Shown here in pieces: positions 1-64,000 of a DNA stretch of 64,000 nucleotides. The position numbers and the translations under genes were made by a program. The first letter of the stretch is position 1. Every line of letters starts with the position of its first letter. Under the pieces are notes generated by a model, which made no database searches, was not told where the DNA came from, and saw nothing but the letters and a program-made list of their open reading frames with translations. Where the stretch lies: contig CAVPCQ010000037.1 of the NCBI GenBank assembly GCA_963702425.1, positions 1 to 64,000 of the forward strand, given 5' to 3'. The DNA comes from an uncultured Acidobacteriota bacterium (GTDB lineage Bacteria > Acidobacteriota > Polarisedimenticolia > J045).

Positions 1-861
1 CCGCGGTCCGTGATCAGGTGTCGTGGCGCCTGCCCCGCGGCCCGGATCGAGCCGGCTAGGAAGGCGCTCATCGCCACGGCGGCGGGCCGGCCCCGGAAGA
101 CCCGGACGCCCATGATCCGGCGCGAGAAGTGGTCGATGCCGACGGCGACCCAGCAACAGAAAGGCCAGCGCTGGGGGACCGACCAGGGCAGCCACGAGAT
201 CCAGAAACCGGCGAGCGTCGGCACGGTGGTCAGGTCGACCAGCCAGATGTGATTCGGGCGCGACGATCGGATGCAGCGTTCGATCCGGACCGTCGCGGCA
301 GGCGCCACGCGACGGGGGCGGTACTTCAGCATCCGGCGGACGGTCGTCCGCCCGAGATGGAGCCCCGCGCGGGAGAGCACCGCCGCGATTCGCGCCGTCC
401 CCATCGCGGGGCACAGCACCTTCAAGCGCCGAACGATGTGCGCAACGAGGTCCGGGAACCTGTTCACGGGCTCGGGCGTCCGGACGAGCGCGGCAGGTCC
501 GTCCTCATCGAGCCGGGTCATCCAGTCGGCGATCGTGGCTTCCGTCACGAAGAACCGGCCGGCTGTCTGAAGCTGCCGACCAGCCGCGAGCCGCGCGGAG
601 TTCGAGAATCGCGAGTCGATCCACGGCGGGGTAATGCGGTCGGCGATGCGGCGGGACGCGCTCCAGGCGAGCGTCCTTGATGCGCAGCTCCTCGAGGAGC
701 AGGGCCAGCTCGTGCTCCAGGCGGACGGAGACGGCGACGCGATCGGTGGCCGCAAGCAGGGCGACCCGGGCCAGGGAGAGGGCGTGGACGATCGCGGAGC
801 GGGCGCGTCGGGGCCAACGCGGGGGGAGCAAGACGTCACCTCGCCAGTCCTCAGTAGACAT
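1..861 (-). mobile_element. HTH + integrase-core (rve/DDE) transposase, frameshifted near 570, running off the left edge
   Basis: ATG at 861 with GGAGG upstream. Reads MSTEDW...LRIKDARLERVPPHRRPHYPAVDRLAILELRAARGWSA, then after a 1-nt shift QTAGRFFVTEATIADWMTRLDEDGP...RPNHIWLVDLT...DHFSRRIMG...HLITDR, giving the first two acidic residues of an rve domain. Confidence 0.8.
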
Positions 862-973
862 GCCGGCCTCCCTGAACGCGGCCGCCCGAAGGCGCGCGCA
901 GAGAGGATAAGTTGTTAGGGGAGTAAGGGATGGCCCCGCGGACAGAGAGGCGGGCAGCCGCGCGTGCGGCGGC

Positions 974-1008
974 TTGCCGATCCCAACGGTATCATATAAG
1001 ATGATACC
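974..1008 (+). promoter_or_regulatory. Sigma70-like promoter (TTGCCG-N17-TAAGAT) overlapped by the perfect inverted repeat GGTATCAT-N5-ATGATACC (putative operator)
   Basis: -35 at 974-979, -10 at 997-1002, palindrome arms at 988-995 and 1001-1008; ATG at 1010. Confidence 0.65.
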
Positions 1009-1009
1009 C

Positions 1010-1549
1010 ATGAAACCGAAGGAGACGATCGCGCAGTTCGACCGATTCCTCGCTGCGGCGGGCGTGCGGCTCGAAGCGGTCGTGATCGGCGGCACGGCGA
1101 TGGCCCTGCTCGGCGTGACCTCGCGCCAGACGAAAGACTGCGACGTGCTCGCCCCGCCACTCCCGCCCGAAGTCGTCGACGCGGCGCGGCGATTCGCCGC
1201 AGCGGTTCGCCGGGCAGGCGATCCGCTGGCCGACGACTGGCTCAACAACGGCCCCTCGTCGCTCGTCGAGGCGCTGCCTCCCGGTTGGGAGGAGCGGCTG
1301 CAAATCGTCTTCAAGGGAACGGCCCTGACACTTCGCACCCTCGGGCGGTTGGACCTGCTCCGCAGCAAGCTCTTCGCGCTGTGCGATCGCGGTCTCGACC
1401 TGCCGGATTGCCTCGCCTTGGCACCGACCTCGGAGGAACTGAGCGAACTCCTTCCCTGGGTCTGTCAGCAGGATCTGAACCCCGACTGGCCGGAGCACGT
1501 ACGGGCGACCCTCGCCGATCTGGGACGGAGGCTCGGCCATGGCGTATAG
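1010..1549 (+). CDS. DUF6036-like / AbiEii-superfamily nucleotidyltransferase, putative toxin
   Basis: Pol-beta NTase motif IGGTAM...RQTKDCD plus C-terminal SKLFALCDRGLD (KLxA..R..D). Alternative start at 1001. Confidence 0.75.
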   Translation: MKPKETIAQFDRFLAAAGVRLEAVVIGGTAMALLGVTSRQTKDCDVLAPPLPPEVVDAARRFAAAVRRAGDPLADDWLNNGPSSLVEALPPGWEERLQIVFKGTALTLRTLGRLDLLRSKLFALCDRGLDLPDCLALAPTSEELSELLPWVCQQDLNPDWPEHVRATLADLGRRLGHGV

Positions 1550-2243
1550 CCGGACCGCCGAGAGCCGTGAGCTGTCCGAGGGGCGGAAGCTCGTCTCGGA
1601 CATGGCCGGGATCGGGATGCTCTTCGCGGCCCCGGCGTCGCGGGACCCCAACATCGAGGACACGCTCATCGCCGCCTCGGTGGAGGCGATGGACCGGGAC
1701 GATCTGCGCGTGGCGTCCGTGATGACGACCTGGCTCGGGATCCACCACCCGCGCCTCAACGCCGACCGGCTCGTCCGGGCGCTCACCGACCATCCGTCGA
1801 AGCGCGTCCTCGCGTACTGGACCGCCATTGGCCGATGGCTGCAGAAGGACGCCCGCCTGGCGCGTCTCGAGGGGCTCTATGGCGGACCGCAAGTGGAGCT
1901 GCTCCGATCCGGCACGGCGTTTCACGTGCGGCGGAAGGGGGAGGACCCCCGGTTTTGTCGCAGCCGGCTGCGCGTCTCCGCCGGGGTGCTTCGTGATCGA
2001 CCGGCCGACGTCATGTCGCCCAGCGAGCTAGCCCGGCGCCACGGCACGTATCGCCTGCGGATCGTGATCGGTCCGAGCTACCGCGCCGACATGTGGGCCG
2101 AGCTGGAGCGCGATCCGGAGCTGTCCGCCGCGGAACTCGCTCGCCGGGCCTACGGGTCGTTCGCGACGGCGTGGAAGGTCAGGCAGGACTGGGCGCTGAT
2201 CCACCCGGCGCTGCCGACAGCCAGAGGGCGGCCAGGCCACTGA
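1539..2243 (+). CDS. Uncharacterised protein with a C-terminal HTH-like segment, putative antitoxin/autoregulator
   Basis: Overlaps the NTase stop by 11 nt. C-terminal RADMWAELERDPELSAAELARRAYGSFATAWKV resembles a helix-turn-helix. Confidence 0.65.
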   Translation: MAYSRTAESRELSEGRKLVSDMAGIGMLFAAPASRDPNIEDTLIAASVEAMDRDDLRVASVMTTWLGIHHPRLNADRLVRALTDHPSKRVLAYWTAIGRWLQKDARLARLEGLYGGPQVELLRSGTAFHVRRKGEDPRFCRSRLRVSAGVLRDRPADVMSPSELARRHGTYRLRIVIGPSYRADMWAELERDPELSAAELARRAYGSFATAWKVRQDWALIHPALPTARGRPGH

Positions 2244-2679
2244 ACTGGCGGAGTGGCGGGGCGGAGGCGCTGAAGGGCGTCGCGGCCGGTTTGCGATGCG
2301 TGTCGAACGCGGAGCCAATCCTCCTCTTTTCGAACTTCGGGCGGGGCGGTTAACGGGGAAGGTGTGTCCGGGGGCGGCCGGGGGGCCGGATAGGCGCGAA
2401 GGGCGCGGGGAGGCACCGGACCGTCGCCAGGACCCGGCTCTCTGCAAGCCGACTCGCTCGGGGGCGGGCGAGGCTCCGGTCGTCGTTCGGGGTGGAGCGC
2501 TCTCTTGATCTCTGCGATCGTCGAGAGAGCCGTGCGCCGGCGCATTGCCCGTCTCCGTGCCGTCGGGGGTGAGGAGGCGAGGTCCACCCGGGAATGCGCA
2601 TTGCCGTTGTTCTCCTCGCAGAAATTCTTGCGCGGAATTGAGCTGAAATAGGTGGAGTAAGTGCCTCCTCCTCAGGCGG

Positions 2680-3140
2680 CCGGAGGGTCGCAGCGAGGAG
2701 GCAGGATGAGTGGAAGGCGGCAGGACGAAGGCGGATGGGACGAGGGCTCGGACCTGCAGGGGATCGAGCCCCTCGGGGTGTCGGAGGCCGGCGCGGAGGT
2801 TGAGGGGCCGGCGTCGACAAGGGTCGGGACGACGCGGGTGCGCTTCCGGTGCCGTAGGCGGCGCAGTGCGGGCTGCCCTTGCTCGATCCGCGGCGCTTGG
2901 CGGAGCCGGTCGCGCGCCTCAGGCGGGCGAGTTTCTCGCGGGTCCGGAGCGGTTGGGCGTAGCGGTCGGGCTCGCTCTGGCGGAGGATGTGCCGGGCCAT
3001 GACGACCAGCTTGCGCGCGGTGGCCACGACGGCGACGTTGCGGTCCTTCTTCCTGGCGAAGTTGCGGAAGAAGACCCCGAGCGGCCCGGGACGGGTGCCG
3101 AGGCGCTGAGCCGCCTGGACCAGCACCCAGCGCGCGCATC
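2680..3140 (-). mobile_element. IS110-family transposase C-terminal remnant (decayed; left boundary approximate)
   Basis: ARWVLVQAAQRLGTRPGPLGVFFRNFARKKDRNVAVVATARKLVVMARHILRQSEPDRYAQP is a typical IS110 C-terminus. The N-terminal DEDD domain is absent and the frame breaks downstream. Confidence 0.75.
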
Positions 3141-3152
3141 CGGAGCTCTGCT

Positions 3153-5021
3153 ATGACAATCGCATCCTCACGGTACGCGCTGCTCGCCCGGCTGGCCGAG
3201 CGCACCCTCGGCCGCGCCGCCGGCACCCTGGCGCTCGCCGCCGCGCTTCTCCTGCCGGCCTGCCGCTCAGCACCGCCGGGACCAGCGGCCGCCGCGCCTC
3301 CCGCGCGCGTCGCCGCGGACGGCGCGGCGCTCGATGCCGGACTCGTCGTCGCGCCGGAGCCGCGGGCTGCGCGGGTCGGTGCCGCGGTGCTCGCCGCCGG
3401 GGGGAACGCCATCGACGCCGCGGTCGCGACCCACCTCGCGCTGGCCGTCACCTTCCCCTACGCCGGCAACCTCGGCGGCGGCGGCTTCTGCGTCGTGCGC
3501 CAGCCGGACGGCGCGGTCCTCGCGCTCGACTTCCGCGAGACCGCGCCGGCCGCGGCCACGCGCGACATGTTCCTCGACGCGAACGGGGAAGTCGTTCCCG
3601 GGGCGAGCCTCTACACGCTGCGCGCAGCGGGGGTCCCGGGCTCGGTTGCGGGGCTGGCCGCGCTTCACGCCCGGGGCGGCGCGCTGGCCTGGGCCGACCT
3701 GTTCGCCCCCGCGATCGCGCTCGCCGCGGAGGGCTTCGCGCTCGATCCCTGGACCGCAGGCTCGTTCGCGGAGCGGGCCGAGGAACTCGCTTCCGACGCC
3801 CCTGCCGCGCTCCAGCCCGGCCTCAACTTCGCTCGCACGTTCCGGGGCTCCGCCGGCGAGACCTTCCGCCAGCCGGAGCTGGCCGCGACGCTGCGCCGGA
3901 TCGCTGCCGGCGGGCCGGACGAGTTCTACCGCGGGCGCACCGCGGAGCTCGTCGTCGACGCGATGCGCCGCGGCGGCGGACTGATCACGGCGGACGACCT
4001 GGCCGGCTACCGCGCGCTGTGGCGCGCTCCGGTCGAGGGGACCTACCGCGGGCACCGCGTGATCTCGATGCCGCCACCGTCGTCGGGCGGCGTGATGTTG
4101 ATCGAGCTGCTCAACATGCTCGAGGGGTTCGCCGTGCCCCCTCCCGGCAGCGCCGCGCAGGTCCACCTCTTCGCCGAGCTGGAGAAGCGGGCGTTCGCCG
4201 ACCGCGCGCGCTGGCTCGGCGACCCGGACCAGGTGCGGGTGCCGACCGCGCGCCTGGTCTCGAAGGACTACGCTCGCGCTCGCGCCGCGGGGATCAGCGA
4301 GGGTCGCCGGACCGACCCGGGGACGATCGCCGCCGGGGCTGCGGGCCCGGCCGAAGACGGGGAGACGCTCCACTTCAGCGTCGTCGACCGCGCGCGCCGC
4401 GCCGTCGCCTGCACGACCACGATCAACGACGCCTACGGGTCCGGGATCGTCGTCGAGGGGGCCGGCTTCCTGCTGAACAACGAGATGGACGACTTTGCCG
4501 CCAAGCCGGGTGCGCCGAACCTCTACGGCGTCGTCGGCGGCGCGGCGAACGCGATCGCCTCAGGCAAGCGGATGCTCTCCACGATGACGCCGACGATCGT
4601 CGAGCGGCCGGACGGGCAGGCCTGGCTCGTGCTGGGGAGCCCGGGTGGATCGACGATCGTCACGACCGTCTTCCAGGTCGTCTCGCACGTCGTCGACGGC
4701 GGGATGGCCCTGCCCGACGCCGTCGCCGCGCCGCGGGTCCATCACCAGTGGCCGCCGGCCGAGCCGGGGCGTGACGCGCTGCGCACCGAGCGCGATCCGC
4801 GCTTCGCGCTCCCCGCGACGGAGCTGGCGCTGCTCGCCGGGCAGGGCTACGCGATCGACGCGAAAGGGCCGCTCGGCAACGTGCAGGCGATCGCGATCGA
4901 GGGCCGGCGTGCCGCCGGTGCGCCCGACCCGCGCGGCATCGGCGCGGCGGCGGCGGAGCCGAAGGCCCGCGGGACCGCGCCCGAAGCGCCGCTCAGCGCG
5001 GCTCCGTCCACTCCACGCTGA
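3153..5021 (+). CDS. ggt: Gamma-glutamyltransferase (probable lipoprotein)
   Basis: GGNAIDAAVA, LDFRETAP, ETLHFSVVD (nucleophile Thr), LLNNEMDDF, GSPGGSTI; lipobox-like LLPAC. Confidence 0.93.
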   Translation: MTIASSRYALLARLAERTLGRAAGTLALAAALLLPACRSAPPGPAAAAPPARVAADGAALDAGLVVAPEPRAARVGAAVLAAGGNAIDAAVATHLALAVTFPYAGNLGGGGFCVVRQPDGAVLALDFRETAPAAATRDMFLDANGEVVPGASLYTLRAAGVPGSVAGLAALHARGGALAWADLFAPAIALAAEGFALDPWTAGSFAERAEELASDAPAALQPGLNFARTFRGSAGETFRQPELAATLRRIAAGGPDEFYRGRTAELVVDAMRRGGGLITADDLAGYRALWRAPVEGTYRGHRVISMPPPSSGGVMLIELLNMLEGFAVPPPGSAAQVHLFAELEKRAFADRARWLGDPDQVRVPTARLVSKDYARARAAGISEGRRTDPGTIAAGAAGPAEDGETLHFSVVDRARRAVACTTTINDAYGSGIVVEGAGFLLNNEMDDFAAKPGAPNLYGVVGGAANAIASGKRMLSTMTPTIVERPDGQAWLVLGSPGGSTIVTTVFQVVSHVVDGGMALPDAVAAPRVHHQWPPAEPGRDALRTERDPRFALPATELALLAGQGYAIDAKGPLGNVQAIAIEGRRAAGAPDPRGIGAAAAEPKARGTAPEAPLSAAPSTPR

Positions 5022-6083
5022 CCAGCTCGAGCCGTTCGCCGCGCGGCGGCGGCGCGAGCGTGAGCGCGAAGCGCGGGCCGTCCGGCCGCACGACGATCTC
5101 CCAGGCGTGGCGCCCCGGCGCGCTCATCGCGGCCGTCGTCGTCAGCCCGCTCCCCGCCTCGATCGTCGCCCCCTCGGCCCTCGCCGCGAGCGCGATCCCG
5201 GCCCGGCTCGCGCGCGCGAACGACAGCCGCAGCGCCGAGCGCCTGCCCCGCCTCCGCGCCATCCAGCTCGAGCCGCGCGACGAACCGCTGCGGCCCCGCG
5301 CCGAGCAGGCTCCCGAGCTGCTGGCTGATCCCGCTCTCCGCGCCGAGCCGGTCGAGCGCCGCCGCGCTCGCGGCGCGCAGCGCGCGCGGCTGGCGCGCGA
5401 GATCCCAGCGGATTCCGAGCGGGGTCGGGTCATCGCTCCCCGGGACACCGGTTCCGCCGATCCGGCGGATCGAGCCGGGGGTGTAGACCTCGCGCATCCG
5501 CGCGCCGTTGTCGACCGGCCGCCCGTCGCGGTCGCGGTCGAGCTGCCCTTCGAAGACGACCAGCCCGGCGAGCGCGGCCTCCGGGTCGGCGCGGATCTGC
5601 GTCCAGCGAGAGGACGCGCCCGTCGCGCACGAAGAACCCGGCATAGGTCACGTCGATGAAGTGCCACGCGCCATCCCAGTACGCCTGGGCACACGAGTGT
5701 CCGGCCCCCGGGCGCGGGAAGTCGTAGAGGTTGACCCGCTCCGCGGTGAGGCCGGCGGCGCGCGCCATCGAGCAGAAGAGGACCGAGCGGGGCCCGCACA
5801 GCCCGTGGAGCGGCAGCGCCTGCCCGGGAACCCTCCGGCGCGGATCGTTGGTCGTGTTCGCGACCACCCAGCGGGCGAGCGCCTCCGCCTTCGCGGCGTC
5901 GGTCATGCCGGGGCGCAGCGTCGCGAGCGCCTGCGCCGTCAAGCTGTCGGCCGCGTCCGGGCGCTCCGATCCGTAGCCGCGGCGGACCACCTCCGGTGCG
6001 CCCCAGGCGATCGCTGCGGCGGCGGCGAGGGCCGCGGCGAGCGCGAATCGGCGGCGGGGCGGGAATGGCGCGGTGGCCTCCAT
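4993..6083 (-). pseudogene. Exported transglutaminase-like (Cys-His-Asp) protein with two apparent 1-nt frameshifts (~5600, ~5235); possibly sequencing errors
   Basis: N-terminal hydrophobic segment, then HGLCGPRS...GHSCAQAYWDGAWHFIDVT (Cys, His, Asp). The reading continues across three frames to the stop at 4993. Confidence 0.6.
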
Positions 6084-6191
6084 GCCCGGTCGAACGTAGG
6101 GCCGCCCCCGCCCCGCGGGCCAAGTCACGCCCCTCCGCGCCGCGGCTCGCCCGGTTGCGGTAACCTCTCCCGCCGCTTCCCGGAGGCTCCC

Positions 6192-7508
6192 GTGTCCGAA
6201 CCCCGTCTCTCCCCGGTTCCCGAGGACCGGCCCGTGCTCGTCGTCCGCCCCGGCGAGTTGGCGGGCCTCGATGAGAGCCCGAAGACGATGGCCGCGATCC
6301 CCGGCAGCCGGATGTTCGAGATTCGCGACGCGCTCGCCGTCTTCGAGCGCGACCAGCCGGGGCGCGACCAGTTCGACGCCAGCCAGGGGGACGGCGGCGC
6401 CAGCCTGCCCGGCGTGCCGGAGGAGCTGCTCGACGCCGCGCACGCGCTGCAGAAGGAGCACGGGACCGGCTACGACCAGCCGTTCGGCACGAACCTGTTC
6501 CGCAAGGTGATCGCCGAGCAGTACTGGGGACTCGACGCCGCGACCGGTTGGGGCCCCGAGAACGTCGTGGCCTGCCAGGGGGGGCGCGACGCGCTCCTCA
6601 AGGCCTACGAAGCGATGCAGTTCCTCGGGATGAGACGGCGCGGCGACTTCGTCGTCGTCAGCCGCGTCCCGTGGATCTCCTACAACTGGGGACCCTACGC
6701 GGTCGGCGCCAACGTGCTGCTCGCGCCGGGACGCGAGGCCGACGCCTGGGCGCTGACGGCGGAGGGGATCGCCGAGACGGTGCGCGAGGCGGAGCGTCGC
6801 GGCCGCGGCGTCGCCGGCCTGGTTCTCACCAGCCCCGACAACCCGACCGGCCGTACGACCCCGCTCGACGCGCAGCGCGCGCTGGCCCGCGCCGCGTTCG
6901 CGGCCGGGATCCCGTTCGTCCTCTTCGACTGGATCTACCACCGCGTCGGCGATGAGCCGCCGCACGACCTCAACGCCTTCCTCGCGCCGCTGACGCCGGC
7001 CGAGCGCGACCGTTGCATGATCCTCGACGGGATCACCAAGTCGCTCGGCGCCAGCAACGTCCGCAACGCGCACCTGGTGGTCGGCAAGGCGGTCGCGAAG
7101 TTCGTCTCCGCGCGGGCCTCGCACGGTGTCATCCCGTCGTTCCACAGCACCGCGGTGGCGATCGCCGCGACGAGGATGGGCTTCGACCGCGCCGCCGCGC
7201 CGATCGTCGGCCCGACCAACGCCAGCCGGAAGGTCCTGCGGCGCTTTCTCGAGGCGAAGGGGCTGCGGCACATCCTCGGCCAGGGCTACTACGCCTTCAT
7301 CGACGTCGGGCCGTTCATGGACCGGGCCGGGATGGCCGACTCGGCCGCGATGGGGACGTACCTCGGCGAGCGCCACGGCCTGGCCGTCGTCCCCGGCGTC
7401 TACTTCAGCGACTTCGGCGCGCGCTGGATCCGCTTCTCCTACGCGCTGCCGCCCGAGACGACGACCCGCGCCGCGGACCGGCTCTGGGAGGCGCTCTCCG
7501 CGCTATGA
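6192..7508 (+). CDS. PLP-dependent aminotransferase class I/II
   Basis: GTG start after GGAGG; SPDNPTG, FDWIY, DGITKSLG (PLP Lys), WIRFSYA. Confidence 0.88.
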   Translation: MSEPRLSPVPEDRPVLVVRPGELAGLDESPKTMAAIPGSRMFEIRDALAVFERDQPGRDQFDASQGDGGASLPGVPEELLDAAHALQKEHGTGYDQPFGTNLFRKVIAEQYWGLDAATGWGPENVVACQGGRDALLKAYEAMQFLGMRRRGDFVVVSRVPWISYNWGPYAVGANVLLAPGREADAWALTAEGIAETVREAERRGRGVAGLVLTSPDNPTGRTTPLDAQRALARAAFAAGIPFVLFDWIYHRVGDEPPHDLNAFLAPLTPAERDRCMILDGITKSLGASNVRNAHLVVGKAVAKFVSARASHGVIPSFHSTAVAIAATRMGFDRAAAPIVGPTNASRKVLRRFLEAKGLRHILGQGYYAFIDVGPFMDRAGMADSAAMGTYLGERHGLAVVPGVYFSDFGARWIRFSYALPPETTTRAADRLWEALSAL

Positions 7509-10336
7509 CACCGGTCGACTGGGGGCGCTTCGCGGAGAAGGTCCAGCTCGCGCTGGAGTCGTCGCTCGAGAGCCAGTACGAGCGCGGCACCTCGGGGCTG
7601 GAGGTCGAGTTCAACCTGCTCGACGCCGCGCTGCGGCCGCTCGGGCGGGTCGGCTTCGGCCCGGAGAGCCGCTCGTTCGCCGACCTGCTGCTCGAGGATC
7701 GGCTGCCGACCTGGCTGCGCAGCCGGACCCAGCTCGAGGTCTTCCACTGGATGATCGAGACCGCCACGCGCCCGTACTACTCGCCGCTCGGCGCGGCCTG
7801 GGAGGCGAAGGTCGTCGAAGGGGCGCTGGCCAACCTGCTGGCCGAGACCGGACTGTCGCTCGGCGAGCGGTTCTACGCGCTGCACGGCAACCTGCCGCGC
7901 GAGGTCGCGCCCGGCGAGGACAGCATCCCCGACGGTTGGAGCCTGGCCAAGAAGCGCTACCTGGCGCGCTGTGTCGCGCTGTTCGGCGGCCGGCTGGCAA
8001 CCGCCGGGATCCACACCAACCACTCGCTCCCGGAATCGCTGCTGGCCTGGGACTTCTTCCACCTGCCGCCCGCCGCGCGCCGCGCGCAGAGCCTCGAACA
8101 GTTCCGCAGCGAGGCGATGATCCGCGCCACGCGCCTGCTGCGCCCCTACTGCGCGCTCTTCATCGCCACCTCGGCCGCCTCGCCGCTGGCCTCCGAGCGG
8201 GTCGACGGGGTCGAGGAGATCGTCCTGACGCCGCTCGACTCGAACCGCCTGCTGACCTTTCCCAATCCCGAAGCGCTCGACGTCCCGTTCCTCTACGCCT
8301 CGCACAAGGACTACCTGTCGATCTCCGAGAGCCTGGTCCGGCGCGGCGTGCGCTTCGGCAGCAACAACTGGACCCCGGTCCGGGCCCGCTCGGACGTCGA
8401 TCCCGTCAACCGGATCCTCGGCACGACCTCCGAGCAGCTACGCGAGCTCTACCGGCGCGGGATCTTCTCGCCCGGCGAGCACGCCAGCCTGGAGGACGCG
8501 GAGCGCGCGCTGATCGTCGAGAACCTGGTCGCGCTGGTCGACCTGCCGATGACGCGCGTCGAGGTCCGCACCGACGAGGGGGGCGACGACCTGGACCTCG
8601 CGGTGGCGAAGGTCGTCTTCAAGGAGTTGCTGCTCTACCGGATCTACGCCGACCCCGGGTTCGGCGCCGACACCGCCTACGACTCGGCCGGCCTCGCGCG
8701 GGCCCGGGCCAACGAGGACGCGGCTGCGCACCGCGGGCTCGACGCGACACTCGAGCACCCGTTCGACGGCGGCCCGGTCGGCGCGCGCGCGTGGCTGGCG
8801 GCGACGCTCGACGAACTCGCCCCGCTGGCTGCGGCGCTCGAGCGGCGGCCGCTGCTGGAACCGCTCGCGGCGATGGCGGGCGGCGCACCCAACCCGGCCG
8901 GGGCGATGCGGGCCTGGCTGGGTGAGCGCAGCGCGGGGGAGCGGATCGCCCCCTCCGGGCGTCGCGTCGTCCCGCCCGCATTGCTCAAGGAGTGGTGCGA
9001 GGAGCGGCGGCGCCGGCTCGCAGCCGACGTCGCGACGATCGTCGCCCGCCCGCGCGCGCTCGGCGTCGAGGCCGCGAAGCTGGCCGAGGTGCTGGAGCCG
9101 CTCGAGGCGTGGGGCCGGCGCAACCCCTCACTGCCGGTTCGCCCGGCGGCGCCGGCCGCACCGCCCGCAATCGAGCTGGACGGCAGCCGGCGCGCCGAGG
9201 TGCTCGCGCTGTCGTCGGCGCTGGTGCGGATCCCCTCGGTGACGAACTGCGCCGCCGAGCGGCTCGACGAGGTGCTGCGCTGCGCGCGTTTCATCGGCGC
9301 GACGCTCGCCGAGGCCGGGCTCGAGGTGCGGGTCTGGGACACCGAGAAGTACCCCGCGGTGCTGGCCGGATTCCCGGGCGGTCTGCTCGCGCCGGTCACC
9401 CTCTCGGGGCACTTCGACGTCGTCGAGCCCGAGCCGGGGGACGTGCAGTTCGAGCCCTACGTCGAAGGGGACTACCTGTGGGGACGGGGCGCGGCCGACA
9501 TGAAGACCGTGGTCGCCAGCGACGTCGTCTGGATGCGGCGACGCCGCGCGGCGGGGCCGCCCTACCCGCCGGTCAATCTGCTGCTCGTCGGCAACGAGGA
9601 GAACGGCGAGACCGAGGCCTACGGCACGCCGCAGGTCCTGCACGATCTCCGGCGCGACGCGCACTGGTCGCCGGAGTTCATGGCGATGGGGGAGCGGACG
9701 GGCGAGCGCGGGGACGAGCGCTTCGGCCAGGTCTGCGTCGAGAACCGTGGCGTCGTGCGGCTGCGGCTGGTCGCGAAAGGGGAACGCGCGCATACCGGAT
9801 TCGCCGCGCGGCCGACCGACCTGCTCGCGCTGCTGGTCGAGGCGCGGCAGCGGCTGGGCGCGATGCTGCCACGCTACCTGACGCTCGAGGCCGCGGGGCC
9901 GTGGAAGAGCTCGGCCGTCTTCCCGTTCCTCGAGGTCGGGCAGAAGGGGGTCTACAACATCACCCCCGACGAGGGGGTGCTCGGGCTCGAGATCCGGCCG
10001 GTTCCCGGGGACGACGTCGCGGCGCTGACGGCTGCGACCGAGGAACTCTGCAACGAGCTCGGGCTCGCGCTGGTGCGCGAGGTCGTCGAAGGGGGCGTGG
10101 CCTGCCCGCCGGGGAACCCCCACCTCAACCGGCTGCTCGCCGCGGTCGAGCGGTCCTCGGGGGCGCCGGCCGAGGTCGGGCGGAAGCTGGCCGGCACCTC
10201 GGCCCGCTTCGCGCCCGGCGGCGCCGCCGTCGTCTGGGGCCAGTCGGGGATCGGGCCCCACTCGCGGGCCGAGCGCCACTTCATCCCGAGCATCGAGCCC
10301 TACCTGGACGTGCTCGACGCCTGGTTCCCGCGCTGA
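7505..10336 (+). CDS. Fusion of a glutamate--cysteine-ligase-like (GCS2/carboxylate-amine ligase) domain and an M20 (ArgE/DapE-like) metallo-amidohydrolase
   Basis: ATGA overlap with the aminotransferase. N-half GLEVEFN, MIETAT, AGIHTNH, RVEVRTDE. C-half GHFDVV, GRGAADMK, GNEENG, GERTG, GPHS. One continuous 943-aa frame. Confidence 0.8.
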   Translation: MTPVDWGRFAEKVQLALESSLESQYERGTSGLEVEFNLLDAALRPLGRVGFGPESRSFADLLLEDRLPTWLRSRTQLEVFHWMIETATRPYYSPLGAAWEAKVVEGALANLLAETGLSLGERFYALHGNLPREVAPGEDSIPDGWSLAKKRYLARCVALFGGRLATAGIHTNHSLPESLLAWDFFHLPPAARRAQSLEQFRSEAMIRATRLLRPYCALFIATSAASPLASERVDGVEEIVLTPLDSNRLLTFPNPEALDVPFLYASHKDYLSISESLVRRGVRFGSNNWTPVRARSDVDPVNRILGTTSEQLRELYRRGIFSPGEHASLEDAERALIVENLVALVDLPMTRVEVRTDEGGDDLDLAVAKVVFKELLLYRIYADPGFGADTAYDSAGLARARANEDAAAHRGLDATLEHPFDGGPVGARAWLAATLDELAPLAAALERRPLLEPLAAMAGGAPNPAGAMRAWLGERSAGERIAPSGRRVVPPALLKEWCEERRRRLAADVATIVARPRALGVEAAKLAEVLEPLEAWGRRNPSLPVRPAAPAAPPAIELDGSRRAEVLALSSALVRIPSVTNCAAERLDEVLRCARFIGATLAEAGLEVRVWDTEKYPAVLAGFPGGLLAPVTLSGHFDVVEPEPGDVQFEPYVEGDYLWGRGAADMKTVVASDVVWMRRRRAAGPPYPPVNLLLVGNEENGETEAYGTPQVLHDLRRDAHWSPEFMAMGERTGERGDERFGQVCVENRGVVRLRLVAKGERAHTGFAARPTDLLALLVEARQRLGAMLPRYLTLEAAGPWKSSAVFPFLEVGQKGVYNITPDEGVLGLEIRPVPGDDVAALTAATEELCNELGLALVREVVEGGVACPPGNPHLNRLLAAVERSSGAPAEVGRKLAGTSARFAPGGAAVVWGQSGIGPHSRAERHFIPSIEPYLDVLDAWFPR

Positions 10337-10459
10337 CCGCGGCGCCCTGGGTAGGCCCGGCAAACAAACTCAGGTAACGACGCTTTTTCGTAAGTAAGTC
10401 TGCAGGGCCCTGTCCTACACTCGGTTCGGCGCACCCCCCCCGCGCCAAGCGAGATCCCC

Positions 10460-12172
10460 ATGCAGAGGGTCCATCACGACGTCCTGATCCTGGGCGCCGG
10501 CTTGGCCGGCCTGCGGGCGGCGGTCGAGATCTCCCGCCGCCTGCCCGGCAAGGTCGACATCGGCATCGTTTCCAAGGTGCAGCTCATGCGCGCCCACTCG
10601 GTCTGCGCCGAGGGGGGGACGGCCGCGGTCTTGCGCACCGACGAGGGGGACAACCTCGAGTTGCACGCCTGGGACACGGTGAAGGGGTCGGACTTCCTGG
10701 CCGACCAGGACGTGGTCCGGCGCTTCGTCGAGGCGATGCCGCGCGAGATCTGGCAGCTCGACCACTGGGGGATCCCGTGGACGCGCGACGCCGCCGGCCG
10801 GATCGATCAGCGGCCGTTCGGCGGCCACTCCTACCCGCGCGCCACGCTGGCCGCGGACAAGACCGGCTTCTTCGAGATGCAGACGCTCTACGACACGCTG
10901 CTCAAGTACCGGAGCTTCGCGCGCTACGACGAGCTGTTCATCACCGAGATCGTAGTCGAGGACGGACGCTTCGCCGGGCTGGTCGGGATCCACGCGCCGA
11001 GCGGGGAGACGATCCTGCTCTCCGGCAAGGCGCTGCTGATCGCCTCGGGCGGCGGCGGCACCCTCTACGGCTTCACGACCTACTCGCAGACGGTGACCGG
11101 CGACGGGATGGCGATGGCCTTCCGCGCCGGCCTGCCGCTGGAGGACATGGAGTTCCTGCAGTTCCACCCGACCGGCCTCGTTCCCTCCGGGATCCTGATG
11201 ACCGAGGGCTGCCGCGGGGAAGGGGGCTACCTCAAGAACGTCAAGGGCGAGCGGTTCATGAGCGAGTACGCCGCCTCGAAGATGGAACTCGCCCCGCGCG
11301 ACATGGTCTCGCGCGCCGAGATGACCGAGATCGAGGCCGGCCGCGGCTTCCCGCACCCGAGCGGCCTCGAGTACCTCGAGCTGGACCTGACCCACCTCGG
11401 AGCGGATCAGATCAACAAGCGGCTGCCGCTGATCCGCGAGGTGGCGATCAAGTTCGTCGACATCGACCCGATCACGAAGGCGATCCCGATCCGCCCGGTG
11501 GCGCACTACTCGATGGGCGGGATCGAGACCGACATCAAGGGGGCGACGCGCGTGCCCGGGATCTGGGCCGCGGGCGAGGCGGCCTGCGTCTCGCTGCACG
11601 GCGCCAACCGGCTCGGCTCGAACTCGACCGCCGAGTGCCTGGTCTGGGGCGGGATCGCCGGGGGCGAGATCGCGGACCAGCTGGCCGGACTGAGGTCGGC
11701 GCCCGCCGTGTCGGACAGGCGGCTGGCGGAGGCCGAGGCGCGGCTGAGCGAGCCGCTCGAGCGCAAGGGGGACGAGGACCTCTACGCGCTGCGCCACGAG
11801 CTGCGCGCGACGATGGACCGCGACGTCGGCGTCTTCCGCACGGGCGAGCAGCTCGCGAGCGCGCTCCGGGTGGTCCGCTCGATCAAGGAGCGGGCGCGCC
11901 GCGCGCCGGTCAGGGACCGGGTGAAGGTCTACAACTCGAACCTCTTCCACGCCTTCGAGCTGGACAACCTGGCCCTCCTGGCGGAGGTCACGGTGATGGG
12001 GGCGCTGGCCCGGGAGGAGTCGCGCGGGGCCCATGCGCGGCGCGACTTCCCGACGCGTGACGACGAGAAGTGGCTCAAGCATACGCTGGCCTTCGAGACC
12101 GGCGCCGCGCCGCGCCTCGACACCAAGCCGGTGACGGCCGACATGTGGAAACCGGTCGAGCGGAAGTACTGA
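10460..12172 (+). CDS. sdhA: Succinate dehydrogenase/fumarate reductase flavoprotein subunit
   Basis: GAGLAG, RAHSVCAEGG (FAD His), QFHPTG, ELAPRD, HYSMGG, HGANRLGSNS, ESRGAH. Confidence 0.96.
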   Translation: MQRVHHDVLILGAGLAGLRAAVEISRRLPGKVDIGIVSKVQLMRAHSVCAEGGTAAVLRTDEGDNLELHAWDTVKGSDFLADQDVVRRFVEAMPREIWQLDHWGIPWTRDAAGRIDQRPFGGHSYPRATLAADKTGFFEMQTLYDTLLKYRSFARYDELFITEIVVEDGRFAGLVGIHAPSGETILLSGKALLIASGGGGTLYGFTTYSQTVTGDGMAMAFRAGLPLEDMEFLQFHPTGLVPSGILMTEGCRGEGGYLKNVKGERFMSEYAASKMELAPRDMVSRAEMTEIEAGRGFPHPSGLEYLELDLTHLGADQINKRLPLIREVAIKFVDIDPITKAIPIRPVAHYSMGGIETDIKGATRVPGIWAAGEAACVSLHGANRLGSNSTAECLVWGGIAGGEIADQLAGLRSAPAVSDRRLAEAEARLSEPLERKGDEDLYALRHELRATMDRDVGVFRTGEQLASALRVVRSIKERARRAPVRDRVKVYNSNLFHAFELDNLALLAEVTVMGALAREESRGAHARRDFPTRDDEKWLKHTLAFETGAAPRLDTKPVTADMWKPVERKY

Positions 12173-12186
12173 GCGGGAGAACGGCG

Positions 12187-12627
12187 ATGACGAACGGGAC
12201 TTCGCAACCGAACCATCTCGGAATCTGGGGCTGGCTGGGCGGCGGGCGCTGGGGTTGGGAGCGCTACCTCTACACGCTGCAGCGGCTGTCCGGGCTGGCG
12301 CTCCTCCTCTACTTCGTCCTGCACATCATGGTCACCTCCTCGCGGGCCTTCGGCGAATCGGCGTGGGCGAAGGCGATGGGGGCGGTGACCGGGCCGCTGT
12401 TCACCATCGGCGAGTACCTGGTCTTCGCGGCCTTCGCCTACCACGCGGCGAACGGGCTGCGGCTGGTCGTCGTCGAGCTGGGGTGGGGAGTCGGCCGGCC
12501 GATCGAGCCGATCTACCCGTACAAGACCTCGGTCGACGGCCAGAAGCCGTGGGCGCTGCTCGCGATGGCGGCCGCCGGGGTGCTGCTGGTCTGGGGCGCG
12601 GTCGACTTCTTCGTGATCCACAACTGA
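12187..12627 (+). CDS. sdhC: Succinate dehydrogenase cytochrome b subunit
   Basis: Three TM helices; LQRLSG, VLHIM, YHAANGLR; operon position. Confidence 0.88.
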   Translation: MTNGTSQPNHLGIWGWLGGGRWGWERYLYTLQRLSGLALLLYFVLHIMVTSSRAFGESAWAKAMGAVTGPLFTIGEYLVFAAFAYHAANGLRLVVVELGWGVGRPIEPIYPYKTSVDGQKPWALLAMAAAGVLLVWGAVDFFVIHN

Positions 12628-12644
12628 GCGAGGCGGGTGACGCG

Positions 12645-13025
12645 ATGAAAGAGCGCGGACTCTGGTTCCTCTTCCTGACGGCGGGCCTGGTGGTGCTGCC
12701 GCTGCTGGCCCTGCACATGGCCGTGATGCACCTCGACGGCACGCTCGCCGTCGGCAACCCCGCGGGCGGCCACCCCGTCGACTGGGCCAACGTCGTGGCC
12801 CGCGGCCGCTCCGCGGCCTTCGCCTTCACCTACCCGCTGCTGCTCGGGGCCGCGCTGTTCCACGGCTTCTACGGGCTGCGCTCGATCCTCTTCGAGCTCG
12901 GCCCGGCGGCGGGCCTCAAGAAGGCGATCAGCACACTCCTGCTGCTGGCCGGGCTGGCGCTGTTCGTCTACGGCAGCTGGGCCGCGATCGTCGCCCACAA
13001 CGCTGCGCTGCGGGGGACGCCATGA
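12645..13025 (+). CDS. sdhD: Succinate dehydrogenase membrane anchor subunit
   Basis: Three TM helices; LALHM, FHGFYGLR; operon position. Confidence 0.85.
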   Translation: MKERGLWFLFLTAGLVVLPLLALHMAVMHLDGTLAVGNPAGGHPVDWANVVARGRSAAFAFTYPLLLGAALFHGFYGLRSILFELGPAAGLKKAISTLLLLAGLALFVYGSWAAIVAHNAALRGTP

Positions 13026-13843
13026 GCGCGACGACGACGGTCACCTTCCGCGTGCGGCGCTTCACGCCGGGCGTCGATCCGGCGCCGCGCTGGCAGGACT
13101 ACACCTTCGAGGTCGAGTCCGGGCTGACCGTCCTCGACGGCCTGTGGCGGATCAAGGAGCAGCACGAGCCGGGCCTCGCCTGGCGCTTCTCCTGCCGGAT
13201 GGGAATCTGCGGCTCGTGCGGGATGATGATCAACGGTCGGCCGCGCCTGGCCTGCAACACGCAGATCGCGGAGCTGGAGTCGAGCCTGGTCACGGTCGCG
13301 CCGCTCCCGAACTTCGCCATCCTGCGCGACCTGGTCCCCGACCTGCAGTCGATGTTCGCCTCGCATCGCGCGCTCGCCCCCTGGATCATCCGCGACGACG
13401 GGACCGAGAGCGAGCAGCCGACCGCCGAGTACTGGCAGTCGCCGCACGAGCTCGAGCAGTACCTGCAGTTCTCCTATTGCATCAAGTGCGGCTGCTGCAT
13501 GGCCGCCTGCCCGACGCTGGCGACCGACCCGGCCTACTCCGGCCCGCAGCCGCTGGCCCAGGCCCACCGCTACAACACCGACACGCGCGATGCCGGGTTC
13601 GGCGCGCGCCGCGCGGTCCTGTCGGGCGAGGCCGGGCCGTGGGGCTGCCACTTCGCAGGGGAGTGCTCGCAGGTCTGCCCCAAGGGGGTCGACCCGGCTC
13701 GCGCGATCCAACTGATGAAGCGCCAGCTCGTGCTCGATCTGCTCCACCTGCGGCGCGGACACACCCCGGCGCCGCTGGCGACGATCCCGAAGGAGTTCAA
13801 GCGGCGCGAGGGGGTTCCCGACGCGCCGCCCCGGACGCTCTGA
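13022..13843 (+). CDS. sdhB: Succinate dehydrogenase Fe-S subunit
   Basis: SCRMGICGSC..LAC, CIKCGCC..CP, CHFAGECSQVCP. Confidence 0.95.
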   Translation: MSATTTVTFRVRRFTPGVDPAPRWQDYTFEVESGLTVLDGLWRIKEQHEPGLAWRFSCRMGICGSCGMMINGRPRLACNTQIAELESSLVTVAPLPNFAILRDLVPDLQSMFASHRALAPWIIRDDGTESEQPTAEYWQSPHELEQYLQFSYCIKCGCCMAACPTLATDPAYSGPQPLAQAHRYNTDTRDAGFGARRAVLSGEAGPWGCHFAGECSQVCPKGVDPARAIQLMKRQLVLDLLHLRRGHTPAPLATIPKEFKRREGVPDAPPRTL

Positions 13844-13877
13844 GCGGCCGGCCTTGTGGCGTGAGGTTGCCGCGGCC

Positions 13878-14513
13878 TCAGAAGCGGAAGCCGAGCATCA
13901 GCGGAATGTACTGCGTCGAGCCCCCGTCGTTGTCGACCCAGTGGTAGCGCGCCTCGATGTAGAACTCCGAGGCCCGGGACAGCGGGAAGTAGACGCCGCC
14001 GCCGGCGTTCAGGCCCCAGGCACCGTCGCTGTAGCTGCCGACGACCCTGTCCACCGGGACCAGGACCGGGTAGCAGATCCCCCACCACGGGTCGCAGATC
14101 GTGACGAGCCCGGCGCTCGGATCGGTCAGTTGGAGCTCGCGCTCGTAGTAGCCGACGCCGCCGATCAGGTAGTAGCCCCAGGTGCGTGAGACCCGCCGGT
14201 TCCACTCGAGGTTCGCGGTGATCGACCAGACGCTCGCGTTGGCGCCGCCGACCTTGAACTGATCCAGGATCTCGCTCTTGGGGTCGAACTCGTTCCACTG
14301 GAACTCGAAGCGCAGCCCGACCGGCCACTGCTCCGGCGCGTAGCGCAGGCCGGCCGCAAAGGCGATGTTGCCGCTGACCTTGTCGGCTGCCGTGCCGAGC
14401 GGCCAGCTGTAGCCGAGAGCGAAGTTCCCGCCCCACGGGGACTGCGCGGCGGCGGTGCCGACGCCGAGGCAGGCGAGGGCCATCGCGGTGACGAGGATGC
14501 GCTTGACGGTCAT
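13878..14513 (-). CDS. Outer-membrane beta-barrel protein (OmpA/OmpW-like)
   Basis: Signal peptide, alternating beta strands, C-terminal LGFRF; Cys pair in a loop (ICDPWWGICY). Confidence 0.8.
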   Translation of the reverse strand: MTVKRILVTAMALACLGVGTAAAQSPWGGNFALGYSWPLGTAADKVSGNIAFAAGLRYAPEQWPVGLRFEFQWNEFDPKSEILDQFKVGGANASVWSITANLEWNRRVSRTWGYYLIGGVGYYERELQLTDPSAGLVTICDPWWGICYPVLVPVDRVVGSYSDGAWGLNAGGGVYFPLSRASEFYIEARYHWVDNDGGSTQYIPLMLGFRF

Positions 14514-14635
14514 CGAATCGCTCCTTGCTCGAACGCGAACCCCGGAGCTCCGCCGGGCCGGTTCGGACGGAGCATGCTAGCCACTGCGGGCGTTTTGACA
14601 AGCGGAGAGGTCCGTTCCGGCCGGACCGCGGGCAA

Positions 14636-14664
14636 TTGACAGTCCTCCAGCACGGATCCACAAT
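14636..14664 (+). promoter_or_regulatory. Sigma70-like promoter TTGACA-N17-CACAAT
   Basis: Consensus -35, 17-bp spacer, upstream of the AGGAG RBS and ATG at 14716. Confidence 0.55.
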
Positions 14665-14715
14665 CGGCCGGCCGAGGAGTCCACCGGATCCCCGTCGCCA
14701 CGGAAGGAGAATCTC

Positions 14716-15303
14716 ATGCATTCGAGGAAGGTCCTGTTGATCGTGCTCGTGGCCCTCGTGGCGCTGGCCGGGGTGGCCGTGGCCGAGAGCCCGAAGAAGA
14801 TCGCCGAGTATCGCGGCGTCGCCGCCAACACGAGCGACTGGGGTGCCCAGGGAATCGTGCCGATCACGTTCGAGATCTACTATTGGACCAGCCAGGACAC
14901 GATGAACCAGCTCGGCGAGACGCTCGCCAAGGGCGGTCCCAACGCGCTGCTGCTGGCGCTGCAGAAGATCGACAATCCCGCCGGCTACATGCGGACCCCG
15001 GAGTCGCTCGCGATCAAGCTCCGGACCGTGACCAAGACCCAGCTTCCGGACGGGAGCGTCAACATCGCGATGCTGACCGACCGGGTCATGAGCGCGGTCG
15101 CGAAGATGGGAGGCTCCCAGGTCACGAACTACCCGTTCGAGCTGATCCAGCTCGTGATCCCGGCCTCCGGCAAGGACGGCAAGGGGAAGATCCTGCGCCA
15201 GGCGAACATGATCTACAACCCGAAGACCGGGGGCTTCACGGTGGAGGAATGGGCCAACCAGCCGACGATCGTCAACGAGATCCGCGCCGAGAACGTGAAC
15301 TGA
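14716..15303 (+). CDS. Exported hypothetical protein
   Basis: AAGGAG RBS, Sec signal peptide ending AVA-E, codon usage typical of a real gene. Confidence 0.8.
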   Translation: MHSRKVLLIVLVALVALAGVAVAESPKKIAEYRGVAANTSDWGAQGIVPITFEIYYWTSQDTMNQLGETLAKGGPNALLLALQKIDNPAGYMRTPESLAIKLRTVTKTQLPDGSVNIAMLTDRVMSAVAKMGGSQVTNYPFELIQLVIPASGKDGKGKILRQANMIYNPKTGGFTVEEWANQPTIVNEIRAENVN

Positions 15304-15378
15304 CCGAGCCGGCCGCGCCGCCGGGGGCCGGCCCAGACCCTCGGCGCGCCGCCACCCGTCCGAGATGAGGTCGCGCTG

Positions 15379-15669
15379 GTGCTGCCGCGAAAGCTCGTTG
15401 CGCTCGCGTACGGCGCCGTCTGCCATCTCCTCTGGTGCTCGGCGATCGCCCTGATGGCGGTCTCGCTGTTCGGCGGGATGCAGGTCGGGCTCGCCGTCTC
15501 GTCGGCGCTCTTCGGGCTCTCCTGGCTGTTCCTGGTGACGGGGTGGAGCCTCTACTGCTCCTTCGGCCCGCGGCTGAAGGAAGCCCGCTACCTCGCGCGA
15601 TACGGTGACGAATTCCGTCGCTACCAGCAGACCGTGAGCTACTGGGTCCCGCGGCGCTGGGGCACGTGA
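15379..15669 (+). pseudogene. Internally deleted isoprenylcysteine-carboxylmethyltransferase/MddA-like membrane gene
   Basis: The N-terminus (LAYGAVCHLL) is joined closely to an ICMT-like C-terminus (GPRLKEARYLARYGDEFRRYQQTVSYWVP); only 96 aa. Confidence 0.5.
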
Positions 15670-16583
15670 CCCAGCTTCCCGCGGCCGCGCCGCGGGGGCG
15701 CCTCCTGCTCGCGTTTGCGGCGATCTACGTCGTCTGGGGCTCGACCTACCTCGCGATCCGCTTCGCGATCGAGACGATCCCGCCCTTCTTCGTCGCCGGG
15801 TCGCGGCACCTCGTTGCGGGCACGCTCCTCTACGCCTGGGCGCGCGGACGGGGCGCGGCCCCGCCGACGCGCGCCGAGTGGCTCACCGCGGCGGGTCTCG
15901 GTGCGCTGATGCTGCTCGGGGGCAACGGCGCGGTGACCTGGTCCGAGCAGCGCGTTCCGTCGGGGCTGGCGGCGGTGATCGTCGCCACGGTTCCGCTCTG
16001 GATGGTGCTGCTGGAGGGGAAGCGGCCGACGCGGCGGGTGGTATTCGGGCTCGGGCTGGGGCTGGCCGGGATCGGCCTGCTCGTCGGGCCGGGCGAGATC
16101 GCCGGGGTCGGGCGCGTCGATCCGCTTGGCGCGCTGGTCCTGGTCGGCGGTTCGCTGAGCTGGGCGATCGGTTCGCTGCGCGGGCGGAAGGCGCGGCTGC
16201 CGGCGTCGCCGCAGGTCTCGACCGCGGCCCAAATGCTGACCGGCGGGGGGCTGCTCCTCCTCCTCGGGCTGGCGACGGGTGAGGCGCCGCGCCTCGCCGC
16301 CGCCGCGGTCAGTTCGCGCTCGCTGCTCTCCGTGGCCTACCTCGTCGTCTTCGGCTCGCTGATCGGCTTCTCGGCCTACGTCTGGCTGATGCGCGTTTCG
16401 ACCCCCGCGCGCGTCGCGACCTACGCCTACGTCAACCCGGTCGTCGCGGTGGCGCTGGGCGCGGCCTTCGGCGGCGAGCCGCTGACGGCGCGCACGCTCC
16501 TCGCCTCGGCGGTCATCGTCCTCGCCGTGATCGCGATCGTCGGTACCCCGCGCTCGGCGAACGCCGCGCACCCCGGCGAGTAA
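15666..16583 (+). CDS. EamA/DMT transporter (YedA-like)
   Basis: IYVVWGSTYLAIR, about 10 TM helices, TYAYVNPVVAV. Confidence 0.9.
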   Translation: MTQLPAAAPRGRLLLAFAAIYVVWGSTYLAIRFAIETIPPFFVAGSRHLVAGTLLYAWARGRGAAPPTRAEWLTAAGLGALMLLGGNGAVTWSEQRVPSGLAAVIVATVPLWMVLLEGKRPTRRVVFGLGLGLAGIGLLVGPGEIAGVGRVDPLGALVLVGGSLSWAIGSLRGRKARLPASPQVSTAAQMLTGGGLLLLLGLATGEAPRLAAAAVSSRSLLSVAYLVVFGSLIGFSAYVWLMRVSTPARVATYAYVNPVVAVALGAAFGGEPLTARTLLASAVIVLAVIAIVGTPRSANAAHPGE

Positions 16584-16720
16584 GCACCGATCGCGCACCT
16601 CGATCGACCGCTGGCCGCGCGCCGCCGCGGCCGGGCTTCACTTCCGTGCAGCAGCGACGCAAAGTCCCGGCAGCGGCGCGTGGCCCGTTCCCCCTCCGCC
16701 GCCGCGGCTCGGGAGGCCCG

Positions 16721-17680
16721 ATGCGCGCTGCTGCCTGCCTCGTCCTTGCTCTCGTCCTCGGACTCGCGGTCGCCGGTCTCTCCGGGGAGCACGGGCTGGC
16801 GCAGGAGGCCCCCGCCGCGGACACGGCCGTCCTGCGGCAGGCGACCGAGGCGAGCTATGCGGCCGGAGACTACGCCAAGGCGCTGACGTCGGCCGAGGCG
16901 CTGCGCGACGCGCTCGAAGCGGAGCGGATCGACGTCCTCTACCGCATCGCCGGGCTCCACGCGCTGCTGGGCCGGAAGGAGCAGGCGTACGCCGCGCTGC
17001 AGCAGGCGTTCGCCGCGGGTTTCTGGGACTTCGCCGGACTCCGGAAGAACGACGATTTCAAGTCGATCCGCGACGAGGAGCGATTCCGCGCGATGGCCCG
17101 CAAGGCATGGAGCGCCCAGTACATCGCGATGCTCGAGCGCGACGACCGGGAGGAGTTCCAGAAGCCGGCCCGGGTGATGGAGACGCTTGCATTTCGCCCC
17201 GGCGAGCGGGTCGCCGACATCGGCGCCGGCTCGGGCTACTTCACGGTGCGCGTCGCCCGGGCCGTCGGGCCGACGGGCTGGGTGCTGGCGATCGACATCC
17301 GCCAGGAGATGCTCGACTACGTCGCGGCGCGGCTCGCCACCGAGAAGATCGGCAACGTGCGCCTCGCGCTCGTCCAGCCCGAGGATCCGCAGCTGCCGCC
17401 GGGCGGGATCGACACGGTGCTGATGGTCGACACGATCCACTACGTCAAGGACCTCCCGGCCTACGCGAAGAAGCTCCGGCCCGGGCTCGCCGAAGGGGGG
17501 CGGGTCGTGATCATCGATTACCGGCCGAAGCCGTGGGCCGAGCGTCCGTGGGGCCCGCCCCCCGAGCAGCAGGTGCCGCGCGAGCGGATCGACGAGGCGA
17601 TGGCGGCCGCCGGGATGAAACCGGTCCGGGCGCACGAGTTCCTCCCCGAGCAGTACTTCGTCGAGTACGCGATCCGATGA
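16721..17680 (+). CDS. Signal peptide + TPR-like helical domain + class I SAM-dependent methyltransferase
   Basis: GGAGG RBS; YRIAGLHALLGRKEQAYAALQQAF (TPR-like); VADIGAGSGYF. Confidence 0.85.
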   Translation: MRAAACLVLALVLGLAVAGLSGEHGLAQEAPAADTAVLRQATEASYAAGDYAKALTSAEALRDALEAERIDVLYRIAGLHALLGRKEQAYAALQQAFAAGFWDFAGLRKNDDFKSIRDEERFRAMARKAWSAQYIAMLERDDREEFQKPARVMETLAFRPGERVADIGAGSGYFTVRVARAVGPTGWVLAIDIRQEMLDYVAARLATEKIGNVRLALVQPEDPQLPPGGIDTVLMVDTIHYVKDLPAYAKKLRPGLAEGGRVVIIDYRPKPWAERPWGPPPEQQVPRERIDEAMAAAGMKPVRAHEFLPEQYFVEYAIR

Positions 17681-17690
17681 CGGCGCGGTC

Positions 17691-18636
17691 GTGGACGCGC
17701 TCCCCCGGCGTGCCCTGTCGCTGTTCGATGCGACCTGGCTGATCGTCGGGATCATCGTCGGGAGGGGTCTACCAGGTCGCGCCGGACGTGGCCCGCGGCG
17801 CCGTGTCGGTGGCCAGAGTGCTCGCTCTCTGGGCCGCGGGGGCGCTCCTCTCGCTCTGCGGGGCGCTCGGCTACGCCGAGCTGGCGAGCGCCTTCCGCGA
17901 CCGCGAAGGGGGCGACGTCGTCTACCTCGGCCGGGCGTACGGGCCGTGGGCCGGGTTCCTCTTCGGCTGGACGCAGCTCGCCGTCGTCCGGCCGGGCGAC
18001 ATCGCCGTCATGGCCTTCGCCTTCGCGACCTACGCCCGCGCGCTCCTCGAGCCGCTCCCCTGGGCCGTAGCGCTGATCCTGGTGCTCTTCAGCTACGGCG
18101 GCTGGAACGAGATGGCGTGCGTGGCCGCGGAGGTGAAGCAGCTGCGGGAATCGATCGTTCGGGCGCTGCTGCTGGGGATGGCGGCGGTCGCCGCGCTCTA
18201 CCTGCTGGTGAACGGCGCCTTCCTCCACGCGCTCGGCCTCGGCGGGGTGGCCGCGTCGAAGGCCGTCGCGTCGGATGCCGTGTCGATCCGGCTCCCCGGG
18301 GCAGGCAGCCGGCTGGTGGCGGCGCTGATCGTGCTCATCGTCCTGCTCGGCTCGTTCGTCGAGGCGCTGCTCTACACGGCGCCGGCGGTCTACGCTTTCT
18401 ACCTGGCCACGACGGCGGCGGTGGCCGTGCTGCGCCGCCGGGAGCCGGGGCTCGAGCGGCCGTACCGGGTCGCGCTCTACCCGCTGCCGCTCGTCGTGTT
18501 CGGCGCGGTGTGCGTCTTCCTGATCCAGGCGGCCGCGGCCTACCGTCCCGGCGTGACGGCAGCCTCTGCGGCCCTGGTCGCCCTGGGGCTTCCGCTCTAC
18601 TGGGTGACGGGCCGGCAGCCGCGGAGGCGCGGCTGA
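17691..18636 (+). pseudogene. APC-family amino acid permease, frameshifted (~17765) and internally shortened
   Basis: RALSLFDATWLIVGIIVG, shift to VYQVAPDVA, then YAELASAF..GGDVVYL, FSYGGWNE..AAEVK, RPYRV. About 315 codons, well short of a 12-TM APC protein. Confidence 0.7.
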
Positions 18637-18668
18637 AAGAAAAGGGCCGGCCCGGGGGCCGGCCCTTC
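18636..18668 (-). terminator. Rho-independent terminator of groESL
   Basis: Stem AAGGGCCGGCC/GGCCGGCCCTT followed by a U-rich tract on the minus strand. Confidence 0.8.
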
Positions 18669-18688
18669 CTGGAACCCATCAGGACTGA

Positions 18689-20338
<1,650 letters not shown>

Positions 20339-20626
20339 TTACTGAATGACGCCGAGGATCTCTTCCTCGCGCAGGATCACGTACTCCTCGCCTTCGATCT
20401 TGACCTCGTTGCCGGAGTACTTGCCGAACAGCACGCGGTCGCCCTTCTTCACGTCGAGCGCGTGGACCTTCCCCTGCTCGTCGCGTTTTCCGCTGCCGAC
20501 GGCGATGACCTCGCCCTCCTGCGGCTTTTCTTTCGCGGTATCGGGGATGATGATTCCGGACTTGGTCTTCTCCGTGCCCTCGATCCGCCTGATCAGGACC
20601 CGGTCGTGGAGCGGCTTGAGCTTCAT
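20339..20626 (-). CDS. groES: Co-chaperonin GroES
   Basis: [12 protein letters not shown]...[15 protein letters not shown]; RBS upstream. Confidence 0.99.
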
Positions 20627-20688
20627 CGTTTCGTCCCTCCTAAACAACTGATCTGTATGGTTTTGCGGTTTGCGTGGGGGAGTGTCGA

Positions 20689-20715
20689 TTAGCACTCCTC
20701 CCCAGCGACTGCTAA
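20689..20715. promoter_or_regulatory. CIRCE element (HrcA operator)
   Basis: TTAGCACTC-N9-GACTGCTAA, one mismatch to the consensus, upstream of groES. Confidence 0.92.
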
Positions 20716-20743
20716 CAGTAAGACCGGCCCCGCGGGCTGTCAA
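20715..20743 (-). promoter_or_regulatory. groESL sigma70 promoter TTGACA-N17-TACTGT
   Basis: -35 at 20743-20738, -10 at 20720-20715, abutting the CIRCE. Confidence 0.75.
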
Positions 20744-20884
20744 GAAAGACCCGGCAGCGGGGCCCCCGCATCCCGGAGTCGCCTTTGAGGTTGCGTTCAG
20801 GCGCGCCTTCGCCGCACATAACAGGCAGGAGCACGCGGTCAGGGCTTCGTTCGACCCGGGGAGAGGCGCAAGGGGGCCAGGACC

Positions 20885-22723
20885 ATGGGAGAGAAGAACG
20901 GACCGATCGTGCCGTACGATCCCGAGGCACTCGGCCTGCGCCTGTCCCACGCGGCGGAGTTGCTCGGTCTGCCGCCGCCGGAAGCTCCCGAGCTGGATCA
21001 CCTCGTCGGTGTCGTCACCCGTTGCTCGGCGCTGCTCGGCGACGTCTACACCGACGCGCGGCTGCGCGCGATCCTGGCCGACGAGCCGCGCCGCCTGGCG
21101 CGGCTCGCCGCCGCGCCGTGGTTCCGGCCGCTCGCCGGTGGTTCCGCGTCGTCCGGCGTGCTGCGCCTCTCGCGGTTGCCGGACGAGGTCCGCGGCGTCG
21201 GCGACAAGGCGCTCTTCGACGTCGCGCTGACCGGCCGCTCGGCCGTGCGCGGAGTCTCGCTCGAGGACCTCGGGCCGCGCGCCTACCGGCTTGCGGCGGA
21301 GGTGCTCGAGGTCCTCGCCGACGACGCGCGCCTGCGCGAGCACTTCCTGTCCGGCGCTCCCGGCCGGCCCGGCCCGATCCGCACGCTCGAGGAGGAGGTC
21401 TCGTTCCTGCGGCGCTGCGCGGAGCGTTTCGACGTCTACTCGCGGCTGCTGCGGCACGCGGGGGACGATGTACCGCACGACTCCGTCCCGCCGACCTTCC
21501 TGACGCGGGCCCTCCCGGCTCCGGCGCCGTCCGCCGCGGCTCCGCTGCCGGTCCCGCTGCGCCGCCCGGCGCCCCGCCTCGTCGAGCGGGGCCTGGGCCG
21601 CGACCAGCTGCTCACCGCCTACGAGCGCCTGCTGCTGTTCGCCGGGCTCGATCTCGAGGAACTTCGGGCGGAGCTGGCGGCGGAGGTCGTCGACCAGCCC
21701 GAGGCGGTCGCGACCCTGATCGACGATTTCGCGCTCTACGCGGTCGGCACCCAGAACCTCGCGCGGCCGGCAAGCTACTTCCTCGTCGGGCCGACCGGGG
21801 TGGGTAAGAACTACCTGGTCGAGCGGCTCGCCGCGGCGCTCTCGCGGCGCTGGGAGACCGAGGTCCCGCTGCTGACGATCGAGGGCCCGAACTACACCTA
21901 CCCCTCCGACATCAACGAGCTGCGAGGTGCGACGCGCGGCTTCGTCCGGTCCGAAGAGCCGGGGCTCCTGACCTCGTTCCACGAGCGCGCAGCCGCGGCC
22001 CCGCTGTCGGTGATCCTGATCGACGAGGTCGAGAAGGCGCACCCGCAGCTGATCCGCTTCTTCCTCTCGATTCTCGACCGCGGCACGACGACCGACGCCC
22101 ACGGCAACGAGCTGTCGTTCGCCGGCTCGCTGATCTTCTTCACCTCGAACATCGGCCACGAGGCCGCGTCCCAGGGGACGAGCCGGCCGATCGGGTTCGG
22201 CGGCGAGGAGGAGGCCGAGGCGGCCTACCGCGCGGAGCTTTCCCACTCGCTCAAGCGCGCGCTGCCGCCGGAGTTCATCAACCGGGTCAAGCTGGTCCGC
22301 TTCCGCCACCTGCCGCGCTCCTCGGCCGAGCGGATCGTCGAGCTGGAGTTCGGGAAGATCGCCGCGCGCTACCGCGAGCTGCACGGTGTCGAGCTGGCCC
22401 TGACCGCCGCCGGCCGCGAGGCGCTCCTGGCTCGCGGGTACTCGCACGAGTACGGCGCACGGCACCTCGCGGCCGTGCTGCAGCGGACCTGCAACGTGGA
22501 GATCGGCCGGATGCTGCGCCGCGACGAGGCGCAGCCCCACGGCGTGGCGCGCGCGCTGATCGAGCGGCTGCGCGAAGCGCGCGGGACCGAGGGGCCGGTC
22601 GACCTCTCCGCGCTGGAGCACGAGGTCCACGAGGCGGCGCGAGCCCGCGTCGGCTACGCGCGGATCCTGGTCGACGCGGAGCAGGGCGAGATCGTCTACC
22701 GCCGGGAAGAGGGGCTCCCGTGA
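20885..22723 (+). CDS. Clp/Hsp100-type AAA+ ATPase with a single (D2-type) module and an uncharacterised helical N-domain
   Basis: Walker A GPTGVGKN, Walker [22 protein letters not shown] loop, PEFINRV, YGARHL. No D1 module and no Clp_N repeats. Confidence 0.85.
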
Positions 22724-23418
22724 GCCCGGGAACCGTCCCGCGCCCCGCGGCTCCGCTGATCGACCAGCTCGCGCGGCTGATCGAGGCGACCTACGACATC
22801 GATTCCGGAACGGTGCCGCTGGGACGCTTCGTCGTCGGCGATCGCGGCCACGCGCGGCTCACGGCCGGCCGCCGGGTGCGGCAGGCGATCGGCCACGACG
22901 GCCGCGGGGCGGCGATCCTGCTGCGCCCGCTCGAGGACGGCGAACACTGGGCCGCGGCGGTCTACCTGCCGGACGCGCTGGTCCTGCACCTCGAGCGGCA
23001 CGATCCGCGGCGCGCGCTCTCGGACGCCAATGCCGACGGCTTCGCCACGCTGGTGGAGGAGGTCGACCACCTCGTGACGCTCGCCGAGCGCAGCGCGTCC
23101 GGCGCGGCGACCACGCTGCTCGAGCTGGAGTGGCACGCGGCGGTCACGAAGTACCTGGTGCTGGCGCACTTCGCCGGGCGCCTGTCGGGCCGCCCGCTCG
23201 ACGCCGCCGCGCGGGCCTTCGTCGAGGGGCACGTCTTCCACCGCGCGGAATTCGCCGACCCGGACCCGGCGATCCGCGCGCGCTACCGCGAGGCGCACCG
23301 CCTCGGATATCGCTTCGTGCGCGACCTCGCGCGGCAGGGGCCGACCGAGCGTGTGGCGTGCCTCAGGCGCTTTCATCGCGCATCGGCGAGGCAGAAGATC
23401 GAGCGTTACGCGGGCTAG
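22720..23418 (+). CDS. Uncharacterised protein with an EExxH...E motif (zincin-like?)
   Basis: GTGA overlap with the AAA+ gene; LVEEVDHL...[14 protein letters not shown]. Confidence 0.75.
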
Positions 23419-23485
23419 CGAATCCCGCACGACCGAGTGCCCGGCCCGGTCCGGGAGGACCGCGGTGGCGCCTTCGCCGCTCCCG

Positions 23486-24916
23486 CTACTTCTTCTCCGC
23501 CGGGTCGATGTACCCGAGCGAGCGCAGCCGCTCGATCAGCTCCGGGTCCTCGGGATCGGTTTCCTTCTGCGCCGCGGTGTAGCGTGGCCAGGCCGCGACC
23601 GCCTGCTCCAGCAGCGCGGTCAACCGGTCGCGCACGGCGGCGTTGGAGGTGGCGAGATTCTGCCGTTCCTGCGGATCGGCGACGAGGTCGAACAGTTCGG
23701 TGGTCTGCCGCGGAGCGACGCGCCGGTAGAGCTTGTAGCGCCCCACGCGCACCGCCGCCTGGTCCTTGTTGGCGCGGTTGAGTTCGAGCAGCACCGGCGC
23801 TTCCGCGGTCCTCGGAGCCAGCAGGCTGGGGCGATCGACGCGCGGCGGACGTGGCAGGCCCGCCGCGTCGAGCAGGGTCCCGAAGAGATCCGTGTTGCTC
23901 ACGGGTGTCGAGATGCGGCGCCCGCTCGTCGAGCCGGGCAGGCGGATCAGCAGCGGCACGCGCGTCTCCTCGTCGTAGAGCGAGTTGCCGTGCCCGATCC
24001 AACCGCGGTTCATCACCGTTTCTCCGTGATCCGAAGTGATCGCCACCACCGCGCTCGCGACCACCGGCAGGTCGCGGAAGAGCCGCCGCAGCTCGGCGTC
24101 GACGTAAGCGATCTCGCTGTCGTAGAGGGCCCACAGCGCGGCCCGCATCAGCGGGGAGTCGTTGGCGGCGAGGGCCTCGTTCAGGAGCGCCTCCTGCTCG
24201 ACCCCGGCGCAGCGCCGCAGCCACTCGGCGTCGGCGCCGTACGCATCGATCCAGGGTGCGTGGGGAAGGTAGGGTCCGTGGGGATCGAAGTAATGCAGCC
24301 ACAGCAGGAGCGGTTTGCCGGGCGGGCGCGCCGCGACCAGCTCCCGGGCGGCGTCGTTGACCGCCTGCGCGTCCTTCCACGGCATGACCCGGAAGCGGTC
24401 GAAGCCCTGCGAGAAGCCGGTGCGCCGCACGAGATGGGCGTTGCTCGTGACGCCGATCGTCTCGTAGCCGGCGGCCTGGAAGGCCTCGGCGATCGTCGTG
24501 AACCGGGCGTCGAGCACCTGCTGGTTGAAGGCCTTGCCGTTGCGGATCGTGCCCTTGATGACGCCGTGCGCGCGCGGCGGCAGGCCGGTGAAGAGCGAGG
24601 CCATCGAGGGCGGCGTCCAGGACGACGCCGCGTAGGCAGCGTCGAACACGACCGACGTGCGGGCCAGTTCCTCGAGGAAGGGCGTCGTGGGGTGCGGCGA
24701 CCCGTAGAGCGAGCAGCGGTCGGTTCGCAGGGTGTCGATGCTGATGAACACCACGTCGGGCAGGGCGCGCGCCGGCGCCGGCGCCTTCGCCGGAGGGGCG
24801 GGGGTCGCCGGCCTGCCGGACGACCCGGGCCCAAGCGACGCTGCGGCGATCGCGAGCAGGATCGCGGCCCTGCGCAGGTGGCGGGTGGCTGACCCGGATC
24901 GCGCGTTACGTTGCAT
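23486..24916 (-). CDS. Exported sulfatase/alkaline-phosphatase-superfamily hydrolase
   Basis: ISIDTLRTD, SWTPPSMASLFTG, HYFDPHGPY, TSDHGE, ERLRSLGY. Confidence 0.88.
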   Translation of the reverse strand: MQRNARSGSATRHLRRAAILLAIAAASLGPGSSGRPATPAPPAKAPAPARALPDVVFISIDTLRTDRCSLYGSPHPTTPFLEELARTSVVFDAAYAASSWTPPSMASLFTGLPPRAHGVIKGTIRNGKAFNQQVLDARFTTIAEAFQAAGYETIGVTSNAHLVRRTGFSQGFDRFRVMPWKDAQAVNDAARELVAARPPGKPLLLWLHYFDPHGPYLPHAPWIDAYGADAEWLRRCAGVEQEALLNEALAANDSPLMRAALWALYDSEIAYVDAELRRLFRDLPVVASAVVAITSDHGETVMNRGWIGHGNSLYDEETRVPLLIRLPGSTSGRRISTPVSNTDLFGTLLDAAGLPRPPRVDRPSLLAPRTAEAPVLLELNRANKDQAAVRVGRYKLYRRVAPRQTTELFDLVADPQERQNLATSNAAVRDRLTALLEQAVAAWPRYTAAQKETDPEDPELIERLRSLGYIDPAEKK

Positions 24917-24986
24917 GAGGGGCGGATTATGTTGGGCGATACCGCGGGCGGCAACCAACCGGCCCCCCGGGACCTCGCACGACTCG

Positions 24987-26033
24987 TCACGCGCCGCCGA
25001 GCGCGTCCAGCAGCCGCCCCGCCCCGTGCCGCACCGGGTCGCAGCAGGGAAGGCCGGTCTCGTCCTCGAGGGCCCGGGCCGCGCGCTTCGCCGCCGCATC
25101 GTCTTCGAGGTGGAAGGTGTTGAGCGCGATCGCCGCGGTCCTCGGCCGCGGGAACGTCCGGCAACTGGCCGCCAGGTCCTCGTAGAGCCGGGCCAGTTCC
25201 GCGAGGGGAGGGATCGCGATCTCCGGGATCCGGGCCAGCGTCCGCTGCCCGGCCCGGTGGCAGAGCACCAGGTGCGTCGGCATCGCCCCGCGCAGCAGCG
25301 GCAGCGTCGCGGTGCTGGCCGGGTGGACGAGCGAGCCCTGGCCTTCGACCAGCACCAGCGCCGCGTCCGCGCAGGCCAGCACCTCGCGCTCGATCGCACC
25401 GCAGGCGTAGTCGAGGCGCACCGCGTCGAGCGCCACACCGCGGCCGGCGATCGCGATCCCGATCTGGCCGGTGGCGACGAACGCCGCGTCGATCCCGCGC
25501 GCCCGCGCGGCGCGCAGGACCTCGAGCGCGGCGGACATCTTGCCGATCGCCATGTCGCTGCCGACGAAGACGACGCGCCGGTTCGGGAGCCGCGCCGCTG
25601 CGCCGGTCGCGACCGTCAGCCCCTCCGGCTCGACGCGCATGTCCCAGATCCGCTGCCCCGGTCGCAGTGCGGGATGGCGCGGCGCCAGCCGGTCGTGCAG
25701 CCCGTTGACGATCGACAGCCCGAGCCCGACCGCTTCGTCGATCACGCCCCACCAGGCCTCGGGCACGCGGCCGCCGGGCGGCGCTATGCCCAGTACGAGG
25801 ACCTCGGCGCCCAGCGCGCGCGCCTCGGCCAGCGTGGCGACGATCGGCGCCGACCGCGGGATGCGCGTGACCTCCCGTGCGTCACGGCCGGCCGCCTCGG
25901 AGTCGATCACGCAGGCGATCGGGTTCGGGGAGTAGCGCAGCAGGCCGAACCCCATCTTCCCCGCGGGCTGCCGCGTGCTCGCCTCCATGTAGAGGGCGAG
26001 CGGCAGCGTCGGGTCCAGCAGCGACTCAGGCAC
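24987..26033 (-). CDS. DUF1611 domain protein (DgcN-like N-acetyltransferase family)
   Basis: GKMGFGLLRYS, VNGLH, GSDMAIGKM, TGQIGI, VEGQGSL; adjacent to the epimerase. Confidence 0.88.
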   Translation of the reverse strand: MPESLLDPTLPLALYMEASTRQPAGKMGFGLLRYSPNPIACVIDSEAAGRDAREVTRIPRSAPIVATLAEARALGAEVLVLGIAPPGGRVPEAWWGVIDEAVGLGLSIVNGLHDRLAPRHPALRPGQRIWDMRVEPEGLTVATGAAARLPNRRVVFVGSDMAIGKMSAALEVLRAARARGIDAAFVATGQIGIAIAGRGVALDAVRLDYACGAIEREVLACADAALVLVEGQGSLVHPASTATLPLLRGAMPTHLVLCHRAGQRTLARIPEIAIPPLAELARLYEDLAASCRTFPRPRTAAIALNTFHLEDDAAAKRAARALEDETGLPCCDPVRHGAGRLLDALGGA

Positions 26034-27063
26034 GGAGCGCCCCGCCGTGGCCCGGCCGCTCGAGCGGCGCGACGACGCCGTCCGCGAGCGGCGCCCCCTC
26101 CGCCGGGTCGGGTGCGAGGTTGAGGTGCGAGTCGAGATCGAGATGGTCGAACAGCGCGCCGAGCGAGGCCCCGGCCGCGATCGCCACCGACGACTCGCTC
26201 ATGCAGCCGAGCATCGTCGACAGGCCGTGCGCCCGCGCCGCGGCGACGATCCGGAGCGCTTCGGTCACCCCGCCGCACTTCATCAGCTTGAGGTTGAGTC
26301 CGTCGACGCGGTCGGCGAGCCGCGGGACGTCGCCTGCCACGCGGCAGCTCTCGTCGGCGAAGATCGGCAGCGTGCGGCGCGCAAACAGGCGCGGCAGGTC
26401 GTCCTCACGCCCCTCGGCCAGCGGCTGCTCGACATAGTCGACGCCGCGCTCGGCCAGCCAGCGATCCATCGCGACCGCCTCGTCCACCGTCCAGCCGCCG
26501 TTGGCGTCGACCCGCAGCCGGACGCCGAATGGCGCCGCCGCCTCGGCCGCGGCGGCGAAGTGGGCGCGGTCGTGCTCGCGCCCCTCGGGCGAGCCGAGCT
26601 TGATCTTCAGCGCCCGCGCACCGGTGCGGCCGAGAATCTCCGGCACCCGCTCCCGGGTGACCGCGGGCGGGTTGAGCCCGATCGTGACCGAGGTCGGCAC
26701 CGTCGGCCGCGGCAGGCCGAGCAGGACGCGCAGCGGCAGCCCGGCCCGCTTCGCCAGCAGGTCCCAGAGCGCGACGTCGAGTGCCGCCATCGCCGGCGGG
26801 TCGATCTCCCGGGCGCGCATCGCGGCCCATGTCGCCTGAGGCCCGGCGGCCAGGTCGAACGCTGCGGCGAAATCCGAGAGCTGCGCCTGCCCGCGCTCCG
26901 CCGTCCAGTCCGAGGCGACGGCCGGCGCCAGTTCGCCGACCCCCTCGTGCGACCCGTCCGAGGCGAAGACGAAGAGGTTCGAGGACCCGGCCTGCGTCCC
27001 GCGGCTGATCGCCAGCGGGTAGCGCTTGACCAGCGCGATCGTGCGAAAAGCCAGGCGGATCAT
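26026..27063 (-). CDS. Enolase-superfamily dipeptide epimerase (L-Ala-D/L-Glu epimerase / DgcA-like)
   Basis: LKIKLG, VDANGGW, EQP, ADES, KLMKCGG, DLDSHL. Confidence 0.9.
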   Translation of the reverse strand: MIRLAFRTIALVKRYPLAISRGTQAGSSNLFVFASDGSHEGVGELAPAVASDWTAERGQAQLSDFAAAFDLAAGPQATWAAMRAREIDPPAMAALDVALWDLLAKRAGLPLRVLLGLPRPTVPTSVTIGLNPPAVTRERVPEILGRTGARALKIKLGSPEGREHDRAHFAAAAEAAAPFGVRLRVDANGGWTVDEAVAMDRWLAERGVDYVEQPLAEGREDDLPRLFARRTLPIFADESCRVAGDVPRLADRVDGLNLKLMKCGGVTEALRIVAAARAHGLSTMLGCMSESSVAIAAGASLGALFDHLDLDSHLNLAPDPAEGAPLADGVVAPLERPGHGGALRA

Positions 27064-27082
27064 CGCCCCCTCCGGGCCCCCC

Positions 27083-27693
27083 TCACGCGAGCTTGGCCAC
27101 CCTCACCTGCGCCGGGCGGATGACCTGCCCGCCCAGCGCGTAGGCCGGGCGGTATTCCTCGACGACCAGATCGTTCTGGTCCGGATCGGCAGTCGGGACG
27201 ACCGCCACCGCTTCGGCGGTCGCGGGATCGAACGGCAGTCCGATCGTCGCGACCCGCTCCAGCCCCTCCGCCGCCAGCGCGTCGTGCAGCTGGCGCAGCG
27301 ACAGCGCGAGGCCGGCCTTGAGCGGTCCGTCGTCGGCGTGCTCCATCGCCAGGTCGAGGTGGTCCAGCGCGGCGAGCACGCCGCCGAAGGCGCGGGCCAG
27401 GACCTCGCGCACGCGCAGCGCCTGGTCGCGTTCGAGCCGTGCACGGGCATTCTCGAGGTCCTGCTGCGCGGCACGGAACGCGTCCGCCACCTCGCGCAGC
27501 TTGGCCTCGGCCGCCAGCGCGCGGGCCTCCATCGCGTGGACCTGCCCGACCGGGACGACGAGTTCCACGGGGGCCGGCTCCGCGCCGGCTCCGGGGCCGA
27601 CGTCGGCTCGATGCCGGCCGCCTGGGCTTCGTCGTGAGATGGGTGTTCGCGGGGCCCATGGTGTCCGTGGTGTCCGTGATGCCGGTCCTTCAT
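27083..27693 (-). CDS. grpE: GrpE nucleotide exchange factor; probable 1-nt frameshift near 27585 separates a His-rich N-terminus
   Basis: DLENARARLERD, LDHLDLA, FDPATAEAV, YALGGQVIRPAQVRVAK. The ATG at 27693, just after the degP stop, is in another frame. Confidence 0.8.
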
Positions 27694-27701
27694 GCGTCGA
27701 T

Positions 27702-29081
27702 CTACCTCCGGGTCGGAAGCGTCAGCCGGTAGCGCCCCGAGCGCGTCGCGATCACCAGGTTGACGGCGCGCCGGTACAGCGAGACCGGCATTTCATCATA
27801 GAAGTCGCCCGACTTCTCGACCGGGCGGCCGTTGATCTGCAGGACCGCCATCCCCTGCGCCAGGCCGCGCTGGCCGGCCTCGGAGTCGGAGCGGACCTGG
27901 TCGACGACGGCGCCCCCGTTCTTGCCGTCGACGACCGAGAAGCCCAGCACCAGCTGCGCGACGCGCACGCCGAGATCGCGCGTGAAGGCGGTCGGCCGGA
28001 AGGTCCGGCTCAGCAGCTGCTCGTCGCGCCGCAGCTTGACGGTCGCGCTCCCGCCGATCCCGATCCGCGCCAGCGCGGTGTCGAACTCGGAGACCGAGCC
28101 GATCTTCTGCCCGTTCAGCTCGACCAGCACGTCGGCCGCCTGGATCCCCGCCGCCGCGGCCGGGCTGTCGCCGAACACGCGCCAGACGACCACCCCGCCG
28201 TTCGGGCTGGCCATCTCCGCCTCGTCCGCGGCGCCGAGGACCATCCCGGTCCACAGCGGCCGCACCCGGCCGAACGACTTCAGCTCCTCGTAGACCTTGC
28301 GGCCGCGCGCGATCGGGATCGCGAAGCCGAGGTTCTGGCCCGAGGCGACGATCTGCGCGTTGATCCCGATCAGCTCGCCCAGGATGTTCACCAGCGCGCC
28401 GCCCGAGTTGCCCGGGTTGATCGCGGCGTCGGTCTGGATGAAGTCGGCGTAGCGGACCGCCTGGCGGTCGGGACCCGGGAGCGAGCGGCCGACCGCCGAC
28501 AGGACTCCGACCGTGACCGTGTTCTCGAGCCCGAACGGGTTGCCGATCGCGATCGCCGTCTCGCCGATCATCAGGTCGTCGGAGTCGCCCATCCTCGCGA
28601 ACGGGAAGGGGCCCCGTTCCTTCAGCTTGATCACCGCCAGGTCGGAGTCGCGGTCCGAGCCGACGAGGTCGGCCTCGATCTGCCGCCCGTCGCGCAGCGT
28701 GACCGTGATCTTCGAGGCCTGCGAGATGACGTGGTCGTTGGTCAGGACGTAGCCGTCGGCGGTGACGATCACCCCCGAGCCGAGCGAGTTCTCGATCCGC
28801 TGGCGCGGGGCGCGGCGCTGGCCGCCGCCGAAGAACCACTCGAAGGGGTCGACGAAGTCGGCGAACGGGTTCTCGACCCGGGTCTCGGTCGAGATGTTGA
28901 CGACGGCCGGCGCGACCTTCTCGACCGCGTCGACGATCTCGTTGTGGCGCAGCTCGCGCGGCGTCGCGGCGTAGGCTGCATCGAGGCCGGCGCTGCCGAC
29001 GGCGAGGGCGACGAGCAACGGGAGGCAGGGGACCGCGCGGGCGGCCGGGCGGAACGGGGATGCGGCAATCACCGGGCACAC
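27702..29081 (-). CDS. degP: DegP/HtrA serine protease with 2 PDZ domains
   Basis: LGSGVI, TNDHV, DSDLAV, QTDAAINPGNSGG; signal peptide. Confidence 0.92.
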   Translation of the reverse strand: MCPVIAASPFRPAARAVPCLPLLVALAVGSAGLDAAYAATPRELRHNEIVDAVEKVAPAVVNISTETRVENPFADFVDPFEWFFGGGQRRAPRQRIENSLGSGVIVTADGYVLTNDHVISQASKITVTLRDGRQIEADLVGSDRDSDLAVIKLKERGPFPFARMGDSDDLMIGETAIAIGNPFGLENTVTVGVLSAVGRSLPGPDRQAVRYADFIQTDAAINPGNSGGALVNILGELIGINAQIVASGQNLGFAIPIARGRKVYEELKSFGRVRPLWTGMVLGAADEAEMASPNGGVVVWRVFGDSPAAAAGIQAADVLVELNGQKIGSVSEFDTALARIGIGGSATVKLRRDEQLLSRTFRPTAFTRDLGVRVAQLVLGFSVVDGKNGGAVVDQVRSDSEAGQRGLAQGMAVLQINGRPVEKSGDFYDEMPVSLYRRAVNLVIATRSGRYRLTLPTRR

Positions 29082-29136
29082 CTCGTCCGCGCCCGATGCG
29101 TCGCCCTCGGAAGCGCGGGCGGAGGGCGCGGGCCGA

Positions 29137-29571
29137 TCAGTCTGCCTGAACCGGGACCCGGCGGCTCCCCGACTCGTCGCGGCGGCCGACGACGACCTCC
29201 AGCACCCCGAGCTGGTAGGTCGCCCGGGCGCGGTCCGGGTCGGCCGATTCAGGCAGGGCGTAGCGTCGGACGAACGGGCCGAATGGGCGTTCGAGGCGCC
29301 GCGCTCCGGCGGGGTCGAGGTCGGCGGGGGGGCGGCGGACCCCCTTGATCGTCAGTTCGCCCGGGTCGATCCGGACCTCGAGGTCGGCCGGGGTGACCCC
29401 CGGGACGTCGGCCTTGAGGACCAGCCGGTCGGGGTACTCGTAGAGGTCCACCCGCGGCGTCCAGTCGCCGGAGCCGGGGCGCGCCTCGTCCCCGTTGCCC
29501 TCGTCGCCGCGGGCCAGCGCTTCCTCGAGAACGCGGTTGATCTTGGCCTTGAGCTCGACCAGCTCCTGCAT
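29137..29571 (-). CDS. Hsp20/alpha-crystallin small heat-shock protein
   Basis: WTPRVDLYE, DVPGV, ERPFGPFVRRYALP, ATYQLGVLEV. Confidence 0.9.
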   Translation of the reverse strand: MQELVELKAKINRVLEEALARGDEGNGDEARPGSGDWTPRVDLYEYPDRLVLKADVPGVTPADLEVRIDPGELTIKGVRRPPADLDPAGARRLERPFGPFVRRYALPESADPDRARATYQLGVLEVVVGRRDESGSRRVPVQAD

Positions 29572-29695
29572 CGTCCCACCCCGTCCGGCGCCGGCCGGGA
29601 ACGGCCGCAAGCCTTCCCTGAATGTACGGCCACCAGCGGGTCGGGACCGTTGATCGCTCCCGGGACGACCGCGCTCGGCCGTCGGCGGGGGCGGA

Positions 29696-29890
29696 TCAGT
29701 AGTCCACGGTGACCGCCCCCGCGGGGCAGTTCTCGACGCACTTCATGCAGTACGTGCACTCCGACGGCTCGGCCACCCGGACCCGTCCGTCGAGGATCTC
29801 GAACACGCTGGTCGGGCAGACCGCCTCGCAGGCCTGCGTGTTGTCGCAGAGGTCGAAGTCGATCTCGACGACGGTACCCGCCATGGCCAT
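29696..29890 (-). CDS. Dicluster ferredoxin (probably 3Fe-4S + 4Fe-4S)
   Basis: CDNTQACEAVCP and CTYCMKCVENCP; AGGAGG RBS. Confidence 0.88.
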   Translation of the reverse strand: MAMAGTVVEIDFDLCDNTQACEAVCPTSVFEILDGRVRVAEPSECTYCMKCVENCPAGAVTVDY

Positions 29891-29964
29891 CCCGCCTCCT
29901 GGTCCCGGGTCAACCATCGGTTCCGGCCCCTGCCGGGTCAAGACGAACGGCCTAGAATCGGCCC

Positions 29965-31293
29965 GTGTCGCAGCAACCTGAGGAATCCGGCCCCGGCCCG
30001 GCCGCTCCGCCGTCCCCGCTCGCGCGGCGGGCGGAGGCGGCGACGCGCCGCTTCCCGACCGAAGACCGCGGCCGGCGGCTGCAGTACCGTGGGGCCTTCG
30101 AGCGCGACCGCGACCGGATCGTCCACTCGCGCGCCTTCCGCCGGCTGTCGGGGAAGACCCAGCTCCTGCCCGGTCTCGAGACGATCCAGGTCCGGAACCG
30201 GATGACGCACACGATCGAGGTCACGACGGCGGCGCGGGTGCTGGCGCGGCACCTCGGGCTGAACGAGGACCTGGCGGAGGTGATCGCGCTCGCGCACGAC
30301 CTCGGCCAGCCGCCGTTCGGCGTCGCCGGCTCCCGCGCGCTCGACCGCTTCCTCACCGTGGGGCTGGGCCGGAGCGCGCCCAAGGGGACGGCGATCGCCG
30401 GCCCGGCCGGGTTCCACCCGCGCGCGCAGTCGCTCGTCGTGGTCGACCGGGTCGAGGTCCGCTACGGCCATCCCGGGCTCAACCTCACCGACGACGCGCG
30501 CGACGGGATCCTCAAGCTGCGAGGCGACAGCGCCGCGGTGCCGGAGGGGATCGACCACGCCGGCCTGGCGCCCGGCGAGCCGGCGTCGCTCGAGGCCCAG
30601 GCGGTCCGCGCGGCGATCGACGCCGTCACGCCGCTGCACGATCTCGAGGACGCGCTGTCGGAGGGGCTGATCGAGCTGGCGCCGGTGCTGCGGCTGGCGG
30701 CGGTGCGGCCGCTCGTGGAGCGGCTCGAGAAGGCGGGGGGATGGCCGCGCGGACGGTTCCGCGAGCGCGCGGCGCTGCACCGCACACTCGTGCACGCGGT
30801 CCTGTCCGACGTGCTGGTCGCCTCGCGCCGGCGGCTCGCCGCGGCCGTCGCGGCGTCGGCCGCAGCGGGGACCGCAGCGGGGACTGCAGCGGTGGCGGGG
30901 AAGCCCGCGGCCGGCCGGCCGGTCGTCGCTCCCGGCGCGCGCGGCACCGCGCTGATCGAGGCGGTGCGCGAGCTGGTCGCGGCCCGCGTGGTCGGCGCGC
31001 CGGCGGTGCGCCGCGCCGACGCGCGCGGCGAGCAGGTCGTGCTGGCGCTGCTCACTTCGTACTACCGCGACCCGCGCCTGCTGGACGACGCGGTGCTGCT
31101 GCGCTACAAGGAGGTCGCCGCTCGCCCCTACCTGCGCGACCTCCCACCGGCGCGGCAGGATGCCGAGATCGCGGACCACTACCACGGCCATCCCGCCTTC
31201 GCGCGCGTGCTGGCCGATCACGTCGCCGGAATGACCGACCGCTTCGCGCAGGATGCGCACGGCACGCTCGTTCCCGGCCGGAGTAACCGCTGA
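29965..31293 (+). CDS. dgt: dGTP triphosphohydrolase (Dgt)-like HD protein with degenerate active-site motifs
   Basis: [51 protein letters not shown]. Confidence 0.8.
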
Positions 31294-31721
31294 TGCGCCT
31301 CGCCGCCGCCTCGGACCACGCCGGTTTCCCGTTGAAGAACCACCTCGTCGCCTGGCTCCGCACGCACGGCCACGAGGTGGTCGATCTCGGCACGCACTCG
31401 GCCGAGAGCGCCGACTACCCGGACTTCGCGCACGAGCTGGCGCGACGCATCGTGGCCGGCGAGTACGAGCGCGGTCTGCTGGTCTGCGGCTCGGGGATCG
31501 GGATCTCGATCGCCGCCAACCGTCACGCCGGCGTGCGCGCGGCGCGCTGCCTGTCGGAGTACGACGCGCGGATGGCGCGGGCGCACAACGACGCCAATGT
31601 CCTGGCGCTCGGGGAGCGGGTGACGGGCGTCGGGCTGGCCGAGGCGATCCTCGAGACCTTCCTCGCGACCGCCTTCGAGGGGGGCCGGCACGCCCGCCGG
31701 GTCCAGAAGATCGAGTGCTGA
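31293..31721 (+). CDS. rpiB: Ribose-5-phosphate isomerase B
   Basis: [32 protein letters not shown]. Confidence 0.96.
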
Positions 31722-31724
31722 GCC

Positions 31725-33653
31725 GTGCCCTCGCCGGCTGAGGTCGCCGGTCTGTTCGCGCCGGGCGGGCCGCTGGCCCGCGCGCGCGACCGCTTCGAGC
31801 ACCGCGCCGGCCAGGAACGGATGGCCGAGGCGGTCGCCCGCGCCTTCGCCGAGGGGCGGCACCTGGTGGTCGAGGCCGGCACCGGGACCGGCAAGACGCT
31901 GGCCTATCTCGTCCCCGCACTGCTCGCCGACGAGCCGGTGATCCTCTCGACCGGAACCAAGGCGCTGCAGGACCAGCTGCTCCTGCGCGAGCTGCCGATC
32001 GCCCTCGCGGCGACCGGTGTCGAACGGGAGGTCGCGGTCCTCAAGGGGCGGGAGAACTACCTCTGTCGCAAGCGCCTCGAGGAGCTGGAGACCGAGCCGC
32101 GGCTCGACCTCGCGGCCGAATTGCCGCTCTGGCCGAGGCTCGTCGACTGGGCGCGCGCCACCGGGAGCGGCGATCGCGCCGAGATCGGGGACCTGCCCGA
32201 CGCCTCGCCGCTCTGGTCGCGCGTCGACGGCCGGGCCGAGATCTGCACCGGCACGAAGTGCCCGCACTTCGACGGCTGCTTCGTCTACCGCGCCCGGCGC
32301 GTCGCCGCCCGCGCCCATGCGGTCGTCGTCAACCATCACCTGCTGTTCGCCGACCTCGCGCTGCGCCGCGCCGAGCGCGGCGGGGTGCTGTCTGAAGCGC
32401 CGCTGGTGGTGCTCGACGAGGCGCACCTGGTCGAGGAGGCGGCGGCCGCGCACTTCGGCACCCGGCTGACGGCGCGGATGGCGGCCGACCTGGCACGCGA
32501 CGCGTGTCGCGAGCTGGAGCGTTCGGACGGACGCGCGGAGACCGCGGCGCTGCTCGAGCGCGCGGCGCGCGAGTTCTTCCGCGCCGCCCGCCCGCCGGGG
32601 AGCGGCCGCGGGCGGGTCGGGCTCGATCCCGAGCGGGCGCGCGGCGACCTGCGGCTGCTCGCCGACGCCCTGCTCGACGCGCTGGAGGCGGTGCGCGCGG
32701 CGCTCGAAGGGCCGGGGGAACGGGCCGAGGAGCGGACCCTCGTCGCCGGCCGCACGCTGGCCCAGCAGCGCGCGCTCGACGACCTGCTCGACGCGCGCCG
32801 GCCGGGCGAGGTCGTGACGGTCGAGCCGCAGGGGAAGGACGGCGCGCTGCTCGCGTCGTGGCCGGTCGAGGTCGCGCCGCTGCTCGAGGAGGTCCTCGGG
32901 CACGGCTTCTCCAGCGTCGTCGCGACCTCGGCGACGCTCGCAGTGGCGGGCGCGCTGGACCGCGCCCGCGATCGCCTCGGGCTCCCCGACGCGGACGGGC
33001 TGATCGTCGCCTCTCCCTTCCGCGCCCGCGAGCAGGCCGCGCTCTACGTGCCGCGCGACGACTTTCCCGTCCCCGACGACCCGCGCTTTCCCGAGCGCTC
33101 GCTGCGCGAGATCGAGGAGCTGGTCCGGATCTCCCGCGGCCGCGCGCTGGTGCTGTTCGCCTCGCACCGCGCGCTCCAGCGCGCCGCCGAGCGGCTGTCG
33201 AAGACGCTCGACTACCCGGTCCTGGTCCAGGGCGAGGCGCCGCGCGAGCGGCTGATCGAGCGCTTCCGCGACGAGGTGCACTCGGTGCTGCTCGGGACCG
33301 CCTCCTTCCGGCAGGGGATCGACGTGCCGGGCGAGGCGCTCTCGCTGGTCGTCGTCGACAAGCTCCCGTTCGCGGTCCCCGACGACCCGGTGGTCGCGGC
33401 GCGCGCCGCCGCGATCCGCGAGCGGGGCGGCGATCCGTTCGCGGAGGAGCAGCTCCCGGAAGCGATCCTCTCGCTGCGCCAGGCGCTCGGCCGGCTGATC
33501 CGGTCGCGCCGCGACCGCGGCCTGCTGGCGCTGCTCGACGTCCGGGTTCGCACGCGGCGCTACGGGCGTGCCGTGCTGGCCTCGCTACCGCCCTGGACCC
33601 TGCTCGACGACCTCGACCAGGCCCGCACCTGGTTCCGCGTTGTCGACGGCTGA
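31725..33653 (+). CDS. DinG/YoaA-family Fe-S ATP-dependent DNA helicase
   Basis: EAGTGTGKT, KGRENYLC, Fe-S Cys residues, DEAH, SATL, GRLIRS. Confidence 0.92.
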   Translation: MPSPAEVAGLFAPGGPLARARDRFEHRAGQERMAEAVARAFAEGRHLVVEAGTGTGKTLAYLVPALLADEPVILSTGTKALQDQLLLRELPIALAATGVEREVAVLKGRENYLCRKRLEELETEPRLDLAAELPLWPRLVDWARATGSGDRAEIGDLPDASPLWSRVDGRAEICTGTKCPHFDGCFVYRARRVAARAHAVVVNHHLLFADLALRRAERGGVLSEAPLVVLDEAHLVEEAAAAHFGTRLTARMAADLARDACRELERSDGRAETAALLERAAREFFRAARPPGSGRGRVGLDPERARGDLRLLADALLDALEAVRAALEGPGERAEERTLVAGRTLAQQRALDDLLDARRPGEVVTVEPQGKDGALLASWPVEVAPLLEEVLGHGFSSVVATSATLAVAGALDRARDRLGLPDADGLIVASPFRAREQAALYVPRDDFPVPDDPRFPERSLREIEELVRISRGRALVLFASHRALQRAAERLSKTLDYPVLVQGEAPRERLIERFRDEVHSVLLGTASFRQGIDVPGEALSLVVVDKLPFAVPDDPVVAARAAAIRERGGDPFAEEQLPEAILSLRQALGRLIRSRRDRGLLALLDVRVRTRRYGRAVLASLPPWTLLDDLDQARTWFRVVDG

Positions 33654-35179
33654 TCCAGGTGCGGCCTCGGCGGTGCTGCTGCGGCGGCCGAGCGGGCGCA
33701 GCAGCTTCTTGGTGATCGAGACGAAGCGGTCCGCGGCTTCGCGCAGGTCGGGAGCGGAGCTGCGCGGGAAGCCGTAGACTTCCACCCGGACCCCGTCGAG
33801 CTTGAGCTGCCGGACGAGCGGCACGAAATCACCGTCACCGGTGGCAAGCACGGCAATGTCGAGGTGCGGCGCGGTGGCGACCGCGTCCAGCGCCATCTCG
33901 AGGTCCCAGTTCCCCTTCATCGTGCGGTCGGGCCGGATCCGCAGCGGCTTGCGCTTGACCTCCCAGGCCTTCATCTGCAGCAGGTGGATGAAGGCGCTCT
34001 GGTCGGTTTCCCGGGCCTCGACGAGGTAGGCCACGGCGCGCACCAGGCGGCGCCCCTCCGAGACCGTCGCCAGCAGCGCCTCGAAGTCGAGCCGCGCCCC
34101 CTTCTCGCGCGCACCGTAGAACATGTTCTGGACGTCGACGAAGAGCCCCACGCGCGGCGGCCCGTCGGAGCGCCCGCGCGCGGCCGGGGCCACCGCCGGC
34201 GGGGGCGCGAAGGGCAACGACCCCTGGGCCAGCGCGGCGCGCAGCGCCGCGACCTCGCGCAGGATCGCCTCCTGCGAAGCGGCGCCCGCCCGCGCCTCGG
34301 CCTCGTGAAGCACGATCATCTTGTCGAGCAGGTCGGCCTGTGCGAGGGCCCGCTTGCCGATCTCGCCGATCGTCTCGCGCCGCAGGCGGTCGGCGTCGCG
34401 CAGCTTGGCCATGGCGGCGATCGTGCGGCGCTGCTCGGTCGTCAGGCGGCGCAGCGCGGTCGTCACCTCGCCCGTGCGCTCCTGGGCCCGGCGCTCGTTG
34501 AGCTCCTCCACCCGCTTGCCGAGCCGGGCCACCTCGCGCTCGAGCCGCGCCCGCTCCTCGCGCGTGTCCTTCTCCCCGGCGCGCAGCTCCTTCAACTCGT
34601 TCAGGCGCCGGCCGAGCTGCTGCTCGAGCGATTCCGCCTGCTCCTGCGCGCGGGCGAGCTGCGACTCGAGGTGGCGTACGCGCGTTTCGAGCTCGCGCCG
34701 CTCCTGCTCGAGCTCGCGCAGGCCGGCGCGGTCCGACGCGACCTTGGCGACGTATTTCGGCCGGCTGCCCGGCTCCTCGCCGAAGGCGAGCCCGGCCAGG
34801 AGTTCGGCCGCGGCCCGGATCTCCGGCACCGGCAGCGCGGCCCGCGCGGGGCGCGCCAGCCGGTGCAGCAGGCGCGCGGCGTCGATCGCCGGACCCTCGA
34901 GCGCGGCGGCGAGTTCGTCGCGCAGGCGCTTCTCATCGGCGAGGTCCTGCTCGGGGACGTCCCCCCCGCCTCGTCGAGGAGCGCGAGCAGGGCCGTCCCG
35001 CGCCCGGGATCCTCGACCAGCATCTCCCCGACGACGTCGGCCCGGCCGGCGGGCGGGAGGTCTCCCGCGTCGACACCGGTGAGGCCGCGGAACCGCTCGG
35101 TGTCGAGGAGGCCGCCCACGACGAGGCGCACGCCCGGCAAGCCGAGCCGTTCCGAGTAGGTTTCCCAGGTCACCAGCAC
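33585..35179 (-). CDS. NYN (LabA/DUF88, PIN-like) nuclease with a long N-terminal coiled coil; apparent frameshift in a G7 run at 34961-34967
   Basis: FVDVQNMFY, KGNWDLEMALD, TGDGDF, preceded by a heptad-rich region. The upstream frame (LVTWETYSERL...) joins if the run were G8. Confidence 0.75.
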
Positions 35180-35245
35180 GTCGTGCCTCGCGAGGGTTCG
35201 AAACCTGTCGGATGATACCACGCTAGGTCCGCGCCCGGGGCAGCC

Positions 35246-35281
35246 TGCAAATCTTAAGTACTTGATGTGTAAGACTTTGCA
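35246..35281. promoter_or_regulatory. AT-rich imperfect inverted repeat containing an IHF-like site, between the divergent NYN gene and acpS
   Basis: TGCAAATCTTA...TAAGA(C)TTTGCA; TAAGTACTTGAT matches YAANNNNTTGAT. Confidence 0.4.
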
Positions 35282-35342
35282 AGGGGTCCCATGCTTCGGT
35301 GTATCCTTCCGGGCCTTGCTCGACGAGGGAAGGGGCCGCTGC

Positions 35343-35717
35343 GTGACGATTGCCGGGGTCGGCGTCGACCTGGTCGAACTCGACCGGATCCGCGGGGCGC
35401 TCGAGCGCCATGGCGAGCGCTTCCTCGACCGGATCCTCACCGCCGGGGAGCGCGAGTACTGCTACCGCCGGCGCGACCCCGTGCCGCACATCGCGGCCCG
35501 CTTCGCGGCCAAGGAAGCGGTCGTCAAGGCGCTCGGCACCGGCTTCGCGCACGGCATCCGCTGGATCGACGTCGAGGTCGAGCGCGACGAGGTCGGGCCG
35601 CCGCGGATCGTGCTCCACGGCGCCGCGCTCCAGATCGCCGGCGCGGGGGCGCGGGTCCACCTCTCGCTGACGCATGACAAGGGCGCCGCGGTCGCGGTCG
35701 CCGTGCTCGAGAGCTGA
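35343..35717 (+). CDS. acpS: Holo-ACP synthase
   Basis: GVGVDLVE, AARFAAKEAVVKALGTG, HLSLTHD. Confidence 0.95.
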   Translation: MTIAGVGVDLVELDRIRGALERHGERFLDRILTAGEREYCYRRRDPVPHIAARFAAKEAVVKALGTGFAHGIRWIDVEVERDEVGPPRIVLHGAALQIAGAGARVHLSLTHDKGAAVAVAVLES

Positions 35718-35718
35718 C

Positions 35719-38364
35719 GTGCCCTCGCTCGGCGATGCCGGGACGGGTCTGCGCGACCTCCTGCGACGCGGCCTCCAGGGGATCGCCTCGTTCTCCGTCT
35801 TCCATCCGAAGAGCGTGCTGCTGGTCGTCGCGATCGTCACCGGGCTCGCGATCTGGCAGGCTTCGATGCTGCGGATCTCGACCGACGTCGAGTCGCTGCT
35901 GCCCCGAAACGTCGAGTCTGCCCAGCGGATCAAGACGCTGCTCAAGAGCTTCGGCGGCAGCGAGCCGGTGCTCGTCGCGATCTCGGGGAACGGCAGCGAG
36001 GACCTCGAGGATCGGATCGACCTCGCGCTCGCGATCCGCGAGCGGCTCACCGACCACCCCGACCTGCACACCGTCACCGGGCTGTTCGGCGAGGACCCGT
36101 GGGCGCTGCTCGAGGGGCCGCAGGCGACCGCGCTGCTGCTCTACCTGACCCCCGCGGAGATCGCCACAGTGGCCGAGCGGTTGACGCCGGACGCGATCGA
36201 CCGCCGGGTCGCGGAGAACCGCGAGGCCCTGCGCTCCCCGCTCGGCCCGCTGACCGCGCGCCTCTATGCCGAGGATCCGCTCGGCTTCGCGGGGCTGGCG
36301 CTGAAGCAGATCGGCGCGCTGAAGGGGGGCCTCCGGATCGCGTCGCGCGAGGGGATCCTCGTCACCGAGGACGACGCCTACGCGCTGCTCCTGCTGCGGC
36401 CGAAGGTCAACACGAACGACATCGAGACCGCCCGGCGCGTGCTCGGGGCGGTCGAGGCCGCGTCGCGCGACGCGCTCGAGCAGGCCGAGATCACCGGGAC
36501 GGTCGGGATCGGGCCACCGGCGGAGGGGACCCCCGCGGGGCAGATCCATGTCGGACTGGCCGGGTCGCCCGCGATCCTGGTCGGCTTCCGGAGCAGCCTG
36601 GCGGGCGACCTGCAGCTGGTGTCGCTCACCTCGTACTTCGCACAGCTCGCGCTCTTCGCGCTCGCGTTCCGCCGCGTCGGCGGGCTGCTGGTCGCCGGGA
36701 GCTCCCTGCTCGTCGGCGCGATCTGGGCGCTCGGGTTCGCGGGGGTGGCGATCGGCGAGATCAACATCTTCACGGTCGGCTCGATCGGCATCCTGTGCGG
36801 GCTGACCGTCGATTTCACGGTTCACCTCTACAATCGCTACCTGGAGGAGGTGCACGCCGGCCAGGACATGGCCAAGGCCTTCTCGATCTCGCACGGCGAG
36901 ACCGGGATCGGGATCCTGGCCTCGGTCGGCGTGATGGTCTGGGCCTTCTTCGCCGCCGGGCTCTCCGAGTTTCGCGGCCTGCGGGACCTCGGGCTGATCT
37001 GCGGCGCGGGCCTCGCCCTCTCGCTGCTCGCGTCGCTCTTCATGGTGCCGGCGCTGACCGCGCTCTGGGTCCGGCACTATCCGCGGCCCGACACGCCGCG
37101 CGGCCTGGCCGGGTTCGGGCTCGAGCCGGTGCTGACCGGCGTGGTGCGGCATCCGTGGCTGACGATTGCGCTGGGGCTGGTCCTGACGCTCGCGCTCGTC
37201 TTCCCGGCAGCCGCGGTTCACCTCGACGAGGACTTCTCGCGCTTCCGGCCGCAGAGCAACCCGGCGATCAAGCTGCAGAACGAGATCGCCGCCCGCACCG
37301 GGACCTCGCTGCAGGCCGTGCTCGCGCTGGTGCCCGGCGCCTCGGACGCCGAGATCCTCGAGCGCTCGGCGCGGGTCGAGGCCGGGCTGGCCCCGCTGGC
37401 GGTCGGCGAGCGCGCCCCGCTCGCCGCGGTGCTGGGGCCGGCGCGCGTGATCCCCCCGCCATCGGTACAGCAGGCGGCGCTCGACCAGCTCGCCGCGCTG
37501 CGGGGACGGGGGGCGCTCGACCCCGACGCGGTCGTGCGCGAGTTGCTCGCCGCCGAGGAGCGGAACGGCTTCCGGATCGACGAACGCGCGCACCGGGCCG
37601 CCGAGCGGGTGCGCGCGATCCTGTCGCGCGACACGCTCCTGACCGTGACGGAGATGAAGGAGGGGCCGCTCGCCAACCTCCTCGACGATCTGATCATCGA
37701 GGACGATCGCGGCCAGCGGCTCGGGATCGTATCGGCCTACCCGCGGCCAGAGGCGCGGAGCGTCGCACTGATCCCCGCGATGCGCGAAGCGATCGCGGCC
37801 AGCGGCGTGCCGGCGGACCTGGCCGGCGCCCGGGTGCTGTCCCAGGAGATCCGACCGATCATGCTCCGCGACGGGATCATCGCGACCATCGTCTCGGCCG
37901 TCGGCGTGACGATCATCCTGCTGCTGGCGTTCCGTCGCCCCGCCCTGGTGCTGCTGACGATGGTCCCGCTCGTCACCGGCCTGATCGCTTCCGTCGGCCT
38001 GATGTCCCTGTTCGGGATCGACTTCAACCTGGTGACGATCTCGATGCTTCCGCTGATCCTGGGGATCGCGATCGACAACGGGATCCACGTCGTCCACCGC
38101 TATCTCGAGGGGACCGAAGGCGTCTCCCGCGAGGACATGGTCGAGGTCTTCCGCCACACCGGGCGCGGCGTCGTGATGGCCACGTTGACGACGGTCGTCG
38201 GGTTCGGCGCGCTGCTCTTCGCCGACAACCCGAGCCTGATCTCCTCCGGGATCCTCGCGATGCTCGGGACGGCCGCGACGCTCGTCGCGGCGGTCACGAT
38301 CCTCCCGGCGCTGCTGTCGCTCCTGCCCGTTCCGGGGCGCGGCGGGCGGGGGCGGCAGCCGTAG
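35719..38364 (+). CDS. MMPL/RND-family exporter
   Basis: Two repeats of 1 TM + periplasmic domain + 5 TM; GLTVDFTVH and GIAIDNGIH motifs. Confidence 0.88.
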   Translation: MPSLGDAGTGLRDLLRRGLQGIASFSVFHPKSVLLVVAIVTGLAIWQASMLRISTDVESLLPRNVESAQRIKTLLKSFGGSEPVLVAISGNGSEDLEDRIDLALAIRERLTDHPDLHTVTGLFGEDPWALLEGPQATALLLYLTPAEIATVAERLTPDAIDRRVAENREALRSPLGPLTARLYAEDPLGFAGLALKQIGALKGGLRIASREGILVTEDDAYALLLLRPKVNTNDIETARRVLGAVEAASRDALEQAEITGTVGIGPPAEGTPAGQIHVGLAGSPAILVGFRSSLAGDLQLVSLTSYFAQLALFALAFRRVGGLLVAGSSLLVGAIWALGFAGVAIGEINIFTVGSIGILCGLTVDFTVHLYNRYLEEVHAGQDMAKAFSISHGETGIGILASVGVMVWAFFAAGLSEFRGLRDLGLICGAGLALSLLASLFMVPALTALWVRHYPRPDTPRGLAGFGLEPVLTGVVRHPWLTIALGLVLTLALVFPAAAVHLDEDFSRFRPQSNPAIKLQNEIAARTGTSLQAVLALVPGASDAEILERSARVEAGLAPLAVGERAPLAAVLGPARVIPPPSVQQAALDQLAALRGRGALDPDAVVRELLAAEERNGFRIDERAHRAAERVRAILSRDTLLTVTEMKEGPLANLLDDLIIEDDRGQRLGIVSAYPRPEARSVALIPAMREAIAASGVPADLAGARVLSQEIRPIMLRDGIIATIVSAVGVTIILLLAFRRPALVLLTMVPLVTGLIASVGLMSLFGIDFNLVTISMLPLILGIAIDNGIHVVHRYLEGTEGVSREDMVEVFRHTGRGVVMATLTTVVGFGALLFADNPSLISSGILAMLGTAATLVAAVTILPALLSLLPVPGRGGRGRQP

Positions 38365-38368
38365 GCGC

Positions 38369-41179
38369 CTACTTGTACCCGAACAGCATCGTGTAGATGA
38401 TCGCAGCGATCAGCGTCAGGCCGATCGTCAGCGCCGTGTAGCCGAAGAGCCGGAACCAGCGCTCCGTCTGCTTCGGCATCGGGTCCACCAGCCGTCCCTC
38501 GAGCAGCCCGTTCTCGACCAGCTCGCGGTACTCCGCGGGCTTGTCGAACTTCATCTCCTCGACCGGGACGCGGCCGGTGAAAATGACCGGGTCCATCGGG
38601 AACTTGTCCGGTCGGAAGTGTGTGTTGAAGAAGTGGACGGTGAAGATGAACGCCGTCGCCAGCAGCGCCTCGTCGCTGTGGATGATGGTTGCGACGTTGA
38701 TCGCCCAGCCGGGCAGGATCCGGGTGAAGAGCTCCGGGAACCAGAGGAACAGGCCGGAGCCGCCGATCACGATCATCCCCCAGAAGACCGCGAAGTAGTC
38801 GAACTTCTCCCAGTAGGTGAAGCGCCCGTACTCGGGTCGCGGGCCGAGCCCAAAGAACCACTTGAACGATCCGATCACGTCCTTGAGGTCCTGCGCGTTG
38901 AACATCAGCGAGTCCTTGCCGAAGATGAACCGGATCCAGGACAGGCCCGACCGCCGCTTGCGGCGGCCCACGTCGACCAGGTGGTAGGCGAACAGCGCCA
39001 GCATGGCCGTCGCCGCGAGGCGGTGGAACGCCCCCATCGCCTCCGAGCCGCCCAGGAAGTCGGACACCCGCAGCGCCCAGCCCATGTAGGAGAACTTGAG
39101 CGCCATCCCGGTGATCGCGAGGGTGAAGAACGACAGCACCATGATGATGTGCATCGCGCGCGACTTGGCATCGAAGCGCAGGACCTGCTTCTCGGTCGAG
39201 TCCGCGACCAGCGCCTTGTGGTGCTTCCAGAGCTCGCGCGACCGCCAGAGCCGCCACAGCCAGGCCCCGGTGTGCGCGGCGGCGAAGGTCAGGGTGCCGA
39301 CCAGCAGCGAGGTCATGAACAGGAACGCGTAGTACAGCGCGGGATAGCGTGTGCGGTCGTGGTGCGTGGCGTGCGTCAGGTAGCCGGCGAAGCGGCGGTT
39401 CGAGCCCGGGTGGCACTGCGCGCAGGTCGCGATCACGTTCTCTCGCGACAGCCTGGAGTGCACGTCGGTGGCCTTCAGGATGTCATGCGCCCCGTGGCAG
39501 TCCGAGCACTTCGCGGCGCCGGACCGGCCGAGTTGGGTGACCTTGCCGTGGTAGGTCTGGAAGAAGGTCTCCGCCTCGCTCTCGTGGCAGCGGCCGCACT
39601 GGCTCATCATCTGGAAACGGAAGCCCTGCTTGTCGGTACGGCTGATGTCGTGCGAGGTGTGACAGTCCTCGCAGTTCGGGAGTTCCTTCCCTTCCGGCGC
39701 CTTGCCGGTGCCGTGGATGCTGGCCCGGAAGACGTCGACGATCCCCTGGTGACACTTGGCGCAGGTCTGGGCGACGTTGGCCTTGTTGACCGTCGACTTG
39801 GGGTCGCTCGGCGGCAGCTCCCCGTGCGGGGTGTGGCAGTCGGCACAGGTCGCCGTCACGACCAGGCCGCTCTGCAGGAGGCCCACGCCGTGGGTGCTCA
39901 TCTTGTAGCTCTCGACGATGTCCCGGCCGGACTCGAGCTTGATCCGCTGGGCCGCCTTCTCGCCGGTGCGGTGGCACGAGGCGCAGAGCGTCGGAACGTT
40001 GCGCGGGAAAGTATTCGACTCCGGCCAGCGCCGGCTCTGGGTCGCGTGCCGGTCGTGGCAGTCGAGGCACTTCGGCGCGTCGGGGTCGTTCCTGGCCGCG
40101 AGCTGGCCGTGGATGCTCCCCTGGTAGGTCTCGACGACCGCCGCGTGGCAGACCGAGCAGTTGACCTTGTCCGTCACCGCGTCGCAGGGACGCTCGTGGG
40201 AGGTCTGCACCTGGGAGTGGCACTGGGCGCAGGCGACGCGGCCGTGGGCCCCTTTCTGGTGCTCGGTCTCGTCGACGAACATCGAGACCTTCCGGCCGTC
40301 CCGCTCGGCGACCAGGTCGGGCTTGGCGTGGCAACTCAGGCAGTCCCGGTTGGACATCCCCCGGCCGTCGCTCGGGGCCCGGATCTTGTGCGGCGAATGG
40401 CAGTCGGAGCAGGTCGGGATCTGGTGCGGCGCCTCTTCCCATAGCCGCCCCTCGATGATCTTCTGGTGGACCTCCTCGATCCGCACGTGGCACTTCATGC
40501 AGGTCCCGGCGATGTTCTCGCGCGCGACCGACGAGCGCTTGTCGGTGTGGGGGAGCGCCAGGTGCGCGGAGTGGCAGGAGGTACAGACCGCGGTGACGGT
40601 CAGTCCCTTCTTGTAGAGCCCTTCGCCGTGGATCGACTCGGAGTAATTCTCGAGCACCCGCTCCTGCGGGATGTCGGCGTGGGTGCGCTCGACGGGCGAG
40701 CCCTCGTGGTGGCAGCGGCCGCAGGTCTGAGGGATGTTGACGGTGTTGGTCGGCGAGCGCGGGTTGCTGCGCGGCAGGACATCGTGTCGCCCGTGGCACT
40801 CCTTGCAGGTCGGAGCATACGGGTCGCCCTTCGCCGCCGCCTTGCCGTGGAAGCTGACCACGTGATCGGCCTGCTCCTGGCTGTGGCAGGAGCCGCAGTC
40901 GACGATCGCCGCGTCGGGGTCGCCGCCGGCGTGGGCCATGTCGTCGGCCGCGAGGTCGATGTGGCAGGCGACGCAGTCGAGCCCTTTGTGGACCGACTGA
41001 CCCAGCCGCTTCGCGTCCACGGTGACCTGGATCGACCGCCCCTTGCGGGTGCCGGTCATGCCGGGCTCGGAGTGGCAGGAGAGGCAGGTCTCGTTGTCCT
41101 GTGCCGGGGAGGGGATCGGGCCGGCGGCCAGGGCGAAAACGACGACCAAGCCGAGGCGAAGGACGAAGTTCCTACCCAT
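38369..41179 (-). CDS. 19-heme cytochrome c fused to a cytochrome b domain (extended CbcL-like quinol oxidoreductase)
   Basis: Signal peptide, 19 CxxCH motifs, then TM region with MHII, FHRL, YHL, FTYWEKFDYFAVFWG, IHSDEALLA, VHFFN. Confidence 0.9.
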   Translation of the reverse strand: MGRNFVLRLGLVVVFALAAGPIPSPAQDNETCLSCHSEPGMTGTRKGRSIQVTVDAKRLGQSVHKGLDCVACHIDLAADDMAHAGGDPDAAIVDCGSCHSQEQADHVVSFHGKAAAKGDPYAPTCKECHGRHDVLPRSNPRSPTNTVNIPQTCGRCHHEGSPVERTHADIPQERVLENYSESIHGEGLYKKGLTVTAVCTSCHSAHLALPHTDKRSSVARENIAGTCMKCHVRIEEVHQKIIEGRLWEEAPHQIPTCSDCHSPHKIRAPSDGRGMSNRDCLSCHAKPDLVAERDGRKVSMFVDETEHQKGAHGRVACAQCHSQVQTSHERPCDAVTDKVNCSVCHAAVVETYQGSIHGQLAARNDPDAPKCLDCHDRHATQSRRWPESNTFPRNVPTLCASCHRTGEKAAQRIKLESGRDIVESYKMSTHGVGLLQSGLVVTATCADCHTPHGELPPSDPKSTVNKANVAQTCAKCHQGIVDVFRASIHGTGKAPEGKELPNCEDCHTSHDISRTDKQGFRFQMMSQCGRCHESEAETFFQTYHGKVTQLGRSGAAKCSDCHGAHDILKATDVHSRLSRENVIATCAQCHPGSNRRFAGYLTHATHHDRTRYPALYYAFLFMTSLLVGTLTFAAAHTGAWLWRLWRSRELWKHHKALVADSTEKQVLRFDAKSRAMHIIMVLSFFTLAITGMALKFSYMGWALRVSDFLGGSEAMGAFHRLAATAMLALFAYHLVDVGRRKRRSGLSWIRFIFGKDSLMFNAQDLKDVIGSFKWFFGLGPRPEYGRFTYWEKFDYFAVFWGMIVIGGSGLFLWFPELFTRILPGWAINVATIIHSDEALLATAFIFTVHFFNTHFRPDKFPMDPVIFTGRVPVEEMKFDKPAEYRELVENGLLEGRLVDPMPKQTERWFRLFGYTALTIGLTLIAAIIYTMLFGYK

Positions 41180-41243
41180 GGACGCCCTCGAGGGTGCGGC
41201 CAGACCGGGACGACTTATCTGCCTGGCAGGCCGGGACAGGGAG

Positions 41244-41273
41244 ATCGTACCCCCCGCTCCCCAAGGAAGTCAA
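41244..41273 (-). promoter_or_regulatory. Sigma70-like promoter TTGACT-N18-TACGAT for the 19-heme gene
   Basis: Near-consensus hexamers about 65 bp upstream of the ATG at 41179. Confidence 0.5.
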
Positions 41274-41328
41274 CTAATAGGTAAGGCACGGTAAATGGGG
41301 TGGGGCTAACGCGCACTCCCCGGAGGCG

Positions 41329-42501
41329 TTAGCGGGAAGATCCCACCGGAACGGGGCGCGTCCAGACGACCGGTAGCCGGATCAGTCCCCGCCGCACCAG
41401 GCGCCGGAGGACGCGGATCGTCTCGACCTCCCGCATCGGCGCGATCTCGACGATGTCGGACACGCTCCAGTGGCCGTCCAGGCGGGAGAGCAGGAAGAAC
41501 TCCTCGGGCCGCAGCGGCTCGGAGATCAACTCCTCGAGCGGGCGCGGCAGGGAGGGGATCGCGTCGGCCGGGAACTCCTCGGCGTAGACCCGGCCGAGGA
41601 AGATCCCTTCGGCCTCGCGCCGGACCTCCGTCGCCTCGGCGTCCTGGGCCACGGAGACATCGCCCAGCAGGGCCAGCGCGGCCTCCGCGTCGCCGCGTCC
41701 GAGCCGCTCCTTCGCGGCAACGATCCGCGCGGCGCCGGAGAGCCCGGCGAGTTCGGCGTCGGGGGCGTCGCCGGTGACGAGCGGGAGCGGCGGTCCCTCG
41801 AGCGAGATGATCGTGACGAGGTTGGCCCGGAAGGCCTCGTAGAGGAATTTCTTCACCGGGAACGGGGAGGCGTGGAGGCCGAACGCCACCTCGTCCAGCG
41901 TGCGCCGCCCATCGAGGCATTCGAGGATCCGGCGCGCCAGCGGGTGATCGACGATCTCGCGCGGAGCCGAGGCCGGCGTCCGGGCCAGGACCACCCGCCC
42001 GTCCGGAAAGATCTCGCGGATCCGCTGCATTTCGTCATGGCGGTGCACGCCGCGCAGCAACACGTGGTCCACCGGCAGCGAGATCAGCACCACCTTCGGG
42101 CCGGGGCGGGCCCCCGGCTGGAAGAGGAAGTCGGCATCCTCCCACTCGAAGAGCGAGTAGACGATCTCCTCCGTGCGCTCGGCGAGCGCACGCAGGAGGT
42201 CGTCCTTGTTGACGAAGCCCAGCCGCACCAGCACCTGGCCCAGGAACTCGTCGCCTTCGCGCCGCGCCAGCAGCGCCGCCCGCAACTGCTCCTCGTTGAG
42301 CTTGCCGCGCGCGACCAGGACGTGGCCGAGCATCTCGGTCGGCTCGTTGGAGGCCGCGCCGACGATCGTTCCGTCCTGGACGTAGAGCTCCTTGGCCGTC
42401 GTCGCGCGGCGGAAGTCGAACCGTCCGGTCTTCTGCGCGCCAGCGGCCCACTGCAGAAGATCGGCCAGTCCCATGGTCACCAAGGTGCCGGACAGGCTCA
42501 T
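41329..42501 (-). CDS. DUF4388 (PatA-N-like) domain protein
   Basis: MSLSGTLVTMGLADLLQW..QKTG, LGHVLV..G, LFEWEDADF, repeated LDGRRT/LDGHWS segments. Confidence 0.82.
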   Translation of the reverse strand: MSLSGTLVTMGLADLLQWAAGAQKTGRFDFRRATTAKELYVQDGTIVGAASNEPTEMLGHVLVARGKLNEEQLRAALLARREGDEFLGQVLVRLGFVNKDDLLRALAERTEEIVYSLFEWEDADFLFQPGARPGPKVVLISLPVDHVLLRGVHRHDEMQRIREIFPDGRVVLARTPASAPREIVDHPLARRILECLDGRRTLDEVAFGLHASPFPVKKFLYEAFRANLVTIISLEGPPLPLVTGDAPDAELAGLSGAARIVAAKERLGRGDAEAALALLGDVSVAQDAEATEVRREAEGIFLGRVYAEEFPADAIPSLPRPLEELISEPLRPEEFFLLSRLDGHWSVSDIVEIAPMREVETIRVLRRLVRRGLIRLPVVWTRPVPVGSSR

Positions 42502-42644
42502 TGGGTGTCTCAGGGCCGAGGGAAGGCCCGCAGGGACAGTAGGCTCCGGCTCCCCCCGGCGGCAAGCCGGGCCGACCGCGCGTCGACTCCCGCCGCCCCG
42601 GGGGCCTATGTTCCCGGCGGGCGCTTCAGGAGACGAAACCGGCC

Positions 42645-43145
42645 ATGACGACCGAGACGGCAGGGGTGGGCGAGGCCCAGTTCCGGGTCCCGAAAGTCAC
42701 CGTCGACGCGGAGTTCCTGCTCGAGGGCGGCCCCTGGGTCACCGGGAGGGTCTTCCTCTTCCCGGATGCGGGCACCCACGGCGGCCGGGAGCGGGTGATC
42801 GACCTGCTCCGCGCACGGGAGTCGTTCTTCCCGGCGACCTTCGGCGGGAGGGCGCGCCTCGTCAACAAGGCCCGGCTGCTCGCGGTGCGGGTCGCCGACG
42901 CGGGCGACGCGGGGGTCGACGAAGAGCTGGTCACGGCCTTCATCGCGGTCCCGGTGACGATCGAGCTGGCCGGAGCGGCCGCCGACGCCAGTTCGCTCGG
43001 CGGGGTGCTCCACCTCGAGACCGCGCCGGGACGCCACCGCCTCCTCGACTATCTCAACACGGTCGGCGAGTTCGTTCCGCTCGAGCAGGAGGCGGGAATC
43101 GTGCTCGTCGCGACGCGCGCGATCGCCGGCGTCCGGCCGCTCTAA
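42645..43145 (+). CDS. Hypothetical protein with two similar beta-rich repeats (DUF6812-like)
   Basis: RVIDLL...FFP...LVNK and RLLDYLN...FVP...LVATR repeats. Confidence 0.6.
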   Translation: MTTETAGVGEAQFRVPKVTVDAEFLLEGGPWVTGRVFLFPDAGTHGGRERVIDLLRARESFFPATFGGRARLVNKARLLAVRVADAGDAGVDEELVTAFIAVPVTIELAGAAADASSLGGVLHLETAPGRHRLLDYLNTVGEFVPLEQEAGIVLVATRAIAGVRPL

Positions 43146-43942
43146 CCGATGACGGCGAACTCGATCGCTTCCCCGGCCGTGAGGCCGAGGCGGGCCGCCG
43201 CGCTCCCCTGGTCGAGCGCCAGTTCGAGGTAGCCGGACGAGCCCCAGAGCAGGAAGACGTCGCCGGCCGGCGCGTCGCTGAAGGTGCGGTGCACGCCGAG
43301 CGCGCGCATCGCGCCCGGCAGGCCGAGCGTGCTCTCCTGCACCCCGCAGCGCGCGAGCGCCTCGCGGGTCAGGTTGCACGCGACGTTCCCGAAGCGGTCG
43401 ACGGCGAGCACACCGGCGTGCAGCCGCGCCCCGTCGCGGCGCGGCGCGGTCAACGGCAGGCGGACCGGATCGCTCACTTCCGGCCCGATATCCGCCAGCG
43501 GTGCGCCGCGGGCAAGCCGTCCCGCGACGGGGGCGAACAGGTCGCGGCCGTGAAACGTCGGGTGGGCCTCCGCCAGCCCGAGACGTGGGGCGTCGATCGC
43601 CCGCAGCTCGGCCACCTCCAGCCGGTCGTAGATCGCGGTGAAGAGCCCGTTGTCCGGGCCGACGAAGAGGCTCCCGCCGGCCGAGAAGGCAAGCGCCCGG
43701 CGCGGGCCGCCCACCCCCGGATCGACGACCGCGAGGTGCACCGTGCCGCGCGGGAACCAGGGCGCGGCGGCCCCCAGCAGGTAGGCGCCCGCGAGGCGAT
43801 CGTACGGGGGCAGGTCGTGGCCGATGTCAACCAGCTGCACGCCCGGGCAGGCCGTGAGGAGGGCCCCGCGGAGCGCCCCGAGGTAGGGATCGCGCGTGCC
43901 GAAGTCCGTGGTCAGGGTGATGAGCGGCGGAGTCGAGGCCAT
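43142..43942 (-). CDS. SAM hydroxide adenosyltransferase / chlorinase-fluorinase family (DUF62)
   Basis: LTTDFG, VVDPGVG, GPDNG, TFHGRDLFAP, DRFGN, GYLELA. Confidence 0.9.
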   Translation of the reverse strand: MASTPPLITLTTDFGTRDPYLGALRGALLTACPGVQLVDIGHDLPPYDRLAGAYLLGAAAPWFPRGTVHLAVVDPGVGGPRRALAFSAGGSLFVGPDNGLFTAIYDRLEVAELRAIDAPRLGLAEAHPTFHGRDLFAPVAGRLARGAPLADIGPEVSDPVRLPLTAPRRDGARLHAGVLAVDRFGNVACNLTREALARCGVQESTLGLPGAMRALGVHRTFSDAPAGDVFLLWGSSGYLELALDQGSAAARLGLTAGEAIEFAVIG

Positions 43943-44022
43943 GCGCGGGTTTGAACCTCCGGCGGTTTCCTTCATCATGCCGGAACTGCCGCCCCTCTTG
44001 CCTGGCGCGCGGAGACCCTTCG

Positions 44023-47000
44023 ATGCGAGGCTGCACCGTCCTGCGCCCCTGGCTCGTCGTGGCCGCCTGCGCCGCCGCGATCGGCGCGGCGTCCGGAGAA
44101 GGGGTGGACCTCGTGCCCGGTCGCCCCGAGTTGACGCGCCCCGTGCACGCGATCGGGCTCGTGCTGCCGGACGGAACCGCCCCCGAGGCCGCGGCGGCCG
44201 CGCTGGCGCCGCCCGAGGTGCGCGGCGAGGTTTCGGCTCCGGGGCGGGCCTGGGGCGCGCTCCGCATCCGCTGGGCCGACGCCGAAGCGGTGCCCGGCAC
44301 GATCGATCTCACGCGCTGGGATCCGCTCGTCCTCGCGCTGGCGCGCGCGGGGCAGCCGCTGCTGGTCGTGATCGAGGGGGGGCACGCGGCCTACGGCTCC
44401 TTCTCGGCGGACGGGCTCCTGCCGGCCGCGGGAACCGACGCCGGCGCCGGGCTCGATGCCTACCGCCGCGGCTGGAACCGCCTGCTGCGCGAGGTCGCCC
44501 GGCGCTGGTCCGGGAAGGTCGCGGCCTTCGCGGTGGACGGTGCGCTTCCCGGCGCGGCCGCGCCGGAAGCGACGCGCCTGGTCGCCTACGAGATCAAGTC
44601 GGCCGCGGTCACGGTCACCGCCGAGGCGCCGGCGAGCGGCTTCTGGCTGCGCGCACGCGACGCCCGCGAGGCGGCGCTCATCGTCGCCGCCTTCGAGGCT
44701 TCGGCCGACCTCGTGCCGTACGTCGACGGCCTGCTCTTCGCGACCGCGGCGGGCGAGGACCTCGCGGCCCGGGCGGCGGAAGAGCGGGCCCGCTGGCTAG
44801 CGGTCGAGGCCGCGGCCTCGCTGGCCTTCGAGGCCTCGGTGCCCGCGGACCTGGCGGCCACGGCCCGCGACGACGCGGCACTCGAGCGGGCCGCGGAACT
44901 GCTCGGCGGCGGCGCCGACCTGGCACTGATCGAGGTCCCGGGGCCCGTCGCTGCCGCCGGCGCTCCGCCCGGGGCGCGGAGCATCGCCGCCTTCGCGGCG
45001 CTGGTCGGGCCGTCGTACGGGCTGGCGCCGCGGGAGGGCCGCGGCCTCGACTGGATCGCACCCGCGGCGGGAGTTCGCTGGGCCTACTACTTCGACGAAG
45101 ACCGCTTCCGCGAGGTCGCCGTCTACTGGGCCGGACCGGGGCTGGCCGCGCCCGGCGAGGCCACGGTCCGGGTCGAGCGCACGCTGCGCCGCGAGATCAC
45201 GCTGTTCGACCCGCTCGGGCGGATCGCCACCCCGCCGCGCCTCGAGCCGCAGGCCGACGGCACCGTGCTGGTGACGGTGCCGCTCGCGCCGCGGCCGCTG
45301 CTGCTGGCGATCCAGCGCGAGAAGACCTCTCCCGGGGGCGTCGGGCTCGATGCGGCCGAGAGCGAGTCACGGAGCACGAGGACGGTCACGGCCGAGGAGA
45401 TCATCGCCGCGCACCAGCGGTTCCGCGCGTTCCAGGACGACCGCCTGAAGACCGTCCAGCGCCCGGGCCAGATCAGCTTCCGAGCGCGCGTCGGCGTCTC
45501 GACCGGGTCGCTCGACCTGTCGGTCAAGGCCGATCAGTTCTGGGAGCCCGCGACCGGGGGGGAGTGGGTGATCCTCGACACCTACTTCAACGGCGTCAAG
45601 CTCAACTGGAACAAGTTCCCCGAACTCCCCTTCCTGAGCCGCGAGAAGATCGTCGCCGCGCCGCTCGACCTGAACCTGGATCGGCGCTACGGCTACGAAT
45701 ACGAGGGGGTCGAGGAGGTCGACGGCCGGCCGGCGTGGCGACTCAGGTTCGAGCCGCTGGCGGACACGGTCTCGCTCTATCGGGGCACCGCGTGGATCGA
45801 CCAGCGCACGGCCGCGCTGCTCAAGGTCCGGCTGCGCTTCACGAAGACCGAGCCGCCGATCATCTCGGACGAGGAGACCCAGGCCTACGCCCCCTACGAG
45901 GGGCCCGACGGCACCTCCTTCTGGCTCCCGAGCCGGCTCGACGGCCAGCAGATCTACACGATTGCCGGCGCCAACGTCGTCGTGCTGCGCGAGATCGACT
46001 TCGGCGCGCCCGCGATCAACGGACCCGGGTTCGCCGCGGCGCGCGCGCAAGTCTACGCCTCCGACCGGCAGATGCTGCGCGACACCGACACCGGCTACAA
46101 ATGGCTCTCGAAGAACGAAGAGGGCGAGCGGACCGTGCTGGAGAATGGCGATCCGACGCAGTGGTTCGCCGTGGCCGGCGCGCTCCGCGACTCCTCGACG
46201 CAGGGGGTCGTCCCGCTCGCCGGGGCCAACTACGTCGACATCGACTTCCGCGGGAAGAAGGAGATCTTCAACGCCTTCCTCGCCGGGGCGTTCAACAACA
46301 TCGCCTGGACCGCCCCCAGCTTCCTCGGCACCCGCCTCGACGCGGGAGTCAACGCCACCCTCGTCGGCATCAAGCTGGTCGACAGCGTCTACGAGAACGC
46401 CGAGGAGATCCCGTCGCAGGCCGTGGCCACGATCCCGCAGGAGCTGCGCCTGACGTTCGGCTACCCGCTCGGAGATTTCGTCAAATTCCGGTCCACGCTG
46501 GGGCTGGGCTACATCAATGTCCGGAACGCCGACACCACGAAGAACTTCGTCCTGCCGCCCGACCACTTCGTCTACGAGGGCAGCTTGTCCGTGGGCTTCG
46601 ACCGCGGCGGCTGGAGCCTCGGCCTGCGTGGCGCGTACTCGGTCCGCTCGCAGTGGGCTCCCTGGGGACCGGACGGGGACCTCGCCACGCCGGCCGAGAT
46701 CGCGACGGCGAAGTCCTTCACCACGTGGGAGGCCGCGGTCCAGAAGTCGTTCTTCCTGCCCTACTTCCAGAAGATCGAGCTGGCCGCGACCTGGTACGAC
46801 GGCCAGGACCTGGACCGCTTCTCGGACTACGACTTCGGCCTGTTCGGAGCGAACCGTCTGCCCGGCTTCGGTGGCGCCGGGATCCGCTTCTCCCGCGGCG
46901 GCGTGTTCGAGCTGACCTACGGCTTCAACATCGCGCAGGTCGTGGGGTTCGACGTGGACCTCGAATACGGGCTGGTCGACGACCCGCAGGTGGCGCCCGG

Positions 47001-47154
47001 GTTCTCGGGCCACACCGGGGTCGGGCTGGCGGCCAACTTCGCCGGGCCCTGGGAAACACTCTGGCGGTTCGATGTCGGGTACGCGCTGGACAGCGACCTG
47101 CCCGCGGCGGAAGGGAAGGTCGACTTCTTCCTGGCGGTGCTGAAGCTGTTCTGA
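44023..47154 (+). CDS. Large exported protein: glycoside-hydrolase-like N-domain, LolA-like middle region, C-terminal outer-membrane beta-barrel
   Basis: Signal peptide; YRGTAWIDQ (LolA/DUF5686-like); alternating beta strands ending ..VLKLF. Domain names are inferred. Confidence 0.6.
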   Translation: MRGCTVLRPWLVVAACAAAIGAASGEGVDLVPGRPELTRPVHAIGLVLPDGTAPEAAAAALAPPEVRGEVSAPGRAWGALRIRWADAEAVPGTIDLTRWDPLVLALARAGQPLLVVIEGGHAAYGSFSADGLLPAAGTDAGAGLDAYRRGWNRLLREVARRWSGKVAAFAVDGALPGAAAPEATRLVAYEIKSAAVTVTAEAPASGFWLRARDAREAALIVAAFEASADLVPYVDGLLFATAAGEDLAARAAEERARWLAVEAAASLAFEASVPADLAATARDDAALERAAELLGGGADLALIEVPGPVAAAGAPPGARSIAAFAALVGPSYGLAPREGRGLDWIAPAAGVRWAYYFDEDRFREVAVYWAGPGLAAPGEATVRVERTLRREITLFDPLGRIATPPRLEPQADGTVLVTVPLAPRPLLLAIQREKTSPGGVGLDAAESESRSTRTVTAEEIIAAHQRFRAFQDDRLKTVQRPGQISFRARVGVSTGSLDLSVKADQFWEPATGGEWVILDTYFNGVKLNWNKFPELPFLSREKIVAAPLDLNLDRRYGYEYEGVEEVDGRPAWRLRFEPLADTVSLYRGTAWIDQRTAALLKVRLRFTKTEPPIISDEETQAYAPYEGPDGTSFWLPSRLDGQQIYTIAGANVVVLREIDFGAPAINGPGFAAARAQVYASDRQMLRDTDTGYKWLSKNEEGERTVLENGDPTQWFAVAGALRDSSTQGVVPLAGANYVDIDFRGKKEIFNAFLAGAFNNIAWTAPSFLGTRLDAGVNATLVGIKLVDSVYENAEEIPSQAVATIPQELRLTFGYPLGDFVKFRSTLGLGYINVRNADTTKNFVLPPDHFVYEGSLSVGFDRGGWSLGLRGAYSVRSQWAPWGPDGDLATPAEIATAKSFTTWEAAVQKSFFLPYFQKIELAATWYDGQDLDRFSDYDFGLFGANRLPGFGGAGIRFSRGGVFELTYGFNIAQVVGFDVDLEYGLVDDPQVAPGFSGHTGVGLAANFAGPWETLWRFDVGYALDSDLPAAEGKVDFFLAVLKLF

Positions 47155-47187
47155 AAAAGAACGGGGGCGCCGTTCCCGGCGCCCCCG
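47154..47187 (-). terminator. Rho-independent terminator of the cytochrome operon (possibly bidirectional)
   Basis: Hairpin CGGGGGCGCCG-TTCC-CGGCGCCCCCG with an A-run on its left, which is a U-tract on the minus strand. Confidence 0.75.
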
Positions 47188-47213
47188 CGGCGGTTCTTCG
47201 ATGCCAGGGCGAG

Positions 47214-47570
47214 CTAGGCCTTGACGTGGCAGACCTTGCAGTCCTTCTTCACCGGCCCCGACTTCTGGCCGGCCGCCACGGTCTTCTCGTGGCACTGCCA
47301 GCAGGAGGTGTGCACCGCGTCGGAGAGCTTGGGCGCCTTGTCCTTGGCGGCCGCCTTGTCGTGGCACGTTTCGCACTTCGGCGGGGTCTCACCGGCCTTC
47401 GTCGTGTGATGGCAGGCTTCGCACTTGATTCCCTTGTCGGCGTGCGCCTTGTGCGGGAAGGTCACCGTTCCCATCTTCGTGTCGAACTTGATGTCCGCCG
47501 GGGGATCCGCCGCCAGCGCGAACAGACCGCAGATCGCGAGTCCCAGCACCACCACGAGCGCTTTCTTCAC
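47214..47570 (-). CDS. Periplasmic tetraheme cytochrome c3 (class III)
   Basis: Signal peptide, VTFPHKAH, CEACHH, CETCH, CWQCH, CKVCH; GAGGAG RBS. Confidence 0.9.
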   Translation of the reverse strand: MKKALVVVLGLAICGLFALAADPPADIKFDTKMGTVTFPHKAHADKGIKCEACHHTTKAGETPPKCETCHDKAAAKDKAPKLSDAVHTSCWQCHEKTVAAGQKSGPVKKDCKVCHVKA

Positions 47571-47591
47571 CTTGTCATCCTCCTCGGCGGT

Positions 47592-48497
47592 CTATGCCGC
47601 GTCGGTTCCAGCCCCGGGGTCGGCGGTGCGCCCGCGGCGCCGCCGCACGACCGATTCTACGACGAGCGCCGCACCCAGTGCGGCGAAGGTCGCGGCCACC
47701 AAACCCCCGAACCAAAGATACCAAACATCGAAGTAGCTGCGAAACGCCCACGAGGCCTGGCCCGGCACGTAGCAGATCCGGCCGTCCACGGCCGCGGCGC
47801 TCGCACCCTCGTGGCAGGGCCCGCAGGTCTCGGCGATCCGGGCCGGGCTGACCTTCGACCGCGGGTCAGACGCGGGGTACACGCCGTGCTGGCCGTGGCA
47901 CGACTGGCACTGCGTGACGTAGCGGAAATCCCCCGAGACCAGGAAACCGTGCGGGCCGGTCGGCCAGGGCTTGCCGTCCGGGCGCGGCTTGACCGACAGT
48001 TTGAGCAGCGGATCCACGAGTCGCGGCGCGTGGCAGGCGGCGCTCGCGCAGGAGTGATCGAGGCCGGTCGGCAGGTAACGCGCCCGGTGGTCGGTTGCGG
48101 GGTACCACTGGTGCTCGGTGTGGCAGGTGGTCGCGCACCCCTGGAGGTGCTCGCTCCGGCCCTGGGCGGCCGCGTGGACATCCCCTTCGAACGCCTTGGC
48201 TTCCTCGCCGTGGCACGACGAGCAGGCGACCGTCTTCAGGGGCATCGCGTGCGGGGCGGCGGGGTCGCCGATCAGGTGGCAGGCCCCGCAGCCGAGCGCC
48301 TTGTGGACGCCGTCGTGGGACCAGCCGCGCAGGTCGATCGGCTGGGCCTTCCCCTCGGGGTGCAGCCCGTCGTGGCAGCGGCAGCCCACGGCCGGGTCGA
48401 GCGCGGCGGGGGGGGCGAGCGCCGCGGGCTCGTCCGCCGCCAGGGCGGCGCCCACGGCGGCGGCCAGCAGCACGGAGCAGAGCAGGCGGCGGCTCAC
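47592..48497 (-). CDS. Membrane-anchored multiheme cytochrome c (4 canonical + 3 atypical motifs; CbcA-like)
   Basis: GTGA overlap; signal peptide; CRCH, CGACH, CSSCH, CATTCH, CASAACH, CQSCH, CGPCH; C-terminal TM helix. Confidence 0.82.
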   Translation of the reverse strand: MSRRLLCSVLLAAAVGAALAADEPAALAPPAALDPAVGCRCHDGLHPEGKAQPIDLRGWSHDGVHKALGCGACHLIGDPAAPHAMPLKTVACSSCHGEEAKAFEGDVHAAAQGRSEHLQGCATTCHTEHQWYPATDHRARYLPTGLDHSCASAACHAPRLVDPLLKLSVKPRPDGKPWPTGPHGFLVSGDFRYVTQCQSCHGQHGVYPASDPRSKVSPARIAETCGPCHEGASAAAVDGRICYVPGQASWAFRSYFDVWYLWFGGLVAATFAALGAALVVESVVRRRRGRTADPGAGTDAA

Positions 48498-50494
48498 AGT
48501 CCCTCCCCTTCGCGCTCGGGATCGACGCCCTGCCAGGCGACGACCTCGTCGTACTCGTCCCGATGCTCTTCCTTCATCGCGTGGAGCGGCATCCCGCCGT
48601 CGATCCAGGTGCGGTTCATCGGGAAGATCCCCGGCTTGAGGTGCACCCCGAACATGTGCCATAGCAGGATCGCGGCGAAGGCCAGCAGGGCCTCGTACCC
48701 GTGGACGAGCTGCGAGAGCTGGACCACGATCGCCGGCCAGTTGCTGGCGGTCCAGAGCACGACCCCCGAGGCCACCATGACGAGCGTGCCCCAGACGAGC
48801 GCCCAGTACTCGAGCTTCTCGCGGTAGGTGTAGCGGCGCCCGGGGGGCGGCGCGTCGCGGAAGCCGAGGAACCAGGCGAAGTTCCCCAGCATGTCCTTGC
48901 CGTCGTGCAGCGCGTCGGGCAGCAGTTCCACGAACTCGCGCCGGCCGCGCCTGGTGAAGGCCAGCCAGTACAGGTGGTAAAGCGAGCCGCCGATCATCAC
49001 CAGCGCCGCCACGCGGTGGACCTGGCCGCGCAGGTCGAAGAGCGGCGGTCCGACCGCGCCCAGCTTGTCGGACCAGCCGGCGGGCATGTAGAGCGCGAAG
49101 CCGGACAGGACGAGGGTCGAAAACGAGATCACCAGGAACAGGTGCTGCACGATCTGGTTCCGGTCCCAGCGCACGACGACCCACTTGCCGTCGCGGTTCT
49201 CGAAGCGCGAGAGCGGCTCGATCCGGCGCCGGCGGGGGTTCGCCGCAGTCCCTGCGTGAGGATGGGCGTGCGCCGTCCGAAGCAGCGTCTTCTGCTCGAG
49301 GACCTGGTGCACCGCCATGAAGACCAGGGTCGCGCTGATGATCGCGAGGTAGATCCAGCGCGTCCAGCGCGTCCAGTCGATCCCCTTGACGATCGCCCGC
49401 GCGTGCGCCGGCGTGGACGCGAAGCTCGCGGTCGCGCCGGGGTGGCAGTCGGGCTGGCTGCAGGTTCGCTGCAGGTTCTGCGGGTTCACGCTCGAGGCCA
49501 GGTCGTGCTGCGAGCGGATGTCGTGGAAGCGATGGCACGAAGCGCAGTTGGCGACGTTGGAGGCGCCCCAGCCGCTGCCCCGCCCGTGATACGACTGGTC
49601 GTAGGTGGTGACGCTGTCGGGCCGGAGGTCGTAGCGCGAGGTCAGGTCGGGGTCGCCGTGGCAGCGCCCGCAGGTCGCGCTGACCTGGGCCGCGTAGGCG
49701 CTGCCGCCGTACTGCGGCCGCTGAATCGCATGCGCGCCGTGGCAGTCGGTGCAGATCGCCGAGGCGAGATTCCCGGCCTTCCACGCCTTGCCGTGCACGC
49801 CGCGCAGCAGCGCGTTCAGCTCGCTGGTGTGGCAGCGGCCGCAGAGATTCGGTTGGTTGCGTCGGTTGAGTGGTTCGGCCGGATCCTCCAGCGCGCGGAC
49901 CGCATGCGGGTGGTGGCAGACGTTGCAGGTCGGGGCTTCCGCCTCCTCTCCCTCGACCGCGGCGCGGCCGTGGACGGAGGTCTGCCACTCGGCGACCGGG
50001 TCGCGGCCGAAGGTGTCCTTCTTGTGGCACTGGCCGCAGGTCGCCCCGAGATTGTGGGAGTTCGTCCTCGAGGCGGCGTCTGCCGACGGGCGGATCTGGT
50101 GGCTGCCGTGGCAGGCTGCACAACCGGACTTGAACCCGGGGCCCGGCCTGATCTTCTGCGTGTGGATCGACAACTTCACCGTCTCGACGATGTCTCCATG
50201 GCAGGCGTCGCACGACGCCGGGGCGAGATCCGGGGGGTGGGGGATCGGGGGATCGCCGGCCATGTCGACGTGGCAGTCGCTGCAGGAAAGTCCCTCATGG
50301 ATCGAACCCTTGAGGGAATCCTCCACAACGACGAGCTGCGCGGCGCGTTCGCCGGCGTCGGACAGGCTCGCGGCGTCCGCGTGGCACGACGCGCAAATGG
50401 AGTCGTCGGCCCGGGCGACGGGCGGTGTCGCGACCAGGAGAGCGAACACGACGGCGGCCGCACACGCGAGCAGGCGGCCGGGTAAGCACCGCAT
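48494..50494 (-). CDS. 11-heme cytochrome c fused to cytochrome b (CbcL-like)
   Basis: 10 CxxCH plus CSQPDCH; VQHL, VHRVAA, YHL, YREKLEYWALVWG, VHGYEALLA, WHMF. Confidence 0.9.
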   Translation of the reverse strand: MRCLPGRLLACAAAVVFALLVATPPVARADDSICASCHADAASLSDAGERAAQLVVVEDSLKGSIHEGLSCSDCHVDMAGDPPIPHPPDLAPASCDACHGDIVETVKLSIHTQKIRPGPGFKSGCAACHGSHQIRPSADAASRTNSHNLGATCGQCHKKDTFGRDPVAEWQTSVHGRAAVEGEEAEAPTCNVCHHPHAVRALEDPAEPLNRRNQPNLCGRCHTSELNALLRGVHGKAWKAGNLASAICTDCHGAHAIQRPQYGGSAYAAQVSATCGRCHGDPDLTSRYDLRPDSVTTYDQSYHGRGSGWGASNVANCASCHRFHDIRSQHDLASSVNPQNLQRTCSQPDCHPGATASFASTPAHARAIVKGIDWTRWTRWIYLAIISATLVFMAVHQVLEQKTLLRTAHAHPHAGTAANPRRRRIEPLSRFENRDGKWVVVRWDRNQIVQHLFLVISFSTLVLSGFALYMPAGWSDKLGAVGPPLFDLRGQVHRVAALVMIGGSLYHLYWLAFTRRGRREFVELLPDALHDGKDMLGNFAWFLGFRDAPPPGRRYTYREKLEYWALVWGTLVMVASGVVLWTASNWPAIVVQLSQLVHGYEALLAFAAILLWHMFGVHLKPGIFPMNRTWIDGGMPLHAMKEEHRDEYDEVVAWQGVDPEREGEGL

Positions 50495-50645
50495 CGGGAG
50501 TTCCTTTCGAGAGGGGAGAACAGAGATTAACCGGTCGATAACTAAAAACCAACCGGTAATTTTCGTAATCCAGACGGCCTGTTCCTAACAGGTTGAGCCG
50601 GAGCGGGAAGCCATCCGCCCGTGGGGCCGGCCACCGCTGGGGCGC

Positions 50646-51371
50646 TCAGTCAGTGGCGCGGGGCCGCTGCTCGGCGGGGAGCGCCTCGGCCATCCGGCGC
50701 CAGACCTCGTCCATCAACGCGTCGCGGTCCTCGTGGGCTGGCCCGGCGGGAAAGACCGGGGCGAGGAAGCGGAGTTCGACCGTGCCCCCCCGGACGCGCC
50801 ACGAATGGGGCGGCTGCACCCGACAGGCTCCCACGATCACCAGCGGGATCACCGGCACCCCCTGCGCCACCGCGGTGGCAAAGGCCCCGCGCTTGAAGCG
50901 CTGCAGCCGTCCGTCGGGGCTGCGGGTTCCTTCCGGGAACGCGAAGAGGCGCTGGGCCGCCGGGTCGCGGAGATCCAGCTCTGCCAGCCTTCGGACGTCC
51001 CGCCGGCTTCCCGAGCGTTCGAGCGGGACCATCCCGGTGGCGCGCATCCCGAGGCCGAGGAACGGGATCCGGAAGAGCGAGACCTTGGCCACCATCCGGT
51101 AGGGGATCGGCAGGTACCCGAGCGCGAGGTAGACGTCCTGGGCGGAGGTGTGATTGGCGACGATCACCGCCGGTCCGGCCGCCGCGGCCTCCTCGCGGCC
51201 GTGGACCCGGACCGTGACGCCCGACACGCCGAGCGACAGGCGCCCCCAGGCCCCGATGATGCACAAAGCCCTGCGCCCGCCGGGGGAGACGAGCGACGAC
51301 CCCATCGCGGCGATCGCGAAAAAAGGCATGATGAAGACCTGCGTCGCGATCAGCGCCAGGGTGCGGAGCAT
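50646..51371 (-). CDS. plsC: 1-acyl-sn-glycerol-3-phosphate acyltransferase
   Basis: NHTSAQD, FPEGTRS. Confidence 0.88.
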   Translation of the reverse strand: MLRTLALIATQVFIMPFFAIAAMGSSLVSPGGRRALCIIGAWGRLSLGVSGVTVRVHGREEAAAAGPAVIVANHTSAQDVYLALGYLPIPYRMVAKVSLFRIPFLGLGMRATGMVPLERSGSRRDVRRLAELDLRDPAAQRLFAFPEGTRSPDGRLQRFKRGAFATAVAQGVPVIPLVIVGACRVQPPHSWRVRGGTVELRFLAPVFPAGPAHEDRDALMDEVWRRMAEALPAEQRPRATD

Positions 51372-51415
51372 GCGCCGAGGATAGCCCGCCCGCGGGGCGG
51401 GAAGGAGCGGGACGG

Positions 51416-51886
51416 ATGAGCCTCTTCACGCCGGCGACCCCCGAAGCCCGGCGGTTGCCCGACGAGAGCGCTCCCTGGTGGAGGCTGCTCGGCTGGTCGT
51501 TCCTGCTGGGCGGCGTCGTCGACTTGGCCTTCGGGGTGGGGATCCTCGCGGCCCAGGAGCGCCTCGCCCCCGTTTTCGGGATCACCCTCCCCACGCCGCG
51601 GGTCTACGTCGACCTGTGCGGACTGCTGCTGGTCGGGCTCGGGCTGATCTACTTCCTGGTCTTCGCCAACCCGCGCCGCTTCGCCCCCGTGGCGGTCGTC
51701 GCGACGCTGCTCCGCTTCGCCGGCATGGCGCTGTTCACCGTCGGGCTCTACTCCGGGCGGGCCGAGGCGTTCTTCGCGCACATCGCCAGGACCGACGCCG
51801 GTTTCGCCTTCGTACACGCCTTCCTCCTGCACAAGGCGGCGGGGAGCCTGGTCAACGCGCTGGTACGGCCGTACCGGGGCGAGTGA
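51416..51886 (+). CDS. Hypothetical 4-TM membrane protein
   Basis: AGGAG RBS; hydrophobic helices; leads the mla operon. Confidence 0.7.
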   Translation: MSLFTPATPEARRLPDESAPWWRLLGWSFLLGGVVDLAFGVGILAAQERLAPVFGITLPTPRVYVDLCGLLLVGLGLIYFLVFANPRRFAPVAVVATLLRFAGMALFTVGLYSGRAEAFFAHIARTDAGFAFVHAFLLHKAAGSLVNALVRPYRGE

Positions 51887-51894
51887 GCGGAGCG

Positions 51895-52665
51895 ATGACG
51901 CGGTTCTTTTTCGATGTCGGTCAGGTCACGCGGCTCACGCTGGACGCGGTGGGGGCGCTGTTCCGGCGCCCGTTCCCGGCCGGCGCGGTCGTGCAGCAGA
52001 TGTTCCGGCTGGGGGCGCGCTCGCTGCCGCTGGTCGCGTTGACCACGATCTTCACCGGCGCGGTGATGGCGGTGCAGACCGCCAACAGCCTGGGACGGTA
52101 CGGTGTCCAGGTCTATGTCGGGGCCTTCGTCGGCCTGTCGATGGTGAAGGAACTCGGACCGGTCCTGACCGCGGTGATGCTGTCCGCGCGGGTCGGTGCC
52201 GGGATCACGGCCGAGCTCGGCGCGATGTCGGTCAGCGAGCAGGTGGACGCGATGCGCGCGCTCGGGGCCGACCCGGTCAAGGTGCTCGTCCTGCCGCGGC
52301 TGCTGGCCCTGTTGCTGATGATCCCCGCGCTGACGATGCTCGGCATCACGCTCGGGATCCTCGGCGGGATGTGGGTGGCGGTGGCCGAGCTGGACCAGGT
52401 TCCCGGCTACTACTGGAGCAAGGTGATCGAGGTGATGAGCATCGGCGACGTGCTGTCGGGGCTCGGCAAGAGCTTCTTCTTCGCCTACTTCATCGGGATC
52501 ATCGCCTGCCACCAGGGACTGGCCGCCCACGGCGGCGCCTCCGGCGTCGGCCAGGCGACGACGCGCTCGGTGGTCGGGTCCTCGATCTCGATCTTCATCT
52601 CCAACTTCTTCCTCTCGAAGGCGCTGCTCTTGATGCAGACGCGCTTCGGACGGATCTTCTGGTGA
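51895..52665 (+). CDS. mlaE: MlaE-family ABC permease
   Basis: KELGPVLTAVMLSARVGAGITAELGAMSVSEQVDA, GVGQATTRSVV. Confidence 0.93.
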   Translation: MTRFFFDVGQVTRLTLDAVGALFRRPFPAGAVVQQMFRLGARSLPLVALTTIFTGAVMAVQTANSLGRYGVQVYVGAFVGLSMVKELGPVLTAVMLSARVGAGITAELGAMSVSEQVDAMRALGADPVKVLVLPRLLALLLMIPALTMLGITLGILGGMWVAVAELDQVPGYYWSKVIEVMSIGDVLSGLGKSFFFAYFIGIIACHQGLAAHGGASGVGQATTRSVVGSSISIFISNFFLSKALLLMQTRFGRIFW

Positions 52666-53429
52666 ACGCCGGCGACGGGGCCCTGATCCAGCTCGCCCAC
52701 GTGCACAAGCGCTTCGGCCCCCACGCCGTGCTGCGCGGGGTCTCGCTCGACGTGGCGCCGCGCGAGACCGTGGTCGTGCTCGGCGGCTCCGGCTCGGGCA
52801 AGTCGGTCACGCTGCGGCTGATCATCGGGCTGATCGCGCCGGATCGCGGCGACGTGTTCGTCGAGGGGCGGAGCGTGCCGCGGCTGAAGGAGGACGGACT
52901 GCGCGAGGTCCGGCGCCGGGTCGGCTTCCTGTTCCAGAGCGGTGCTCTGTTCGACTCGATGGACGTCTTCGAGAACGTCGCGTTCCCACTGCGTGAGGAA
53001 TCCTGGGACGAGTCGAAAGTGGCCGCGCGGGTGGCCGAAGTGCTCGAGCTGGTCGACCTGCAGCCGGCGGTCGGGGCCCTCGACCCGTCCGAGCTGTCGG
53101 GCGGGATGCGCAAACGGGTCGCCCTGGCCCGGGCGATCGCCATGGCGCCCCAGGCGATGCTGTACGACGAGCCGACGACCGGTCTCGATCCGGTCACCAG
53201 CTCGGCGATCAACGAGCTGATCCGCTCGATGCAGGAGCGACTCGGGATGACCTCGATCGTCGTCACGCACGACATCCGCACCGCGTTCGAGGTCGGAGAC
53301 CGGATCGCCTTCCTGCACAAGGGACACCTGCGCTTCGTCGGGACGGTCGACGAGGCCAAGTCCACCACGGACGAAGTCCTCGCGGCCTTCCTCGCCGGAC
53401 GGCTGACCGGAGGCGAACATGCCCGCTAG
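52662..53429 (+). CDS. mlaF: MlaF-family ABC ATPase
   Basis: GGSGSGKS, LSGGMRKRVALARA, YDEPTTGLDP. Confidence 0.93.
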   Translation: MNAGDGALIQLAHVHKRFGPHAVLRGVSLDVAPRETVVVLGGSGSGKSVTLRLIIGLIAPDRGDVFVEGRSVPRLKEDGLREVRRRVGFLFQSGALFDSMDVFENVAFPLREESWDESKVAARVAEVLELVDLQPAVGALDPSELSGGMRKRVALARAIAMAPQAMLYDEPTTGLDPVTSSAINELIRSMQERLGMTSIVVTHDIRTAFEVGDRIAFLHKGHLRFVGTVDEAKSTTDEVLAAFLAGRLTGGEHAR

Positions 53430-54789
53430 GAAATCCTCCCAGGACCTGCTCGTCGGGTTGACCGTCGCGGCCGGGATGGCGCTGCTCGCCGTCGCGATCC
53501 TCGTGATCGGCGGGCAGTCGAAGCTCTTCTCGAAGAAGTTCGGCTACCGCACGACCTTCACCGAGGCCTCGGGGCTGCGGGTCGGCGCTCCGGTCTCGCT
53601 GTCCGGGGTGCGGGTCGGCAGCGTCAGCGAGATCGTGCTGCCCAAGGACCCGCGGGCGGCCGGGATCGAGGTCGCGCTCGAGGTCGACGCCGGGTACGCC
53701 CCACGCATCCGCGAGGGGAGCGTGGCGCGCCTGGCGATGCTGCAGTTCGTCGCCAACGAGAAATCGGTCGAGATCTCGCCGGGGGACCCGGAAAGGCCGC
53801 AGGTCCCGGACGGAGCCGTGATCCCGGTCGCCCAGGGGCCGGCGCTGCTCGAGCGCGGCGCGACGATCGCCGAGTCGGTCGAGCGGATCACGGCCGACCT
53901 GGAGACGATCCTGGGCGCGATCCGGCGCGGGGAGGGGATGCTCGGCAAGGCGATCGTCGATCCCCGGTTCGGCGAGCAGGGGATGAACGACCTGCAGTCG
54001 GCGATCGCCTCGTTCCGGAGCCTCGCCGAGCGGGTCGTGCGGGGGGAGGGCCTGGCCGGGCGCCTCTTCTCAGACGACGCTGCGGCGCGCGACACGCTGG
54101 CCGACCTGAAGGCCGCGGCCCACGGCCTCGCCGCCTTCACGGCGCGCCTCGAGCGGGGGGAGGGGCTGGCCGGGGAGCTGACCCGGGGCGAGTCGAACCT
54201 CCTGCCGGAGCTGAAGGACACCGTCGCCGCGCTCAAGTCGGTTGCGACCGCGCTGGAGCGGGGGGACGGGCTGATCAGCCGCCTGGTCCGGGACGAGGAT
54301 CTGTCGCGCCGGGTGACCGCGAACCTCGACGAGACGCTGGCGCGCCTGGCGTCGATCACGCGCAAGATCGACGAGGGGCAGGGGACGATCGGGCTGCTGG
54401 TGAACGAGCGGGGGCTCTACGACGACGCCAACACGCTGATCACCGGGGTCAGGAGCAGCAAGCTCGCCAGCGGCCTGATCCGGCACTACTACGGCAAGGG
54501 AGCGAAGGAGCAACCGCCCCCGGGGACGCCCCCGGGAGCCGGGCCGGCAGCGTCCCCCCCGCTGCCCGGCGTCGCCCCCGTGGGAGCGGCTGCCGGGCCG
54601 GACGACCCGCCCCGCGCCGGGGCGCCCGGTAGTTTCGCGGAGGGAGTAATGCCGGCCGGACCCGGGGCGGTTCCCCCGGCAACTGGAAACCGTTCGTCTG
54701 AAAGGTCATATTCGCTCCCGTCGTCGTCGCCGCCTGGTCCGGCTGCTCCCCCGCTGCCCGGCGGCCTCGACCCGGAGGCCCTGTCATGA
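53419..54789 (+). CDS. mlaD: MlaD/MCE protein with helical repeats and a Pro-rich tail
   Basis: N-terminal TM, GLRVGAPVSLSGVRVGSV, repeated RGEG(L/M) units, GTIGLLVNE. Confidence 0.88.
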   Translation: MPARKSSQDLLVGLTVAAGMALLAVAILVIGGQSKLFSKKFGYRTTFTEASGLRVGAPVSLSGVRVGSVSEIVLPKDPRAAGIEVALEVDAGYAPRIREGSVARLAMLQFVANEKSVEISPGDPERPQVPDGAVIPVAQGPALLERGATIAESVERITADLETILGAIRRGEGMLGKAIVDPRFGEQGMNDLQSAIASFRSLAERVVRGEGLAGRLFSDDAAARDTLADLKAAAHGLAAFTARLERGEGLAGELTRGESNLLPELKDTVAALKSVATALERGDGLISRLVRDEDLSRRVTANLDETLARLASITRKIDEGQGTIGLLVNERGLYDDANTLITGVRSSKLASGLIRHYYGKGAKEQPPPGTPPGAGPAASPPLPGVAPVGAAAGPDDPPRAGAPGSFAEGVMPAGPGAVPPATGNRSSERSYSLPSSSPPGPAAPPLPGGLDPEALS

Positions 54790-56117
54790 CCGTCACGTCG
54801 CTGCCGGACGCCGCTGAGGCGCTCCGCGAGAAGATCGCCAACAAGACCGCCCTGGTCGGCATCATCGGGCTCGGGTACGTCGGCCTTCCGCTGGCGGAGG
54901 TCTTCGCGCGCGCGGGGTTCCGCGTCCTCGGCTTCGACGTCGATGCCAGCAAGCCGAAAGCGATCAAGGCCGGCCGGAGCTACATCGGCGACGTGACGGA
55001 TGCGCAACTCAAGGCCCAGGTCGATGCCGGGCGGATCGAGGCCACGACCGAGTTCACGCGGCTCGGCGATTGCGACGCGATCCTGATCTGCGTCCCGACC
55101 CCGCTGCGCAAGACGCTCGACCCCGACATCTCCTACATCGAGGACTCGATCGAGCGGATCCGGCCCCACCTGCGGCCGGGCCAGCTCGTGATCCTGGAAT
55201 CGACGACCTATCCCGGAACCACCGACGAGGTGATCGTTCCCGCGCTCGAGAAGGGCGGCCTCGAGGCCGGCCGCGATTTCTTCGTCGCCTTCTCTCCCGA
55301 GCGCGTCGATCCGTCGAACCCGCAGTACAAGACCGACAACACGCCGAAGGTGGTCGGCGGCTACAGCCCGGCCTGCTGCGCCGTCAGCGAGGCGCTCTAC
55401 AAGGGCGCCCTGCCGAAGGTGCACGTCGTCTCCTCCGCCCAGGCGGCGGAGATGGTGAAGCTGCTCGAGAACACCTTCCGGCTGATCAACATCGGGCTGG
55501 TGAACGAGTTCGCGCTGATCTGCGACAAGCTCGGCCTCAACGTCTGGGAGATCATCGACGCCGCGGCCACCAAGCCCTTCGGCTTCATGCCCTTCTACCC
55601 CGGCCCGGGCCTCGGCGGCCACTGCATCCCGATCGACCCGCACTACCTGTCCTGGAAGCTGCGCTCGCTCAACTTCTTCACGCGCTTCATCGACCTTGCG
55701 GCCGAGATCAACCGCGGGATGCCGGCCTACGTCGTCAGCAAGCTCGGGCTCGTGCTGAACGAACAGGGCAAGGCGATCAAGGGGACGAAGGTTCTCGTGC
55801 TCGGCGTGACCTACAAGAAGGACACCGCCGATACGCGCGAATCGCCGGCGATGGACGTGATCGAGGTGCTCGAGGCCCGCGGCGCTCACGTCTCGTTCCA
55901 CGACCCGTACGTCAACGTGTACGAGGTCGGCGGGCAGAAGGTGCCGTACCTCCCGCTGACGCCGGAGACGCTCCGGTCCCAGGACGTCGTGCTGATCGTG
56001 ACCGACCACAGCTCGGTGGACTACGACGCGGTCGTGCGCGACGCGAAGCTGGTCTTCGACGCGCGCAACGCGACGAAGCGGGTCGCCGGGGAGCGCGGGA
56101 AGGTCGTCACCCTGTGA
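54786..56117 (+). CDS. UDP-N-acetylhexosamine 6-dehydrogenase (WbpA/WbpO-like)
   Basis: GLGYVGLP, ESTTYPGTT, KLLENTFR, GGHCIPIDP. Confidence 0.9.
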   Translation: MTVTSLPDAAEALREKIANKTALVGIIGLGYVGLPLAEVFARAGFRVLGFDVDASKPKAIKAGRSYIGDVTDAQLKAQVDAGRIEATTEFTRLGDCDAILICVPTPLRKTLDPDISYIEDSIERIRPHLRPGQLVILESTTYPGTTDEVIVPALEKGGLEAGRDFFVAFSPERVDPSNPQYKTDNTPKVVGGYSPACCAVSEALYKGALPKVHVVSSAQAAEMVKLLENTFRLINIGLVNEFALICDKLGLNVWEIIDAAATKPFGFMPFYPGPGLGGHCIPIDPHYLSWKLRSLNFFTRFIDLAAEINRGMPAYVVSKLGLVLNEQGKAIKGTKVLVLGVTYKKDTADTRESPAMDVIEVLEARGAHVSFHDPYVNVYEVGGQKVPYLPLTPETLRSQDVVLIVTDHSSVDYDAVVRDAKLVFDARNATKRVAGERGKVVTL

Positions 56118-57082
56118 GCGGCGGGCCCGGCGACGGGGCGGTACTCGTCACCGGGGCTGCCGGCTTCATCGGCTCCCACACGGTCGAACGCCTGCTGGCG
56201 CGCGGCGAGCGCGTCGTCGGGCTCGACAATCTCGATCCCTTCTACGACCCGGCGATCAAGCGCGCCAATCTTGCCGCGGCGTCGCGCGACCCGCGCTTCA
56301 CGCTGATCGAGGGGGACATCCGCGACGCCGCCCTGCTCGAGGCGCTGTTCGCGAGAGCGCCGGTGCGCGCCGTGATCCACCTCGCCGCCCGGGCGGGGGT
56401 GCGGCCGTCGGTCGAGGAGCCGGCGCTCTACGCCGACGTCAACGTCCGCGGGACGACGGTGGTTCTCGAGGCCGCCCGGCGAGCGGGGGTGCCGAAGGTC
56501 GTCTACGCGTCGTCGTCGTCGGTGTACGGCGGCAACACCAAGGTCCCCTTCTCGGAGGACGATCCGGTCGACCACCCGGTCTCGCCCTACGCCGCGACCA
56601 AGAAGGCCACCGAGCTGGTCGCCAGCGCCTTCCACCACCTCTACGGCATGGACACGATCGGCCTGCGCTTCTTCACGGTCTACGGGCCGCGGCAGCGGCC
56701 GGAGATGGCGATCGCCGCCTTTACCCGCTGGATCGACGAGGGCAGGCCGGTTCCGGTCTTCGGTGACGGCTCGGCGCTGCGCGACTACACCTACATCGAC
56801 GACGTGGTCGATGGGGTGATGGGCGCGCTCGACCGCGGCCGGGGGGACCGGGTCTACAACCTCGGCGAGTCCGAGACCACGAGCCTGATCGAACTGGTCC
56901 GGCGGATCGGGGAGGCGCTCGGCCGGGAACCGCGCATCGAGTTCCGTCCGGCGCAGCCCGGGGACGTGCCGACGACCTTCGCCGACATCACCCGCGCACG
57001 GCAGGAACTGGGGTACCATCCCACGGTGAAGGTGGCGGAGGGCATCCCCCGCTTCGTGGCCTGGTACCGTCGATCGGCCTGA
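56114..57082 (+). CDS. UDP-glucuronate 4-epimerase-like extended SDR
   Basis: TGAAGFIG, HLAARAGVR, YAATKK, FFTVYGPRQRP. Confidence 0.88.
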   Translation: MSGGPGDGAVLVTGAAGFIGSHTVERLLARGERVVGLDNLDPFYDPAIKRANLAAASRDPRFTLIEGDIRDAALLEALFARAPVRAVIHLAARAGVRPSVEEPALYADVNVRGTTVVLEAARRAGVPKVVYASSSSVYGGNTKVPFSEDDPVDHPVSPYAATKKATELVASAFHHLYGMDTIGLRFFTVYGPRQRPEMAIAAFTRWIDEGRPVPVFGDGSALRDYTYIDDVVDGVMGALDRGRGDRVYNLGESETTSLIELVRRIGEALGREPRIEFRPAQPGDVPTTFADITRARQELGYHPTVKVAEGIPRFVAWYRRSA

Positions 57083-57126
57083 AGAACCCGGCCCGCGCCC
57101 CCGGATCCCTGCCAGGAGGTTTGCCC

Positions 57127-58428
57127 GTGAATATCGCGGTCATCGGTACCGGTTACGTCGGCCTCGTCTCCGGAGCGTGCTTCGCCGAGTTCGGCACGCA
57201 CGTCACGTGCGTGGACAACGACGCGTCCAAGGTGGAGGCGCTCAAGCGCGGCGAGATCCCGATCTACGAGCCGGGCCTCGACCAGCTGGTGACGCGCAAC
57301 GTCGCCGCCGGGCGGCTCAACTTCACGACTGACCTCGGCGCCGCGGTGAAGGAGAACCTGGCGCTGTTCATCTGCGTCGGCACGCCGCAGGATCCGCACG
57401 GCCGTGCCGACCTGTCGTCCGTGATGGCCGTGGCGAAATCGATCGCCGAGCAGATGGACGGGTACAAGGTGATCGTCGTCAAGTCGACCGTGCCGGTCGG
57501 TACGGGCGACCGGGTCGAGGCGCTGGTCCGCGAGCTCACGAAGGGGAAGATCCCGTTCTCGGTCGCCAGCAACCCCGAGTTCCTGCGCGAAGGGGCGGCG
57601 ATCGAGGACTTCATGCGCCCCAACCGGGTCGTCATCGGCACCGAGGACGAGCAGGCGCGCGCGATCCTGGTCGACCTCTACCGCCCGCTCTACCTGATCG
57701 AGACGCCCATCCTCGCCACGCGGCGCCGGGCCTCGGAGCTGATCAAGTACGCCTCGAACGCTTTTCTCGCGGTCAAGGTTTCGTACATCAACGAGATGGC
57801 CGACCTCTGCGAGAAGGCCGGGGTGGACGTGCACGAGGTGGCGCGAGGGATGGGGCTCGACAACCGGATCGGCGGGAAGTTCCTGCACCCCGGGCCGGGC
57901 TACGGCGGCTCCTGCTTCCCCAAGGACACGCGCGCGATCCTCGCCACGGCCGAGGAGTTCGGAGCCCGTTTGGAGATCATCGCGGCCGCGGTCGCGGTCA
58001 ACGATCTCCGGCCCGGCCGGATGGTCGAGAAGGTCCGGGTGGCGCTGGGTGGCGACGTGTCGGGGAAGACGATCGCGCTGCTTGGCCTGGCCTTCAAGCC
58101 CAACACCGACGACGTGCGCGAGTCGCCGGCGATCGAGATCGCGAATGGCCTGATCGCGGCCGGGGCGAAGGTCCGGGCCTACGACCCGGAAGCGATGGAG
58201 ACCGGCCAGTCCGGCGGGTTTGCCGGGGAAACCTGTCCCGACGAGTACGCCGCGTGCCAGGGGGCCGACGCGCTGGTCCTCGCCACCGAGTGGAACCAGT
58301 TCCGCAACCTCGACCTCGGACGGATCAAGGGCCTCTTGAGATCGCCGACGGTCGTGGATCTGCGCAACGTCTACAAGCCGGCCGACATGAAGAAGCTCGG
58401 CTTCGTTTACAGCGCGGTCGGCCGCTGA
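57127..58428 (+). CDS. ugd: UDP-glucose 6-dehydrogenase
   Basis: IGTGYVG, NPEFLREG, GYGGSCFPKD, LAFKPNTDD. AGGAGG RBS; start at 57121 or 57127. Confidence 0.92.
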   Translation: MNIAVIGTGYVGLVSGACFAEFGTHVTCVDNDASKVEALKRGEIPIYEPGLDQLVTRNVAAGRLNFTTDLGAAVKENLALFICVGTPQDPHGRADLSSVMAVAKSIAEQMDGYKVIVVKSTVPVGTGDRVEALVRELTKGKIPFSVASNPEFLREGAAIEDFMRPNRVVIGTEDEQARAILVDLYRPLYLIETPILATRRRASELIKYASNAFLAVKVSYINEMADLCEKAGVDVHEVARGMGLDNRIGGKFLHPGPGYGGSCFPKDTRAILATAEEFGARLEIIAAAVAVNDLRPGRMVEKVRVALGGDVSGKTIALLGLAFKPNTDDVRESPAIEIANGLIAAGAKVRAYDPEAMETGQSGGFAGETCPDEYAACQGADALVLATEWNQFRNLDLGRIKGLLRSPTVVDLRNVYKPADMKKLGFVYSAVGR

Positions 58429-58440
58429 GCGGAGGATCTC

Positions 58441-59403
58441 TTGCGCGTTCTCGTCACCGGAGGGGGAGGGTTCATCGGGAGCAATCTCGTCGAGGCGCTG
58501 CTGCGCCGCGGCGACGACGTGCTCGTACTCGACAATTTCGCGACCGGCCGGCGGCAGAACCTCGCGCGCGCCGGCGACTGGGCAAACGCCGGCGGGGGAC
58601 GGTTCGAGCTGGTCGAGGGGGACATCCGCGACGAGGCCACCGTCCGGCGCGTGACGGCGGGGCGCGACGTCGTGCTGCACCAGGCCGCGATCCCGTCGGT
58701 CGCGCGCTCGGTCGCGGACCCGATGACCTCGCACACGGTCAACGTCGACGGGACGCTGACGCTGCTCCTGGCCGCCCGCGACGCGGGCGTCAAGCGCTTC
58801 GTCATGGCCTCGTCATCGTCGCTCTACGGCGAGTCACCGAGCCTCCCGAAGATCGAGACGATGCCCTCCGACCCGATCTCTCCCTACGGGCTCGACAAGC
58901 TCGCCGGCGAGTCATACTGCCGGCTGTTCACCCGCCTGTATGGGCTGCCGACCGTCGCGCTGCGCTACTTCAACGTCTTCGGACCGCGGCAGGACCCGGC
59001 GTCGGATTACGCGGCGGTGATTCCGCGTTTCGCGACGGCGATCCTGTCCGGGAAGGCGCCGACGATCTACGGCGACGGCCAGCAGACGCGCGACTTCACG
59101 TACATCGCCAACGTGGTCGAGGCCAACCTCAAGTCGGCCGAGGCCGGGCCGGAGGCGTGCGGCGAGGCCTACAACATTGCGTGCGGCGACCGGATCTCGC
59201 TGCTCGACCTCGTCGCCACGATCAACCGGCTGACCGGCGGGACGGTCCGTGCCCTCCACGCCGAGCGTCGCGCGGGCGACATCCAGCACTCGCTGGCCGA
59301 GATCGGCAAGGCCCGCCGACTGCTCGGCTACGAGCCGCGCGTCGGCCTCGAGGAGGGGCTGACCCGCACGATCGCACACCTCCGCGCTCCGGATGGGGCG
59401 TGA
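58441..59403 (+). CDS. NAD-dependent UDP-HexNAc 4-epimerase (WbpP-like SDR)
   Basis: TGGGGFIG, HQAAIPSV, YGLDK, RYFNVFGPRQD. Confidence 0.88.
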   Translation: MRVLVTGGGGFIGSNLVEALLRRGDDVLVLDNFATGRRQNLARAGDWANAGGGRFELVEGDIRDEATVRRVTAGRDVVLHQAAIPSVARSVADPMTSHTVNVDGTLTLLLAARDAGVKRFVMASSSSLYGESPSLPKIETMPSDPISPYGLDKLAGESYCRLFTRLYGLPTVALRYFNVFGPRQDPASDYAAVIPRFATAILSGKAPTIYGDGQQTRDFTYIANVVEANLKSAEAGPEACGEAYNIACGDRISLLDLVATINRLTGGTVRALHAERRAGDIQHSLAEIGKARRLLGYEPRVGLEEGLTRTIAHLRAPDGA

Positions 59404-59407
59404 GCGC

Positions 59408-60481
59408 GTGACGCGCGGTCCCGACCGCGCGGTGATCATCGCGGGGGGCGGGGGCACCCGCCTCTGGCCGTGGACCGGGCCCGGGCTTCCCAAGCCGCTG
59501 CTGCCGCTCGGTGGCGCCGGGCGGACGCTGCTCGCGGCGGCGCTCGACCGGCTCGACGGGCTGGTTCCGCCGGCCGCGGTCGCGCTCCAGGCTCCCGCCG
59601 CGCTCGGTGCGCGCCTCGCCGCAGCCGAGCCGCGACTGGCGCCGGCCCAGGTGCTCGACGAACCGAGCGCGCGCGATACCGGGCCGGCGATCGCGCTCGC
59701 GATGCGCCGGCAGCTCCTCGCCGGGCCGGAGGCGGTCGTGGCGGTCCTCCCCGCCGACCAGCGGGTCGCCGACGGTGCGGTCTTCCGCGCCGCGCTCGCG
59801 GCGGCGACGGAGGTCGCGCGCGAGTGCCGGCTCGTCACGCTCGGTGTGGTCCCCGACCACGCGAGCACACGCTTCGGCTACGTCGAAGCCGGCGCCCCGC
59901 TCGGCGACGGCCCCGCGCGCGAGGTGGTGCGCTTCGTCGAGAAGCCGGACCGCGGGACGGCGGAGCGCTTCCTCGCGGCCGGGTGCCACCTCTGGAACGC
60001 CGGGATCTTCGTCTGGCGCGCCGACGCCTTCTGGAGCGCGCTCGAGCGGGCTGCCCCCGGGCTGGCCGGCGCAGTGGCCCGGTTCGTGGAGGGGGACGCC
60101 GCGGCGTGGGACGCCGCGCCGCGCACCTCGATCGACTACGCCCTGATGGAGCGCACCGACGACGTCGCGGTCGTGCCGCTCGACGCCGGCTGGGACGACG
60201 TCGGCGGCTGGGACGCCGTGGTCCGGCTCGCGCGTGCGGGGGATGCCGGCCCGGCGCGCCTCGTGCCGTCCGCCGGCGAGGCTCCGGACGGCTCACTCGT
60301 GCTCGAAATCGGCCCGTCGCGCGTGCCGCGCGCCGTGGTGCTCGGAACCGTTCCCCTGCTCGTGGTGTACGGCCCGGAGGGGCTGCTGGTCGCGCCGCGG
60401 GACGCCGTCGACCGCGTGAAGGCCTTCGCCGACGCCCCCCCGGGGGACGGTGGCGCGTCGCGCCCGGCGGGGGCCCGGTGA
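59408..60481 (+). CDS. manC: Mannose-1-phosphate guanylyltransferase
   Basis: AGGGGTRLWP..PK, FVEKP, WNAGIF, SIDYALME, WDDVG. Confidence 0.85.
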   Translation: MTRGPDRAVIIAGGGGTRLWPWTGPGLPKPLLPLGGAGRTLLAAALDRLDGLVPPAAVALQAPAALGARLAAAEPRLAPAQVLDEPSARDTGPAIALAMRRQLLAGPEAVVAVLPADQRVADGAVFRAALAAATEVARECRLVTLGVVPDHASTRFGYVEAGAPLGDGPAREVVRFVEKPDRGTAERFLAAGCHLWNAGIFVWRADAFWSALERAAPGLAGAVARFVEGDAAAWDAAPRTSIDYALMERTDDVAVVPLDAGWDDVGGWDAVVRLARAGDAGPARLVPSAGEAPDGSLVLEIGPSRVPRAVVLGTVPLLVVYGPEGLLVAPRDAVDRVKAFADAPPGDGGASRPAGAR

Positions 60482-61659
60482 CGGCCGGCAGCCTGCTCGC
60501 CGCGTTGGCGTTCGCCCTGCTGGGGCTCGCCGTCTACTCGTATGTCGGCTACCCGCTCGCGGCGCGCTTTCTCGTTCCGCGCCTCCCGCCCCCTCCCGGC
60601 CTGCCCGGCGACCGCCCGGAGGACGACGCGCTACCGACCGTCAGCGTGCTGGTCGCGGCGCGCAACGAGGCCCCGGTGATCGGCGCGCGGCTCAGCAACC
60701 TGCTCGCGCAGGACTACCCGGCGGGCCGGCTCGAGATCCTGGTGGCCTCGGACGCCAGCGACGACGGCACGGACGAGATCGTGCGCGCCACCGGCGACCC
60801 CCGGATTCGGCTGTGGCGGCAGGAACCTCGCGCCGGCAAGACCGCCGCGATCAACCACCTTGGCACGCTGGCGACGGGCGAGATCCTGGTCCAGACCGAC
60901 GCCGACGTGACCTTCGCGCCGGGCGCGCTGCGCGCGCTCGCGGGTGCGTTCGACGACCCGCGCGTCGGCATCGCCGACGGGACGGTGCGCTTCAGCAACG
61001 CCGAGTCGCCGGAAGTCGCCGGGGGCGAGGGCCTCTACTGGCGGTTCGAGAACTGGACCAAGGAGGTCGAGTCCGCGCGCGGCCTGCTGTGCGTCGCGAA
61101 CGGCGGGATCTACGCGCTGCGCCGCGCGCTCTGGCGTCCGCTGCCGGTCAACGTCGCCGGTGATGCCGCCGAGCCGCTGCTCGCCGCGCGCGAGGGACGC
61201 CTCACCGTCGTCGCGCCCGGGGCACGGGCGCAGGTCCGCGCCGCCGGCACGCTTGGCGAGGAGTTCCAGCGCAAGGTCCGGATCATCGCGCAGCAGGTGA
61301 ACTGTGCGCGCTGGATCGAGCTCACGGCGCTGCCGCCGCGCACCCTGTGGGCCTACGTCTCACACAAGCTGCTGCGCTACACGGTGCCGGTGCTGGCGCT
61401 CCTGGCGCTGGTCGCTGGCGCCGGCGCGACGGCCCTCGGGGCGCGGGCCGGCCTGGCCGCCGTCGCGGCAGTCCTCCTGCCGCTCGCCGCCGCGCCGCTC
61501 GGCTTCCTCTCCCGGCCGCGCGCGCTCGCGCGGCTCTTCCGCGTGCCGCTCTATCTCGTGATGATCAACGCCGCCGCGGCCGCCGGCCTGGCCCGCGGGC
61601 TGTCGGGTCGGGCCGCGGCGAGCTGGGAGGTCCCGGCGAGCACTCGGCGGGGCCCGTAA
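60478..61659 (+). CDS. Membrane-bound GT2 glycosyltransferase
   Basis: AARNE, SDASDD, GKTAAIN, TDAD, RKVRI, HKLLR; flanking TM helices. Confidence 0.88.
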   Translation: MTAGSLLAALAFALLGLAVYSYVGYPLAARFLVPRLPPPPGLPGDRPEDDALPTVSVLVAARNEAPVIGARLSNLLAQDYPAGRLEILVASDASDDGTDEIVRATGDPRIRLWRQEPRAGKTAAINHLGTLATGEILVQTDADVTFAPGALRALAGAFDDPRVGIADGTVRFSNAESPEVAGGEGLYWRFENWTKEVESARGLLCVANGGIYALRRALWRPLPVNVAGDAAEPLLAAREGRLTVVAPGARAQVRAAGTLGEEFQRKVRIIAQQVNCARWIELTALPPRTLWAYVSHKLLRYTVPVLALLALVAGAGATALGARAGLAAVAAVLLPLAAAPLGFLSRPRALARLFRVPLYLVMINAAAAAGLARGLSGRAAASWEVPASTRRGP

Positions 61660-61739
61660 GCGCGTTTTCGTCTCGACGGGCCGGGCGGCCGAGAGGATCC
61701 GGGGGCGCCGGCCGCCGGACTCCGCGATAATCGCGGCCC

Positions 61740-62828
61740 ATGGCGCTCTCCACCCCTTCGGCGGCGACGCTTCGCCAGCTCGCGGCGCTGATCCATCCCG
61801 CCGGCGCGACCGCGCTCGCGGCCAACGGGCTCCGCGCCAAGGAGCTGGTCCACGCCGCGCGCGAGCACCGCGTCGCAGCCCTGCTCGCGCGCGCCCTCGA
61901 ATCAAGCGGGAATCTGGCGGGACTGGATGAAGCGGCGCGTACCGCGCTGCGCCGCGTGCTGCTCGACCAGCAGCAGGAGCGGGCGCAGCTCGACGCGCTC
62001 GCCGTCGCGGCGGCCGGTGCGCTCGACGCGGCCGGGATCCGGTTCGTGGCACTGAAGGGTGCGGCGCTCGGTGCCGCGCTCTACGCCGCACCGGCGCTGC
62101 GGCCGATGACCGACGTCGACCTGCTCGTCACGCCGGCCGACAAGGAGCGCTCGCTCGCTGCCTTGACGGCTGCCGGCTTCCAGCGGCCCTCCGCCGAACT
62201 CGAGGCCTTCTGGGCCGAGGCGTTCTACAACCTCCCGCTCGATCCGCCGGCCGGGCAGGCGGGAAAGCTCGAGCTGCACTGGTCGATCGCGCAGGAGGGG
62301 CGCCACGCGCCCGACGTCGAGGGGATCGTGGCGCGGGCCCGCGTGGTCGACGCCGCCGGCTGCCGGTTGCCGATCCTGGCCCCCGTCGATCTCCTGCTCC
62401 ACCAGTCGCTCCACCTCGCGTACCACTATTTCGAGCCGAAGCTGGTCTGGCTCCACGACCTGGCGCTGATCCACCGCGACCCGCCCGACGCCGCCGAAAC
62501 GATCGCCCGCGCCGACGCCTGGGGGATGCGGCTGCCGCTCGCGCTCGCGGCGGCACAGGTGGAGCGGGTCTTCCCCGGGACCGTCTCGTCGCCCTTCCGT
62601 GCGTTGCTCGATGCGAGCCCGCGCGCGCGCCTGCTCCTGGCGTGGGCCGGCGCCGGCGACGACGCGCCGCTGGCGCTGCTCGCGCACTGGGACGACCGGC
62701 GGCGGCAACTGCTCTACGCGTTCGCGACGCTCGACCGTCCGTCGCAGATGGCGCGCGCGCTGGCCTCATGGGCGCGTCGCGCCGTGCGGCACGGCGACGC
62801 CGCCGGGCGGCGGAAGCTCCCGTGCTAG
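61740..62828 (+). CDS. Nucleotidyltransferase family protein (NTP_transf_5-like)
   Basis: LKGAAL..LY...RPMTDVDLLV, ELHW, WLHDL. Confidence 0.82.
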   Translation: MALSTPSAATLRQLAALIHPAGATALAANGLRAKELVHAAREHRVAALLARALESSGNLAGLDEAARTALRRVLLDQQQERAQLDALAVAAAGALDAAGIRFVALKGAALGAALYAAPALRPMTDVDLLVTPADKERSLAALTAAGFQRPSAELEAFWAEAFYNLPLDPPAGQAGKLELHWSIAQEGRHAPDVEGIVARARVVDAAGCRLPILAPVDLLLHQSLHLAYHYFEPKLVWLHDLALIHRDPPDAAETIARADAWGMRLPLALAAAQVERVFPGTVSSPFRALLDASPRARLLLAWAGAGDDAPLALLAHWDDRRRQLLYAFATLDRPSQMARALASWARRAVRHGDAAGRRKLPC

Positions 62829-62941
62829 GATTCCCAGCCGGCACCGTCCGCGGCGACGCCGGCGCGGGCGGGATGCGGGCAGGGACGGGTTCGGTGGTGG
62901 TCGACGGGGCCTCCGGGGCGGGCGAGCGGGACGCGCACTCG

Positions 62942-63631
62942 ATGCGCGACGCGCTGTACGGGCGCGTCTTCCCCCCGCTCGCCGCGACGCTGATCCGCGG
63001 CCTGCGCTCGACCTGGACCGTGCGCGCCCACGGGCGCGAGGCGCTCGAGCGCTTCGCCGCGGACAACCAGCGCTACGTCCACGTCTTCTGGCACGCCCAC
63101 ATCCTGTTCGGGATCTACAGCTACGTCGGCCCGAAGATCGTGGTGATGATCAGCCGTCACCGCGACGGCGAGCTGATCGCGAAGACGGTCGAGCGCTTCG
63201 GCTACCTCGCCGCACGCGGCTCGACGACCGAGGGCGGCAGCACCGCCTTCCGCGAGCTGGTCCACGCCGTCCGCTCGGGAATGGACATCTGCTTCACTCC
63301 CGACGGGCCGCGCGGCCCGGCGCGCAGGGTCCAGCCCGGGACGATCGCTGCGGCGCGCGCGCTCGGGATCCCGATCGTGCCGGTCGTCGGGGGCGCCGAC
63401 CGCGCCTGGCGCCTGAACTCGTGGGACCGGTTCGTCGTCCCCAAGCCGGGGGCCCGCGTGCTGCTGGCCTGCGGCGAGCCACTCGTCGTTTCCCGCGGCG
63501 ACAGCCTCGAAGAGGGCGCGGCCCGGCTCGAGCGCGCGATGGAGGCGCTCGGCGCCTTCGCCGACGAGCACGCGGCCGACCTTTCGGTGGGGAAGCCCGT
63601 CGGCCGGCTCGCGGGAGGGCACGTCCGGTGA
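62942..63631 (+). CDS. DUF374 lysophospholipid-acyltransferase-family protein
   Basis: FWH, ISRHRDGE, RGS, TPDGPRGP, SWDRF. The start could be 62873. Confidence 0.85.
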   Translation: MRDALYGRVFPPLAATLIRGLRSTWTVRAHGREALERFAADNQRYVHVFWHAHILFGIYSYVGPKIVVMISRHRDGELIAKTVERFGYLAARGSTTEGGSTAFRELVHAVRSGMDICFTPDGPRGPARRVQPGTIAAARALGIPIVPVVGGADRAWRLNSWDRFVVPKPGARVLLACGEPLVVSRGDSLEEGAARLERAMEALGAFADEHAADLSVGKPVGRLAGGHVR

Positions 63632-64000
63632 GCGCCGCCGCCCCGCGCCGCGTCCTGGTCGTGACCGGCGAGGCCTCGGGCGACGCGCACGCCGCCGGGC
63701 TGGTCCGCGAGGCGAAGCGGCTCGACCCAGCGCTCGACTTCGAGGGGATGGGCGGACCGGAACTGCGGGACGAGGGGGTGCGCATCCTCTTCGACGCGGC
63801 CGACGTGTCGGTCGTCGGGATCACCGAGGTCTTCGAGCAGATCGGCCCGATCTGGCGCCGGCTGCGCGATCTCAAGCAGCACCTCGCCGCGGCGCGTCCC
63901 GATGCGCTCCTGCTCGTCGATTTCCCGGACTTCAACCTGCGGCTCGCGACCGAGGCGCGGAAGCTCGGCATTCCCGTGGTCTACTTCATCAGTCCGAGCG
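63628..64000 (+). CDS. lpxB: Lipid-A-disaccharide synthase (partial, runs off the right edge)
   Basis: GTGA overlap; VVTGEASGDAH, GMGG, VDFPDFNLRLA..., YFISP. Not in the ORF track because it has no stop in the window. Confidence 0.93.
   Translation, partial: MSAAAPRRVLVVTGEASGDAHAAGLVREAKRLDPALDFEGMGGPELRDEGVRILFDAADVSVVGITEVFEQIGPIWRRLRDLKQHLAAARPDALLLVDFPDFNLRLATEARKLGIPVVYFISPS

Follow-up and report, generated by a model that had tools for sequence, protein, structure and literature searches.

Two overlapping genes and their features

The window, i.e. the whole stretch of 64,000 nucleotides that was analysed, contains a pair of genes for an aminotransferase and for a protein in which a putative carboxylate-amine ligase is joined to an M20 hydrolase (Table 1). 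The initial annotation had described the first as a class I PLP aminotransferase that is coupled to the second through an ATGA overlap, and both statements are borne out by the sequence and by a match to Pfam Aminotran_1_2 (PF00155, E 4.4e-24). The 943-aa ligase-M20 fusion that it had read from the second gene is likewise confirmed, by AF2 and Foldseek for the ligase fold and by Pfam Peptidase_M20 for the hydrolase. A GGGAGG motif at 7486-7491 precedes the start of the fusion gene. Third-position GC content is 0.84-0.98 in one and the same frame throughout 7501-10500, the inter-domain stretch included, and nothing indicates a frameshift in the fusion. The full-length AF2 model of the fusion (pLDDT 84.7, pTM 0.82) is compatible with two domains held in a fixed arrangement.

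Table 1. Features of the aminotransferase-fusion cassette, in window coordinates.
Feature	Position	Strand	Details	Basis
GGAGG ribosome-binding-like motif	6182..6186	+	5 nt 5' of aminotransferase start	sequence
Aminotransferase, class I (subgroup Ib, AspAT-like), PLP, 438 aa	6192..7508	+	GTG 6192, TGA 7506-7508	translation, Pfam PF00155
ATGA start/stop overlap (translational coupling)	7505..7508	+		sequence
Fusion gene, 943 aa: ligase domain, linker, M20 hydrolase domain	7505..10336	+	ATG 7505	translation
Predicted glutamate-cysteine-ligase-fold carboxylate-amine ligase domain	7505..9139	+	residues 1-545	AF2 model, Foldseek, invariant residues
Pro/Ala-rich inter-domain linker	9125..9187	+	residues 541-561	coil in full-length model; poorly conserved alignment columns
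DapE/ArgE-type M20 metallohydrolase domain with inserted lid (dimerisation) domain	9188..10333	+	residues 562-943	Pfam PF01546

Predicted activities of the three catalytic units

As judged from the structure modelled with AF2 for residues 1-545 (pLDDT 85, pTM 0.88), the ligase domain is clearly predicted to adopt the fold of the glutamate-cysteine ligase superfamily (GshA/GCS2/YbdK), with GshA (3nzt, 1v4g), GshF (3ln6) and YbdK (1r8g) retrieved by Foldseek at E of about 1e-10, a probability of 1.00 and a TM score of about 0.55. Similarity in sequence is marginal: a profile of the ligase, run against the PDB, found only YbdK (E 1e-4), and the match to NCBIfam gshA_cyano (TIGR02048) is partial, weak and below threshold, at 39.4 bits versus a cut-off of 249. 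Of the Pfam architecture that the initial annotation had proposed for verification, GCS2 plus Peptidase_M20, the second half was recovered (PF01546 on residues 633-936, E 3.6e-13, 50.3 versus a cut-off of 24.6 bits), but GCS2 gave no match at E 0.01 on the fusion protein. Of the 120 best fusion homologues, 113 have a precomputed PF04107 assignment, and the ligase of a split form of the cassette lies above the GCS2 threshold (25.3 versus 21).

The motifs named earlier for both domains are recognisable, and all of them are invariant in 28 aligned relatives; in the ligase these are E33xE35, E78, H170 and R351xE353xR355. An inactive ligase domain had been considered, and at the level of sequence the catalytic residues are retained. 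The motif AGIHTNHSLP aligns to GVHYNFSLP of E. coli GshA, which contains His150, and hhalign pairs H170 with His150 and Y152 with Tyr131, in an alignment of only 31 columns with a probability of 6%. In gamma-GCS, according to PMC12817896, the residues that bind Mg and glutamate include His-150, and those that bind cysteine include Tyr-131. The cassette ligase thus shares with GshA, the N-terminal domain of GshF and YbdK the fold, the metal-binding acidic residues, the GxHxNxSLP motif and the RxExR strand, but differs from them in being fused to a hydrolase and in lacking an accompanying glutathione synthetase. As GshB (TIGR01380) scored above cut-off in none of 27 genomes carrying the module, a role in glutathione synthesis was rejected.

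The hydrolase domain carries the invariant residues H636xD638, D665, E698-E699, E730, H763 and H919, and the alignment with DapE 4o23 places its metal-ligand and catalytic sites at the motifs GHTDVV, GRGAADMK, DEEG and GEPT. The closest solved chain is 2rb7 (E 3.8e-18), followed by DapE 4o23. The inserted lid/dimerisation domain is present, its histidine H763 aligning to GHIAY of DapE, and PF07687 (M20_dimer) was detected in split-form proteins. The nearest models are the deacylases DapE, ArgE and LysK, M20 enzymes that carry out the deprotecting step in pathways with N-acyl-protected amino acids. The equivalog cut-offs of these three were all missed by a wide margin, with DapE PRK13009 as the best model at 67.6 versus 284 bits and LysK PRK04443 at 24.7 versus 363.

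For the aminotransferase, the closest solved relatives are the aspartate aminotransferases 1j32 and 1bkg and the prephenate aminotransferase 5wmh. The PLP-site residues N217, D246, Y249, K283, R291 and R414, the last of which is the arginine for the alpha-carboxylate, do not vary among 24 relatives and can be aligned with those of 1j32 and 1bkg. R132 (in GGRDAL) is likewise invariant and occupies the position of the lysine in GGKQAL of the Thermus enzyme 1bkg, a residue that binds the distal carboxylate; R132 would therefore fit an acidic, carboxylate-rich substrate. None of the equivalogs for named aminotransferases was reached, the best being GntC with 74 versus 415 bits, while the AspAT models gave 56-61 versus 550-617.

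Conservation, gene architectures and distribution

Both halves of the fusion form one uninterrupted frame in 69 of 78 related loci; six others are truncated by the edge of their contig, and in three the frame is broken. Together with 1515 fusion homologues of the full-length type (E <= 0.001, among 8000 candidates scored), this excludes the assembly artefact that had been considered for the fusion. The aminotransferase, whose conservation beside homologues had been in question, precedes the fusion in the same orientation in 69 of the 78 loci, the other nine having less than 1.9 kb of DNA on the upstream side, and in a sample of 301 genomes of the Acidobacteriota, the phylum of the window, the two genes are present in an identical set of 33. 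In two natural triple fusions (P0021 and P0038) the units follow one another as aminotransferase-ligase-M20, and in three of four metagenome loci a split form consists of three genes in the order ligase-aminotransferase-M20. Triple fusions and split operon support a single shared pathway. We show here that the cassette encodes three predicted activities that are strictly co-inherited and whose catalytic sites, as read from the alignments, are intact.

A hydrolase fused to a synthetase is the standard design of amidotransferases. The M20 domain might accordingly act on a dipeptide or N-acyl compound and release ammonia or an amino acid for capture by the ligase on an ATP-activated carboxylate, and the aminotransferase would make or consume one of the partners. 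The one compact two-domain body predicted by the full-length model (pTM 0.82) suits such an amine relay, but precedent is lacking for these two families and the scheme assigns only an ill-defined role to the aminotransferase, and we consider this function very unlikely.

In the neighbourhoods of the related loci no further conserved gene was found near the cassette, the neighbours being unrelated housekeeping genes, and the cassette is hence regarded as self-contained. The window and its two nearest relatives do have a gamma-glutamyltranspeptidase gene in the same orientation 1.1 kb upstream, and this observation, along with the GshA fold and the conserved equivalents of His150 and Tyr131, would agree with the synthesis and turnover of a gamma-glutamyl dipeptide, for instance an osmolyte or a low-molecular-weight thiol of the gamma-Glu-Cys kind. 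The aminotransferase would then provide one amino acid, the ligase would build the dipeptide and the M20 domain would degrade it or a precursor dipeptide, as in a make/break switch; certain M20 enzymes are indeed Cys-Gly dipeptidases. Such a role is improbable, as the transpeptidase is a neighbour in only two of the 78 related loci, glutathione synthetase is missing at its cut-off from the 27 genomes mentioned above, and a synthase fused to a hydrolase of the bond it makes would, unless regulated, consume ATP in a futile cycle. Mere supply of a common amino acid also fails to explain the strict coupling to a specialised aminotransferase and the triple fusions.

The distribution of the cassette is patchy, comprising two families of Acidobacteriota and a few Chloroflexota, and its hosts are some sediment and groundwater bacteria. 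It is absent from all four sampled family relatives of the window's genome. The ligase family is narrow: 1.84 billion proteins yield 203 representative clusters for it at E <= 0.001. The constant association of the three enzymes points to a short, hitherto undescribed metabolic route; literature searches returned no description of the cassette.

A possible reaction sequence and its alternatives

Our preferred, although tentative, interpretation is that the cassette attaches a gamma-glutamyl-type amide, transaminates the product and then removes the amide. At the expense of ATP, the GshA-fold domain would form an amide between the alpha-amino group of a substrate of the amino-acid type and a carboxylate, for which the gamma-carboxyl of glutamate is the most likely candidate; the AspAT-like aminotransferase would convert an alpha-keto-acid/alpha-amino-acid centre elsewhere on the N-acylated intermediate, and the DapE/ArgE-type M20 domain would take the acyl group off again. 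The protecting reagent would be free glutamate plus ATP, and the logic that of DapD/DapC/DapE, of ArgA to ArgE and of LysX to LysK. The sequence of the reactions, the use of glutamate as acyl donor and the kind of substrate are inferred. The scheme draws on the coupling of the genes, on the GshA/YbdK fold of the ligase with its invariant residues, on the similarity of the M20 domain to deacylases and on R414 and R132 of the aminotransferase. As part of the same tentative picture, the cassette may be horizontally mobile and self-contained, with its three enzymes acting on one small-molecule intermediate. The earlier interpretation as a whole finds partial support here, while its chemical part, to protect, transaminate and deprotect or else to operate a make/break switch, is still conjectural. 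Gene order in the split form matches the proposed reaction order, but in the common form the aminotransferase comes first; collinearity of genes and reactions is thus inconsistent, and this counts against the preferred interpretation, as do the sub-threshold GCS2 result on the fusion protein and the short, low-probability hhalign match to GshA.

The main alternative, which we regard as unlikely, is an ATP-driven ratchet that renders transamination irreversible (Glu + keto acid + ATP -> 2-oxoglutarate + amino acid). Here the ligase would make gamma-Glu-X, i.e. glutamine if X is ammonia, the alpha-amino group of the gamma-glutamyl moiety would serve the aminotransferase as donor for a keto acid, and the M20 domain would cleave the resulting 2-oxoglutaramyl-X to 2-oxoglutarate and X, the latter going back to the fused ligase. 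The fusion of an amide-maker to an amide-breaker is sensible if the freed amine is handed back, and the aminotransferase is AspAT-like, i.e. built for Glu-like donors. DapE, moreover, cleaves off succinyl groups, to which 2-oxoglutaryl is similar. Being self-contained and using universal metabolites only, such a device fits the patchy, transfer-like spread of the cassette as well as its occurrence in genomes where few biosynthetic marker genes were found. Against it, no particular amino acid can be named that would benefit, the conserved M20 lid domain suggests an amino acid rather than ammonia as the leaving group, and known ratchets make use of neither M20 amidases nor GshA-fold ligases. PMC6302742 describes a device for irreversible transamination, the 'ketoglutaramate ratchet', in which an amidase breaks down the keto-acid amide formed by a class I glutamine transaminase; the omega-amidases known so far belong to the nitrilase family (PMC6302742). 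Unlike the cassette, this system has no fused ligase and obtains its glutamine from glutamine synthetase.

The three activities formally match a variant route to lysine or diaminopimelate very well, with gamma-glutamyl replacing the succinyl group of DapD/DapC/DapE or with free glutamate substituting for the LysW carrier, and among the models run on the M20 domain those for DapE score highest. The Dap route comprises the same three steps of N-acylation, transamination (by a class I enzyme in some bacteria) and deacylation by an M20 enzyme, but DapD is a CoA-dependent hexapeptide transferase, whereas the acylating enzyme of the cassette would be an ATP-dependent GshA-fold ligase. The phyletic data largely refute the lysine and diaminopimelate version, to which we assign only a minimal likelihood. 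The cassette occurs without detected DapB (19 of 32 module genomes tested at E <= 1e-10), yet it also coexists with a full Dap route in the window's own genome, where dapB and a dapA-dapD-aminotransferase operon (dapD 259 versus a cut-off of 204 bits) are separate from it; the diaminopimelate variant is therefore not supported. Nor is a carrier-free aminoadipate route to lysine, as the 27 module genomes include 14 with genuine LysX and 13 with LysK above cut-off, while a homocitrate-synthase-like gene is found at E <= 1e-60 in only 9 of 24. One genome (G002) has a complete LysW cluster alongside the cassette, and in four others (G001, the record of which is titled as a whole chromosome, G003, G008 and G012) no DapB, LysX or homocitrate-synthase-like gene was found.

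To our knowledge, tetrahydrodipicolinate is the only common metabolite that requires such logic with an alpha-keto-acid aminotransferase. Note that the absence of DapB from many module genomes and the separate dap genes of the window's genome also count against the preferred acylation-deacylation scheme. The presence of LysX and LysK in about half of the module genomes and the absence of a homocitrate-synthase-like gene from others speak against its aminoadipate version.

Temporary handles of this kind have precedents. In the Puu and Pau polyamine pathways an ATP-dependent gamma-glutamylation is reversed by a hydrolase at the end, as proposed for the cassette, but the ligases are of the glutamine-synthetase type, the intervening steps involve an oxidase and a dehydrogenase, and the hydrolase is of the glutamine-amidotransferase type. 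We know of no aminotransferase of the cassette's type in these pathways, and of no fusion. The LysW pathways (LysX/ArgX, LysJ, LysK) resemble the cassette in the ATP-dependent ligation of an amine to a glutamate gamma-carboxyl, the transamination and the release by an M20 enzyme. Their glutamate, however, forms the C-terminal end of a carrier protein, whereas no carrier gene is conserved near the cassette, and they employ an ATP-grasp ligase, a class III aminotransferase and a kinase plus reductase in between. Genuine LysW, LysX, LysZ, LysY, LysJ and LysK coexist with the cassette in Anaerolineales.

Gene organization and pairing of the cassette

The cassette comprises three intact enzymes, is inherited as a unit and is self-contained, with a fusion for each pairing that nature has tried. 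An ATGA overlap, read from the sequence, joins the 438-aa and 943-aa ORFs, and the translational coupling proposed in the initial annotation thus has its overlap in the window; Shine-Dalgarno-like motifs precede both starts (GGAGG for the aminotransferase, GGGAGG for the fusion). Because GC3 stays at 0.84-0.98 in a single frame across 7501-10500, in a window of ~72% G+C, the fusion ORF is read as a single gene, not as a pair of neighbors that a frameshift has run together. With this steady signal, and with both halves sharing a frame in 69 of 78 related loci, the 943-aa ORF described initially is no artefact. A scan of 2900-10700 returned no promoter-like site and, on the minus strand, a single terminator-like one, a yield that shuffled sequence matched.

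Features of the window around the cassette, and the diaminopimelate operon of the same genome (G000)
Feature	Position	Strand	Remarks
rve-type integrase gene fragment	3-839	-	HTH_32 and rve, both under the Pfam cut-off; at window start
gamma-glutamyltranspeptidase gene	3153-5021	+	PF01019, E 1e-149; 1.1 kb upstream of cassette
199-aa ORF	5060-5659	+	coding-like GC3, no Pfam match; matched only in L001 and L002
81-aa ORF	5731-5976	+	coding-like GC3, no Pfam match
aminotransferase ORF, 438 aa	GTG 6192 to TGA 7508	+	translation
fusion ORF, 943 aa	7505-10336	+	translation
dapA-dapD-class I aminotransferase operon, dapB adjoining	G000:C6:250005-253725	-	canonical succinylase-type route, apart from cassette

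A word-seeded homologue search, in which 8000 candidates were scored, yielded 1515 homologues of the fusion at E <= 0.001; the 120 best of these 1515 align with 98-100% query cover and 58-91% identity, and 118 of the 120 are 931-983 aa long. For comparison 78 loci were kept, from metagenome-assembled genomes of Acidobacteriota (labelled Thermoanaerobaculia and Aminicenantes) and Chloroflexota (Anaerolineales). Of the nine loci other than the 69 with an unbroken frame, six run into a contig end and the other three have a broken frame. The frame-broken genes, at L039, L063 and L068, each appear as two tblastn pieces.

The question whether the aminotransferase is conserved beside fusion homologues was answered in the affirmative: 69 of the 78 loci have it upstream of the fusion in the same orientation, with 53-93% identity, and the remaining nine loci have less than 1.9 kb of DNA upstream of the fusion. 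Of these 69 loci, 20 have at most 50 nt between aminotransferase and fusion, 22 have 51-300 nt, 12 have 301-1000 nt and 15 have more than 1 kb, the larger gaps being filled by unrelated, lineage-specific genes (WD40, GSDH, glycosyltransferase, NUDIX). When 301 genomes of the window's phylum were sampled, the 33 with the fusion (E <= 1e-30) proved identical to the 33 with the aminotransferase orthologue (E <= 1e-90), and in these the two genes are neighbors on one contig; the 268 genomes that have neither gene include G374 and G477, both flagged as unpublished.

Natural triple fusions were found in P0021 (1391 aa) and P0038 (1380 aa), in the order aminotransferase-ligase-M20. Genomes G587, G416 and G452, where a frame of 1348-1439 aa stays open upstream of the fusion, were considered as further examples and rejected, as the aminotransferase has its own frame there. 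A search with a single distant stand-alone ligase, P0136, gave four loci; in the three of these four that were examined, from a distant low-GC lineage, the activities lie on three separate adjacent genes that follow one another as ligase-aminotransferase-M20.

Ligase, hydrolase and aminotransferase

Pfam identified only Peptidase_M20 (residues 633-936) in the 943-aa protein and no ligase domain, NCBIfam gave a 39-bit partial match to the cyanobacterial-type glutamate-cysteine ligase model, and a PDB sequence search with a profile of 22 relatives returned YbdK as its sole match (E 1e-4). The AF2 model of residues 1-545 (pLDDT 85.2, pTM 0.88) matched GshA from Francisella and E. coli, the GshA half of GshF, and YbdK with Foldseek E-values of ~1e-10; PafA/Dop and glutamine synthetases ranked lower in the same list. 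By this model, the N-terminal domain is an enzyme of the glutamate-cysteine-ligase fold. The ESM Atlas look-up of the same residues likewise pointed to clusters of GCS2 and Glu_cys_ligase. Its nearest clusters include two unnamed ones from Nucleocytoviricota, with proteins of ~470 aa and scores of 0.92-0.93, possibly giant-virus relatives of this ligase fold. The ligase-domain family is a narrow one, since 1.84 billion representatives, searched by profile, yielded 203 clusters (E <= 0.001), with numerous fragments among them.

All ligase residues that had been named initially, E33xE35, E78, H170 and R351xE353xR355, are invariant in 28 aligned fusions, as are the proposed M20 metal ligands H636xD638, D665, E698-E699, E730 and H919. 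An hhalign comparison with E. coli GshA, covering 31 columns only and of low probability, set AGIHTNHSLP on GVHYNFSLP and would therefore place H170 on His150 and Y152 on Tyr131. PMC12817896 counts His-150 with the residues that bind Mg and glutamate, and Tyr-131 with those that bind cysteine.

In the C-terminal domain the lid histidine H763 is likewise invariant, and the invariant residues align with the metal-site motifs of DapE 4o23; the nearest solved chain is 2rb7, an uncharacterised M20 protein. Matches to the NCBIfam DapE and ArgE models were weak and far below threshold, with no equivalog cut-off approached. By its motifs the domain is an M20 hydrolase of DapE/ArgE type. The AF2 model of the full-length fusion (pLDDT 84.7, pTM 0.82) shows a coil linker at 541-561.

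The 438-aa protein had been taken for a class I aminotransferase, and Pfam Aminotran_1_2 was indeed found in it. It is closest to the subgroup Ib aspartate/prephenate aminotransferases (1j32, 1bkg, 5wmh) and fell well short of all named equivalogs. Its PLP-site residues are invariant among 24 relatives, and an invariant R132 occupies the position of the lysine in the GGKQAL motif of Thermus AspAT, a lysine that binds the distal carboxylate. The family further carries two unusual invariant motifs, FDASQGDGGASLPG and SRVPWISYNWGPY.

Candidate pathways

GshA-fold ligases join the gamma-carboxyl of glutamate to the alpha-amine of an amino acid, and M20 enzymes of the DapE/ArgE/LysK type cleave N-alpha-acyl amino acids; by analogy, the three enzymes of the cassette would share an N-acyl-amino-acid-type intermediate. 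The fusion of a bond maker to a bond breaker only makes sense if something changes in between, and the aminotransferase, whose gene takes the middle position in the split operon, is the obvious candidate for the step between ligation and cleavage. From the two chemistries, the maker-breaker fusion and this gene order we tentatively favor, at somewhat less than an even chance, a protect-transaminate-deprotect pathway, in which the ligase would form an amide, the aminotransferase would act on the N-acylated intermediate and the M20 domain would remove the acyl group. In that event the cassette might be to small molecules what the LysW systems are to carrier proteins. The weak point of this model is that no substrate fits.

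A gamma-glutamyl dipeptide make/break system we regard as quite unlikely, and an amidotransferase-like amine relay seems very improbable. The gamma-glutamyltranspeptidase upstream is a thematic gamma-glutamyl neighbor, yet it is not conserved, being found again only in the nearest relatives L001 and L002 (2 of 78 loci). The main rival to protection and deprotection is an ATP-driven ratchet, rather unlikely in our estimate, in which the aminotransferase would act on the gamma-glutamyl moiety itself, a variant of the glutamine-transaminase/omega-amidase ratchet described in PMC6302742. The cassette would in that case be a portable, fused version of that ratchet built from unrelated enzyme families. 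An unlikely closed cycle would have the ligase load glutamate on a small amine, the aminotransferase use the amide as a one-way donor and the M20 domain split the 2-oxoglutaramyl product, with the amine passing straight back to the ligase; if true, one ATP spent would make an otherwise reversible transamination irreversible.

Several established pathways were considered and rejected. A variant of diaminopimelate synthesis is at odds with the presence of a complete Dap route elsewhere in the window's own genome (see table), where DapD scores 259 against a cut-off of 204 bits and neither DapL above cut-off nor Ddh was found. DapB was detected at E <= 1e-10 in 13 of 32 module genomes, that is, genomes carrying the cassette (three above the cut-off and ten, from family f40, just below it), and not in the other 19; in genomes G001-G004 none of DapD, DapL, Ddh and DapB was found. 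A carrier-free aminoadipate lysine route, attractive on paper, fared no better: of 27 module genomes, 14 carry a genuine LysX and 13 a LysK, and a homocitrate-synthase-like gene was not found at E <= 1e-60 in 15 of 24. The Anaerolineales genome G002 has, besides the cassette, a complete LysW cluster (HCS, HacAB, HICDH, LysX, LysW, LysX, LysY, LysZ, LysJ, with LysK just beyond), and in four module genomes DapB, LysX and a homocitrate-synthase-like gene were all not found. The cassette thus coexists with every lysine genotype, and its function is something else. Glutathione synthesis was likewise discarded, with GshB above cut-off in none of 27 module genomes and no further GCS2 match in the window's own genome. 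The LysW-type cluster of G002 (L099, G002:C10:182000-201900) is a large, combined lysine/arginine one that also includes argG and argH.

The initial statement that no characterised enzyme is known to have this fusion stands in full-text literature searches, in which subscription-only papers lie outside the coverage and which gave no description of the fusion or the cassette; to our knowledge, the cassette has no characterised member. New are the identical sets of 33 genomes, the gene order of the split operon and the patchiness of the distribution, and also that roles in lysine, diaminopimelate and glutathione synthesis are explicitly rejected. Source annotations name the fusion homologues 'succinyl-diaminopimelate desuccinylase' or 'M20 family metallo-hydrolase', labels that either outcome would correct. 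The identity of the substrate would add a new protecting-group pathway, run on free glutamate and ATP, or a new way of driving transamination, and would make for better metabolic models of bacteria of the Aminicenantes, Thermoanaerobaculia and Anaerolineales types, frequent inhabitants of sediments, groundwater and digesters. With only two genes the cassette is compact, and heterologous expression should be easy.

Distribution, probable transfer and genomic surroundings

Among pattern matches in species-representative genomes, 267 of 592 scanned stretches encode a relative, which puts the cassette in hundreds of uncultured species. Within the window's phylum the fusion is concentrated in a few families (17 of 20 genomes in f30, one of three in f21, 14 genomes in f40), and it was found in 7 of 301 sampled genomes of Chloroflexota. 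It is absent from all four other sampled genomes of the window's family and was seen in no genome of the same class among those listed. A quick maximum-likelihood tree with an arbitrary root separates two deep clades of fusions (SH-aLRT 100). The first holds the window's protein and 12 others from the word-seeded search, the few named ones being Acidobacteriota, Thermoanaerobaculales or Aminicenantes; the second holds the Aminicenantes-labelled L015, its close relative L017 (in a record labelled Eubacteriales) and all 13 Chloroflexota sequences. In the window, G+C is 0.75-0.77 over 3-7 kb against ~0.70-0.71 downstream, which together with the integrase fragment and the absence from the four family genomes hints at an acquired island. 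Taken together, the patchy spread, the tree, the integrase fragment and the raised G+C make the cassette look like one that spreads by horizontal transfer and is retained once acquired. The cassette is under strong purifying selection: fusions from different phyla share 48-58% identity, and the aminotransferases 53-60%.

A gene-neighborhood analysis, as the initial annotation had suggested, was carried out by clustering ORFs of at least 90 aa in the 78 loci, and only the two cassette genes proved widely shared. After them rank clusters of 22, 19 and 11 loci, for a histidine phosphatase, MgsA and a HAD hydrolase, which reflect local synteny within Anaerolineales; in Acidobacteriota loci the neighbors are pheS/pheT, recG, peptidases and similar genes. 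No conserved small or carrier gene was found among ORFs of at least 40 aa in the gaps between aminotransferase and fusion of 27 loci. Rfam at gathering thresholds found only tRNAs in eight loci, with no element near the cassette, and had no match at E <= 0.1 in window positions 1-14000, and hence no riboswitch or leader clue. In the window, the 199-aa and 81-aa ORFs occupy the 1.1-kb spacer between the transpeptidase and aminotransferase genes. Right after the cassette, 10460-13843 on the plus strand holds a gene for a succinate dehydrogenase/fumarate reductase flavoprotein, an unassigned 256-aa ORF and a gene for an Fe-S subunit; next comes, on the minus strand, a gene for an outer-membrane beta-barrel. 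Elsewhere, no gene of this downstream group is conserved beside the cassette.

An AsnRS-like asparagine synthetase A (NF005054) lies directly upstream of the cassette in the loci L007 (5653-6609) and L113 (2243-3181), where the two copies score 370 and 386 bits (cut-off 309) and share 47% identity. As a general link this enzyme was rejected: the two loci are unrelated, and genuine copies occur in 11 of 301 genomes and in 0 of the 33 with the cassette. In L007, a B12/radical-SAM gene precedes the AsnA-like gene.

Follow-up and report, generated by a model that had tools for sequence, protein, structure and literature searches.

An undescribed gene pair beside groES-groEL in one class of uncultured Acidobacteriota

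The locus and its conservation

The window analysed in this study, meaning the whole stretch of 64,000 nucleotides from an uncultured Acidobacteriota bacterium, holds a pair of genes beside groES-groEL that encode a Clp-type ATPase and a partner protein with a predicted zincin fold. The pair is undescribed and comes from one class of uncultured Acidobacteriota; no paper on the family of either protein, or on the pair, was found in the literature searched, and in that literature the term "EEXXH motif" was used only for ZIP8 metal transporters. The features of the locus are as follows.

18689-20326, minus strand: groEL (Pfam Cpn60_TCP1, 2.8e-83), a conserved divergent neighbour in related loci
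20339-20629, minus strand: groES (Pfam Cpn10, 3.7e-38)
20689-20715, no strand: CIRCE-like inverted repeat of the HrcA operator type, within the intergenic region that groES and the ATPase gene share
20885-22723, plus strand: ATPase, 612 aa (ORF call)
20885-21469, plus strand: N-domain of the ATPase, residues 1-195, a helical bundle of no known fold, with GDKALF...LGPRAY at residues 105-134
21470-21598, plus strand: Pro/Ala-rich variable linker, residues 196-238, of low conservation (pLDDT 53-56)
21599-22537, plus strand: D2-type AAA+ module, residues 239-551 (large subdomain and D2-small)
21788-21811, plus strand: non-canonical Walker A GPTGVGKN, residues 302-309 (120/120)
21926-21949, plus strand: pore-1 loop GATRGFVR, residues 348-355
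22190-22198, plus strand: I436-G437-F438, at the tip of the loop predicted to dock on ClpP (P loop)
22538-22723, plus strand: C-terminal extension specific to the family (residues 552-612), with the stop codon; outside every Pfam model
22720-23418, plus strand: zincin-fold partner, 232 aa, with a GTG start overlapping the ATPase stop
23056-23070, plus strand: E113-E114-V-D116-H117 of the partner, on a long helix (105-126), in place of HExxH
23122-23136, plus strand: E135-L-E137-W-H139 of the partner, on the next helix (133-156)
27060-27659, minus strand: GrpE
27702-29081, minus strand: HtrA/DegP
29137-29610, minus strand: Hsp20

The two genes of the pair meet at CTC CCG TGA / GTG AGC, a 4-nt GTGA overlap with the purine-rich GGGAAGAGGGG immediately 5' of the junction, which agrees with the coupling of the ATPase to a 232-aa protein that a preliminary description of this DNA had proposed. 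The G+C content at third codon positions is 0.93-0.95 over both ORFs. A promoter and terminator scan of 20560-23620 returned no promoter-like site and a single terminator-like site, located inside the downstream gene and at chance level.

At least 562 relatives of the ATPase were found, and the 120 listed relatives carry the same two domains only; these 120 family members are the basis of all ATPase motif counts given below. The possibility that the ATPase is a pseudogene or a truncated ClpA/C, raised at the outset, is ruled out by this conservation and by the length. The ATPase gene lies directly upstream of the partner gene in 51 of 64 species loci, confirming the expected co-occurrence, and no ATPase was seen without a partner, except in genome G331, where an ATPase fragment abuts the contig end. 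The partner is present in 35 of 39 genomes of the class and the ATPase in 80 of 119. On the partner tree, loci without the ATPase are nested within ATPase-bearing lineages, and the ATPase therefore looks like the dependent party, its absence appearing to be a secondary state.

The groES-groEL genes are divergent from the pair in 42 of the 43 ATPase loci where this was testable, and in nine loci that lack the ATPase groES is directly divergent from the partner gene, with a CIRCE-like element in the spacer of 163-303 nt. In the window this element reads TTAGCACTC-N9-GACTGCTAA with one mismatch to the CIRCE consensus; it has no second match in the window, and none arose in 100 shuffles. Its distance is 60-86 nt to the start of groES and 170 nt to that of the ATPase gene. 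Of 51 related intergenic regions, 45 hold an element like it, and hrcA is encoded in the genome. The element is on the groES side and is no more than a candidate for control of the ATPase/partner pair. The preliminary description had placed the pair within a broader set of proteostasis genes. This stands for groESL, but GrpE, HtrA and Hsp20 lie near the pair in just 2 of 29 long loci, and a wider proteostasis island was rejected for that reason.

The ATPase and its predicted ClpP-docking loop

The sole AAA+ module of the ATPase is of the D2 type, as evidenced by Pfam matches above gathering to AAA_2 (residues 297-469; 8.5e-31; 107.7 bits, cut-off 27) and ClpB_D2-small (residues 477-551; 1.4e-11; 44.7 bits, cut-off 21.9). 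The NCBIfam models for ClpB, ClpA and ClpV align with the protein through their D2 parts only; the ClpA model reaches 145.9 bits against a cut-off of 993, aligning only residues 257-550, with no Clp_N match, and the ClpB model, again D2 only, reaches 147.6 bits against a cut-off of 1232. These results support the earlier observation of a 612-aa protein with nothing but a D2-type module. The best solved relatives of the module are S. aureus ClpC (6em8, 5.2e-53), which is the best PDB match, and ClpB (4lj8, 1.5e-52).

The preliminary description regarded the AAA+ motifs as intact, which holds for Walker B (DE), sensor 1 (TSN) and sensor 2 (GAR), each found in 120/120 members, as is the Arg finger R467, but not for Walker A. 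Here Asn replaces the Ser/Thr of the canonical GxxxxGK[ST], giving GKN in every one of the 120 sequences. The unusual pore loop GATRGFVR was described correctly; G348, R351, G352, F353 and R355 are each present in 120/120, and the family pattern is L[RK]G[AS]TRGF[IV]RS. The ATPase is like ClpC and ClpA in its D2-type large and small subdomains, its aromatic pore loop, Walker B, sensor 1, Arg finger and GAR sensor 2, and in the hydrophobic-Gly-aromatic loop tip at the position of AGF 671-673. It is unlike them in lacking a D1 ring, a Clp_N repeat domain and an M-domain, in its GKN Walker A and its pore loop (GATRGF[IV]R vs GAPPGYVG), and in possessing a novel helical N-domain, a 60-aa C-terminal extension (with conserved R586, A587, Y591 and Y605) and a coupled zincin-fold gene.

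The form GxxxxGKN is that of Walker A in torsinA, which likewise has a single D2-related AAA+ module, and a change from the canonical to the non-canonical form is cited there as reported to lower ClpB activity (PMC5628414). In torsinA and DnaC, a Walker A Asn goes together with an ATPase activity that is very low (bioRxiv 10.1101/2022.06.23.497301). The invariant Asn in this family suggests a slow or tightly regulated ATPase. In torsin the Arg finger is missing and is supplied by a partner protein, whereas the ATPase family retains it (R467, 120/120) together with the Walker B Glu. A torsin ancestry is not supported, as the PDB search returned 72 sequences at E<=0.01 without a torsin chain, and the Asn common to the two Walker A motifs is most likely convergent.

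An extended loop after sensor 1 carries a hydrophobic-Gly-aromatic tripeptide, as in unfoldases that work with ClpP. Residues 436-438 are I (106) or V (14), G (120) and Y (65) or F (55) in the 120 members, so that [IV]G[YF] is kept throughout. The IGF aligns gap-free with A671-G672-F673 of S. aureus ClpC, and also with the LGF of the two-ring ClpC-like protein of the same genome. The AGF of S. aureus ClpC docks in the H-site of ClpP, and a G672D/F673D mutant loses ClpP (PMC12521514). The assignment of the IGF to a ClpP-docking position thus gains from both alignment and conservation, and the ATPase is predicted from its sequence to dock on ClpP. The genome encodes one canonical clpP (267 bits, at G000:C16), which adjoins clpX; the neighbourhood gave no linkage of the pair to clpP, which lies elsewhere in the genome.

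ClpX is a single-ring unfoldase that docks on ClpP via an IGF loop, and the ATPase resembles it in having a single predicted ring with such a loop and, weakly, in its C-terminal part (7.7e-9). It differs from ClpX in belonging to another AAA+ subfamily (18.9 bits with the ClpX model, cut-off 359) and in having no zinc-binding N-domain, and the genome has its own ClpX. The ClpB/Hsp104 disaggregases have two rings, a coiled-coil M-domain and no ClpP loop; at the position of the IGF the D2 of T. thermophilus ClpB is 7 residues shorter than the ATPase. No canonical ClpB was found among the AAA_2 matches of this 91%-complete genome.

The partner protein and the N-terminal helical domain

The AF2 model of the partner (pLDDT 94.3, pTM 0.91) contains a two-strand sheet, and in a wide VIA-align search 41 of its best 50 structural matches were named clan-MA-type metallopeptidases, with 16 chains at Z>=8. 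The best match was tricorn-interacting factor F3 (Z 10.6, 170 residues aligned), and thermolysin reached Z 7.3. A Foldseek search of the partner against the PDB, which had been suggested beforehand, gave nothing at E<=0.001, so that a single aligner, applied to a single predicted model, stands behind the predicted gluzincin-type metallopeptidase fold. The preliminary description had recognised an EExxH protein; the motif is confirmed and invariant, and the predicted gluzincin fold opens readings that had not been considered there.

E113, E114, D116, H117, E137 and H139 are invariant in 64 partner sequences, and E135 nearly so. The predicted fold is that of the gluzincins (M1, M2, M3, M4 thermolysin, M32 and M49; clan MA), and the layout of the putative ligands also agrees, with E113 and H117 spaced i, i+4 along one helix and the Glu E137 on the helix that follows, 20 residues after H117 and within the ~18-25 residues after the motif at which gluzincins have their third ligand. 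The corresponding spacing in thermolysin is H146-E166. Unlike in gluzincins, the first zinc-binding His of HExxH is a Glu in 64/64 sequences, the protein has 232 aa only, and no sequence model matches it. Remote subfamilies keep E113, H117 and the ELE, but E114, at the position of the general base, is there a Gly (EGxSH), including in the largest of them. Catalysis by the partner is uncertain because of this Gly and the Glu as first zinc ligand, and its metal binding and peptidase activity are putative. No Pfam, NCBIfam or PADLOC family was found for the partner; at E<=5, Pfam gave no peptidase family on the 64 partner sequences or on 10 remote members, NCBIfam likewise, and the ESM Atlas returned just unnamed "hypothetical protein" clusters.

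The N-domain is all-helical in its AF2 model (pLDDT 82), and residues 201-230 have a pLDDT of 53-56, which fits a Pro/Ala linker; a helical domain and linker ahead of the AAA+ module had been noticed in the preliminary description. Residues 1-255 match no Pfam or NCBIfam family. Foldseek against the PDB, also proposed for this domain, returned nothing at E<=0.001, and the wide VIA-align search gave a best Z of 6.6 with generic helical, MIT-like and designed-repeat matches, from which no fold was assigned. The ESM Atlas held no usable match for residues 1-200, and a word-index search with the N-domain alone against proteins of 140-447 aa gave none at E<=0.01.

According to the preliminary description, a domain of this kind and the partner-like protein occur elsewhere as a stand-alone gene pair. 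Such a pair does exist: in 75 of 80 metagenome loci of a remote partner subfamily, a gene for a helical protein of ~210 aa lies directly upstream on the same strand. Of 80 loci of this subfamily, just 3 have groES/groEL nearby. The stand-alone protein carries RLGDVALF...MGGxAYG, in which motif and spacing match N-domain residues 105-134. An alignment of the N-domain with the stand-alone family by hhalign was not significant (E 0.11, and E 0.6 on an unrelated stretch), and the stand-alone profile matched the ATPase in 0 of 61 class genomes at E<=1. HMMER gave a weak signal, with per-sequence P of 6e-6 to 1e-2 for 108 of the 120 members, always over residues ~102-190; 2340 shuffled sequences served as the control, of which 2% attain the median of the real ones. 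The N-domain is thus only weakly supported as a homologue of the stand-alone helical protein. Searches of PDB sequences with the partner and helical profiles gave chance-level rows only (E >= 0.12), and nothing was found in support of the suggestion that the pair is a tagging module.

Proposed mechanism and alternative explanations

The reading favoured here, offered tentatively as one that falls just short of being probable, is that of an unfoldase which is linked to heat shock and coupled to ClpP, and whose N-domain keeps the zincin-fold protein at the face where substrates enter. The pair looks like a new kind of protein quality control powered by ATP. It would form a two-gene, possibly heat-induced branch of the Clp system, in which the ATPase may assemble into a hexamer, a single-ring unfoldase with a D2 module of the ClpA/B/C type, threading substrates by its GF[IV] pore loops and using its [IV]G[YF] loops to dock on the only ClpP of the cell. 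If the ATPase does dock on ClpP, the cell would have it as a ClpP partner in addition to ClpX and the two-ring ClpC-like protein. The N-domain may have descended from the stand-alone protein that is encoded just upstream of the partner-family gene in other phyla, and could give the 232-aa protein, whose translation is coupled to that of the ATPase, a place to dock within the motor itself. Clp adaptors are usually small separate proteins, and ClpS and MecA bind Clp ATPases N-terminally; by analogy, a docking domain at the N-terminus would match the place where adaptors bind. From there the partner, with E113, H117 and E137 as a putative Glu/His/Glu metal site, E114 as candidate general base and a cleft that is probably active, would select or clip damaged proteins, which the ring would then unfold into ClpP. 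Weighing against this reading are the weakly supported homology of the N-domain, the empty Foldseek search with the partner and its lack of a peptidase family model, the Glu in HExxH and the Gly of remote relatives, the Walker A Asn, the CIRCE-like element on the groES side and the unlinked clpP.

Rather unlikely is a self-contained, split, FtsH-like metalloprotease dependent on ATP, in which the ring feeds the zincin-fold partner as sole peptidase, the [IV]G[YF] loop docks on that partner or is a relic, and ClpP is uninvolved. FtsH, an AAA+ module fused to an M41 zincin peptidase, is a working AAA+ plus zincin design and provides the precedent, and the pair resembles it in that an ATP-driven unfoldase is coupled in translation to a protein of predicted zincin fold, whose putative metal ligands are conserved; the unlinked clpP and an ATPase never seen without its partner (the G331 fragment at a contig end aside) point the same way. 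The pair nevertheless differs from FtsH in consisting of two separate soluble proteins, with a Clp D2-family AAA+ module, EExxH instead of HExxH and no membrane anchors. Pfam and NCBIfam gave no M41 or FtsH model match in either protein, FtsH M41 is absent from the best 50 VIA-align matches of the partner, and there is no sign that the 232-aa protein forms a ring. In the alignment, moreover, the loop coincides exactly with that by which ClpC docks on ClpP, and it is hydrophobic-Gly-aromatic in 120/120; the presumed partner-binding domain is N-terminal, which on the architecture of Clp and FtsH would be the entry face, whereas a compartmental peptidase must be exit-side. It is also unlikely, given the conserved loop tripeptide (120/120, at a site where the D2 of T. 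thermophilus ClpB is 7 residues shorter), that the ATPase is a remodelling chaperone or disaggregase that works without a protease, in the manner of mitochondrial CLPB/Skd3 or torsin, with a non-catalytic zincin-like co-factor as partner that binds unfolded peptides or regulates a slow GKN ATPase. To our knowledge this tripeptide is absent from the disaggregases ClpB, Hsp104 and CLPB. The Arg finger and Walker B Glu are present, unlike in torsin, and the absence of torsin chains from the 72 PDB matches at E<=0.01 is a further point against. The ATPase does share with human CLPB an architecture of one ClpB-D2-type module behind a non-Clp N-terminal domain, and its Walker A is that of torsinA, the HExxH of the partner is degenerate (EExxH; EGxSH in remote relatives), the synteny is with a chaperonin and not a protease, and a canonical ClpB is missing from the AAA_2 matches of the genome. 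Matches between the ATPase and CLPB range from 1e-15 to 3.5e-27, the former being far weaker than the 1e-34 to 1e-40 for ClpC or ClpB. CLPB is a protease-free disaggregase with ankyrin repeats (PMC9934407).

The greater spread of the partner (35/39 class genomes) than of the ATPase (80/119), and its position divergent from groES, with a CIRCE-like element, in nine ATPase-less loci, would suit a regulatory heat-shock protease, in which the zincin-fold protein beside groESL has the leading part and cleaves a regulator or a chaperonin client, with the ATPase in an accessory role, controlling or degrading it. This is very doubtful, as no target is identifiable, members of the remote subfamily are rarely near groES/groEL (3/80 loci) and the ATPase-less state looks secondary on the partner tree. 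That a mobile defence or toxin-antitoxin-like module came to lie next to groESL by chance is extremely improbable, and was set aside; the PADLOC matches of the ATPase that prompt it are partial and cover the AAA core only (PDC-M37B 5.7e-25, DolB 3.4e-8), with none for the partner, whilst the position is fixed in 42/43 testable loci, the pair is near-universal within one class and no mobile-element genes are among the neighbours scanned.

Clp unfoldase architectures are a small set, comprising ClpX, ClpA, ClpC, ClpE, ClpB and few others. The ATPase combines, in a one-ring D2-type motor, a predicted ClpP-docking loop, an invariant torsin-like Walker A and a position fixed next to groESL in a bacterial class. 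Should the ClpP-coupled unfoldase proposed here be correct, it would show a new ClpP partner arising by domain capture, and would offer a natural bacterial system for the role of a GKN Walker A in a D2-type ring, a question tied to torsins so far. It would also give a function to a large unannotated family, for which a profile search yielded 1262 cluster representatives and which has no Pfam or NCBIfam model. A bolder version, which we consider rather improbable, is that this helical and zincin-fold pair is a widespread undescribed two-component metalloprotein module that captured a Clp D2 motor in one acidobacterial class, resulting in a hybrid machine whose entry face bears a metallopeptidase and whose exit face is served by ClpP, a serine peptidase. 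Such a machine would represent a third bacterial design of ATP-dependent proteolysis beside FtsH and the classical Clp/Lon/HslUV, co-regulated with the chaperonin. The few members or nearest clusters with a taxon label are from Acidobacteriota, Myxococcota and one Competibacterales MAG. The module is also present in Acidobacteria bacterium Mor1 (CP011806.1, locus L048), a record that makes the proposal testable at the bench.

Gene pair, neighbourhood and distribution

The gene pair encodes a 612-aa single-module Clp D2-type ATPase and, directly downstream, a 232-aa protein of predicted zincin fold, here called the partner.

Features around the gene pair (window positions)
20885-22723, + strand: ATPase ORF, 612 aa
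22720-23418, + strand: partner ORF, 232 aa, with a GTG start overlapping the ATPase TGA (CCG TGA / GTG AGC)
23486-25438, - strand: sulfatase gene, convergent, downstream of the partner
20339-20629, - strand: groES, upstream of and divergent from the ATPase
18689-20326, - strand: groEL, upstream of and divergent from the ATPase
20689-20715: CIRCE-like inverted repeat, single copy, one mismatch, no matches in 100 shuffles

A purine-rich stretch lies directly 5' of the partner's GTG start, and third-position G+C is 0.93-0.95 in both ORFs, as in real genes here (genome G+C 72%). Because the downstream sulfatase gene is convergent, the operon consists of two genes. The inverted repeat was called against the CIRCE consensus, and hrcA is encoded in the window's own genome. 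A GrpE-like gene, an HtrA/DegP gene (Trypsin_2 + PDZ) and an Hsp20 gene form a minus-strand cluster at 27060-29610, 3.6 kb downstream of the pair. These neighbours, to which the preliminary description had drawn attention, are real in the window but are kept near the pair in only two of 29 long loci, those of its closest relatives.

The ATPase has at least 562 relatives, and all named ones among the matches listed are Acidobacteriota or Polarisedimenticolia MAGs; the close partner family has 66 relatives. Scanning one genome per species gave 64 partner loci, with the ATPase immediately 5' of the partner and co-directional in 51 and the partner directly divergent from groES, without the ATPase, in nine; one further locus (L040) has neither beside the partner, two are cut by contig ends, and one is an archaeal outlier, 22% identical, on a short contig. 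groES-groEL is divergent from the ATPase in 42 of the 43 loci (of the 51) with sufficient upstream DNA, the exception being L036, and a CIRCE-like element (≤4 substitutions) is present in the intergenic region of 45 of the 51, at a distance from groES of 50-112 nt in every case. Within a phylum sample, 39 of 401 genomes carry the partner (35 of the 39 belonging to the same class as the window, and 4 of the 362 that do not), and a full-length ATPase profile run against 119 class genomes gave a family-level match in 80, a paralogue-level match only in 38 and none in one. These counts include genomes flagged as unpublished (G152 in the partner and ATPase tallies, G425 in the ATPase tally), on which none of the other results depends. 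One genus lacks the ATPase in all ten genomes, with the partner present in the three tested.

The nine ATPase-less loci divergent from groES (L042, L043, L051, L060, L061, L063, L066, L067 and L070) come from Acidobacteriota MAGs, one labelled Binatia, have a spacer of 163-303 nt with a CIRCE-like element, and show the ATPase nowhere in the flanks examined. A midpoint-rooted maximum-likelihood tree of 60 partner sequences, leaving out L064, L066 and L071 (best match spans too little) and one more (L067 or L074), places the ATPase-less loci inside a clade of 12 rows (support 100/100) in which the ATPase is present in the basal members; the ATPase was thus probably lost at least twice rather than being ancestrally absent.

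The ATPase module and its predicted docking loop

Pfam assigns AAA_2 (residues 297-469) and ClpB_D2-small (477-551) to the ATPase and no other family, and of the NCBIfam models for ClpB, ClpA and ClpV only the D2 parts align, with scores far under full-length cut-offs. Against PDB sequences, the family profile matches S. aureus ClpC (5.2e-53) about as well as T. thermophilus ClpB D2 (1.5e-52), with human CLPB and ClpX much weaker; the closest known system is the ClpA/ClpC D2 ring. Among 120 family members (identity 45-100%), little or no variation is seen in Walker B (DE), sensor 1 (TSN), the Arg finger (R467), sensor 2 (GAR) or the pore loop (L[RK]G[AS]TRGF[IV]RS). Walker A, previously described as intact, instead reads GPTGVGKN in all 120, with Asn in place of the Mg-binding Ser/Thr. 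The non-canonical Walker A of torsinA is given as GxxxxGKN (PMC5628414), and Asn at this position has been described, together with very low ATPase activity, in both torsinA and DnaC (bioRxiv 10.1101/2022.06.23.497301). Unlike torsin, the ATPase family keeps the Arg finger and the Walker B Glu, and no torsin chain is among the 72 PDB sequences matched by the family profile at E≤0.01; the Asn is therefore read, from sequence, as convergent with torsin. It hints at slow or regulated hydrolysis.

The tripeptide at the ClpP-docking position, pointed out in the preliminary description, is conserved across the family, with [IV]-G-[YF] at residues 436-438 in 120 of 120 members. This region aligns without gaps with F670-A671-G672-F673-G674 of S. 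aureus ClpC, and the tripeptide also aligns with the LGF of the own genome's 811-aa two-ring ClpC-like protein, whereas ClpB D2 is seven residues shorter at this position. According to one study, the S. aureus ClpC P-loop spans residues 660-680, the AGF at its tip (671-673) engages the ClpP H-site, and binding to ClpP is lost in the G672D/F673D mutant (PMC12521514). The own genome encodes one canonical ClpP, adjoining ClpX, as well as HslU- and Lon-like proteins. Among AAA_2 matches in this genome (91% complete), the ClpC-like protein with LGF is the sole two-ring Clp and a canonical two-ring ClpB was not seen; related genomes have ClpB-like frames of ~880 aa.

The partner, its remote relatives and the N-domain

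No Pfam, NCBIfam or PADLOC match to the partner was obtained, even at E≤5 across all 64 aligned relatives, and Foldseek with its AF2 model (pLDDT 94.3, pTM 0.91) gave none at E≤0.001. VIA-align, which is independent of Foldseek, compared the model with 48,161 representative chains and returned Z≥8 for 16; named metallopeptidases, counted by entry title, make up 41 of the 50 best. These include M1 aminopeptidases, among them tricorn factor F3 (170 residues aligned at rmsd 4.1, Z 10.6), as well as ACE, ACE2, M3 oligopeptidases, LTA4 hydrolase, thermolysin (Z 7.3), M32, DPP III and LasB. In the model, a long helix (105-126) carries the invariant E113, E114, D116 and H117, and the next helix the invariant E137 and H139, placing E137 20 residues after H117. 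The spacing between HExxH and the third-ligand Glu in thermolysin served for comparison, and the predicted positions fit the fold as a gluzincin HExxH...E arrangement in which Glu takes the place of the first His. For 'EEXXH', the texts reached by a literature search concerned ZIP8 transporters only.

A partner profile run against 1.84 billion cluster representatives retrieved 1262 proteins at E≤1e-3, of which 658 also pass E≤1e-10; almost all are 200-250 aa long, and they fall into subfamilies reading EE[LIV]DH...LLELELHAN, EEI[NT]HA...LELQAK and LEGVSHF...LLELELQAE. E113, H117 and ELE are kept in all, while E114 becomes Gly in the LEGVSHF group, the largest. No Pfam or NCBIfam model matched any remote member tested; the few that are named are 'hypothetical protein', one from a Competibacterales MAG, and the closest clusters in the Atlas bear the labels Myxococcota and Acidobacteriota. 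Scanning metagenomes with the remote subfamily gave 80 loci, none with the ATPase and three with groES/groEL near. The stand-alone gene pair mentioned in the preliminary description does exist: 75 of the 80 loci have a co-directional ~210-aa helical gene immediately 5' of the remote partner gene (68 by the strict rule and seven with a shorter HSP), two lack it and three are untestable. Clustering grouped 58 of these genes. The consensus of the helical protein is RLGDVSLFIAGFF...VDIDYHIAMGGxAYG, and the N-domain of the ATPase has a similar motif at residues 104-137.

The N-domain (residues 1-195) is predicted to be all-helical (pLDDT 82) and is followed by a variable Pro/Ala linker of low model confidence. 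It has no Pfam or NCBIfam match and no Foldseek match at E≤0.001; its best VIA-align score (Z 6.6, generic helical and MIT-like bundles) is under the level that counts for helical proteins, and its list is a mixture of unrelated helical proteins, in contrast to the partner's. Aligned with the stand-alone helical family, it gave E 0.11 with hhalign, exactly on the shared-motif stretch, and E 0.6 in a second hhalign-type run (the tool's own) on another stretch, and the stand-alone profile did not find the ATPase at E≤1 in 61 class genomes. With HMMER (Z=1), 108 of 120 ATPases had per-sequence P values between 6e-6 and 1e-2, and in every case residues 102-160+ were matched to profile positions 88-147+. 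In a control with 2340 shuffles, the median score was 1.2 bits for real N-domains and -2.6 for shuffled ones; the real median was reached by 2% of the shuffles, the maxima were 12.6 and 6.6, and 22% of real N-domains exceeded the shuffled 99th percentile. These sequence comparisons, weighed with the shared placement of both just ahead of homologous genes, make homology of the two fairly likely.

Near the remote pair, two genes recur 3' on the opposite strand, coding for a protein of ~120-150 aa (23 loci) and a Nudix-like one of ~185 aa (21 loci), and a UvrD-like helicase is near in 11; these genes were noted in L093 and ~20 others among L076-L155, their putative family names being read from sequence. 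A solo 205-aa relative of the helical family (HIGDFTLFF, profile E 7e-9) occurs at L156:4157-4774 (-) on contig C2 of G304, a genome of the same class with the ATPase-partner pair at another site; its neighbours are a ROK-family kinase and a TPR/PqqD protein, and no gene of the partner family adjoins it.

Possible function and other loci in the genome

In Clp rings the entry face bears the N-domains and adaptors, and the P-loops are on the exit face; with this geometry an N-terminal docking domain and a conserved ClpP-type loop fit one picture, in which the zincin-fold partner would be held at the ring entry, the ATPase ring would thread substrates and ClpP would degrade them. The ring is probably an active, if slow, unfoldase; on balance we expect it to dock on ClpP, and binding of the partner by the N-domain has a similarly better than even chance. 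That the partner is a working peptidase, and not a peptide- or metal-binding co-factor, is given slightly less than even chances. An unlikely alternative has ATPase and partner forming a split metalloprotease independent of ClpP, and a chaperone that acts without a protease, with a pseudo-zincin as its co-factor, is somewhat less probable again. A regulator of the heat-shock circuit centred on the partner appears improbable, and a defence module highly so. In the literature searched, no publication turned up that deals with either protein family or with their pairing.

Elsewhere in the own genome, hrcA, grpE and a weak ClpP-family match (455-aa frame) are found with corresponding spacings on both C42:300-8200 and C6:4500-12500, the hrcA match on C6 being split across two frames; this stretch looks duplicated or co-assembled, and contamination of the genome is estimated at 5.85%. 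Outside the window, on contig C5 at about 69200-71194 (+), lies another Clp-like ATPase with a single D2-type module (L158), its coding signal (GC3 0.93-0.99) beginning ~400 codons into a long open frame. It has a canonical Walker A (GPTGTGKT), VGF at the P-loop position, no aromatic pore-1 loop, with a five-residue gap at the GATRGF position, and a ~310-aa C-terminal extension with no family assigned.
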